Shown: positions 1-64,000 of the stretch, in pieces | Position numbering within the stretch: position 1 is the stretch's first letter | How the letters are laid out: each line of letters starts with the position of its first letter | Assembly: GCA_000708835.1 (NCBI GenBank) | Contig: DF237336.1 | Location: 1-64,000, forward strand | From: Klebsormidium nitens | Lineage: Eukaryota > Plantae > Klebsormidiophyceae | DNA length: 64,000 nt | Reading direction: 5' to 3' | Program-made: the position numbers and the translations under genes | The notes under the pieces: generated by a model | What the model was told of the DNA's origin: nothing | The model's database searches: none | The model's input: only the letters and a program-made list of their open reading frames with translations

Positions 1-97
1 TAAAACCCTAAAACCCTAAAACCCTAAAACCCTAAAACCCTAAAACCCTAAAACCCTAAAACCCTAAAACCCTAAAACCCTAAAACCCTAAAACCCT
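1..97. repeat. Telomeric repeat array (TAAAACCC)n, i.e. TTTTAGGG on the minus strand
   Basis: 12 perfect TAAAACCC units from base 1, with the C-rich strand on +, as expected at a left chromosome end. The 8-mer TTTTAGGG variant is known from Chlamydomonas and Klebsormidium. Confidence 0.98.
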
Positions 98-151
98 CAA
101 CACTCTAACTACAATTGGTTATATGTTTAGTACCGCGAACTCATCAGTCGC

Positions 152-240
152 GCGGGATTGGCTCAGTTGGTTAGAGCGTCAGTCTCATAACATAAGACTA
201 AGAAATCTGAAGGTCGTGAGTTCGATCCTCACATCCCGCA
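152..240 (+). tRNA. trnM-CAT: tRNA-Met(CAT), elongator type, with a 15-nt intron (190-204)
   Basis: Acceptor stem GCGGGAT (152-158) pairs with ATCCCGC (233-239), discriminator A240. D arm GCTC/GAGC, anticodon CAT at 186-188, T loop GTTCGAT. The intron follows position 37 and contains AGACT, complementary to the anticodon arm. G1-C72 pair and an intron fit plant elongator tRNA-Met. Confidence 0.95.
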
Positions 241-251
241 ACGTCGACCAC

Positions 252-260
252 TTTTTTTTT
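252..260 (+). terminator. RNA polymerase III oligo-T terminator of the tRNA-Met gene
   Basis: T9 run 11 nt downstream of the tRNA 3' end. Confidence 0.7.
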
Positions 261-486
261 GGCACAAGAGCCTCAACCGACAAAGGGGCCCACATGCAAC
301 GTCCTTGCACGGCTCACGTTGAACTCCAACTTCCAAGTGACGGCAGGCTGCAGCAGGGTCTAGACTCTAGAGCCTGAGGAACCCTGTCTTGCACGCCAGA
401 TTCGGTGGCCAGAAGATATTACTCGAAGACACAGGGACTCAGCTAGGAGAGAGGGTAGAGGTGAGCGCCTCGTGGGGCGGTTTGCC

Positions 487-3221
487 ATGGAACGTATGGA
501 GAGCTTTCAGGAGCTGGACGCGGATGCTGTGTCTGATTATGCTCGCAGGTTTGCGGAGAGTGAGCAATTGCAACATGCGGAGGAGGAAGATGATTGGGTT
601 GACCTGCGCAGTATGGCAGCAGGGGGCAGTGGGGACGAATCCAGCCGAGATGACATGTACATGGCCAATGCCAGCCCTCGCACAGATACAAGTGAGGACT
701 TCCTGGAGGAAGATGCCCAAAGGATGCAGACGGGAAACGAGGACCAACACATGGAGGGAAGGGATGGCCACTCCAGGCAGCGGCAGGGAGAAGGAGACAT
801 GGATGTAGGGGCGCACCAAGACAAGAAGGGGCTGCCAACAGCGGGGTCAGCCTCGGACAGCGCCCTGCCTTTGTCACCTGAAGAGCAGGCTGCGCAGAAG
901 GGAAGAATGGAGCATGGTTGTTCCCACTACCGGCGGCGGTGTCGCCTGCGTGCCCCTTGCTGCAATGAAGTCTTTACGTGCCGGCACTGCCACAATGAGG
1001 CCAAGAACGCGGGGGAGGAGGACCCCAAGCTGCGGCATGACTTGCCGCGCCACGAAGTCACCTCTGTGGTGTGCATGCTCTGCAACATGGAGCAGCCTGT
1101 GTCGCAACGCTGCAGGAGCTGCGGGGTCACATTCGGGGAATACTTCTGCGACAAGTGCAGGTGAGCACCGCGTCATTTCAACCTGGCGCCCCACTGTGGC
1201 CGCCAGGGGCCAGCCCACAATCCAGCTGCTGCTCTTGGATTTATCATGCCTGTATCGAACAACACTTGACACAGATGTGCAGTGTGCCAGCACTAGATAT
1301 TGTGGGCCAAGGGAGGAGCAAAGGGCCAATCGGGAGCAACCCTAGCTTAATTTGTTGTTTGCAATTCCCCGTTTCGTGACGTTGGTGCCTTTTTGGAATT
1401 GCACATACTGCTGCATTGTTGACTTGAGACAGCACATTGAACCACATCTTGCTCTTTCCAGGTTCTTTGACGATGACATTTCCAAGGAACAGTGAGTTGC
1501 GCCCCCTCGCCCGGCCAGCTCCAGTTATGGACTGGACACTAGGAATCGGCCGGAAACACCCGCAAGCTCTCGACCTCTCGGTGCCCAGATTGTCTGCAAC
1601 ACATGGTGGCCCTGCTTCTAGTCTCGAAGATTAGTCTCGTGATTTGTGTAAACTGAATCAGGGATGCTGTGAGTGTGCCCTCAGCCCTGCTGCCCCGCTG
1701 CCTGTCTGTGAGCGTGCCTGCTGAGCGCCGTGCTGCGTGCCAGGTTCCACTGCAACGATTGCGGCATCTGCCGCATTGGCGGCCGCGACAAGTTCTTCCA
1801 CTGCGCCACGTGCGAATGCTGCTACGCCATGTCCCTTCAGGACAAGCACAAGTGCGTCGAGAAGTCGATGCACCACAACTGCCCCGTCTGCTTTGAGGTG
1901 ACCCCCCAGCTCTGGCTCTTTGCGCGCCCTTCCGCTGCGCCCCTCATGAAGTCTGGCTGCCTTCGTACCCGTCAGCCCTGCATCTCAATCTTCTTCTTGC
2001 TAGCATTGCGCGAAGCGCGGTCTGCATCCTCTGAGCCGCGCGCTGACTGGCTGCTCTGCTCTGCTCCTTCCTCTGCTGCGCAGTACCTGTTTGACAGCGT
2101 GCACAGCACCAGCGTCATGGTCTGTGGCCACACCGCCCACCACGCCTGCCTCGAGGAGATGCGCCAGCACGGCCAGTGAGTGCGCCGCCCCCCTTGACAC
2201 ACCCTCATGCACCAGCAGGTGCTTGCCTGGCCGCCTCAATCAGCTTGCTATTTGCAGCGTGGTTCAGGGCACTGCCCAGCTTGCTCGGATGTGTAGCTTG
2301 TCTTGTACCGAGTACGGGCCAAGGCTATCCGTTAGCCGCCCCATTCCGTGGCCAAGTGCGTTGCTGAGGTGTGAGCGCACTTCTCCCCGCAGCCACCACC
2401 ACGCGCTCCAGCATGCTTGCGGGCCACAGGGGCTGCCCAGCTGCACCCCTGCTTGTGTGCATCCGCGCTCGTCCTCTTGATGCAGCCTCCGCTGAGGGTT
2501 GCTGCCTGCTCGGCGTTGCAGGTACAACTGCCCCATCTGCTCCAAGAGCCTGTACGACATGGCCCCCGTGTGGGCGCAGCTGGACGCTGAGGTGGAGGCC
2601 ACGCCCATGCCGCCAGAGTACCGCGACAAGCTGGTGAGGGAGCGGCGAGGCAGCACCCTAGTGGGACAGCGCTGGGCCAAAACAGCCTCTGTACACTGGA
2701 CTGGCAGTTAGTGAATGTTGCAAATGAAATTCCTAGCATGTTTGCAAAGGCAGCGGGTATTCACCTCAGGTTTATGTGCGTACCCCTTGGATAGGCGCGG
2801 CCACCGTTCAAAGTGGTCAAAAACAGCATCAGAAGATTGAGCCGGAAGAAGCTCCGGGAATCACGGTTCAGTGTTCCAAGCAAGCTTCCTGCTTCAAACA
2901 TGCTTTGGCATTCTCATATGTCTCGTAACAGTCTGTTCTGTATCATAGTGGCCTTGCTAATAACGTGCATAAATCATTCGGTTGCATTAGCCTGCGCTTG
3001 ATCTCCTTCCTGCTTTTCAGGCCGTTGTTTAGCCTCTTGCGCGGCCTGCGTTGCAGGTGTGGATCTTGTGCAACGACTGTGGGGGTATCAACGAGGTGCG
3101 CTTCCACCTCGTGGCGCAAAAGTGCCCCGTGATTGACTGTGGCTCTTACAACACGCGGCAGACGCGCGCCAGTGGGAACGCCGCCACTGCAGCTGCCGCA
3201 GGGCCCAGCCACACGGGATAG
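487..3221 (+). CDS. RCHY1: CHY zinc finger / RING-H2 / zinc-ribbon E3 ubiquitin ligase (Pirh2/RCHY1, plant MIEL1/CHYR-like), about 408 aa
   Basis: Exons 487-1160, 1462-1491, 1744-1897, 2084-2175, 2522-2633, 3057-3221, all GT-AG and in frame. Motifs [77 protein letters not shown]. Confidence 0.93.
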
Positions 3222-5673
3222 ACAAAGAGAGGAGCAAAGGGAAATCGGGGATCATACGCAATGGATAGGGATAGGTGTTCATCGAACGAAGACTCCACTG
3301 GTAGGAAGGGCAGGCAGGTCACAGTCTAGGAAACATGTTGACTACGATGCTGTGCATAGTTAGAGGCTAGCAGCCATTGTAGCTTTAGAGAGTAGAAGAA
3401 AAACTTGCTCTGCAAAGGGGTCAGCCGGGAAAAGCGACACCACAAGTGTTGCCGCTTCAAGGGCTGTGATTGGTGGACTCTCAGCGCAAAAACCGTCATC
3501 ATAGCATGCGGTCTGATTCGAAGTGGACATAGTAGGTATGGTCGATCAGGTTTAACAGTGGCATGTGGGACTGCCCACAGATTGACATGTGTGGGCACGA
3601 CCAGTTTAAACTTCGGTGAATGATGCTGATACTAGCTTGCGAATTGAGCTTTCCTGGCATTTGATTAGACTGGTAAATCATCGAATCCATGTTTTTTGTT
3701 TTCGCATAACTCACGTCCGACTTGACGCACTGTTCAGCGTATAATGTCGGCAACCTTTATATGTGGATTTTTTATGGTACATAAGCATTGAATCCGACAC
3801 CATGCCCTTAATCTGAGAGCTATTCCGTATCGACGCATGGAAGACGGACCGACAATCGAGTCTGATCACTTGTTTGTTAGATCGACCGGACAGAATCAAT
3901 CTTGCTAGCTATCTTTGGGAACGCAAGTGGCCGCGGTGCATGCAAGAATTGGAGCTTCCTGCTCGATCTGCCATTTGTCTACTATATTGAATGATAATAT
4001 AGGACCCGGACACTTGAAGGATTCAAATAAGACGAAGTTCTCCGAGGCTCGATCGTGCAAGCTCGGTACGTCGGGCAATTAGCGTGTATACTTAGCATGA
4101 GCTCTAGCCTACAGTGCACCGTCCCCAGGGACGGTGCACTAGGGCTAAGCAATGGTACTAGCAAATTAAAGCCTCGATAGCTTACCGTCATGTATATGCG
4201 CCGTTATTGCAGTGATTGCACAGCGTGGCGAGGCAAATCTATGAGATTTTGATGCACGGTGAATCATATATTGCGGCGGCAACGATCGGCGTACGTGCAT
4301 ATGCCAGTGGCCGCGCTTCGAGTCTAGACACATGAAATCGGGAGTCGTTAAGAACCGGACTAAGAGCAAGCTCCCGGAGTCCGACTCTCAGCGACGCAAT
4401 CTAATTTCGATCTTCGATAAGTCAGTGCCTATAATATAGTCTAGCATATTTGAAGAATAAGCCAAAGACACACATCAAACATGTATGCCATGAGAAGCCT
4501 ATGGCCTATTTGGCTACGGCCTACTAATTTGAAAGTGAGACCATCATAGTTTCAACGATCTGCTAGCCCGTAGTACGTCGGGCCCTCGCTAGCATAGGTT
4601 GCAGTCCGTTAGAAGCTTAATGATATATAGACTGATGGACCATGCATGGATAGTTGCGGACCGACGACGTTGCTATAGGAGCTAGATTTGCATGCAGGGC
4701 CGGAGGGATTTAGCACATCTGCAGAACTAGATTCGGTAGGGTACGGTAGCTAGGCGTTCAAATTTGTTAATTCCCATGTATAAGCCACGGAAGCCTATAT
4801 GGCCCAAGCAATTACGGCGTTTGAAAAGAGAGCATCCGATCGAATCAGCGACCATCACTGTATCATTTGCCAATAGCTGCATACGCAATCTCGACACAGC
4901 CGCGCCGGCCCGCAGGCGCGTGAGCTTATACATACGCGTATAAATGTATGATTGAATGTGCATGAAATATTCACTAATCAGTATATGTGCTGTGGGGCGC
5001 GCATGTGTAAGCTTCCGTACCGTACATCTATATATGATTTGCATGCATGTTATATGCCACGCGTAGGTTGACCGGACTGAAGCATGATCCCATGCATCTG
5101 TGGGCCAAAATGCTTTGCACATGTTCCGACAACATGCAGCCGTATATGGACATGGAAGAATCTGTAGAATTCAGGGGTTTTGATTAAGACTCAACAATTT
5201 CAGGAACAATTACAGTCTTCAACCAAACCCTGAATTTCTTGGTTCAATGGTCTGACTGAACGAAACGTTGACATTGGGACATCTAATATCACTTGAGTGT
5301 CATGAGTCTCGGCTGAGACCGCAATATCAACGGACCCATATCACGGTCCGCAAACACAGCTCACTGAAACAATTGTAAACCGTCCCGGTCGAATAGTCAC
5401 TGTCGACTTTCGAGTCAGAGACAACAATTGGTCTTCTGCCTGTACAATGATCAGTGCTCCTTATCTTACAATTCTTAGATTGCTAGGATGTTCTGACGAG
5501 ATACAGATCAAACTTCGAAGTCTTTCGATGATGTACACTCTGATCGCTCACTGTCACCACCTCGCCTACTCATTAAATGCTGTCGGTATGCACATTGGCA
5601 CCTAGACAACAACTTATTCAAACAAGTTTGTCCCTACACCCAGCTGCAGGCCCTGCATCTCGGCGTTTACATC

Positions 5674-8600
5674 TCAAGTGGCCGCCCCTTGCAGCGCTTT
5701 CCGGTCCTTTCCTGCAGCTGCACCGTCATGCCGCCGTGCAAACTTTAGCTTGGACTTCATTTCGCCGGTGACGGTGGTGGTGATCTCGGTGTCCACCACC
5801 ACCGTGTCGTCCTCGCCCACCTCCCCCCGCAGGATCAGCCGCGCAATCTCGTTCTCGATCTGCCGTTGGATCACACGCTGCACGAACCCACACCCTCGAG
5901 CATCAGCCACGTGCATCTTGTCATGGTGGCCACAGGCAAGCCGCCCTGATACGGACCGAAAGGAGCAACACGCTGCCAGCAACACAGGGCGACTCCAGAG
6001 GCGGATAGATCACGCTATGGACGATGAACACGCTCTGGCACGTCACACTGTCCGCTCCTACTCTGCGACCCGCTGTGCGCTCGGCTCACCTTGACAGGGC
6101 GGGCCCCGTAGGCGGGGTCGTAACCCATGACGCCCAGCAGCTTGATCGCGCTCTCTGTCACCTCAATCTTGATCTTACGGTCGGCCACCCGCTGCCGCAC
6201 GCGGTCCAACTGCACACAAGAGGCAACGGAACAATCAGCACACGGGCGGAGCACCTCGATCGGGGCTGGACATACCAGGACGGCAGGCAGGCAAAGAAAG
6301 CAGCGAACAGGTGTTGGAGTCAGTCGTGGCAGGCCAGGGCGTGACGCAGCAGAGGAGGGCGGTGCGCGTGACGGGGCCTGACCTGCAGCCGCACGATCGA
6401 CTCGATCTGGTCGGGTGCGAGCTGCTGGAAGACGATGTACTCGTCGACGCGGTTGATGAACTCGGGGCGGAAGTGCGCGCGCGCAGCGTCCAGCACGCGG
6501 TCGCGCATGGCCTCGTAGACGGTCTCTGCGCTGCCTAGCGCGGCGTCGAGGCCGGCGGTGATGTACTGGCTGCCGATGTTGGACGTCATGATGAGCACCG
6601 TGTTGTTGAAGTTGACCACGCGGCCCTGGCTGTCCGTCACGCGCCCGTCGTCCAAAATCTGCAGCACGCCAACATGCGCGCCACCCACGTCAGCACGGGT
6701 AAAGAGATCGAGGCAACAGGACAAGCAGAGGCCGCGGCGCTCACGCGCGACAGCATGTCAGTACCGAAACAGCAGGGTACCGCCAGGTGTGGCAGCGTGC
6801 AGCACCTTCGAACGTTGTGCAGGTTCGAAGAAAGAGGACCCGAACCGTTGCCGCGCCTGGTGTGCGGTGGGCTGACCTGCAGGAAGATGTTGAAGACGTC
6901 GGCATGCGCTTTCTCGACCTCGTCAAAGAGCACGACGGAGTAGGGCCGCCGGCGCACGGCCTCCGTCAGCTGGCCGCCCTCCTCGAAGCCGACGTAGCCG
7001 GGGGGCGCGCCCACCAGCCGGCTCACGCTGTGCTTCTCCATGTACCTGCAAGCAAGCGGCAGCGCGGGGGGTCAGCCACGGAAGACGAGCAATCAACGGG
7101 CACAGGAACGAGCCGGAACAGCTCCTCAAGGAAGCGGGCAATATGCAACGGCATGACCAGTGAAAGCAGGCACCAAGGGGGGTGGGTCCTCGATAGAAGC
7201 CTGGCAAGCTCCACTTTCCTCGACATTGCCCACGTTCGAACTGCCCATGTTCGAAGTGCATCATAAGGTCTGTCATGCGAGCGCAGTCACCGGGCGGCCT
7301 GCGCAGCGGTGGGGTTGCGTGCGGGCGCTCACTCGCTCATGTCGATCCTGACGAGGGCTTCCTCGGTATTGAAGAGGTAGGTGGCGAGCGCCTTGGCGAG
7401 CTCGGTCTTGCCGACGCCGGTGGGCCCCATGAACATGAGGCTGGCAATGGGCTTGTTGGGGTCGGACAGGCCCGCGCGGCTGCGCTGGATGGCCTCCGCC
7501 ACGGCCGTCACCGCCACGTCCTGCCCCACCACGCGCTTGTGCAGCTCCACGTCCAGCTGCAGCAGCTTCTCGCGCTCACTCTCCTGCACGCGCGCACAGC
7601 AGCCAACGACAATGCGTCAGCACACAGACTAACAACAGGCGTGCTCCAAGTGGCAGGAAACTTGGATGACGAGGACCATAATGAACGGCTTTGCATCATC
7701 TTGAACCTCGTCATCGCGACTGGCAAACAAACCAATTGCACTGCCACTCTCGGGCTCTGCCTCATCTGGATATACGCCCAGCAACCTTGCACAAACGCCA
7801 CGAAGCTCCCCGCACAGATCGTCCAGATATGAGTTGCGGGACCCAGCAGAAGCGATTATTTGCTCCGCGTCAGCTCTGCCTTACCTGCAGCTTGGAGATG
7901 GGGATGCCGGTCCAGCGCGACACAATCTCCGCAATGTCCGCCTCCGTCACCTCCTCGCGCAGCATGGACGCGCCGCTGGACTGGTACGCCGCCAGCGCGG
8001 CCTCCGCGCCGTCCAGCTGCTTCTGCAGCGTGATCAGGCTGCCGTACTTGAGCTCCGCGGCGCGATTCAGGTCGTAGTCGCGCTCGCTCTGCTGGATCTC
8101 CACGTTGACGCGGTCCATCTCCTCCTTGATGCTCTGGATGCGCGTCATCACGCCCTTCTCGTGCTCCCACTGCTCCGTCAGCTCGCGCTGCCGCCCCTTG
8201 AGCGTCGTCAGCTCGTCGTCCAGCCGCGCCAGCCGCTCCTTGCTCGCGCGGTCCGTGTCGTTCTTCACGCTCAGCTTCTCCATCTCCAGCTTGATCACGG
8301 AGCGGTCCACCTCGTCCAGCGCCGTCGGCTTGCTCGTAATCTCCATCTTGAGCTTGGCCGCGCTCTCGTCCACCAGGTCGATCGCCTTGTCCGGCAGGAA
8401 GCGGTCGCTGATGTACCGGTCCGCCAGCAGCGCGGCCGCGACCAGCGCGGTGTCCGCGATGCGCACGCCGTGGTGCAGCTCGTAGCGCTCGCGCAGCCCG
8501 CGCAGGATGGACACCGTGTCCTCCACGCTCGGCTGGTCCACGTACACCTGCTGGAAGCGGCGCTCCAGCGCGGGGTCCTTCTCGATGTACTTGCGGTACT

Positions 8601-10980
8601 CGTCCAGCGTCGTGGCGCCGATGCACCGCAGCTCGCCGCGCCCCAGCATCGGTTTCAGCAGGTTGCTCGCGTCCAGCGCGCCCGCGCTCGCGCCGGCCCC
8701 GACCACCGTGTGGATCTCGTCGATGAACAGGATGACGCTGCCGTCGCTGTCGGTGACCTCCTTGAGCACGGCCTTGAGCCGGTCCTCGAACTCGCCGCGG
8801 AACTTGGCCCCCGCAATCAGCGCGCCCATGTCCAGGCTGATCAGCCGCCGCTCCATGAGCGCCTGCGGAACGTCGCCCGCCACAATGCGCTGCGCCAGGC
8901 CCTCGCTGATGGCCGTCTTGCCCACGCCCGGCTCGCCGATGAGCACCGGGTTGTTCTTGGTGCGCCGGCTCAGGATCTGGATGCAGCGCCGGATCTCGTC
9001 GTCCCGCCCAATCACGGGGTCCAGCTTGCCCTCACGTGCCGCCTGCGTCAGGTCCTTGCCGTACTTCTCCAGCGCCTCGTACTTGCCCTCAGGGTCCTGC
9101 CGGACAGCACGGAACACGTCAGCCAGCGAGACTGAGAGCAGCCAAAAGGCTTTGATAACCTTTGATGTACTGGTGTTCGTCGAAAAGCCCCCATCTGTGC
9201 TTTGGCGAAGCTCATCGCGGTTAGATGATTTGTACGTCTTGAGAATCCAATCTGCACGTGCTAACACCTCTCGTCAGTAAGTGGTTCTACATTCTGAGAA
9301 CTTGAGAAACACGATTATTCTGCATCTGGAGTAGACATGGCAATCCCTTCTCTATCTCCAATAAGGCTCCAAAACTCCAAAACTCCGGACTCCAAAACTA
9401 AAGGGGTACATGAACGGATCGCATGTCTACCCAAAATCCCGCCCTGAGTGACGCCTGTAGCCCACAGACACGCCACTAGGAAGTCTGAGTATCCTCAAAC
9501 GCCAGTTTCCGGGTCACTGCCTTCTCCTACCCTGAGCGTGCTACCGCCTGCCGCGCAAGCGCCCCTCACCTGGTCCGTGACGTTCTGCTTGCCTCGCACT
9601 GCTGCGATGGCCTTGTCAAGCGTCTGGCGCGTAAGCTTGAAGTCCTTGAGCAGCTGCTGGCCAAAGCGCTTGTCGTCCACAAACCCCAGCAGCAGGTGCT
9701 CCACGCTCACAAAGCTGTCGCCCATGCCCTTCTTGCTGCTGCGCGCACGGTCAATCAGCGCCTCCAGGTCCCGCCCCAGCATGGACCCGTACTCCACGCC
9801 GCTCGCCTGCAACGCCCAATCAAACCAGCCCTCGCTCAATACGGACCCAAAAAAATCCGTGGAAACAAGTAGAACAGTAGAGATATACTTGGAAACAGGA
9901 AAAGCAAAAGACAATTCATTCTACGCGGTAAAGTGGTGTTTCCCGAACAAAAGACAATGGGCCTCACTTCCTCTTTTAAACCTTTGTATTTTGTTAATTC
10001 CAAACTTTCAACATTTTGGCAGAACGTAAACGCTTTTAGCGTATGGTGGGGTGAATCGCCTATTTCACAATTCTGGTGAGTGTGATCGAGAAGGAGGCAG
10101 GAGAAACACAGGAAGTCAGCAAAGTGGCATAAACTGAAAACACGCAGTCAACCAGACCAGAGACTGTTACTCCTATGCCCATCGTTATGTGAATAGTCAC
10201 TGTCGCCAACGAAGGCACTTCGTATCTGCGCAGACTCCTTGCTGGGCCATGCATCTTGTGCCCAGAGGCGCAGGCGGCCTACCTTGGGCTGGCGCTGGAT
10301 GAAGCGGTCGGTGGCCTGCAGCAGCGCGGTGTTGTCGGCCTCGGCCTTGCTGAAGATCCTGCGCGCCAGGCCGTTGCGCTGCTCCAGGAGGGCCTTCATC
10401 AGGTGCTCCGTCTCCACAATCTGGTGCTTGTTCTCCTTGGCCACGTCCGGCGCCGCCAGCACCGCCTGCCACGCCATGTCCGTGAACTCCCCCTGCGATA
10501 TCTGCGCAACCAACAAACACCAAATCAGAGTCTTCTTTGATGGATACTACGCCATTGGCGTCAATTCGCATCATTTCAATCGCATCTATGGAAACAAATC
10601 TAGCGGCTCCACGGATGTATGCCGAAAGTGTCCGAACGGTGGCTCAAAAAGGATGCCGCTTCTGGCTGCTTCCAGCTTACCTTGCCTCCTCCTCCTGCTG
10701 CAGCTGCCGCTCGCGCCGGTGTTCCGCGAAAGTGGCGCGGACGACCCGCCGGAGAAAACCCTCCTGCCGGCTGCCACGCTAGTGCCGCATGCTGACTGGG
10801 AGAGGGACAGGCGCGCAAGCCAGCATGAGTTGGAATTAGCGGAGTGCTTCTATTGAATCGTAGCCTGCCTAATTGGATTGATGCCGCTTGGCCGCCCTGC
10901 TTGGTGCGTGGCTGGGGCGCGGAGCAGGCAATGCTGGGGGGGGCCAGGTGCCCTAGGTGCAGCACGGTAGAGGAGGCCAT
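5674..10980 (-). CDS. CLPB3: Organellar (probably plastid) ClpB/Hsp100 chaperone, about 995 aa
   Basis: Exons 10980-10681, 10501-10283, 9806-9570, 9096-7885, 7583-7333, 7045-6877, 6658-6383, 6209-6090, 5877-5674. Walker A motifs GEPGVGKT and GPTGVGKT, Walker B LFIDEIH and LFDEVEKAH, a coiled-coil middle domain, and an Ala/Ser/Arg-rich transit-peptide-like exon 1. Plastid versus mitochondrial targeting is inferred. Confidence 0.96.
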
Positions 10981-12667
10981 GGCCAGAGCGCGCTCCAACA
11001 CTGCGGAACGTACCGACCCCAACAAGCTGCAAACCCCCGGAAGACGAACGGCAAACGCCTGAAGAGAAATGGTGGCAGAGCAAGCAATGCCAACAAGGTC
11101 AACCCTGCTAGGTGCCCCTTGCAAAACGGAAACCTCGTATAAATCAGTGCACCGTCTCTTGGATGCAAGCAGCGAACCCAATTGCCCGCTTCAACTGATG
11201 ATAAAGCCTTCCGTGGTTTTGTGAAGCTGTAAATTCTACAAGTACCTAATTGGATTCTTGATTAAGTTGATGTGGAAGAAGTTTGCTCCTTGAACGGCCT
11301 GACTTTTCCAGAATTCTGAAATCGAACTTGAAGTGCTTTCTTTCTTTGACCAAATTGAGCGTTGTGACTCTGACTCTGAGTGAGCATGCACAGCCTGCCC
11401 TTCGGAGGGTTCGCGAGCAATCTAGAAACGATCCGGGAGTTGAAAAGCCCGGACTTTTCACACCGCTGGTATTAACAGACGTCGCATGATGACGCGTCAG
11501 CGCCCGTTCGTCATCCAACGGCTGTACACAGGTACTACTCTAAGCTCGGCTGGCCGAGGGTAGCGTACCGTACTTTTCATAACCGTTACCAACCATTACT
11601 AAGTTATGTCAGCCTTGAGGGACCGTGTTGGCACCGGGCATTCATTCGAGGGCCAGTGCGGTGCTCGTTCTAGTTAGGCCTGGCCAGGTTGCGTATCTGA
11701 CCGGCGACGTGGTTCTGTGTACGCAAGAGCTGCTGACCGGGCATGGGGCAAGCAAATCGGACAGAGCCACGTGGACAGGTTGATGCGTGAGCGCCTTGAA
11801 TTGCCGCCATCTTTAGACTTCAAGTTCAGGTTGCGTCCTCCGAGTCCTGTACTATTACTACCTATCCGCGAGCAGCACTGGCAGGCCGGACTCGTTTTGC
11901 AGTGCATGACGGGGCTGGTTCCGCAGGTCTGCTGCGCATTCGCACATTCCCCTAGTGATCCCCTTCAGGAGTGGGGTGCAATTGGCGTCTGCGTCGAGTC
12001 TGTTCTTTCGGGCCAAGCGTGTCATGTCTTTTGCTTTCATTTGAGGCACTCTCATCATCGCACGGAGCATACTTCTGCAAGTTGCAGGTTTCTTTCTTGT
12101 CGGATGCTAGAGGAGTTCACTTTGCTGTGATACTATGATTTGCAATCCGCTGGAAAGCCCGTGCCTCCCTGAATAGGGCCAGCTTCTGCCGTTCCCAGCC
12201 CAGCGCATCACCAGAATCTGTAGAATACCCAGTGCGCGCTCCGCAAGTCGCTCGGGTCACTCACATCTCCAATCTGACTTGGGGCCAAGGGGCGCGTGGG
12301 CCTAACACAGTCGGGACAGCCACATTCTTAGGTGTCATGGCCCATCGGTAATTGTGGTCATGACATTTTTGTAGGTTGTAGCGGGCGGAGACCCGTGCGG
12401 CCATGGCATGTGCGTGGAGCGGGCACCATCAGATGCAGCACGCTGAGCAGTCACACATATCCCTCAACCAAGGAACGCAGCAGGATACGCTTTCCTATAC
12501 CGACTGGCATAGGCCGCATCATTGTGGGCAGCACTACGAAGGACCCGACATTGATGAGAACAGTAGGCGACACTCACGGCCAAAGCAGCTACCGGAAGTG
12601 AAGCGTGCAGAGCGTAGGCTAGTGCCTTTTTTGTAACTAGGACACCACGGCATCGTTGGGCCCAACA

Positions 12668-15600
12668 ATGCTGGCCGCGCAGACCGCCGTGCGCAGGTTG
12701 GCGGACAGCCTCCCGCGCTCCCTCGTGGAAGATGTGTTCAAGTGAGTGGATCTACCCTTGTCCGCACCACCCCCTGCTCTTGCGCAGGTTACGAACTAAA
12801 GGAGTCTTATTGTGTGCATACTCAAGGGCAGAGAAATCGAAGCATAAGCCTGGTGATTTTGGTTGTATAATAGGACTGAGGCCCGGCAGCTTTGGATAGA
12901 GTGGTAAATTGGGGCCTAGCTTCAAGATACTTGCTTTTTGCAGGTGTTCATTCAAAAAGCAGACGGGTGTCTCGCTCAAGTACATGATGGACTTTGGGTA
13001 AGACTGCGCTCCTACTAAGAAGCAGTTTGTTGATTGCAATGAAGCTGTGCCTTTCCAGGTGCATTCTCCCTCAAGCCTGTGGCTCCGTTCGCATGGCCGT
13101 CTCTATTGAGAGTGATCCACCTGCCTGCCCTTCGTACAGGCCCGTGTGCCGCTGCCCCCTGCTGATCCCCGCTGTCTGCTGCAGGGCATATCCCACGGAG
13201 CGCAACCTGTTGATGTCTGCCCAGTTCCTGCACAAGGAGCTGCCCGTGCGGCTGGCCCACCGCGTGACGGAGCTTGAGCAGCTGCCCTATGGCCTCTCCG
13301 CCAAGGCCCCCGTCCTCAAGGTCAGCATGCCCGCAGGACTGGCCTGTACTCAAGGTGCAAGAGAAGCAGGGGCTTCTGTAACCACGACTCTTTCAACGCT
13401 GATACAGGTGTGAGGGCAGGCGGTTGAGCTTTCTGCCGTGCCTTATGGTATGGAAAGTTTTGCTTCTGGAAGAGATTTGTTCCTGCTCCTCGTGGTCTCG
13501 ATTTCCTGTGGGGGTTCCATTGAAGCGCTTGGCGCGGTGCGTGTGCAGGTGCGCGACTGGTACCTGGACAGCTTCCAGGACCTGCGCAGCTTCCGCGAGA
13601 TCGCGACTCCGAGCGACGAGATGGCGTTCACAAAGCTGCTGGCGGCGATTAAGGAGCGGCACAACCACGTGGTGCCCACCATGGCCATGGGCATCCAGGA
13701 GCTGAAGCACGACCTCGGCCGCCGCACCGGCTCCATGCACGACCTGCCCGACATCCACCAGTTCCTCGACAGATTCTTCATGTCGCGCATCGGCATCCGC
13801 ATGCTCATTGGTGCGCACTACGGGCTTCCGCCAAGAGCGGGGGCATCTGGCCAAGTCTATCGATGTACACAGAGTACTTACTCAGTTGGACTTGGAGGCC
13901 ACATCCGATTGTGGCCTTACAGACTTTTACTGTAAGCCGAAGTTGTTCCAGAGTCGAGCAGCATGTCACCTGAGAAGTCAGATATTCGCAAATGAGGCGT
14001 TTTTTCCAGTGCTGGTGCTGGCGCCTTATTAAGGCATTCTCATGTCGTGTTTCTGTCATCTCCATTTGTCTCCAAGCTTCTTCATAGCCTCCCTCGCCTA
14101 ATCCTTAGAGGTCTTGTCCTCAGGTCGCCGCTTTTGGCGGGTCTGTGGGGATACTCACGCAGGTATATGTATTTGGTGCGCGCAGGGCAGCACATCGAGT
14201 TGCACAAGAAGACGCTGCCGGACGGCTACATTGGGCTGATCCACACGCGCTGCTCGCCGGTGGAGGTGGCCGAGATGGCCATCGAGGACGCGCGCGCCAC
14301 GTGCATGCGCACATATGGGGGCGCGCCCGACGTCAAGGTCTACGGCGACCGCAACTTCACCTTCGCCTACGTAAGGGCCCTCTGCTTTTGAAACTGGACC
14401 TTCGTTTGGCGGCCAGGTATCAGAAGAGGCGACCTAGCCCTTCCTGCATTTGACGCGGTCTATGCAACTCTTCTAGATGCAATCTTTACGGAAGTAAGTT
14501 ATTGCAATTGCCTACTTCCAACGCCCGTAGGTGGATTTGGAAAGACACTCCCCGTCTTCCCCCTCGAAACTTGATGAGCGCAACTGAGTCAAGGCAATGA
14601 GGTCGTACTTGTGTGCCAAAGGAGCAACTCTGTATGGTAAGCCGTGCTCTGAGCGGTGCTCCACTACGAGCTTGGAGCTGACAATCTAGTCCCAACAAAG
14701 TTTGGTGTCCTCAACAGAGAAGTCGGCCTCAAGGTGAGCGCTCTTGCCTTGCTCCTTCTGCTTGCGTGCGTGTTCGCTGTCGGGGCTGACCCGGAGTTGT
14801 GGCGCATGCCAGGTGCCGAGCCACCTGCACCACATGCTGTTCGAGCTGGTGAAGAACAGCCTGCGCGCGGTGCAAGAGCGCTTTGATGACGCGGACGTGG
14901 AGCCGCCGCCCATTCGCGTCGTTGTTGCCGACGGCCTGGAGGACGTCACCATCAAGGTACAGTGCAGGCAGAGCAGGCGCAGGGACTGCAGCGTTGCATG
15001 CGTTTGAGAGGCAGTAGTACAAGCAGTGCGAGATAGTCTTAGAACATCATACGGGTCCTCCTCTACCGCTGTCCCGAGCTGCCAGACCTCATGGAAGGAG
15101 AACGGGGACTCAGATTGAGCGGCCTGGACCCCCTACAGTCTAGGACCCCCTGCGCGTCCAGAGATCGACGTCGTTGAATCCGGCCGTTATTCGGCTGCAC
15201 AGCAGTGGTCAGTGATTCCGTTAAATCCAGAATACTGTACCACTTCACGAGTCCGGTTGAATTTAAACGGACTCATCAAGGCCCATGATAACGTTCTTTG
15301 TCGTGTGCGGTGGGGATTCTAGGCTGTAAGGAGGGTCGGGGAAGCTCAACTCGTGTCCATGTTTTCCTCAAGGGGTTCCGCCAGGCTGTCCGCTGGTATC
15401 TCGGCTGCTATGACCTCATCCTCGTCTCACTTCTTTTCTGTGCTTGCAGATTTCGGACGAGGGGGGCGGCATCCCGCGAAGTGGGATGCCCAAGATCTGG
15501 ACGTGAGCACACGTGGCATCTTATCCTCTGGCCTGATCATTTCATTGCTATTACTGTCGCCTGTCAGTCTTGTGGCTCCTGCTCTGTTGCAACCGGCATG

Positions 15601-16346
15601 GCTCGGCAGGCAGTCCTACCCATCCCTGTGGCCCAGGAAAACTGCTTCCGACATTCCCCGGAACTTTCGAGATCCTTGTTCGAGTGGCTTATATTTCTGC
15701 CCGCTGTTGTCCGAGGAGTCGCGCCGGTCTTCTGATGCGTCTCCTCGTTACCACTGAGGAGCACTTGCGAGTGTTCGCGATGGCTGTCCTCTTGGCGCTG
15801 TGCCGTGCCCGCTGTCGAGTCCCCCGCCGCTGCGCGACGCCGGCTGAGACACGTGCCTGCTTGTCGCGCAGGTACATGTACACGACGGCCCAGTCGGTGG
15901 CGGCGCCCGACAACATGCCCGCGGTGTTGGCGGGCTACGGGTACGGCCTGCCGGTCAGCCGGCTGTACGCCAAGTACTTCGGGGGGGACCTGCAGATCAT
16001 CTCCATGGAGGGCTACGGTCAGCGCCCGCCGCCGCAGCTTGACCTGCTTCGACTCTCGTCTTTTCTTGAGTCCCAATTTCGTATCTCCTCAATGGCAAGG
16101 AGTGGCGTGGTACTCAAGGAACTTAGGGCAGCTCCTGAAGAGCACCACGAATGGTGTCTGAGAAACTTTTTCGCTGTTGAGCATTGAAGTCGTCAGTGTA
16201 GGCGGGTCGTGCCTCCTCACTGATAGGCATCTGAAAATCTAGAACCTGATGTGAGCGAACTTTTCCTGTTCTGCTCTTTTTGTGCAGGTACGGATGCTTA
16301 CTTGCATCTCAATCGGCTTGGAAACGTTCAAGAGCCTTTGCCGTGA
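12668..16346 (+). CDS. PDK: Mitochondrial pyruvate dehydrogenase kinase, about 370 aa
   Basis: Exons 12668-12741, 12944-12997, 13185-13320, 13549-13810, 14186-14370, 14813-14956, 15450-15502, 15872-16017, 16288-16346. Motifs [68 protein letters not shown], and C-terminus [19 protein letters not shown]. Confidence 0.96.
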
Positions 16347-18198
16347 GGAGTGCAGTCTGCCAGGAGGGTCCTTCTTGTCTGCGAATGCTCTGTCAAGTTC
16401 AGCGTAGCGCCAGACAGGCTACGAGCAAAGGAGAGCAAAGGAGATTGCGTGAAATCTGGATCTGGGCAGAAGTGCACGTTTTCAGCATAGTAGAGAGCTC
16501 GCGAACTTGCTTGTGCAGTGTCTATGTTTTGCCATAAGCAAAAGATTATGCTAGGGCTATTATTTCCATCATAAACTGAGCTGCTGTTTGAGGTGCATCA
16601 CATGTTCGGTTACCCAAGTTGCACTGTTTACGGGGTGTCGGGCACTTCTTCTCTGACAGTTTTTGTAGTAAGCAATTCGCTTTCTCGGCAAGTGCGCCAC
16701 TCCGTTTCTCAAAATCAGAAAATTTTCCGATTGGAGATTAGTGGCGGCCGGTGCTGTGAAATTTTAACACACATGTTATAGCGACGGTCCTCTGCAAGGC
16801 ATGTTAATCCGACGAGTAATCCATATGCACGGTCACAGGACACGATAATTGACGGAACATACTTAATGTGCCACATGAGCAGGCTAGGGCCCGGGCCGGT
16901 CTTCATGACGATTGGATGTCACTACGTCCATGAATCATGACGTTGCAGTGCCTGCCAGGCTGTCATGTCAGTGTGGAAGAGTGCATGCGCGGCACAAGCT
17001 GACTCGTGCAGAAACTGTTTGGATATGTCAACCCATGGTAGTTGGGCCGACCGTTCGCAACCTAGCTGACAGTTGGAAGGGAGATGTACTGAGGTCGGAG
17101 GAAACCCATGCGCAGGCTTCCATGGGAAGTGCCCGGCCAGGATCGCCATACGGTGCCATGTCATGACGATGAGTACGTGAGAGTTGAAGCTAGTGATTGC
17201 CATTCTAATATATGAATATGAATAAGAGTGACTGCATATGAATGATCGAAAAGAGTTGAGATGACCAGCCTGCGCTTCGGCTGATCGAACTAGGATCATG
17301 ATCACGCGCGCCAGGCGTTGAAGGCCGGTACTGCCTAGATTTTCCCCCCTAGCTTTTGAAGGGAAATCAGTTGTTGAAATGCAAGCTAGTGGGCATCATG
17401 TCATGTCATGTTGGACTCGGAGTGCTACAATCAATTAAGTCTTGTTCCACAGCTGCCACAGGTTCCGACGTTTGCGGATCGCTAGTGGACAATGTAGTGG
17501 AGCGCGTACCCGTGAGCACTATAGCTTGCGAAAGTTGCGGCGAGGGTCGAGTTGCAGCGGCACATGCAAGGTCGGCCGCGAGGAAACGAGCGCACTTATT
17601 GACTTGATCATAGAAATTGCGCGGTCACTGCAAGGGCAATGAGTAGTCCTTTGACCTGAAATGCAAAAGTCATGGTCTGTACGAGCTTCAAATTGCAACC
17701 GTCGATGATGTCAGCCACAACTTTTGAGAGCACAAGCTTAATACAATCTCACTGATGGATGCGGCATGTCTATGCCATAGAGGATCTCCTTCAAGTTTCT
17801 CCTGTGGACACATGTAGACCACGGAAAACAAGGATTATAATATTTTACCCTAGTCATCACTATTAAAGCGTTGGCCAAGCCAACTCAAAGTCAAGTAGTG
17901 AGTGCCACAGCACGTTCAATGTCAACAGTATAGTGGCCGTAAAGCTAATTCTCCAGGGCCTACGAAACCTGACAAGATACAGACTTTGAACCTAAGGTTC
18001 CGAGGCCCCATTACGAACTGGGAAGGCTCCCTTCCCAGCTTTGCTTAATTGACGCCAAGATGCTGGCGTGTGAGCTGGCAACTGAGGGGCTCCGGTCCGG
18101 TGCAACTCCAACACAAATCTGTTAGCGGAGGGTTTATTGATGCTTTTTGACTCTACTTGCAACTACATGTGCTTAAACGTGCTTCGCCCTTGAAACCC

Positions 18199-19350
18199 CT
18201 AGCTCAACAACACGGGGGATCTTGTTGGCACCAAGCCAAATGAAAGAGCTCTTTCCAGCTCCAAAATTACCCGAATATCATCACCTGATCTCACAAGGGG
18301 TGGCAAGAAAAGCCACTCAGCTGTGACAAAGCAAAATATCAATGTCAGCAGAATCTTGATCGCTTTGGGAGGCTGGGGCATCTTGGGATGTGACCGCCGT
18401 ACCCACCGTTCAACGCAAAGGGCAACTCCGTGCAGCAGAAAGAAAGCTGTCACTTCTCCAGAGACGGTGCGCGTTATGTACCAGAATATAAGCTCGTGCA
18501 TTATGCCCGAAACTGCAAATGCTGCTAGCACGGACACCAGTCGTTGCTCGAGGGTCATGAAATTGAGACGCTCTCTAGGGGCATCCTTGAAACCGTCTTG
18601 CTTTGAAACACTCCCATTTGGCGCTCCTCCTCTAGCTCTGCCATTTGCTTGTAACATCAGATCCCGTTTTGCCGATCTCTCCAGAAGGGGCTCATAGACA
18701 GACTCGCGTAGAAGTGCGCTGACGGTCAAGTTCCATCGTCGAGCCCAGAAATCGGACACAGATGCTGATAAGAATGGGCGATCAAAGTCAGGCAGCAACT
18801 CCACCCCCAGGACCCAGGATGTGAGCGCACCAGACAGGTTCATGACGGTGGAGATGAAGAGGTACAGATTCAGGTACCAAAAGAAATGATACACCTGGGC
18901 GTGCAGGACCTCCCCATTGCCATTGATTTGTAATGTGACCAGCAGGATTCCCACTTTCAGCAAGCTCTGGAGGAATAGATTCCAAGTTGTATCTTTCTGC
19001 TTTTGGAGCCCTTTGCTTTTTGACGACCTCAGATGGATGGGGCAGCACAACACGGCGCAGAACTGGAACAAGCTCTGATCAACTTTCGGATCTACTAATG
19101 GACCCCTCCCAAATGCTAGCATGATCAGCTTGAATGAAGATAGCCAGCTGACGATGCAGCCTACCACCGCGGTCGGCAGGACGGCGATCCGAACGTCATA
19201 GACTAGAATGGGGACACTCAGATAGAAGGCCACCACTGGAGCCGCCAGCAGGCAACGAAGGTAGAGCAGCTTCTGAGGCTTGATGAAGGCGAATGAGTAC
19301 AGGGAAGTCACGAGTAGACAGGCAAAGAGGCTCAGGTTGGGGCCAGCCAT
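18199..19350 (-). CDS. MBOAT-family long-chain-alcohol O-fatty-acyltransferase (wax synthase / sterol acyltransferase-like), intronless, 383 aa
   Basis: Single ORF from ATG 19350 with multiple hydrophobic helices. Motifs WLSSFKL, FDRPFLSASVSDFWARRWNL, FAVSGIMHELIFWY, FFLLHG. Confidence 0.9.
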   Translation of the reverse strand: MAGPNLSLFACLLVTSLYSFAFIKPQKLLYLRCLLAAPVVAFYLSVPILVYDVRIAVLPTAVVGCIVSWLSSFKLIMLAFGRGPLVDPKVDQSLFQFCAVLCCPIHLRSSKSKGLQKQKDTTWNLFLQSLLKVGILLVTLQINGNGEVLHAQVYHFFWYLNLYLFISTVMNLSGALTSWVLGVELLPDFDRPFLSASVSDFWARRWNLTVSALLRESVYEPLLERSAKRDLMLQANGRARGGAPNGSVSKQDGFKDAPRERLNFMTLEQRLVSVLAAFAVSGIMHELIFWYITRTVSGEVTAFFLLHGVALCVERWVRRSHPKMPQPPKAIKILLTLIFCFVTAEWLFLPPLVRSGDDIRVILELERALSFGLVPTRSPVLLS

Positions 19351-19527
19351 GACACGCCGCCTTCTTAAGCTCACAAACCGCCCTGGGCGAGCTACGAGTA
19401 CCCATTAATAATAATAACTCTCGAGTTCTTTGATGCCAACGAACCAGCTTCTCCAGCTGAGCTTGCGCAGTGCTCGTGATTGAACGCTTGCAATGGCATT
19501 GCTAGCTCCATGATGCACCACATGAAA

Positions 19528-19703
19528 CTCAAGAAAAATAATAGTAAGCCCAGATAATAGTAAGGTAACCGCACTGTGACGGGTAGGGTTAGTATGGTGG
19601 TTAGGGTGGGTACGGGTGCGGAGCGGGTGTTTCATTTCAGGTTAGGGTTTTTAGTGTTAGTCGGAGCTTACTATTATCTTGGCTTACTATTATCTTTCTT
19701 GAG
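19528..19703. mobile_element. MITE-like element: 37-bp inverted repeats around a G-rich spacer
   Basis: 19528-19564 and 19667-19703 are reverse complements with 2 mismatches. Each arm carries two ATAATAGTAAG units at 16-bp period. No clear target-site duplication. Confidence 0.55.
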
Positions 19704-20407
19704 AATTATCACCACCCATGCCAATGGAGAGGTATCATCATGTGGTACCAGCGTCTGATTTCGACGCCAAATCATTAATTATGAAACGTTTGCGAGTTTC
19801 GGCAGCCCTAGCGTTACCTGCCAAACACAACCAATTATTAGCTAATGATGAGGTAGGTACTTAAAAGGAATAAACCCCTTAAACCCTAAGTTTCGACTCG
19901 CGCTGGCGGGCACTGGCGGCAGCTGAGCGGCTCGATCAGGCTATTTAGGCAAGTTAATTATAGCATGAGCCGACACAGTTTAGGAATAGGAGTATACCTA
20001 GCATGGCCCGGCGCCGTTCGACCGTGACGTGCAGTGCCGGCGGCCAACTGCGCGACTCGGATGTTTGATTGCGCGGCGGCCGGTTCTACCTACTTCTAGC
20101 TGGAGGTAGGAAATATACCAGGTATATAATATGTTAAAGTTGGTCAGTTTAAAGTTATCGGACAGGCACGTGTGGATATGTGCCAGAGCAGTTGCCGTTT
20201 CTTGCGTGAGCGATGGACCGACAGCTCGTAAATGATAAAGGATCCAACCATTACCACCCTGTTCCGAGTTCAGTGCAGATTGAGCAGAGTTGCTGTGATT
20301 CGTGAAGCCTGAAGCCTGACAAAGGTGCCGGTGCTGCACTCCAAAATTCCAAGTTCCACATTTCCAAGTTCCACACATGCTCGCAATTTCGCCCACCTCG
20401 TGATGTC

Positions 20408-23400
20408 ATGATGGCTATGTCTTGTAGACAGGCAATTGGCCTGCCCCTCCCCTCCTTCGAAGTTGCCCCCTTTGGCACATTTCTTGGGAGTGGGGACCCC
20501 TTCTTGATCGCACCTCTGCGCACAAGTTCCGGTGCCTCTACCTCGGGCAGCTTAGTCACGCCAGTCACTGCATCCAAGGAGAGTTTGAGCGGTGAGCAGA
20601 GATGGAGGGAAGGGGCCAGGGGACAGGTGGCAGCAGAGGCGTTCAGAGGCAGAGCTCGAAGAGCAGGGATCAGCGAGATTATTGGCACCAATGCAGCTGC
20701 TACCACCGTCTCTCTGACGGACACTCAAAAGGTCAGAGCGTCATTGAGCAGAATTCTCAAAGCGACCATCCTTTTCCTTTAGTATGCGTTGGCCACGATG
20801 GTAGTGTTTGTGGGAATATTCGAGTGTCCAGCTTGCACATGGCCACCTGGCTGCTCTGATCAGCTCCTACATTAACAGGAGGCCCATAACATTCTATACT
20901 TGAGCTCAAAGCTTGCTTACCCTGAAAATACTGGTGGTGGAAAACTCGCTAACCACTTAAGAGCAAGACCTTCCAATCAAGAGTTGGACAAGGCTCTACA
21001 TTCAAGTTCAAATAGCAAACATTATGTGATGACTGGTTTTTGCTCCTTTGTTGCAAAATTTAATGGAAATGCGATGGATATGGTGACGCCTCCTTCATTG
21101 GCGAGGTGCTTAGGCATGTGTCTGTTGCGTCGACTTTCTGCTTGGAGTCGCTTTATAGACAGCTTTTTTGTAAGCCCTCTCTACCGCCTGACAAGTCCTA
21201 CTTCGCCTGGATGTAATCTTTGTAAGTGTCTCTCTGGCGTACGCTAGACATTCAGCATAAGACTTCCGCAAGCCAAGTAATGCTTTCGGTTGCTGCCTTT
21301 TCAATCAAGCACCGTGGTGGCCTCCATGGTCTTACTTGGCGCCACTTTGTTTGGCCGCCCCTGCTCGGCGCGGTGTCGCTGAGCCGTGGTGTGCGTGGCG
21401 CTGGCGTGGTGCAGGCGCTGGTGGAGGAGGCGGAGGAGGAGCAGTGGGGCCTGTACCAGCTGGCCATGGAGGGCAACACCACCAAGAAGGTCGAGTTCAG
21501 GGGGACGCGCCTCGGCTACCACCCTGAACTTGGCAAGGGCATTGTGGCCGCCTACGACATCCCCGCCGCCGACAAGCAGCGGGTCAGCATGCCTGCCGCT
21601 CTGGTCACGCTGTAGAGCCCCACATTGCCTGCCCCCTGTGTAACGTTGGTGCAATAGTTAGTCTGCTCTTAACTTGTTGGTCTCGCTTAGTTTCTGGAAG
21701 GGGATCAAAGCGGAGGCTCAGGCTTGAGTCACATACTTGATGCACAGTGGGTCTGCTTGCCCACGACCAGCGGGTTGAAAAGTTGGCATTGCCCCGAGGT
21801 CTTGGCCCACAGCGTTTGAGTCGCTCAGTGCCTGGACTGGCGCGGTCTGACTCGGCTGGCCCCCGGGTGCAGATCATCCTGGAGGTACCGTCGTACCTGT
21901 TTTGCTCCCTCAGCGCCTACACTCCTTTCCGCTTCCGGCCCGACTTCCTTGAGCCCGACAACCCTGTCGTCGCCGAGCTCAACGAGACCGACGAAATGGT
22001 GAGCCCGTCGCTCGAGCGACCGCTTCCTGCTAGCCTAACTCTCCCAGGGGCCAGGGGTCTTCCTGGGTCACATCATAAGGCGTGTCCTGGGAGGAGGTAC
22101 TGCCGGACAGAGCCTTCGAAAGGGTGTTGTGCCAGCCGCTCTACATTGACGGCCCTACCGTCAAATGCATTTAATTCGACGAACGCCCTCACAGCTTTGC
22201 CGGCTGCGTCATTTATGTGACCCGGGTTGTGCTGTGCAGTTTGACGGGGACACGCGGCTGGCGCTGCTGCTGCTGATGCTCAAGAACGACGACGGGTACG
22301 ACTTCCCGCTGCGGCCCGACTTCTGGCGGCAGTACATCGGGTACTACCCCGGCGTGGAGGACTGCCCCAGCCTGCTGCTGGCCACGCCCGACGAGCTGGC
22401 CGAGCTGCAGGACGACCACCTCGCACAGCACTTCCGCCACCAGCAAGCGCGCTCCGAGGCCCTCCACAAAAAGCACTTCGTGAGCGCGCCAACCCGACCG
22501 CCCTGCTGCACCTCGCCATTGCGGCCTGCCGTTGGTCATCTCATTCTTCTGCCCTTGAAGGCCTCGAGGGAGCCAGACTTCGCCGACGATCTGGACCTTC
22601 ACGTGGGAGTGAAGCGCCGGGGAGTGGACTTCGAAAACAAAAGGTTTGACAAATGATAAAGTAAGGGCCGGAGTTGATCGTAATCTGGTGACCCCCCGTG
22701 CATGGTTGCAGACGGGCGCGGTGCCGCGGCGGCAGCGCGTGATGTGCCGCACGCTGGACGAATTCCGGTGGGCGCTGGCCACGGCGCGCGCGTACCAGCT
22801 GCCGTACGAGTGGCACGTCTCCTCGCAGGCCTTCCCGGCCAGCGCCCTCATCCCCTATGCCGGTGAGGCCGCATGCCGTGCAACCTTGGGCACGTCTCAA
22901 ATATCTCATTCCCTCCTTTGGGGGCTGCCACGTTGGTTCTGATGCGGGTCTTTCAGTCACTGGCCTTGCTCCTTGCCCAACATTTGAGACAGGTTCTTCG
23001 TTTTCAGATTACCATTTTTGGATTCTCGACTTCTTCGCCCAAGCGAGCCCACCCAGGGCGGAGAGCCTCCTGCGAGAGCTGTGCCCTGTTTTTGTCAGTC
23101 GAGATCGTAACCCGGACGGCGAATCCTCTGACGGGCCAGATATGCTTTCTCCGATGGTCGCCCTCTGCTTTCCGTCCGCCGGCGCTGACGCCCCTCGTTG
23201 CGGTGCAGATCTGCTGAACCACTCGGACTCCGCCAACTGCACGTACCGCTGGAACCGCAACACACAGGCGCTGGAGGTGGTGCTGCTGGCGGGGCGCGCC
23301 GTGGCCGCGGGGGAGCAGCTCACGCTGGCCTACCACCACAAGGAGACCAACGCGGGGCTCATGAAGAACTACAGCTTCGCCCTCAAAAAGGTGCGCGCCT

Positions 23401-24684
23401 GCCGGTCAGCCACACCCAGCCACCAGGCCTCTCTCAAGGGCTGACAAAGAAGGTTGCATCAATTAGATGCACGAGGTGTACAGGCAGGTTGTGTCGGCGT
23501 GCTTCTTCTATTGCTCCCTTCTTAGCGGAGTCCCATACGAGGTCCCCTACTCTACACGTGGTCGGTTGTTGCTGGCACGTGCCTGACTGTGGCCGTGGTG
23601 CGCAGAACCGGTACGAGCGGGTAACCGTGGAGTCGGATGCGCGGGTGCATCACGACTCGCTGCTGTCGGCCCTGGGGGTGGCCGGCATCGAAGACCACTA
23701 CTCGTACAAAGGTGAGCGTCCGGCCCGGCGGTCCCCTCTGAAGCCCGATCGCTAGCCTGCTTTAAACTTGCGTGATGACCATCCAGAACTTCGCAACGGT
23801 CTCGATCATTTCCGTCCTGTCGTGTGATGGTTGCTTCGACACCAGGGGTGTTTTCTCCACTGTGCGCGTACGCTCGTGTCCCCCATGTTCACTATCTGCG
23901 GGTGCCGTGCGCGTGCAGGTCCGTCGTCCAGCTGGCGCGCGCAGTTCGTGGACGGGCACGTGTACGCCGCGCTGCGGTGCCTGCCGCAGTGGTACGGCCC
24001 CGGGGTGCCCCCCCTGCCGGAGGACGAGCGCGCCGCCGCGCTGGGGCTCGCGGACGCGTACCGCGCACTGCTGGACGCCGCACCCACCACCCTGCAGCAC
24101 GACAGGGACCTCCTCGGTGAGCAACCCTCGCTGGGGAACTCGGGGAGACGATGTGTCGTGCCCTTTTCTCTGCTCCTGCGCATGCTTTTCACTGCTGTCT
24201 TAGAAACCAAGCAGCGGACATGTTGCTGTTGGTTCGGCTCGTACTTGCTCTTTCTGCGGGATCCAAAATGGGCCCTCGGAACTTGGTGATTCCAGCGGAG
24301 CGGATAAGACTTCTCGGATCTTGATGCGTGGTTGGAGTTTTCAACGGACGTATTTCGCCGCTCTGTGACTTCGTCCCTATGCTGCTGATGTCATCCCCAT
24401 CGTGTGCATCCTGCAGCCCGGGCGCAGGATGACGTGGGGCTCATCAGCGTTCGTCACACCACAGCTCTCAAGTGAGGACCTGTCGTCTGGAGCTTTCCCC
24501 CAAATTGCTTCTTGGCAATTCCTGCACTGCTTGCTTGGTTCCTGGAGGCGGATGACGTCTTGCACTGCAATGCCCGGCTTAATGGTTTTGTTCTTTTTCT
24601 GGCAGGTACCGGCTAGAACGGAAGGAGTTTATCTCGAAAATAATAGAGGTGTTGCTCTTTTACGCTGACGACATTGTACTATGA
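20408..24684 (+). CDS. SET-domain protein lysine methyltransferase of the Rubisco LSMT/SETD3-like family, probable plastid transit peptide, about 542 aa
   Basis: Exons 20408-20731, 21415-21582, 21873-21998, 22240-22479, 22712-22862, 23209-23390, 23606-23711, 23919-24116, 24417-24471, 24606-24684. Motifs GKGIVA, FWRQYI, FRWALAT, LIPYADLLNHS, GEQLTLAY, LMKNYSF, and an LSMT substrate-binding tail TTLQHDRDLL...ALKYRLERK. Confidence 0.88.
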
Positions 24685-25120
24685 CGGTCTCGATAATCAG
24701 AGGATCTCTACAACGTTTCATTCAAACGCCTTCTTGTGTAGAAGCTGGTCAGATAAGATCGATGACACGATTCAAAAAGCATGCGCCTTTATCGTCTTTA
24801 AGGCTGTGGCACACATGCTGGCATGTGCAGCCAATCTGCGCGGCCGCCAACTCCAGGACCTCTGGGCCATGATTGGCCTGCTGCATTGAATGAAAAGCTC
24901 GCCATGCGCCAGCCTCATGGCATGCTTGAACATCACGTGCAGCGCAGGTATCGTCCATATGGTCGGTTTACACCGTGGATAATCTTCGATCAGATATTGG
25001 GCGCATTGCGAGATCGAACTTAGAAATGCAATATTGCATGCATGTGATCAGATAATTGGATCATGCAAAAATTGCACATTTGCACATGGACCATGCCAGG
25101 CAGGCGCCCGCTCACAATTA

Positions 25121-25166
25121 TACGGGATGTACGTCCGACCGCGCGCGGTCGGACGTACATCCCGTA
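25121..25166. repeat. Perfect 46-bp palindrome with no spacer
   Basis: TACGGGATGTACGTCCGACCGCG followed directly by its exact reverse complement CGCGGTCGGACGTACATCCCGTA. Confidence 0.92.
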
Positions 25167-26085
25167 CGGTATACATCCTGGCATATGTTATGTATGCCAC
25201 ATGAGAATCACAGCAAATATGGTTTAGGTGGCCGCGCGCGCGGTTAGAAATGGTATAACTTACGGTCTAAGGTTAGAGATCAAAAATGCATCCGATCGAT
25301 CTCACCGTCACTGATTGGCACAGTGTCCAACACTGTATTTGACGTTCCATGCACGAAATATTCATGACTTGAATATATACCAGAAATTGATGCATAGTGC
25401 CAGTGGCTGTTTGGTCTCACTTAGTAACATGTGAGCTCATTTCCGACAAGACCGTGCTAACCAACTGTCTAAGCTAGCTAGCTAGTGGGATCCCCGACTC
25501 GGACTGACTTGCAGATGCAATAGATCATAGTCGTGCTCAATTCGCTCCGTTCGGCGTGATCCTCATTCACAGTCGATACCAATAATCACGTCCGGATTGC
25601 GCCCTGCCGGTCAGAACGTAGCACTGGCCGCTTCAATTTGCCCACCATTTTCTACCCAACTCGCGGCTGATAAGTAGCACGATTGTGCATAAGCTGCCCA
25701 ACGATCAGCTCTTGGCGACCGACGAGCAGAGGCTGGACAAATGACCGGACTTATGTACCGGTCTCAATCGCATAACTGCGTCATCTGCAGCTTGACATGT
25801 TCCAAGATGCCCGATGGCCCCCACTGGACAAAGGCACCAGCATACGCGCTGGTGCAGCCGCCCCTGCATCTGCTGGATGTCACCGGCGACCACACGGGGC
25901 CCGTGCATCGGCCAGGGGTCTTCGCGCCTCCACTCTGCGAACGCGCTCGCAGCGGGCCCGAAGGTGGGCGTTTGCCACTGCGGATTCCTGCTCTTGACTG
26001 CCCAACCCTTCGGTACCGTGCCGGGAAGAGTGGCATGGCGGGTTGCGGAGAATGGGTCACGCCAGCCGCGCGTCCAGGGGCCGCG

Positions 26086-29000
26086 CTATCGCTCAGCAGC
26101 GGTCACGAGCACCACGTTATCCCCGCGGACAAACACCTGCATTGAAACCAATCGAACATGATCGAGCCACGTGACCGACTTTGGCTTGTCGAGATGTCGA
26201 CAGACCACAATAGCCTACATCACGATAGTTCATGTGACTGATCAGAAAACCAAGATGTTCAGGTGGTAGGTGCGTGCGTTCTGGGACGAGCCAACCTGCT
26301 CAAATCTTGCCGGGACGAGAACTCGTCCCAATACTAGTACGGGCTGGAGCGAACGAAACGCTCCACTCTATGACGGCCATCTCTGCGCCTCAACCAGGAC
26401 ACAAGCAATTTGCAGTTAATGGGCGCAAGTATATCCAGGCCCAAGCTTCAGGCTCGCACTGCCATGCCGCAGGTTATTATTAACGAGCGGGCATTTTCTA
26501 GGGGCATTATTTTCTCTTTCCAGCCCCCTTCCTGTTCTCGAAGACCATCTGCTCCGCGTCCTTGCCACGCACTAGCTGCCCCCCGCCGTTCTCCTCAGAA
26601 TTTACATGCCGCGTCCTGCACCCTCCTGCTCCCCTGCTCCCCTCTCTCCCCGCCTCACCTGGTTGAGGTGCCGCTTCCTGTGCTCCAGCTTGGGGAACAG
26701 CCGCTCCTCCTGCACGCGCGCCCCGCCGCCCGCTGCGCCGCTGCCGCGGCCCGCCCCGGCCTTCACCCACACCGTGCGCGGGGCCTCCGTCAACACTGCG
26801 CGCAGGCAGGAGGGCGGTCATTGGAGAAGCCAGCCACAAAGTGCACGGCTCCTCGCGGAGCCGAGACAAATGCAAGTAGCTCTGCCGGCAGTGACGTGCA
26901 GAGGCCGTTCGGTCGAGAGCACCCGGTTGTTGGGCGGGAGAGGGTAGGGCAGTCAGCCGCGTACCTGAGTAGCTCTCCTCGACGTCCTGCAGCACCTGCA
27001 CACGCGGCCCGGACCAAATGTCAAGAGCCAAGCAGATTAAGGAGCGGAAGACGCCCGAAGTCTCCTGAAGCATGTCGAGCGACTAGAGAGTATCCTGGGG
27101 GGGAACTGCAATACCCTTTGTACAAACAAAGCAGGCAAACCGCCCAGAAAAGGCCACACCAGGAGTTTGAGTGCAGCAAGCCCGGGGGCGTATTTGGGGG
27201 CGGGGGACCGACGCACCAGGTTGCAGAACTTGTCGAAGGCCTTGAGGAAGCCAGTGGCGGTGCCGCGCAGGCCGCGCCGGTGCCGCGTGTACACCTGCAC
27301 CGGCCGCCGCTGCGCGTAGCACCGCTGCAGCAAAGCCAGGGGGCCCTCGCCGCACGAGGCTGGCAGGAGGCAGGGGGGACCGGCGATCAGCGGGTGATTC
27401 AGAGAACTCCGATTCAGGGACTAACATCGCCTGCTCAGGCAGCAATCCCCTCGTTCGTTTCCGNNNNNNNNNNNNNNNNNNNNNNNNNNNNNNNNNNNNN
27501 NNNNNNNNNNNNNNNNNNNNNNNNNNNNNNNNNNNNNNNNNNNNNNNNNNNNNNNNNNNNNNNNNNNNNNNNNNNNNNNNNNNNNNNNNNNNNNNNNNNN
27601 NNNNNNNNNNNNNNNNNNNNNNNNNNNNNNNNNNNNNNNNNNNNNNNNNNNNNNNNNNNNNNNNNNNNNNNNNNNNNNNNNNNNNNNNNNNNNNNNNNNN
27701 NNNNNNNNNNNNNNNNNNNNNNNNNNNNNNNNNNNNNNNNNNNNNNNNNNNNNNNNNNNNNNNNNNNNNNNNNNNNNNNNNNNNNNNNNNNNNNNNNNNN
27801 NNNNNNNNNNNNNNNNNNNNNNNNNNNNNNNNNNNNNNNNNNNNNNNNNNNNNNNNNNNNNNNNNNNNNNNNNNNNNNNNNNNNNNNNNNNNNNNNNNNN
27901 NNNNNNNNNNNNNNNNNNNNNNNNNNNNNNNNNNNNNNNNNNNNNNNNNNNNNNNNNNNNNNNNNNNNNNNNNNNNNNNNNNNNNNNNNNNNNNNNNNNN
28001 NNNNNNNNNNNNNNNNNNNNNNNNNNNNNNNNNGGAAGGGCAGCAGCCCAGTGACCGTCAAATGCATCAGGGCAGAATGAGTCGACAACAGCCATCATCC
28101 CGAAGTTTAAAGTTTGGAGGGGATCCTGCGCCGTCCAAAAGCACAGCCATTTCTGGGTTGCCCGAATCGGCTTCAGTGGCTCACCTGCAATCTTGTCCAG
28201 GATCTTTTCCTTGCCGCGCTCCTTCTCTGCTGCTGCCGCCAGCCGAACACTCTTGTGCGCCTGCCACCAATGTACGAGCAGCTTGATAAACAGGTCTCGG
28301 GGCGGGAAGTGACCGACCTCAAAGTAACCAAATATGCCTCAAAGGATCCCATCAGAACATGCACTGGACGAGTGCCACGTGGCAGCCCGTAAAGAGAAAT
28401 AACTGCGGTGTTGAGCAAGGATGCACCTTTCTGGGCTGGCTCTCTCCCACCAACGCAGCACCGAGCGGCCAGGTCGCCTTCCAGAGAGGAGGCTGGTCGG
28501 TGGCTCACCTTGGCCCGTTGCTGCGCCGCAATGGATTCCTGAGAGCGGGGCACCCGGGGCGCCACATTGGCCAGAGACTCAGGAACAACCTGCAGCATGG
28601 ACGCAGCGAGCGCAAGCTGAGCCACATGTAACAAAAAGTGATCCATTTACATTAGAAGCCAGCCTGGCATTCAGAGAGCATGTAGGCGGACTCAAAGGCG
28701 TTGTCCAGAGTAGGCTGCACCTCTCAGAGCTCTGGTGAACAGACCGAACTTCCTCGCCGGCCAACTCAGATGAGGCGCGTGCTCTTTAACTCTGGACTGT
28801 TCCAGATGGAGGGGCCCGCTGCCTACAGTCGTTCAGTAGCTTACCTCGGGGATGATCCTGCGGCACTTGTTGAGGTTGTCCAGCGGCTGCACGCGCGGCG
28901 CGGGCGGCTGCAGGCCCACCGTGTACAGCGCACACAGCGGGTCAAACAGCTCCTGCCACACCAGGCCACGCACCGGTCAGCATAATGTGGCCGTCATGGG

Positions 29001-29509
29001 GCAGTTTATCCTACTGTAGTCGATAGGCCACTTCCTCTGGTACAGTACCCAAAACACATTTCCCCTGTTTGCCTCAGGAAGGCACCTCAAGAAGCGCCTT
29101 GAGGCTGTTCAATGCTGGTAGCGATCACTTGCTGCCGGGGCCTGTGTTCATTGTAAGGTCCCTACTTCCTTTTGAAGATTGCAATACCTTCCAAATGCAA
29201 CCAATGCCGATTCCTGAGTTGACGTTCACTGGATGAAGGTTCAGATCGCTCAAGCGAGCCCGAATGGGCTTTGGCAGCTGGGGAGTCTTCTGACCCTGTT
29301 CATAATGGGAAATCACGTCACATCATAAGTGCAATTATGAACCACCAATCCTGCCAGCAACTTTCATCCAGGCAGGCTGCTTATAACCAAGAGTGGTTAG
29401 GGGGCATGGGGCAAGGAAAACTCACCGAGAAGAAGTCAAGCGCAGGATCCACTTCCGCAGCTCTGCCGCCTGAACCATCAATCCCCTCTCTTCTCCGCTC
29501 TCCTTCCAT
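26086..29509 (-). CDS. LSM11: U7 snRNA-associated Sm-like protein LSm11 homologue, about 236 aa
   Basis: Exons 29509-29426, 28952-28845, 28589-28509, 28260-28185, 27359-27217, 26995-26965, 26795-26659, 26136-26086; phases match across the N gap. N-terminal LDFFSELFDPLCALY...P..P...PLDNL motif, Sm1 GPLALLQRC...[35 protein letters not shown], a long Sm1-Sm2 insertion, and Sm2 RHLNQVFVRGDNVVLV. These are the diagnostic LSm11 features. Confidence 0.88.
27464..28033. other. Assembly gap (570 N) inside an LSm11 intron
   Basis: Run of N. Flanking exon phases are compatible without an additional exon. Confidence 0.99.
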
Positions 29510-31476
29510 GCTTGTAATGCATAAATCTGAGAGCTAAATCAGACTAACTAGTGAGCCAAACTGGAGAAAGGACTGTCCCAAAGACCGCCCCTGAGTCATT
29601 GCAGCATTCTATGTCGTCTGGAGCGCAAGATGATTAGCAATGCCGTAAGGCTGGAAGCTGCACATAGGCAATCAGCTGACCTGAAGAAGTTGCTGGAGAC
29701 AGCTCAGGCAAACAAACATTGGCTGGCTGGTGCACCGTGCACAAACGCCCACGTGATTCCTCAGTTGCAGGTGCGGTCGTACACTGATACTCTGACCTGG
29801 TTAAGACGAATCTAGAGGCCCCTGCGGCTGTCAAAAAGATACAGAGGCCGCATTGTTTTGACCGGCCCCCCTTCAAAGCATTCTTTTGTCAGAGAGCGAC
29901 AAGACATTGTTGTAGCAACCACTTGGAAAGCGGGAAAAAGTATTCTTGTGAAGAACCCTTCACTCCTCACACTTCCTTGGTTCTAACCGTCCTCCTCAAA
30001 TAGGTACGCTATTGGCGGCCACCTGCGCGACCAGCTTGACAATGGGCTATATGAAGATTGCATGCAAAACATATAGATCTACATGTGAACGAGCCCATTG
30101 GGGCGCACCTTGAGCGTCTAACCGTTCGATGGCCCACCTTTAATACCGATCGAACGATTCGTGTTTGCAGGCAGAGCTCTGAGTGGCGCATGACTTCAAG
30201 GGGATCCCTTCAATCTGCAACCGTCAAATACGACCTACTTACCTAGCACGTTCAGCAGCTAGCTGCAATTCCACGGTGCTCTTTGATAATTGTAGGGGCT
30301 GCTCTCACTATCTCTAGAGAGCGCCGACGCCAGGCTTGAAATTCTCCATGGCGACGTCAAGCCGTCGGAGGATTTTAACGAGTCTCTGTAGACTTTTTAC
30401 AAACACTCGGTCACCCGCACCTCTCATGCATGTGCAGTCTGACATCGTAAGCTGCTCTGACGTCTGGCTTGTGCCCAAATCAATCATGTCTGCCACATGT
30501 TGTAGCGGCGTTGCTCCTTGACCACAAACTTTTTTTCCGTTTCGACAAGCCTGTAGGCGCACGCGCACTACTCGACCTGCAATTAGTCCATGCATGGCTC
30601 AATGGATGTAGAACGGGTGTATATAGAACGCCCGCAGTGTAAAATGGCCTTATAGTACTACTTCCCGCAGCCAGCTCATGACATATAGTATATCATTTGT
30701 AGTATTCTACGTGTTGAACAACAAAGTCGGTAAGGAACCTGACTCCGAAAGCCGGCTTGCACATGCCACCTGGCTGCAGTGCAGGAGCGCCGGATCTGTG
30801 CTTTGATGCTTCAGTAGGTCTCCCGGCCATGCCACTTGTCCGGGTGGCGCCCCTGCCCCGCCGACGGGGACCTGCAGCCCCTCACGCGGCAGGACTCAGT
30901 CTCAGACGAGCTCGAGGCGTACCGTACGCGCGGACGGGGGCTTTGCTATTCAATGATTTGTTGATTGGGGCTCAGCGGGGCCCATTGCCAGTTCGTATCA
31001 GCGGCTGGGCCCCAAAATCGCAAGACTTGGACAAACGCACATGCAAGATATGTAATCGGTGGTACCTGGCACCCGCATCTAATTTTGCCGCAGGCCCGGG
31101 CGCAATCAACTTGGACCATGCCAATTCATATGGCGTCCACAGATCTGTACAATAAAGCTGCAGCAATGCTAGCAGGCCCGGCCGCAATTCGCACAATCTA
31201 TACAAGACCGCTCGCAATATCTAATACTAGAGTCAAGCACAATGTACGGTGTACCATAACGGCTGCCTAGAAATCTCATCTCAGTGTCCGACTGTAATGT
31301 AACTAGGCTACGCGCACAGTAGACCCAAGCACAGATTGTCGAATGCCAAAGCTCCCCTGAGTCTGCTTCATTGGGAATCTCGAAGTGGCCCGGCTGCATA
31401 TTCTGTACTTTTTGACTAACCCAGCCAACTTCGACATTGAAACGGACCCGTGGTGCATGTGAATCCGCCTAGAGCT

Positions 31477-34400
31477 TCAAAACGCCCAGGTGCTCCTCAG
31501 CATGAACGCAGGCCCCGTCACCCGCTGCCCTTCTTTGATCATCACTGCTCCCGGTGTCAGCGTGAAGCCCTTGCCGGTGGTCAGATTCAAGAACGCCTCC
31601 ATTTGCGTCTGCGACCCCTTGGGTTCCGCCTTCCCCACCCTGAGGTCGGCTGGCCGCACCCACGGTTCCGGCTGCGTGGACCCCACTGACAGCCCCCAGC
31701 CCACCCCGGGGGAGTCCGGCACGCCCGACAGCGTCACCCCCCACTGCACGCCACGCTGAGGCCCCCGGCCCGAGGAGGTCTGGTCCATGTGGGCCCACCC
31801 CGAGAAGGTGGCCAGCTCGCCCGCCGCCACAGCCCCGGCAAAGCCGTACGACCGCAGCGAGTGGCCGTGCAGTCGAGGCAGCCCCACACCTGCAAAGTGG
31901 ACAAACGCGTTCAGAGCCAACTTCTGGATTGGTGTAAATCAAGGCAGAAGTGCAACCACAAGTCAGGACCGGATAGGCCACCAGAAACCGAAGCTTTGTC
32001 CCTGCGACACTGCACGAAAGGAAACAACGGCAAGTCGTCCCCCCAGCCCGCATTGCGACGGCTATCCAAACAAACTCTCAGACCGCTGGCTGGTCTTGTG
32101 TTGCGGGTGGCATCCTCACCGGCCCAGGTGTCCCCCGTGCCGTTCATGCTGGAGGACGACGACTCGTAGCTGTCGCGCATCGACTCGCCGTTGGTAGCAG
32201 GAGCCGGGGATGACGCGCGGATGCGCGGCACCAGGAGAGGGCCCAGCTCGCTCCAATGCAGGCCTGCACAGGGAAGGGAAGGCGCTGCTGAGGATGTGCT
32301 GAGGATTGGATTGCCGATGTCGACCTTGCCTCGAGTCGACGAATAAAACTGGACGACGAACCTGACTCGCCGACCGCAACGGGCCAAGTCGACCCTCCAA
32401 ACCTACAAGCTCATATTAGCAACGGTCTTTCCGGTCAGATTGTCCTAGATAATCCATCGTATCCTTTTCCCCTCACCTGTCCCAGACGGCAGGCTGGGCG
32501 CCGGCCAGTGCCGGTTGAGTGCCACCACAGCGAGCGCGCACTCTGGCGCGGGCCGAAGCGTGACCTGCCCCAGCGTTGCGTGGCACAGCGGCTCCTCCGC
32601 GCTGCTGCCGGGGCCCCACCCGCTCACGAAGTGCCCCACCGTAAGCCAGCTCCAGTCGTTGGTCCGTGCCGTGGCCGCCACCGCCGCCCCCATGCACCGA
32701 CGGTGCAGCGCGCTCCCCGCTGACGTCAGCGCCGTCAGGCCCTGCCCCTCCAGCGGGTTGAGCGCCTCCGCCATGTCAGCGCCCTGCGCGCCCGTGGCCG
32801 CCACGCGCAGGCACAGCCAATCCGTCAGCTGCGTCCGGTACATGACTTTCTTCACCGCCAGCACGCTCCCCCCCGCCGCGCCGGCCCCGTGCGAGTCCCC
32901 CGCCGCAAGCTGCGTCATGAGCAGGTCTGTGGTGCGGAACGGCGTCTCCAGGTTGATGCGCACGTCGGTGCCGGTGCGCAGCGCAGCGTGGTCGAGGCTG
33001 CGCTTGGTGGGGCGGCTCTGGTCCTCGTCCAGCGCCAGCAGGCCCACCCCAATGCTGACCTCGCCGCTGACCTTGGTCTTGCCGGACAGGTGGGACGCGA
33101 ATGCGGGGAGGGCGGCCTTGCCGCGAGTGTGGCGCAGGCCCGTGTGGAACTCGAGCTTGCTCAAGCGGTCCCGCATCTCCAGAAGCTGCGCAAATGTCTC
33201 CCGCTGCAAGGAGGAGGATACTCTGCTGTTAGACAAGCCAACTGCATGCGCGCAGTGGTTTGCAAAGTTGCAAGATTACGTGGTAAAGTCTTATAATCTA
33301 AGTGAATTGCAAAAAGCCCCATACTCCTGAAGTACAGCTTCACCTGAGAACCTACATATCTGACGATTGCCATGCGCTTGTAACAATTGTAACGCGAAAA
33401 CAAATAGGGTGTCTTGGTGTCTTACGAAAATGGTACAGGAAGGTGTGTAATCCCTTACTTGCAATCGCCGCAGCGCATTGATATCTCCTCGCATGGCCAG
33501 GGAGTCGTCACCCTGTTGTGTTGTTAGCAGCTCAATCACTCTCTGTGCAGTGCTCTGCGCATCAAGCAGTTCTAGATCTGGTGCAGGCTGGGCCCCTGTT
33601 CGCCGTCCAAGCAAAGCTCCAAAGACCCCTGCGCAAACCGACACGTTGAGATTGTTATGACGCTGGTCCTTTGGTCCTCAACGAACTTGAGAATTGTGCA
33701 AAACGATGACCGCTTCACCTGCATTTGATCTGCACCGGTCACCGCAGTCGCCCCTCCTGGAAAGCATTGCTGAAATGCACGGTAAAGCAAATGGATTGAG
33801 AGTACTTTGTGCTTAGACATGCACGGCAGAAGTAGGGCCGCAGCCGCTCACCTGAGACCCAATTCTCCACAGCATGGGCAGGTGAGGAGCCTCTCCGCTC
33901 CAGCGGTTCCTCCTCCACCAGCGGCTCGTCTTTGGGGGCATCTGACACCAGCTTCAAAGTTCGTTTCTCCGGCGCAGGAGATGCTGAGGCAGGGGGAACA
34001 ACTCTCACATCTACATTCTCCACAAAGCCCGCCGGAAAGTCGGACCCTTCAGTCCCCTCGCTCACAATATCTACATCATCCGCCCCATCTTCTCCGATTG
34101 CTTCCTCTGCCTCAGCATCTTTTCTCGCTGAAACTTCCACGAAGTTGGGTGGTAAGTCAGAGTATACTCTCTTTGGTCTCAACTTTGATTGTCTCGGCAC
34201 CGCTGCCTCGCTCTCTCCCTCTATTTCCTTCTCTTTCCCTGTGCTCTTTTCTTCTACGTCAAAGTCTCCGTCAATGTCCTCTTCCCCCTCTTCCCCCTCG
34301 TCCTCATCACCGTCCTTCCCTTTTGGCTCGTATCCCCTGCCATGAACCCCGCCAATGTGTGCGAACGCAGGCTGCATTTTGGCCCAGCTCCCCACCCCCT

Positions 34401-35085
34401 CCTCCTCCTCTTCCTCCTCGTCTTCTTCCTGCTCCGCCACGCCCCCTTGTCCCTTGCCTGCCTCCCCGTTGTCCCCCGAGCTATCGTCCCTCCACCTCCA
34501 TACAGGGCCACCCCATCCATCCCCTCCTGACGGTCCTCCTCCCCCACCCAATGCCTCCAGTTTCTCTTTCAGCGCCAGCACAGTTGCATTCAAGATTGCA
34601 GTGAGTGAGACAGTGCGCAGCAATTGCTGCCGAGACCCCGCCTGGGGGGCCAGGCAGGGCCACCACCGCTTGCCATGGGTGTGGCCAGTGTGTCTGCCAA
34701 ACATGCTGCACTGAATAAGCAAGGCCAGTGCTTGGTGCTCAGCAGATCTGCCACAGCCTCCATTCTTAGCCCCTGCCCGCGCCCGGCATCTTTGAAATTG
34801 GTCACTTTCACCGACATTCTGAACCAGAGTCACAAAAGTCCTTGCGAAACCAGGTCTGCCTTCTGATTTTGACTCTGGCTGATTGGTAGATTTGCTTCCG
34901 GCGGGACTGCTCAGCTTCCATGCTTGTCCTCCATGCAGAACAAGTGCAGGGCTACAGCACCTGTATGAACGGCCATTGCAAGAACTTTCGCTGGTCCCAA
35001 TTTGAGTGCCAGAAGCAGGCGCATGTTGGCTCTTAGTCAATGCCGCAGCTGGCTGCTGCAAGGTCAGAGTATGAGCAGTCTCCAT
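31477..35085 (-). CDS. Uncharacterised beta-barrel membrane protein resembling cyanobacterial SomA/OprB-type porins, with an acidic N-terminal region, about 895 aa
   Basis: Exons 35085-33852 (start uncertain), 33628-33459, 33203-32477, 32263-32120, 31889-31477, all GT-AG and in frame. Coiled coil ALRRLQRETFAQLLEMRDRLSKLE, then KTKVSGEV, VRINLETPFRTTDLLMTQLAAG, alternating amphipathic strands, and C-terminus QMEAFLNLTTGKGFTLTPG...FMLRSTWAF ending in Phe. Confidence 0.75.
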
Positions 35086-35868
35086 CTAGAAGAGTCCCCT
35101 TTCCAGAAGGTGTGCAGGATCCTGCCCTCACTGATTTCCGCAAGTGCTTCAGGGTGCGATGGTTTTAACTGAATGAGCACGAAGCTTGCAACCAAAGGTA
35201 GTGGGATGTGACGCCTCGAGCACATCCATCCATCTGCAGAAAGCTTCCAAACTCAGAGTGCATTGCAGCCACGAAAGAAGTAACCTTCCACTCCTTCTCT
35301 GTCGCTCTCCCCGCCTAGTCTGCCAGCGCTCTTGCTGAGAACAACATTTGATTCTTGCAAGGAAACCTGTTCAAAGTACTGAAGACTTAAAGTGAGCTGA
35401 GCAATGCGAGGCCCAGCCTGCTGCACTGCATGCATCGTGATCTAGAGCGAGATCACCACATGACTGACGCTTTACTCCTACTGCGAAGAACCAGCCGCAT
35501 CGAACGGTTCTAAACGGGTTGCGGGGGCACTGGCAGTGGCTGCAAATGTGGTCGTCCATGTTGTGGGATCCCTGGCTCGAACAGACACTGATAGCCGTCG
35601 ATGTTGAAGGGTACTAATCGGATGTTTGTAGCATCGCCCAGGGCCCAGCTGAATGGGCTTCCGACAAGTACCGTCGGTTCACTGCCTTCACTGAACAGCA
35701 ATTTGCTGCATTCATGCATAATCTGTGTCCTTGCATTGCCATTACTGGCATTAGCATCGGAGTTTGGAGCTTGATTAGACTTACGCTCTTGGACATCCTG
35801 ACAGTGGCAGTGCAAAGCGCTTTTCTCTTGATCTTCCTCGTTAAAAAGTTGAAGGGAAGGCGCCAAAT

Positions 35869-38800
35869 ATGGCCAATGGATCCGCCTGCCGCTCTCTTTC
35901 TGCTGTCGGATCCTTCATTGGCCAAACTGAAAGCTACACTTGCCAAGCAAACAGGCGCTCGTCGCTCGCATTCGCATTCCACTCGAAGAATCTCCAAGCA
36001 GTCTCCAGTGGAAGGTATTCGGAAGCCAATGCAGCCACTCTGCTGCCATCTTTGAACTCGTCTTTCAACGGCATCAGCAGCATTGCTCTGCACGCCACCC
36101 AGCGGCCGTGCACACCTGCTTCTCAGGCCAGACAAAGAGGTGGCGCCGTCACTGCCAGTGCTTCCAGGAAGGTACTGCTTGTCAACACACACGCGGGAGG
36201 CCATGCGGTGATTGGCTTCTGGCTGGCCAAGCAACTGCAGGAGGACGGCCATAAAGTGACGTTCTTCATTGCAGGTGAACAGAGGAATCCTACTGCAATT
36301 TGTGGAGCAATGTAGAGGTCCCGCAACCTAAGTCAATTCCAGCGCTTGCCAACTGCTCCGCACGACAGAAGATGTCCACTCACCCAGTCGGTGCTCTACT
36401 TTTTTGGATCATGGAAAAACTAGGGTCTATCCTGGCGCCAAGCTGCCAACTCCATGCCATGCTTGTTTTCATGCAGGAGATGAGTCATCCGACAAGAACA
36501 AGAAGGAACCCTTCACCAAGCTGGAGGCAAGTTCCTCCATGACCACTGAATACTTGTCAATGTATGAGTTGCGACTCAACCATGTCTGCTTGGCAAGTGG
36601 TGGACCTTGAGAGGCGGAATGTGGCCTCATACGATATAGCAAGATCCAGGCGCGCTAGAGACTAAGTATATAGCAAGACAAACAAGTCACAACTCTCTTA
36701 CCCTTGTTGTCCAAGGCCTAACATTGCTCTTCAATATTAACATTTCTGCAACGACAATCTGGTTGACAAAGGCACATCCTGATAATGGACACTCAAGACC
36801 GCTGCTGTTATCTCTGCAGGAGTTGCGCTCAGCTGGCGTGAAAGTAGTGTGGGGCTCTCCTGCTAAAGTTGGCGGCGCTGTTGAGGGTAGCTTTGACACA
36901 GTCATCGACAACAATGGCAAGGACCTGGAGTCTGTCCAGTAAGTATGCTCTGGATGATGCGGGACCGCTGTGATCAAAGATTCTCGCCACTTTTGTAGAT
37001 CATGATGTTTTCCTATTTGAGGCTTCGCACAACCTGTTACCTTGTAATGGGTGTATACTTGTGTCAGCCAATGCTCAGGGTTGTGAACTGCTTGCCGGGA
37101 GCAACCCGCCTCAGACGTGGCGCTTGCTGTGCAGGCCTGTGGCGGAGTGGGCTCTGAGCAACGGCGCGTCGCAGTTCCTGTTTGTGAGCAGCGCAGGAAT
37201 CTACAAGAACACCGAGGAGCCTCCTCATGTTGAGGGGGTAAGACTCTTTCTTGTCTCGATTTACTTTCAAGCTGGCCCTTAGAGGCCACAATGTCATCGT
37301 TCATGGCCAATTCCTGCCAAAACCAGTTGTGGGTTGAGTTGCTTCCCTCACTTTCGCAGCCACGTGATTTGAAACTTTGATGGAAGTACACGAGTCACAA
37401 TCTCACTTTGAGTATTGCGTCCCAAGTCTTCACCGAACCTCGCACAAAAAACGGGATTGATAGAAGGAGCATGTCAGGGAGTCAAAAGCCAAGCCCAGCA
37501 GTCTCAGCCTTCCGAACAAACTCCTGCACAGACTCCCAAAATACTTGGCAGTTGGCTTGTGAGTTTGTCCATTCTAGATACCCATTGTCCATAGCAGATC
37601 CTCGACTCCCACCTTGTTTCGAGTCCACACTGTTGGGGTGCCCTTTGTGACATGCGGCTGCGCGGTGGCCGTGCGTGCAGGACCCGGTGAAGGCGGACGC
37701 GGGCCACGTGCAGGTGGAGAAGTACCTGAACGAGGCCGGCTTCTCAAGCGGGGCCGCCTTCTTCCGGCCGCAGTACATCACTGGCAAGTACAACAACAAG
37801 GACTGCGAGGAGTGGTTCTTCGACAGTGAGTGCGCCCACACCCACCCTGTATCAAGTCCTGACATAAGCCGGCAGTCAGAAATTGTGGAAGCTTTCTAAG
37901 GCGCAGCCATAATGCAAGAAGACTGTGAACAGGACCAGACGAGGACATTCCAAACGTGCCATGGAAGCGTGTTGCGTCCTTGACGACTGAGGTCTCTGCT
38001 GACGATCTGCTGCCTTCAATGCTCTTCGAGTTGGCCTGCTGATCTGGCTCGACCAGTTTAAGGAAGGATTTCGAGGACGACCTCATGCATCTCATCAGTG
38101 CCCAGTGAGTATCTAATAGATGGGTTGGCCTAAGGCTGCCACAAGCCATTTGGAGGGGCTGATGCTGTTGATCCAACTCGTTTGGACCTCGTGCCTCAAT
38201 CAAGACTCGATATAGCCGCAGGCGAGGCGTGGCATCAACTCCCTTGTGAATCTCCACTGTGCGATACTGCAATTTCTGCCGCTAGTTTATCACCAGCTCG
38301 AAGCTGTTGGTACCATTCACTGTTCGGACCATTCACCAGCTCGAAGCTGCAGAGGCACGTGCTAATAGTCGGGAATGGAACTGCATTCAGCGTCTCTCAG
38401 CGCGCGCACGCCGGTTGCTTGGTGCAGGGATTGCGCGTGACCGCGCTGTGCCTATCCCTGGGTCGGGGATGCAGATCACCAACATCACCCCGGTCACGGA
38501 CCTGGCGGCCATTCTGGCGGCGGCGGTGAACCAGCCGGAGAAGGCGGCGGGGCAGGTGTTCAACCTGGTTGGGGACAGGGGGGTCACCTTCGACGGGTGA
38601 GGCCACTCGCAGGCTGGGGCTGGAAACAAGGCAGAGCGGATTGGTGCTAACGCACAACTTCGTGTAAAAGCTTCTTCCTGGAGTCCTGGTTACCTGGATT
38701 CTCGAGTCTGACCCCGGGGGCCCGCATCAAAAAGGGGTCTCTAAGAAGCATTTACCGACGAGCGTGGTCAGCTTCGCACGTCACGGTGTAACCCTCCAAC

Positions 38801-39562
38801 GCCTATTCTCTTCGCAGTTTTTGGACTTACGCCCGCATTCAAAAGCAATGAACAGTGAACCCCGGCTTAGTTCCCTTTGTGCTCCCCTCTTTCCAGGCTG
38901 GTGCGCTTGGCGGCCAAGGCTGCGGGCAAGGACCCGAAGGAGGTCAAGATCGTGCACTACGACCCCAAGAAGGCCGACGTGGACGTCAAGAAGGCCTTCC
39001 CCTTCAGGAACGTGGTAAGGAAATGCACCCAGGGCTTTATCCTGTGTGCCAAGCTTGGCGTATGGTTTTCGAGCTACTCGGAAAGTTGTTCAAAAGGAGC
39101 TCTTGGTGCAATCGAAAGTTGTGCTACCCGATCCTTGGGAGAAAGTGCGCGATGATGTACTTCTCAAGGTTTTTGATGCATTCTTTGAGAGATCAGACCT
39201 CCATTGCAAGCTCTATCGGTAATTTGCACTTCCTTGCGTTCTATCGAATGCTTTTTGATGCATCAGGCTTTCTGGGCATGGAGCTATTAACATTCTTCTG
39301 ACCAGTTTCAAAATCCAGCGTTCCTTGCGAAAGGGATAGGAAATATATGAAGTAAATTCCCTAGTGCACGAGTCTTTTTCCTCTGCAGCACTTCTATGCT
39401 GAGCCGCGCGCCGCCAAGAAGCTGTTGGGGGTGACGCCCCAGGCCCAGCTGCTGGACGTGTTGACGGCGCGGTACCAGGATTACGTCGCGAGCGGGCGGA
39501 ACAAGAAGGACCTCAAGGACAAGCTCGCGCTGGACGACAAGATCCTCAAGTCAGTCAAGTAA
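35869..39562 (+). CDS. CSP41A: Chloroplast stem-loop binding protein of 41 kDa a (NAD-dependent epimerase/dehydratase fold), about 427 aa
   Basis: Exons 35869-36274, 36477-36526, 36820-36938, 37135-37237, 37681-37825, 38428-38596, 38897-39014, 39389-39562. Motifs [75 protein letters not shown]. Confidence 0.95.
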
Positions 39563-40822
39563 AGGGCGGCTCGTGAACACGCACGCACAGGTGTTGGCTG
39601 CGCGGCGTATGCCGGGCTCGATCTCGAATGAGCTGAGCATGAAACTCGAGTTGGAGATATGAATACTTGAGGAGAGGATTCAGGGTTGCCAACCTCTCAA
39701 CATTGAGAACGATTTTGTACTTGGCAGCCTGATGTTCTTACATTTTGTTACGTCGGATCGGTAACGACCGTCCGGCCATGTTGCAATCCTGAATTCGTGG
39801 TCACCATCAAACGTTCAACACAAGGACCTACAGGATCCCGTACACGCGGTTGGACAGTCGTACAGATTATTGGCAGATTGTCAAGTTGCTCCAATCATTG
39901 TAACCGGCCGAGCTTATTGGACGGTCGATCCGGTTGCATGGGCATTCGCTCGGTGGGCATGCGGCTTAACGTGCATCATAAGCATCGCGCATGTCGTCGA
40001 TCTCGATGTCATATGGCGTGGCCGCCTGGCCCGCCCTCGAGTCCGCAATTAAGCATGCATATGTCAGCGAAAGCATGCTAATGTACATGAACTTATTCCA
40101 ATTCGGATCTGTCTGTGGAACTGTCAACGCAAGGAAATTTTGAACTATTTTCGGATGTGTGTGTGCATGGAATTCTCGGTGCAAGGAAGTTCAGCTTTGC
40201 ATGCCACCGTTGATATCTAAATCGCGCGATCTGGCCGTTGCCGCCGCTGCATCAACGTATCTGCTAAGTTTGCCCATAGCTGCGCACGTTAAGACGTTCA
40301 CAGCTAAAAGTCTAGCTGATCGAGCACGTAGGAGAACCGTCACGGTCGACTAATTAATCTTGTCTTCATGGCCCCTCGAAACAACTTTGATCAAACAATT
40401 ACAATTACAATTATCTCGATCGATCAAACTCAAGTTAAGCCTGCGCGCTTCATGCCGCATCCGATCTCATTGCGGTACGTCCATTTGAACGATGTATCCA
40501 AAACATTCGCCATGCCGTGAGTTTGCCGCCCACGTAATTGGCCACCGGCGCTGTGCATATTGTTAACGTACGTGCTGCATGCATCTGTCGATTCGGGCCG
40601 ATTGCGCGCAAGAGATCGAGATGTGGGGACCTTGGTCAACTTCGTATAAGCTTCCAGTTATGAGAGGTTTGATTGTCTTATCTGCGGTACCTGAATGACC
40701 TGCAGTATCAACAGACTGAGTCACAGGAATCCAGTCACCTGGAAGCACGGGAAGAGGAAACAGCGCGGCCTTCTTACTTTTTGAATTGTTGCGTTTTTAG
40801 ATTCTATGACTGTTCTTCTGTT

Positions 40823-43159
40823 TCACAGAATCGCCCACAGCCCAGAAATAGCCGCAGCCGTGATCGCGAAGCTCCAGAGACCTGGAAGCACAGCCGGAAA
40901 AAGACGGCATCAGCATCGGAACAATGACATCATCTTCGCGCCTGCATCTTCACGAGACTGACATGAAACCTGCGCTTCAACCAAGCTCTCCATTTCACCA
41001 GCATATGCTGATCGCGAAGGACGGCGGCAGTCCAACGAGAGTAGATTGAGGCATCGAATAACTCTCGGGGCACTCTCGGGGCCTTGCGCCAAACTGCTGA
41101 GACACCACTGTCAGAACAGCGAAGACCGCGTTCCATCCGGATGCACCCGATAATGGATGCCCAAAAGACTTTTCCAAGCCGGCCTTTGTTGACACCTGGT
41201 GCTCACCCGGAGTAAAGACGGCTGCTGGCGAGCTTGGAGGCGGTGCGGTGGCGTTGACTCCTGCAGTGAGCATTAGTAAGGCCAGTGAGAGATCCAGCAA
41301 TGCAAACCTAATGGACAAGCGAACACGCCTACGTCTTTGCAGCAATAGAAGGGCCTCAGTTCTTTCTTGACTGTCCAACCGTTTTCCCTGATAGTCATAA
41401 TCCTGAGATCTTTTTGTTTTCAGCATTTTCTGGCGGGCAGAGACACTACGAACTTCGCCAAGGCATTCCTGATGGATATGCGAGAAGAAGCAAGAATTTC
41501 TGCTCTGATATGGTCCCTACGAAGCTCGAGAAAGTGCGAGAAGAATGGGGGCTAACCTCCCGCCACGACCCCGACTTCTCTGGCCGCAGGGGCTGGTGCG
41601 GGAGCGGTCTCGGTCGCAGCTAGAGCGGGAGCCGGCGCGGGAGCGACCGCGGAAACCGGCGCTTGAGCGGGGGCCGGCGCTGCACAGATGGGGTTTGGGG
41701 GTTTAGGGCCAGGGGAACAGCGGGCGCGATCGCACTAGAAACAGACTCCAGTGATTCGCACAGGTTGATCAGGAGTTCTAAAAGTGGATCAGGCACTCTC
41801 GCAAAAGACAAAAAGCAGGGAGGTGGTATGATCGGTATCATTGACCAGGTCCATGCATAAGATTCTCTCGGGCGATTTTGCCGTGTTCGACGAGAGATAG
41901 GTTTACTTTGCAGCAAGCGGCTGCGCCTCAGATGACGACGAAGACTTGCATACCGATGCTCGAGAGCGCTTCCACAATCACAGTGGAACTTGAGTTTAAA
42001 GAGACATTCTCTTTGACTGCAAAGAAAGCGGGCACTTTGAGTGCTTGAGGGTGAACGTTTTCCAATTGGATATCACTCCCTAAGACCAGCGAAAGGAGAA
42101 GCGGCATTGGTCTGACCTGACACGTTGGACGCGTTGGCCCCTCCGAGGAGGCCCGGCAGCACAGTCGAGATGTTGGGCCCTGCAATCATATGCAACGGCG
42201 GCCTCAGAGGGCTGAGCATCAGAGAGGCACTCCGAATACACGTTGCAGACCAGCCGAACCAGCCGACAATACGTTTAGAATTTAAGTCTCGAGACCAGCC
42301 AAGAGCTTTGTTTCTAAGGCATCCGATCTTTTCGAAGTGCACGTACCTGCGGTCACAGGAGCTGGGGCCGAAGCAGGGCCTGTTTCACACATTGGGAGGA
42401 AAAAGTTAGGGAGGGGCTGCCGTGCGTGCCGGTGCTTTAGAAGAACGAATGACCAGCAAGCATCTCATGATGGGTTAAGCCGACGTTGCTACGCCTTGCT
42501 GCCCTAAACTCAGTGTTCTTGCATTGAATGGTCGAGAAAAAAGGAGGCATTGCTGACGTATATGGACCAATCCGGTCTGTGGCCTATAGTAAAATCAAAG
42601 TGACCAGGTGTTCAGAATAACAGCAAGACTCTGTACTAACAGTATTTTATTGTATAGCAAAACCGTGGCAGCATTTGATCGAAAAGCAGGTTGAAAGAGC
42701 GGCATGCAGGCATCAAACTCTTGACCGACATTGGGAGGGTCGATACGGTATCAGATGTTTTCTGTGGTTGACCTTGCTTCTTAAAGCTCCTAAGCTTGGG
42801 CTCTCAAGGGACACCAAACCAGCGCAGTGCGAACGCACGTAATTCATAGCTGCATCGCCCATTCTTTTCCATTTCTTCCATGTTTCTGTGCCATCGAGTC
42901 AAAGAGCTTCCAAAGAAGGGACCTCGTCACATGTGCCCTTGATTACACCAAAAAGAAACTGCAAGTGAAAAGCTGATGCACTTTCTGTAATTATTTACTA
43001 TCAGAACCTCACGCAAGACCACAGACGCAGACGTCAAATCACACGGATCCGTGCCGGCTGCTTTTGAAGCCACGTACCTTGCGCAGACGTCCGCAGGAGG
43101 AGGGCCAAGAGGAGGACGGAGAAAAACGCGCCATGCGCCAGTGCGCGCCGGGGAGCCAT
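40823..43159 (-). CDS. Putative secreted arabinogalactan-protein-like (Pro/Ala/Ser/Thr-rich) glycoprotein with a hydrophobic C-terminal (GPI-type) tail, about 158 aa
   Basis: Hand-built exons 43159-43078, 42379-42347, 42179-42117, 42016-41954, 41679-41557, 41260-41207, 40881-40823, all GT-AG and all phase 1, total 477 nt. Signal peptide MAPRRALAHGAFFSVLLLALLLRTSAQ, AP repeats APAPAQAPVSAVAPAPAPALAATETAPAPAPAA, and tail GLWSFAITAAAISGLWAIL*. The internal exon set may be incomplete. Confidence 0.7.
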
Positions 43160-44602
43160 CCTGGAACAAGGCTTAGCTATTGGCGCCGCAACCAGCAAAA
43201 GCTCGCGGAGGCTTTGAGGCCTTCCACTCTTGAGTACTAATCCGGGGCGTCACTACTCGCTGGCGCGACGAGGACGAAACGAAAAAAATGGGCGTCTTCG
43301 AGAATACAGAGCGCTCATGTAGGTCCTAGCTCAATGCCCAAAAGTTGGCTTGTTGGAAAAGCTCTTTGAAAAGCTCGCGCGACGAGGGAAGCACAAAGAA
43401 TCTAAAGACGGCCAGATCACATGCACGACGCAGCACAGTGCCCTCGCAAACGCTCATTACGAAAGTTGGTCAGAGCTGTTCGGCTGGGTAGACGTGGGCA
43501 CTGCACGGCCAAGTTGTCAAGCGGTGGTCAGCATCTTCAAGACGGGCGCTTTTGCTGCTTTCACGGTCAACATATCATCTCCAGCGCACGTCTTCGTCTG
43601 GTGCGCAGAGCAAGTGTTGCGTCTTTGACAGTACCTGCGTTGACTGTTTTTCTTCTGTGACGAAGGGTACCAAGACCAGCACGGCAAGTCGTATCTAGCA
43701 ATTGTCCACCTTATGGAACGCAAACTTGAAAGCTGCTAGCCTCAGGAACAGTGTAGGAAGTTGACGTACCGACCCAGCGTTACTGTAAAAGCCAGCCTGG
43801 TCCGGATACAAGCTAGGATCCTCGCAGCCTTGTGTTCATTGAATGTCTAATTTGGACAAGCCGCGCGGTCCGCAACCAGAATTGAGCATTAAGTCTGGCT
43901 GGCGCCTTGCAAAGAACGGACGGCCGCTATGTCACGACGATAAGCGCGAACCTTAAGCGACATCAGAATGGTAGTCTAGGCCAAGATCAAAGATAAGAGC
44001 TGACTAAACGGGGATGAAGCGTCGGGCCGCGCCCCACGCGCGCCAGCCTGTGATCTGTCCGCTTTTGAGAATCCACCGTCGGCTTTAAGCGCTCGATCAG
44101 CCTCAAGAGCTTAATGACATTGATATCATTGCGGCGCAGCGGCCAGCAGGCTGACATAAAATCTCGTCTCGTAAGTCATTGATTCAGATTGGGCGAGCTA
44201 GCTACAGTAGATATCGCGATCACGCGAGTGGCATGCATATGGTAAAATCAGTTGGCCTGCATATGGACCTACGGTGTACTGCAGCTCCTATGTCTTCGGT
44301 TTGCCAATGCAGGGCCGCCTGCAACCATCGCCCGCGGCCGGCCGCGCAGGCGCAAGTAAGTTGTACATGCCAATAGCGTTGTAGAAGAAGGTGACAGGTC
44401 CGCCCGTAACTGTGCCCGGTTGCTTGATGGAAAAGTGCTCGGGACTTTGGCCAAGATTCGCTCGAAGCGATAAGGCCAGTCAGAAGCTGCCAAGTGTCCA
44501 GGCCCGAAACATGGTGTTGGAGCCTCGGGAGGGCGGCGGTTGCCGAAGCTGCGCACTGAGGATGTATTGTTCTACCGGCACTACTACCGACCATTACGTG
44601 AG

Positions 44603-45489
44603 ACTAGCAGTGGGGCAGGTCGTGGTACCGGTTCAAAGTCTACCGCGCATTTTTGACCGGCCGAAGTGCCTTAGCTGCAGTCGCAGACCGAGTTGCAAGC
44701 TAGGTTTCAAATGATCCGGATCCTCTACACGTTCGCGTGACTTTTAATACCCGGTACGCGCAACGGCCAAAATAAGTTGCATGTACTGTAGAGGTTAATT
44801 GTCAGATAATAATTCCGTACCTTAGTTCCGTACNNNNNNNNNNNNNNNNNNNNNNNNNNNNNNNNNNNNNNNNNNNNNNNNNNNNNNNNNNNNNNNNNNN
44901 NNNNNNNNNNNNNNNNNNNNNNNNNNNNNNNNNNNNNNNNNNNNNNNNNNNNNNNNNNNNNNNNNNNNNNNNNNNNNNNNNNNNNNNNNNNNNNNNNNNN
45001 NNNNNNNNNNNNNNNNNNNNNNNNNNNNNNNNNNNNNNNNNNNNNNNNNNNNNNNNNNNNNNNNNNNNNNNNNNNNNNNNNNNNNNNNNNNNNNNNNNNN
45101 NNNNNNNNNNNNNNNNNNNNNNNNNNNNNNNNNNNNNNNNNNNNNNNNNNNNNNNNNNNNNNNNNNNNNNNNNNNNNNNNNNNNNNNNNNNNNNNNNNNN
45201 NNNNNNNNNNNNNNNNNNNNNNNNNNNNNNNNNNNNNNNNNNNNNNNNNNNNNNNNGTACTAGCAGTGTGGCCGGTCGTGGTACCGGTTCAAAGTCTACC
45301 GCGCTCTTTTGACCGGCCGAAGTGCCTTAGCTGCAGTCGCAGACCGAGTTGCAAGCTAGGATTCAAATGATCCGGATCCTCTACACGTTCGCGTGACTTT
45401 TAATACTCGGTACGCGCAACGGCCAAAATAAGTTGCATGTACTGTAGAGGTTAATTGTCAGATAATAATTCCGTACCTTAGTTCCGTAC
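44603..45489. repeat. Pair of 231-bp direct repeats (44603-44833 and 45259-45489) flanking a 423-N gap
   Basis: The two copies align without indels and differ by 6 substitutions. Confidence 0.85.
44834..45256. other. Assembly gap (423 N)
   Basis: Run of N. Confidence 0.99.
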
Positions 45490-46559
45490 GTTGCGGTCGC
45501 GCTGGCTGACTTCACCGCGCGCCGCGTGTCAAAATATAAGTACCTACGTGCGCGGCGGTTCGATTTCCAAGTTTTGTACGGTCTAGGTCGAATGACACTG
45601 CAAATTGCCTCAATTTGCCTGAGGGCTGCGCGGACCGTCGATGATGAATTTGACGGGCAAGATTACACTTTATCGCTTCGATCGAATCTTGAAATGTTAG
45701 AAAGATAGGGGCGGGTCCGCAAGCTTCTTCTACAACGCTATGATGTTGTATTGGACCTTGAATATTATGGAGTATAAGTGTCGCCGATTTCGACACAGGT
45801 ATGCGATGAGCAGCGCAGGTCGTCAATGGTGGTAATAACTTCGTCACAAACAATTGACCAGATGTTTGCGAAGTTTATTGGCAACAATACAGTTCACGTT
45901 ATGCTAACGTGTATCATTAAGATGGCAACCGACACGGATTTTGACATGCGATTTGCAGGGCCAGGTTGGTTGTTTCTGGCAATAGATGTATGAACCTACG
46001 CTATTCCGGCTCATCATAGGGAAATCAAAGACACAAAGAAGATTTCTTCATTTCAAAGACAAAGTCGGAACACAAGTTGTATTCATTTTTGCAGTATGTA
46101 AATGAAAGATGCAAGTGGTAGACACTGTTTCGAGACCTGTTTGGATGCTGTTGAACATGCCATGTGACTTCGACGAAACTTCGAACGATTTAGCGAGCCG
46201 TTTCAAACCTACCTAAGCAAGCGGTAGCTAATGTTCCATTTATATGATGTACAGTGTATCATACACAACCGAGCCACTAAGACAGCTCGGCCACGCTCCT
46301 AAATTCTCTCTAGCTCAGTTTTTCCGGCAGCCTCGTCCTTACTACAACGTCCCTGCAAATGCTTCCTTTATCCGCCCACTCTCCGAGAGGCCTTCGCCTT
46401 CTTGGCTTCTGTGTTGGCCTGCAAACGCAATTAACGTCTGCCATGAAACCCTTGATCACATCCCTTAAATTAAAGAGCGTTTGACAGGATGATGGGCAGC
46501 TTCTGCAAACTACAAACTTGATACAAATGCGGAAAGGGACGCTTGCAACATGCACAGCC

Positions 46560-49014
46560 TTATTCAGCCTGAACATTCAGAGTGCCAGCGTGTGTTGGAA
46601 AAAGCAGTGAAAGAGAAGCAGTGAAAGACATAACCATGCTCATAGCTTGAGAGGCCAAAGAGCTCTGGTCTTTGAAAATTCTCACCGCTGCAATGACCTG
46701 ATCAAACGCCCCCGAACCATGCTCCGACACAAACTCAGCGATCCCAGACTTCGCGTCAGGGCTTAGCATTTGCAGGATCTGCTGCTGCACGACACGAAAG
46801 GGAAAGGAGGATCAGATAACACCGCAAAAGATTGTACTCTCGTCAGGAAAAGAAGCTTCTTCCCCCATGGGTGGGACTGGTGCATGGTCTTCTTCATTCC
46901 AACGGTTGGATTACAAATACATACCAAACAATTGGCGAAGATTAGAAGTGATCAACGTATCAGGCTGTGCCAGAGAAGGACGTGACATAGAACCACTGGA
47001 AATTGGGAATCGTTAAGCCAATAAGTCGTCTCAAATTACTTCGAGCATCCTGCAAATGCCCTATCCCTGGGCAAAGAACCCGCTGCTCCATAATGCGGAG
47101 AAGTTGCTCTTGACATTGGAATGCTGTGGACAACGTCCAATGCGAAAACTGCTCTGGTGCACTGGACATTGCAGTGCTCTCTAAAGATCAACCTCGGATT
47201 AATCTCAGTTAAAAGCGATGACAGGCAGTAGTAAAACTACATAATGAGAAGGTTCTATTGGGCGATAGACTGGGTTAGAGTGCTCCATGGAATTTGAGTA
47301 AGCAGGTCTCAGTAGCTTTGCTAGGCCTAGGACATTATGTTCCTAGAGGACAAGAGTATCTTCTCAGCGTCTGCTTACACTGTTGTTAGGACGTGGGGAG
47401 GTTTCAATGCCAAGCTTGTCACCATACTCGCGCAGCGCCGGGTCGATGAACTGACGGTACATGTACGCAGCACCATTGAACTGCAACCAAACAGGGAGGC
47501 CAATCTTACAGTAGTTTGCTAAGCTTGTTTTGAAAATGTGCAAACTAAATCAAACACCTCAAACAGTCGTCAGACAACAGGCAACCACTGCATTGTCTCA
47601 TGTCGGGCAAACGGGTGCAGAGTGAAGGCAGGGTGCTGGACAAGTAGAAGCTGCTTCAGAATGCAAGACCAACATCCACTGAAGCCACCTGTGATTCTAA
47701 CATCAGGGTGCACACCAGTCGCAAGAAACCCCAAGAGGAGCGCCCTGGCACATGTAGATACCAAAATAGCAAGCGCTTACTTGCGGCATTACGAGCCAGA
47801 GGATGAGTGCCAGCTTGAGCTGGTTGTAAAGGGGAATCCTGCGCATATTAGCAGACTGTTCGTCAGGAGTGCTTTTAGACTTGTAATTTTGAATTTCAGT
47901 GCAAAGTAATCAGCAAGTCATTGTAAGTAAGAAGGCCACCAATGCGAGATTTTGGAAGCAGCATAACTCTTTGACATTGAAATTTATAGCCAGATTGCAA
48001 GAGCAGTTTGATCAGTACGGATGATCCATTCTAACGACAATTCTATGACTTCCTTGCTTGCAACTCTACTTCATACTGCAAAGGCATGGCCTCACCATGC
48101 AATGATGGGAGCAGCAACAGCCTCAAAGAAGGACAGCAGGGAGTAAATGACCTGCAATCACACACCGAGAAAATGATTGAGAGAAAGCTCTCAATACGCC
48201 ACTGCTGAGAATGAGGCACTAGTTTCCAAGGTCGCCAACATTCAAACATACCTTTTATGTATCCACAAGCAAAACGTAACAGCCAGCCAGAGGGCGACTT
48301 TCGCCTAGATTTGTTGCACCAAGGCCGCATCATGTCAACCGTGCTGTTCCAAGTTCCTGCTTACCCAGTAGGTGAGCCAATTTTCATCGTCCTCTCTGTG
48401 AGGAGACTCGAGGGCCTTGAAGGACATGAGCCTGCAGAACAGCATAGTTTGCTCACTCGGACAGAGAGGGCGCAGTGGAATACTTGGAAAAAGGTGCATG
48501 TGCAAAGGAGTCTGCATTGGCCTGCCACTTATTCTGCCTCAACAAAAATAAACCTTTTCCAAGAAAGAAGTAGTTGCAACAGCCTCAACAAATCAGTTGA
48601 AAGAGCAAGTGGTCAAGGAAGAGTAAATCATGCATGCAGCGTGCTCAAGCTCAATCAAACTGAATTTACGCTGGTACAAGTGCAGAGCTGCAGACAAGTA
48701 TACGAAACAGCGGAGTGGCAGCGGGAGTGATGACTCACAGAGGATAGGCCAGGCCTGCGCACGGCCTGCAAGGATATGGATCGCAGTCAGCGCCTGAGGC
48801 AAGGAGCATTCTGAAATGAGGAGGTCTAAAAGAAGGCCTCATGCAACGCAAACTGACTGCTGATAAGGACTTGAACACTGTCTGAAAAGCTCTCAAACTC
48901 AATGGTCAACGAGCAGGAAAGGTACCACCTTCATCATCACAGATTCGAAACTCACCCAACAAGGAAGGTGAGCTTGCTGATAAGGCCAGCCACGAGGCCC
49001 ACGAACGTCACCAT
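46560..49014 (-). CDS. HVA22: HVA22-like protein (TB2/DP1/REEP family), about 158 aa
   Basis: Exons 49014-48956, 48765-48739, 48431-48365, 48151-48096, 47838-47781, 47480-47379, 46784-46686, 46568-46560 (last exon least certain). Protein [15 protein letters not shown]...[19 protein letters not shown]...[28 protein letters not shown], with a plant-type tail [11 protein letters not shown]...[17 protein letters not shown]. Confidence 0.9.
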
Positions 49015-49461
49015 CTTGGCACAGCACAATCACAAAGCAAAGCGCGGGTCAGAGAGTAAGGGAGGTGCTAGGAAAACGGTACTAAGATAGGTACAATGAT
49101 GCGCTTCAATCGCAGAAGTGGATCAAATTTTGCTTTGAAGAACAGCACCAGAACTTTGAAAGATGTTGAAACTTCCAAGATCTTTTGCAGACGCAGCAGA
49201 CGCGATCCTGCAAAGCAGCAACTTCAAGCTGCGCCATCATGCTGAAGTTTGGAGGCTCTGCGAAGCAGCTGCCAGCTGGCATGACAAGTCAGCTCACCAG
49301 CCCACTTGGCACTCCGAACTTGTGACGTCATGGAGCAGATACTCGACGCCGGCGGCCAGCCGCGCGGCACTCGCGCAATGTTTTCGCACTGGCAATACCT
49401 CGCTCTAGTTGCTAGAAACAGGCCCAGGGGGGCCCCAAGTCTGAGTACAGTAGACGCACAC

Positions 49462-50019
49462 AGGTTGTTCGCACTAGGGGGAAAATGTTGACGGCGGCGA
49501 CGGCGTCGATTATTTCCCGTTAAAAACTTCGGAAGGCCCGTCGACGGAGCATCGACGGCGGCGACGGAAAGATTGGTAGGTCCCAACTCCCCGGCCGTCG
49601 ACGGAGCAGTGTCCGTCNNNNNNNNNNNNNNNNNNNNNNNNNNNNNNNNNNNNNNNNNNNNNNNNNNNNNNNNNNNNNNNNNNNNNNNNNNNNNNNNNNN
49701 NNNNNNNNNNNNNNNNNNNNNNNNNNNNNNNNNNNNNNNNNNNNNNNNNNNNNNNNNNNNNNNNNNNNNNNNNNNNNNNNNNNNNNNNNNNNNNNNNNNN
49801 NNNNNNNNNNNNNNNNNNNNNNNNNNNNNNNNNNNNNNNNNNNNNNNNNNNNNNNNNNNNNNNNNNNNNNNNNNNNNNNNNNNNNNNNNNNNNNNNNNNN
49901 NNNNNNNNNNNNNNNNNNNNNNNNNNNNNNNNNNNNNNNNNNNNNNNNNNNNNNNNNNNNNNNNNNNNNNNNNNNGGTCCGTCGACGGCGTCAAAAAGAA
50001 ACTTAGGTGCGAACAACCT
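49462..50019. mobile_element. Non-autonomous DNA transposon-like element with 13-bp terminal inverted repeats and subterminal CCGTCGACGG repeats, interrupted by a gap
   Basis: AGGTTGTTCGCAC (49462-49474) and GTGCGAACAACCT (50007-50019) are perfect reverse complements. The palindrome CCGTCGACGG occurs at 49538, 49595 and 49979. Both flanks are CA-repeat-like. Confidence 0.6.
49618..49975. other. Assembly gap (358 N)
   Basis: Run of N inside the TIR-bounded element. Confidence 0.99.
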
Positions 50020-50020
50020 A

Positions 50021-50065
50021 ACACACACACACACACACACTGTCACACACACACACACACACACA
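50021..50065. repeat. (AC)n microsatellite with one interruption
   Basis: Two AC runs separated by TGT at 50041-50043. Confidence 0.92.
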
Positions 50066-50181
50066 GGAAAGGAAGAGCTCTGAAACCTGATTCAACGAAG
50101 AATACAAGTTCAAACAGAAGCCTGCTGAGCGCTTTCAATTCTTAATACTGGCCAATTGCAGCCCCATCAGTTTGGGAAGCC

Positions 50182-58760
<8,579 letters not shown>

Positions 58761-60424
58761 GGATCTGCATTCTTGTGAATTGTGCCGGGTATGGAAGGAC
58801 GATCTGGATTGGCTCAATGATACGGTTCACGACATCCTCCCCGTGTCCAGCAAATCAAAGTCAGTGTCCTGGACTCGAGGGTCCCACAAATGCTTGGTGA
58901 AGCAGTATGTCCATGGGCTCTCACCAAGCGCCTGCTGTCATCAAATGAATGATACGCATATTGCCGAATTGAAGGAACCACAAGATGTCCTCTGTCGCGA
59001 CGCTGTGTATAGAACACCTTGCATGATACACTGAAGCCGCATATAGGCACACATGTGATGTTCATGTCCACATCGTACGAGGTTTTGCTCGGTCGATGAA
59101 CCGACATATACCATCTTCCTGTTTCGATGGTCTCTTTTCAAGTACGCCGTAGCCAAATATAGGCCATATGCTTCTCATGCAATGGGCGTACATGATTGGT
59201 GTCTTTGTGGCTGAATTATGGCCGTCAAATGCTAGTCTTCTATTGCGAAGATGCTCTAGCAGCCATACATGAGTCCGGCCTGATTATGCATCTGTGACTC
59301 ATCTAGCTGTAGCTCTCATTTGAGGTCGGTTTCTGTACAACTCTGCTTACATGGGACTACATACGAGAATGACGCATTGAGACAGAGCACAGCTGTATAA
59401 CATGCGGCTGTTCAACATTATTGCATCGATCCATCTGGCTCTATTCCTCAACACTCGATGGCATGTTCAGAATTTAGTGATTATGAGAAAGAACAGATAC
59501 GTGCATCCAAAAGAAACTCGTGAAGAACTTTTATCAAAGGACTAGCTATATTCGGATTGTATTATCAAGATCAATCAGATCAACAAACAAAGATCCCAAC
59601 ACCAGAACACGGCTCATGATCCAAATGCACGCGCAAGAACAACGAAGAAGTCTTCATTGCACAAGAGACTTATCTTCCATCATCAAGAAAATTGCGCATT
59701 GAAAGAGGTTTGCTGTGCAGCATTTCAGATCACTACATTGTAGTTGACTGGTAAATCTAATCTACAGAATGGCACCAGATTGGACTCGCGGCGAGCAAAC
59801 ATTGCCTGACAGGAAAACAAAGCAGCACCACCAACAGGCAACAATTGCCAGCAATGCAGCAGACGCAAAGCCCAAGGCAAGGAGCCAGGCATCAGAATGT
59901 TCATTGATTTGCCACCATGACACGCAACCCGCATCCAAAAAACCCTTAATGTCCTCTTAGCCCAGCAGACAAAGGGAATTATGAAATGCCAAAATGAATG
60001 GACGCACATTGCATCAGAACATGAAACACCTGGAGTTACTGCATTAAGGCGTGCACCTGTTTATTGGCGTAAATTTTGTTTCTCAGACTAGTTCTCGTTC
60101 TAAGTCCACAAACACCGGGGCGCTCCTAGTTGTCCTAAAATTGGATGCCCCTGATCATACATGTACACGCTGCTCTTTGAACAACTGCCTACTGATACAC
60201 GAGAACCAAGACTGCTGCCCTCCAGAACCAACAGAGTCAACCGCGCTGCTGATTTCCAGAGTGTCTGCACAGATCTTCCAACACGTCTACATTGCGCATC
60301 TGCCGCCTCGCCTAAGGCTACCCCCTTTCGCATTGCTTGATCAGGCACTGTGCTGCAGATTGAGTTGTTCCTGCACCCCTCCCTGTTTGACTGAAACCTA
60401 AATTGTCTTCAATAATTTGCTTGA

Positions 60425-61255
60425 TCAATCAAAGAACCCCGTCTGCTTGAGCACGGCATTCCTGACCTTCTTCGCATCCCGCCCCTTCAGCGTCCTCCCT
60501 GCGCCTTCGTACACTGAAAACACCACCCCGCTCTCCGCATTCTGCCGAGCAATCAGCTCGTGGGGAGGCACAATCCTTCCCAGCTCCTCATCATCTGAGT
60601 CATTATCATCCTTGACCTTTCCATTCTCGTCCCGCTCTGCCAGCCTTCCCCACGCAGGGACATTCACAGGCGCCGACTGCTGCACCATTGGCTGGGAATG
60701 GTCCCCCCTGGTGGGGATCATGCGCATCCCCGTGCTTGGCTGGCCAAAAATACGCTGCGGAGAGGCGTTTGCGTAGCTGCGGAAGGGGGAAAGCAGGGTC
60801 GTCCTGTGCTTGCTAACCGTATTCTCGTCGTTCCAGGAAGCCAATCCCAGGTCCCGTTCTCGTGCTCCCATCCACCGCGGCTGTCTAGAAACCAATCGCA
60901 TGCCGGTCCGCTCATCTTTTGAAAAGTTCAGCCCCTTGGCAACGGGCCCTTCCTGCTGCCAATCCCGCGCCTCGGTCGCCCAAACATCTTCCTCCCTCAA
61001 CTCCCCCCCACTAGAAGACTCCGCTGGACCGTCCATGTCAGAGGCCCCTGACACGCTGGACGACGCCGAGTGGATCCCAACTGGTGCGCCTCCACCCAAC
61101 AGCTTTTCCATCCTGGACGAGGCATAGGATTCTAGACCATTCCCAAAGTACGTGGATGAAGAGGACGCGCCTTTCCTCGAATGCAGGGCAGTCATTACCG
61201 CAGACCCCGCCACCCCCAAGGAGTTCCCAGGCATGGCCAACGCAGATGCCGACAT
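60425..61255 (-). CDS. Senescence regulator S40 (DUF584) family protein, intronless, 276 aa
   Basis: Motifs ELREEDVW, QSAPVNVPAW, VPPHELIAR, and FSVYEGAGRTLKGRDAKKVRNAVLKQTGFFD* at the C-terminus. Confidence 0.9.
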   Translation of the reverse strand: MSASALAMPGNSLGVAGSAVMTALHSRKGASSSSTYFGNGLESYASSRMEKLLGGGAPVGIHSASSSVSGASDMDGPAESSSGGELREEDVWATEARDWQQEGPVAKGLNFSKDERTGMRLVSRQPRWMGARERDLGLASWNDENTVSKHRTTLLSPFRSYANASPQRIFGQPSTGMRMIPTRGDHSQPMVQQSAPVNVPAWGRLAERDENGKVKDDNDSDDEELGRIVPPHELIARQNAESGVVFSVYEGAGRTLKGRDAKKVRNAVLKQTGFFD

Positions 61256-63082
61256 TCTACGGGACGCCGTTGCTTTATTGCCAGGGAAGCAGCCACCAAA
61301 CAGCGTTCCTTCAACCTTGCAATCTCCAAACTTCAGAAGCTTCCCTTCGACAAATCTTTCTCCTTTTGAGCAGATTGGCTGTGTCTGGAAGCAGGCTGGT
61401 ACGTCACACGAGCGCCACGAGCGCCAGACTTGAGCTGCTTGGCTCCAAGCTTGTCTGCCTCGTCAAGATGGTGATCGTCTGCGTCAGGCATCCCCGACAG
61501 CGGGCACCTGGCACGGCGCCGCATACCTAGGCATGTTTTTGGTCGCCCCTATTTCTGCCCGGTTGATGATTCAATCTTTTGGCTTGACTTCGGAGTCGTA
61601 CCTATGACGAAAAGACTGCGCTTCTGCGGGCTTCAACCGGGCCCACAGGCGGGTTCTGGCGCACTTGTAATCATTATAGACTTTCTTGAACCAAATAGGG
61701 TGAGCTGACCTACGGTAGCTGGTTACGAGTTGGCTGTCGGGACCACTAACCCACCTACTTCTCCCTCGATTCCTTCCGGTGGTGGCTCACTGGTTAGAAG
61801 ATAGGTTGAGAACATACCATTTTGGTTTGGGCATGGTCAACTACTGCTGAGAATCTTGATTGGCAGGCTTTGCTCCAATCAAAGAATCCAAAACCGTTCC
61901 AGGCTCCAGAAACATCCACGTGGTGGCCATGTGACCCATAGAAGTTTGTCTGACAGATACCCAAATCTTCGGAGGAGTAAAACTTTTGGAGCCGTCGGAT
62001 TCGGATTGTCAGCAGAATATGGACGACGAAACGTATTTTCAGTAGCCCGCATGTTTGGCTGCCGGCATGTGCCCACGGCCCTGCCAAGGTCGTTTACGCG
62101 CGCACTAAATACACTCAGGCCGCGCTGGCAGCGGGCGCGCAAACCCCGGTGGGGCGCCGGGGCCGCAGGCGACTCGCCGAGGGCCGCGTCCGGCGCGGCC
62201 CGGACCGTGACAGCCAGTTGGCGCGACCTTGCATTTCCCCCCAACTCCTCCTGGGTGCTCGCCCGCCGGATAAGCTATCGGCCATAGGGCCCGGAGCTTC
62301 CAGGAAGGTCCCCAGCCCCGACCATTACCACGCAGAGCCAGACCGTTGCCGCCTTGTGACCATTTACGAGACCCCTGCCCGCCCGGAAATATTGTGTATT
62401 GGGTCTTGCATAGGCATCGAGCCTGCCGTTCCTGAATGAAACGCTTCTGTGACGGTTTTTACCGATTTAGAGCAGCCTTTTGCACTCTTTCTAACCCACA
62501 TAATCGAGCGCTACATCCCTCCGTTTTTCCACTTTCTCTGCTGACTTTCACAGAAAAGGAGCCTCCTCATGCTGGGCTCTTGCAGTTGAAAGCACTCCCT
62601 GGCGATCTCGGGCCTGGGCCTTCTATGCAATCTTGAGTCATGCATGGGCTCCAACGACGGAAAACCTGGCGACCGGTACGAAAATACTCACGGGCAGATG
62701 GGCACCGGCGCACTGTACGTTATCGAAATCGAACGCAGCCAAAACCGGGCACGTGCGCGGGCCCCCCAAAGCGGCGCCATACGGCGGATTTGACCCCCAA
62801 ATGATCACTGGTCACACATGCTTTTTGTAAGTCCACGCAGGACCCGGTCGCCGATGGTAATTAATTTCGGCTGGAAAAGTTGGGTCGGTCACACTACCGG
62901 GTACCGGCCGGGGCTGCCAGTGGCCTGGTCGGGCAATTGCCACGTGACGCACTACCTGCTGGGCTGGTCAGGCCGGCCAGGCTGCCAGGACAAACACCCG
63001 GCGGTGAATCCAGGCGGCTGGTGGCGGAGTTTTCTGGCGAACCGACCCGGCGGCCTGGCTAGCGATTATTGTTTAGTGTGAT

Positions 63083-63114
63083 ATTGTTTTATTGTTTTAT
63101 TGTTTTATTGTTTT
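63083..63114. repeat. (ATTGTTTT)4 tandem repeat
   Basis: Four perfect 8-bp units. Confidence 0.85.
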
Positions 63115-63683
63115 GCCTACTTTTCAGGCATGTGTGACCAGTGTAGTCTGGCTGCGCCACCCCCCTACGGGGGGAGGCATAGTAGCCAATATGGATCATA
63201 CACTTCTGAGAGAAAGCGAACATGAATTGGAATTTTCCAAGCTCCTATGCACTTATACCCCTAGCGCACCTCCAGCCAACAACGAGTGATCTACCTTATC
63301 TTCTTGCAGCTCACAACTATGCATGCATGCACGAGCTGCGGGCCACGTGCATACATGTGAGATTTGTAGCAGCGCCGGGTATGCTCCTCGGGGTACCATC
63401 TGCGTACGCCCGGCCCGGCCGCGCAGTCACAGCCTGGCAGCACATTGCACATGCATCATGGCTGGCGGCATTGTGTGTTGCACATGCAATGAGTGTATAT
63501 ACTGATTGAGCCGATTGGCGCGACCTTACAACGACTCCCATCCAACTCACTGGCATGCGGAGACTCGCCTATCACATAAGCCATCCGCTTTAAAGGCCTG
63601 GCATGCGCGACTGAGGGCCAGGCACTAGATTTACCCTCACCGCGCTCTGACGTCCTGTTCCCATCCAATTCAGAGTTCAAGCC

Positions 63684-63739
63684 TGAGCCTTTCAATCAAT
63701 CCGATCCTAAGTGAGCCTTTCAATCAATCCGATCCTAAG
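63684..63739. repeat. Perfect 28-bp tandem duplication
   Basis: TGAGCCTTTCAATCAATCCGATCCTAAG occurs twice, head to tail. Confidence 0.9.
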
Positions 63740-64000
63740 AATTACAAAGCAGTCCCTCATGCTGAGTATGGTGGAGCCAAGAGTGCAGACCCAAGAATGA
63801 GAAGGTACTTGATGGGATGACCCGAGCACTCAGTAAGTATTTGGTAATTGGCTGTAGCACGCCTAGTCGCAAGAATCGCTGGGGCAACATAATCACTGCA
63901 TGGGACATACATCTGTATGCCAAACCGGACATGTGGTTGTTCCCCCGTTCGTGGGTTTCATCTTCATTTCGAAAACCAATTTGCACTGCTGAATCCTGTG

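Follow-up and report, generated by a model that had tools for sequence, protein, structure and literature searches.

A nuclear orthologue of Arabidopsis UP1 in Klebsormidium nitens: a probable SLH-less descendant of cyanobacterial porins and putative pore of the plastid outer envelope

A nuclear gene of the streptophyte alga Klebsormidium nitens is best read, and we consider this reading probable, as an orthologue of Arabidopsis UP1 whose product descends from a cyanobacterial porin, has lost the SLH domain and forms a putative pore in the plastid outer envelope. The gene lies in a stretch of 64,000 nucleotides (contig DF237336.1 of assembly GCA_000708835.1, positions 1 to 64,000), hereafter the window. 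How the outer membrane of a cyanobacterium became the outer envelope of the plastid is an open question, and the family to which this gene belongs shows, with strong statistics, that an SLH-less porin derivative has persisted across green algae and land plants. The newness of this observation is tempered by the fact that earlier publications already contain the link to SomB and place the Arabidopsis protein in the envelope.

The original prediction placed a gene at 31477-33628 and quoted parts of its product. All of the quoted protein strings were found at their coordinates on the minus strand when the window sequence was checked, and the gene is borne out by its four exons and by their conservation in a sister genome, for which Logan SRR23617307 was used. 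The features of the gene are as follows.

33852..35085, minus strand: probably the first coding exon, with an N-terminal extension of 411 codons, an open reading frame and a conserved donor
33629..33851, minus strand: probable intron from the extension exon to exon A, with donor and acceptor kept in the sister genome
33459..33628, minus strand: exon A, pre-stalk helix and first half of the stalk motif (...INALRRLQ)
32477..33203, minus strand: exon B, remaining stalk helix (RETFAQLLEMRDRLSKLE) and barrel beta-strands 1-9
32120..32263, minus strand: exon C, conserved motif LHWSELGPLLVPRIR and, after it, a Ser-rich loop of low confidence that connects strands 9 and 10
31477..31889, minus strand: exon D, second part of the barrel (beta-strands 10-16) with ...FMLRSTWAF as its C-terminal strand, then the TGA stop
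31480..31506, minus strand: beta-signal-like C-terminal strand FMLRSTWAF, in which hydrophobic residues alternate and Phe comes last

The core of this nuclear gene (31477-33628) consists of four GT-AG exons on the minus strand, in which position 33628 is the base directly after the TTTGCGCAG acceptor and position 31477 is the final base of the TGA stop. Exon A is flanked by this acceptor and a GTAAGG donor and matches two helices (3-31 and 41-77) in the model of the homologue described below. At the NALRRLQ/RETFAQLL junction the GTAAGG donor (intron from 33458) is joined to a CCTTGCAG acceptor (exon from 33203), and the two remaining core introns likewise run from GT to AG, with phases that fit. 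Splicing of exons A-D gives a core of 483 amino acids that has no internal stop and ends in ...FMLRSTWAF. The motif of exon C is common to streptophyte homologues (LHWSEMGPL...). For the divergent neighbouring gene at 35869-38600 on the plus strand, a suspected likeness to CSP41 was not confirmed by Pfam.

Comparison with the sister genome shows that the core exons are under purifying selection and that their splice sites are conserved. The four exons are 89-95% identical and gap-free, with substitutions mostly at third codon positions, whereas the core introns are 59-65% identical and contain gaps that are not multiples of three. Identity and the substitutions at the first, second and third codon positions were 89% and 3/1/14 for exon A (no gaps), 94.6% and 6/3/30 for exon B, 91.7% and 3/0/9 for exon C, and 91.8% and 9/3/22 for exon D.

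Upstream of the core, a further exon and with it a candidate 5' end of the gene are probable from the sequence comparison. The reading frame of the N-terminal extension is open both in the window (411 codons) and in the sister genome (425 codons), at 80% DNA identity and with gaps that are all multiples of three (3, 9, 27 and 3), and the CAG/GTGAGC donor at 33852/33851 is kept. A direct splice from 33852 to 33628 preserves the frame, would give a product of 895 residues and uses two sites that the sister genome has as well. Inside the intervening intron the identity is 43-69%, and the gaps there measure 9 and 17 nt. The first ∼170 codons of the extension frame show no third-position bias. An internal exon of 51 nt (33769-33719), which contains an ATG, was also considered and was dropped because neither its GT donor nor its length is kept in the sister genome. 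The predicted extension is acidic and of low complexity (17% D/E and 37% S/G/P/A, with acidic runs).

By sequence criteria the Klebsormidium gene is an orthologue-grade match to Arabidopsis UP1 (At1g11320, Q9SXB7), and both belong to a family of Viridiplantae proteins that has no annotation. A phmmer search with exon B returned 81 relatives, 14 of them at E<=1e-30, and the named relatives are all Viridiplantae, from Myrmecia and Mesostigma through to Arabidopsis; in a profile search with the family alignment, the matches listed were eukaryotic members only. The statement in the original prediction that land plants have proteins with similar motifs was thus well founded, UP1 itself being among the relatives. 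In BLASTP the spliced core matches a 947-residue homologue, P0002, at E 1e-95 across residues 7-483 (exon D against the P0002 C-terminus, E 2e-21), and matches the Capsella and Arabidopsis-cluster members at E 1e-27 and 5e-26, with ∼25-27% identity. The family tree tracks the species tree, with members on either side of the chlorophyte/streptophyte split, and the Klebsormidium gene falls inside the family with 100% support, at a Klebsormidium-like grade of streptophyte algae. The Klebsormidium product shares with UP1 an end-to-end alignment, the L[KR]RLQRE stalk motif and an R-S-x-W-x-hydrophobic C-terminal strand. It differs in its probable acidic extension of ∼410 residues, compared with ∼40 residues before the motif in Arabidopsis, and in its final residue, which is F rather than the L of Arabidopsis.

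Homology of this family to the cyanobacterial SLH-OprB porins, namely Slr1841, Slr1908 and SomA/SomB (NCBIfam NF033921 'iron uptake porin'; TCDB 1.B.23), is solid from profile and pairwise comparisons. The TCDB listing for 1.B.23 covers bacterial phyla only (PMC4827864). Exon B matches NF033921 (por_somb) with 31.9 bits and E 5.3e-8, and 39 of 50 family members match the same model (best E 1.7e-12) in an identical register throughout. However, the curated cut-off of NF033921 is 100 bits, and Pfam, including OprB (PF04966, gathering score 22.9 bits), gave no match at E<=1 for any exon piece or for 50+5 homologues. Since Pfam is silent and NF033921 is matched far below its cut-off, the protein is to be regarded as a distant derivative and not as an ordinary member of the porin family.

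Pairwise and profile-profile comparisons point the same way. A tblastn search of 72,556 plasmids with the Mesostigma family member found 14 records, all cyanobacterial (best E 2e-9), 11 of which carry the annotation iron uptake porin or OprB. Alignment of the family with the porins by hhalign gave a probability of 99.8% and E 1.4e-27 over 376 columns, and an independent set of chromosomal porins gave 99.85% and E 7.4e-31 over 379 columns; the match spans the protein from the stalk helix to the final residue. Exon B alone against the cyanobacterial porin profile scored 95.9% (E 5.7e-9), and exon D alone 79.9% (E 1.4e-5), at the porin C-terminal end. Identity between the family and the cyanobacterial porins is ∼19-28%. 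The stalk motif, L[KR]RLQRE.F..L...R.RL..LE, is conserved more strongly than any other part of the protein, in plants as in cyanobacteria; the cyanobacterial consensus reads LQRLQEEF..ELATLRGRVDALE, and the NALRRLQRETFAQLLEMRDRLSKLE of the window aligns there in hhalign. Further consensus motifs of the cyanobacterial porins are TTTKL.GE, RVRL.....TSFTGKD.L.TRL.A.N, H.E..YRY....NI.ITPG and LRTTF.F, so that the porin motifs named in the original prediction agree with the consensus of actual cyanobacterial sequences. Through NF033921, tblastn and hhalign, the proposed kinship is distant but genuine across the stalk helix, the barrel and the C-terminal strand. Among PDB sequences, neither exon B nor the family profile found a significant match (best NanC, E 0.38).

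The predicted fold is that of a 16-strand porin barrel. The modelled protein was the homologue P0002, which is 36.5% identical to, and not itself, the Klebsormidium protein. An AF2 model of P0002:460-947 (pLDDT 79.9, pTM 0.71) contains one long stalk helix and 16 strands, as does an AF2 model of a cyanobacterial porin. The two models correspond strand for strand over all 16 strands, and the plant helix 41-77 corresponds to the cyanobacterial helix 125-160; all of these elements have counterparts in the window. A long loop (model residues 305-347) was not modelled, and the region corresponding to exon C has a pLDDT below 50. The best Foldseek matches of both models are 16-strand porins, including 4gey and OmpM1 (8bys), in line with the multi-stranded barrel that had been expected, as judged from the homologue.

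Among these structural neighbours, Pseudomonas putida OprB (4gey) is likewise a 16-strand OprB-family barrel, to which Foldseek matched the plant-family model at E 3e-8 and the cyanobacterial one at 2.7e-13; OprB is, however, a carbohydrate-selective proteobacterial porin and lacks a stalk helix. A further neighbour is OmpM1 of Veillonella parvula (8bys/8byt), an SLH-stalk-barrel porin of diderm Firmicutes with a stalk helix before its 16-strand barrel, which forms a porin trimer held by a triple coiled-coil stalk (PMC10628300). OmpM1 differs in having an SLH domain and binding peptidoglycan, and no sequence-level match to it was found in the PDB searches with exon B or the family profile. Features of the Omp85/Toc75 type (POTRA repeats or a Bac_surface_Ag barrel) had no Pfam match in the exons or the family members; the modelled plant-family barrel has 16 strands and general porins as its Foldseek neighbours.

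The FMLRSTWAF of the window is collinear with the cyanobacterial ...GTLRTTFxF and is aligned to the last residue, as anticipated for a last strand ending in Phe as in cyanobacterial porins, and it may act as a candidate signal. The final residue is F in every cyanobacterial porin, and also in the chlorophyte members, in Mesostigma and in the window, while later streptophytes mostly have L or M. The C-terminus of the Arabidopsis protein has been judged not to be a genuine mitochondrial-type beta-signal (Imai et al.; PMC3045335).

Against the cyanobacterial porins as a whole, the Klebsormidium protein thus shares the stalk helix motif, the predicted 16-strand barrel and the ...LR(S/T)T(W/F)xF C-terminal strand. 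It differs in being without a signal peptide and an SLH domain, in being encoded by a nuclear gene with spliceosomal introns, in having diverged too far for the Pfam OprB or NF033921 thresholds and in one added long loop between strands 9 and 10. No exon or upstream ORF has a Pfam match to SLH, whereas the cyanobacterial porins used for comparison do match Pfam SLH. The 411-residue extension itself has no match of any kind in Pfam, SLH included, and aligns with the cyanobacterial porin profile at an hhalign probability of only 0.07%, in support of the proposed loss of the domain. In the Klebsormidium gene a fast-evolving exon that codes for an acidic stretch of 411 residues probably stands in its place. 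Across the family the N-terminal extension is long in streptophyte algae, mosses and ferns and short in angiosperms and most chlorophyte members; that of Klebsormidium has no significant likeness to those of other lineages.

Other explanations of the porin likeness and of its origin were weighed against this evidence. Convergence, in which the amphipathic strands of any barrel would look alike without homology, could appeal to the silence of Pfam OprB and to the low identity to cyanobacterial porins, but is highly improbable: the alignments reach E 1e-27 to 7e-31 over ∼380 collinear columns that include the non-barrel stalk helix and several shared motifs, the pairwise tblastn match (E 2e-9) is to plasmids from cyanobacterial genera only, and the strands correspond one to one between independent models. 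Equally hard to credit is the name 'GDSL esterase/lipase', which UniProt/NCBI give to the Arabidopsis protein and some orthologues. It is a database label only, taken at face value in one proteomics preprint (10.1101/813725); no Pfam lipase match at E<=1 was found in the window exons, in the Arabidopsis P0086 or in 50 family members, and the stalk helix and 16-strand barrel account for the entire conserved region. The label is thereby exposed as misleading. More weight, though still little, attaches to a separate horizontal transfer from a cyanobacterium to the ancestor of Viridiplantae in place of inheritance from the plastid ancestor, which we regard as unlikely. The restriction of the named relatives to Viridiplantae, with no red-algal or glaucophyte member among the 81 exon-B phmmer matches, would suit such a transfer, as would the one very long branch that parts the plant and cyanobacterial clans. 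However, that absence is one among the phmmer matches, and the cyanobacterial sampling consists of Nostocales and Oscillatoriales-type genomes and plasmids, without early-branching lineages. The family is present in both chlorophytes and streptophytes, and its location in the plastid envelope of Arabidopsis is what endosymbiotic transfer with losses elsewhere would give. Phylogeny, as had been suggested, resolved the plant clan with 100% support but did not fix its point of attachment; placing the plant clade within cyanobacterial diversity was attempted and set aside, because a single long branch separates the two clans and no donor can be named.

Descent from a cyanobacterial porin with a pore in the outer envelope, the reading preferred here, would proceed as follows with regard to insertion route, trimeric state, topology, channel activity and substrate of the UP1-family barrel. 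The stalk helix, the 16-stranded barrel and a last strand with a hydrophobic end would have been retained, while the signal peptide and the peptidoglycan-binding SLH domain would have been lost, with the probable low-complexity extension of ∼410 residues present instead. The plastid Omp85 machinery would recognise the barrel via its last strand, and the barrel would then be inserted into the outer envelope, where the stalk helix would join three barrels from the side of the intermembrane space, in the manner of SLH porins. The resulting pore may pass small solutes over the outer envelope, most likely inorganic ions as for Slr1841-type porins. Slr1841-like proteins have been described as inorganic-ion channels (10.1101/2020.03.24.006684), and no conductance, substrate, oligomer or topology experiment was found in the literature for any UP1-family member.

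The same architecture could also serve as a membrane anchor rather than a pore, with the protein using its stalk helix and its N-terminal extension mainly to tether the envelope or to act as a scaffold for it. The tethering function of SLH porins would then persist while its partner changed, for example to the inner envelope, to residual peptidoglycan of the plastid or to something in the cytosol. This possibility, which we consider improbable though somewhat less so than horizontal transfer, draws on the stalk motif being the most conserved part of the protein in plants and cyanobacteria, on the long extensions of streptophyte algae, mosses and ferns, and on reports that SLH porins are primarily outer-membrane tethers (10.1101/2020.03.24.006684; PMC10628300). 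However, the extension evolves fast and is not conserved in sequence between lineages, and angiosperm proteins retain the barrel with almost no extension. OmpM1, moreover, combines tether and channel, so that the two roles are not mutually exclusive. In streptophyte algae, bryophytes and ferns, plastid peptidoglycan has been reported to be retained (background, PMC12681378). A more specific proposal joins both roles: UP1 proteins would be what survives in plastids of the Slr1841-type protein, the dominant porin and tether of the cyanobacterial outer membrane, and would still work as trimeric small-ion channels, and in streptophyte algae, bryophytes and ferns the acidic extension would be an intermembrane-space tether replacing the SLH domain. 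This proposal is speculative, and we hold it about as doubtful as the anchor alone.

The plastid-envelope location proposed for the Klebsormidium protein is in agreement with that of its Arabidopsis orthologue, which has been located in the chloroplast envelope by proteomics and by GFP and FAST fusions (PMC6601204, PMC13263057); UP1-GFP was seen at the chloroplast envelope, with an enrichment factor of 8.0 (PMC6601204). The description of the channel as unrecognised was overstated, since the homology of At1g11320 to SomB, obtained via HHomp, and a likely chloroplast beta-barrel were already reported in 2011 (Imai et al., 2011; PMC3045335). This kinship has been overlooked since, and later papers call these porins lost in plants; the Slr1841-type protein is said not to be conserved there. 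The UP1 family is also not in the oemiR list of outer-envelope proteins.

In its candidate role the UP1 family would resemble OEP21, OEP24, OEP37, OEP40 and CppS/CppF, which are plastid outer-membrane beta-barrels carrying solutes. However, OEP21/24/37/40 have no traceable cyanobacterial ancestor (10.1101/2025.06.18.660430) and glaucophyte CppS/CppF are of non-cyanobacterial origin (10.1101/2020.03.24.006684), whereas such an ancestor can be traced for the UP1 family, which offers a concrete and testable case of what may be an ancestral ion channel or tether of the outer envelope.

The gene predicted at 31477-33628 resolves into four core coding exons with the following borders.

Core coding exons of the porin-like gene
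33628-33459, minus strand, exon A: canonical GT..AG borders, compatible phase
33203-32477, minus strand, exon B: canonical GT..AG borders, compatible phase
32263-32120, minus strand, exon C: canonical GT..AG borders, compatible phase
31889-31477, minus strand, exon D: canonical GT..AG border, compatible phase, TGA at the end

Splicing of exons A-D yields 483 residues with zero internal stops, in which NALRRLQ|RETFAQLL spans the A/B junction and the C-terminus reads ...FMLRSTWAF. All of the strings quoted in the original prediction are present in this product, and the two coordinates given there fall exactly on the base that opens exon A (33628) and on the base that closes the stop codon (31477). 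A contig of a related genome (L009; Logan run SRR23617307) can be aligned across the locus. Exons A-D are 89-95% identical to it with zero gaps, and substitutions favour the third codon position (first/second/third: A, 3/1/14; B, 6/3/30; C, 3/0/9; D, 9/3/22), whereas the introns are only 59-65% identical and contain many gaps whose lengths are not divisible by three. As judged from this comparison, the locus is therefore a spliced gene under purifying selection.

A search with exon B alone among 1.84 billion representatives returned 81 proteins at E<=1e-3, including 14 with E<=1e-30, and the named members belong without exception to Viridiplantae. Land-plant members come from angiosperms (Arabidopsis At1g11320/Q9SXB7, Capsella, Elaeis, Coptis and Tasmannia), gymnosperms, ferns, Selaginella, mosses and a liverwort, and algal members from Chara, Closterium, Spirogloea, Mesotaenium, Mesostigma and the chlorophyte Myrmecia. 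Core residues 7-483 align end to end with residues 460-947 of a 947-residue member, P0002 (E 1e-95); exon C carries the family motif LHWSE.GPL and exon D matches the family C-terminus (E 2e-21). No relevant Pfam domain was found in family members. The maximum-likelihood tree agrees with the species tree: the chlorophytes and Mesostigma diverge before the window protein, and Chara, Zygnematophyceae and land plants after it, which suggests a Klebsormidium-grade streptophyte alga as its source. Two database members resemble fusions, P0015 (Chara braunii, 1331 residues) and P0084 (Riccia, 1139 residues); in the former, reverse-transcriptase RNase H domains precede the porin module, and this fusion is probably an annotation chimera.

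The kinship of this family with cyanobacterial porins was apparent from several comparisons. Exon B (E 5.3e-8) and 39 of the 50 family members scanned (best 1.7e-12) are matched by the NCBIfam profile NF033921 (por_somb, iron uptake porin), all with scores far below its family cut-off of 100 bits; the register is constant, with the family stalk helix at profile positions ~62-78 and the matches reaching to ~319 of 485. A tblastn search of 72,556 plasmids (E<=10) with the Mesostigma member gave 14 records, every one cyanobacterial (best E 2e-9); for 11 of these the annotation reads iron uptake porin or OprB. Porin profiles were built from eight plasmid-borne and 22 chromosomal cyanobacterial sequences; all four of the cyanobacterial porins scanned contain Pfam SLH (S-layer homology) and OprB domains. 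Profile-profile alignment of the plant family gave a probability of 99.8% (E 1.4e-27, 376 columns) against the plasmid-borne porins and of 99.85% (E 7.4e-31, 379 columns) against the chromosomal porins, spanning the region from the helix directly after the SLH domain to the final residue. Furthermore, exons B (95.9%, E 5.7e-9) and D (79.9%, E 1.4e-5), as single sequences, fall in their expected collinear places on the porin profile. The cyanobacterial motifs given in the original prediction agree with the consensus of the real porins. Four independent lines agree that the family is homologous to cyanobacterial porins.

The fold was modelled on residues 460-947 of P0002, the closest full-length homologue (36.5% identical), using a 49-sequence alignment that included the window exons. 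The AF model (mean pLDDT 79.9, pTM 0.71) comprises two N-terminal helices, the second of which (41-77) is the stalk, followed by 16 beta-strands, in keeping with the multi-stranded barrel that had been expected. Foldseek gave 259 PDB matches at E<=1e-3, and the best 50 of the 259 are nearly all 16-strand general porins; matches include chitoporin (5mdo, E 6.5e-9), OmpC/OmpF, the Veillonella SLH porin OmpM1 and Pseudomonas putida OprB (4gey, E 3e-8). A cyanobacterial porin, modelled independently (pLDDT 76.0), has helices in the SLH region, one long helix (125-163) and 16 strands, and its top PDB neighbours are the same. When the two models are matched by way of the sequence-profile alignment, their stalk helices and each of their 16 strands pair one to one, and every strand can also be aligned with a stretch of the window protein.

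The C-terminal ...FMLRSTWAF aligns with ...GTLRTTFxF of the cyanobacterial porins. The last residue is Phe throughout the cyanobacterial porins and also in Mesostigma, the chlorophyte members and the window protein. In later streptophytes (Zygnematophyceae-grade algae as well as land plants), Leu or Met mostly takes its place; the proposed terminal aromatic signal therefore applies to this gene and not to the whole family. The shift may reflect altered recognition of the last strand.

Exon A is preceded by a 448-codon ORF (35085-33742, minus strand), the first 411 codons of which lead to a CAG|GTGAGC donor (33852/33851). This ORF is open in both the window (411 codons) and L009 (425 codons), with 80% identity and gaps that are all multiples of three; the 33852 donor and the exon A acceptor are both conserved in L009, and the 33852>33628 splice is in frame. 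The full product is therefore likely to be ~895 residues long, counted from a provisional start, and comparable in size to streptophyte-alga and fern homologues (740-990 residues). A small intermediate exon was considered and rejected, as it is not conserved in L009. The extension is acidic and of low complexity, and its sequence is not conserved between lineages. No Pfam domain was found in it, and in particular no SLH domain (hhalign probability 0.07%), as the original prediction proposed. The protein is a nuclear-encoded SLH-OprB porin derivative in which the stalk, barrel and last strand are kept and the peptidoglycan-binding SLH domain is gone. The length before L[KR]RLQRE is ~150-880 residues in streptophyte algae, mosses, ferns and Taxus, ~10-45 in angiosperms, Ginkgo, Welwitschia and one Riccia copy, and 0-170 in chlorophyte-clade members. 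Long extensions roughly match the lineages said to retain plastid peptidoglycan, a candidate link only.

Since members occur on both sides of the chlorophyte/streptophyte split, the family was present in the Viridiplantae ancestor. Its bacterial matches in our plasmid and chromosomal searches are exclusively cyanobacterial. The family may have arisen by endosymbiotic transfer with losses in other algae or by later horizontal transfer; the tree does not tell the two apart, because a single very long branch connects the plant and cyanobacterial clans in a sample without early-branching cyanobacteria.

In the proposed mechanism, the plastid Omp85 machinery would insert the barrel into the outer envelope through its last strand, and the stalk would drive trimerization as in OmpM1, in which it forms a triple coiled coil (PMC10628300). 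Small solutes would then pass; the most plausible are inorganic ions, which Slr1841-type porins are reported to conduct (10.1101/2020.03.24.006684). The candidate metal channel of the original prediction derives only from the NCBIfam name. A tether or scaffold role is a serious rival to the channel, or an additional function, because conservation is highest at the stalk motif in both the plant family and the cyanobacterial porins.

The porin interpretation was supported at every testable point, but 'unrecognised' was too strong a word for the protein. Imai et al. (2011) drew attention to At1g11320 as a candidate new beta-barrel; they reported that HHomp identified cyanobacterial SomB as its homologue (100% probability) and preferred a chloroplast location (PMC3045335). 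The kinship has been published once, in passing. No functional study of the protein or its family was found in the literature. Bouchnak et al. (2019) call it UP1 and 'unambiguously' assign a GFP fusion to the chloroplast envelope, with an enrichment factor of 8.0 (PMC6601204), and a 2026 paper uses it as an envelope marker (PMC13263057). The link between SomB and UP1 has since been overlooked. Later papers hold that plants have lost these porins; UP1 is absent from the oemiR outer-envelope collection and from the main text of a 2025 study of outer-envelope protein evolution (10.1101/2025.06.18.660430), and TCDB family 1.B.23 listed bacterial phyla only (PMC4827864). At1g11320 and some orthologues are labelled 'GDSL esterase/lipase' in UniProt and NCBI, as seen for P0086 from Arabidopsis and P0029 from Tasmannia, and a cold-acclimation proteomics preprint read At1g11320 as a lipid enzyme or lipase because of this name (10.1101/813725). 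This identity was rejected: a lipase domain is undetectable and nothing backs the name. The window gene is an ordinary orthologue, a new algal member of a known, uncharacterized family that bears directly on the origin of the plastid outer envelope.

Other genes were also observed in the window. The divergent neighbour (35869-38600, plus strand) has several exons, the first with a Rossmann-like motif (22 residues, not shown); it may resemble CSP41-type chloroplast proteins, and three of its exon pieces gave no significant Pfam match. A large exon (7870-9267, minus strand) carries the Pfam domains AAA (E 3.7e-12) and AAA_lid_9 (E 5.9e-33), a combination present in ClpB/Hsp100-type chaperones. 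A 276-residue ORF (60425-61255, minus strand) matches Senescence_reg (PF04520, E 7e-37), a family not known outside plants, consistent with a green-lineage genome. MBOAT_2 (18199-19374, minus strand, E 8e-12) and zf-CHY (472-1164, plus strand, E 1.3e-20) ORFs are also present. A 556-residue ORF (26410-28080, plus strand) has zero Pfam matches; 26513-27370 is 79% identical to the L009 contig (7688-8559) and is therefore probably coding on one of the two strands.
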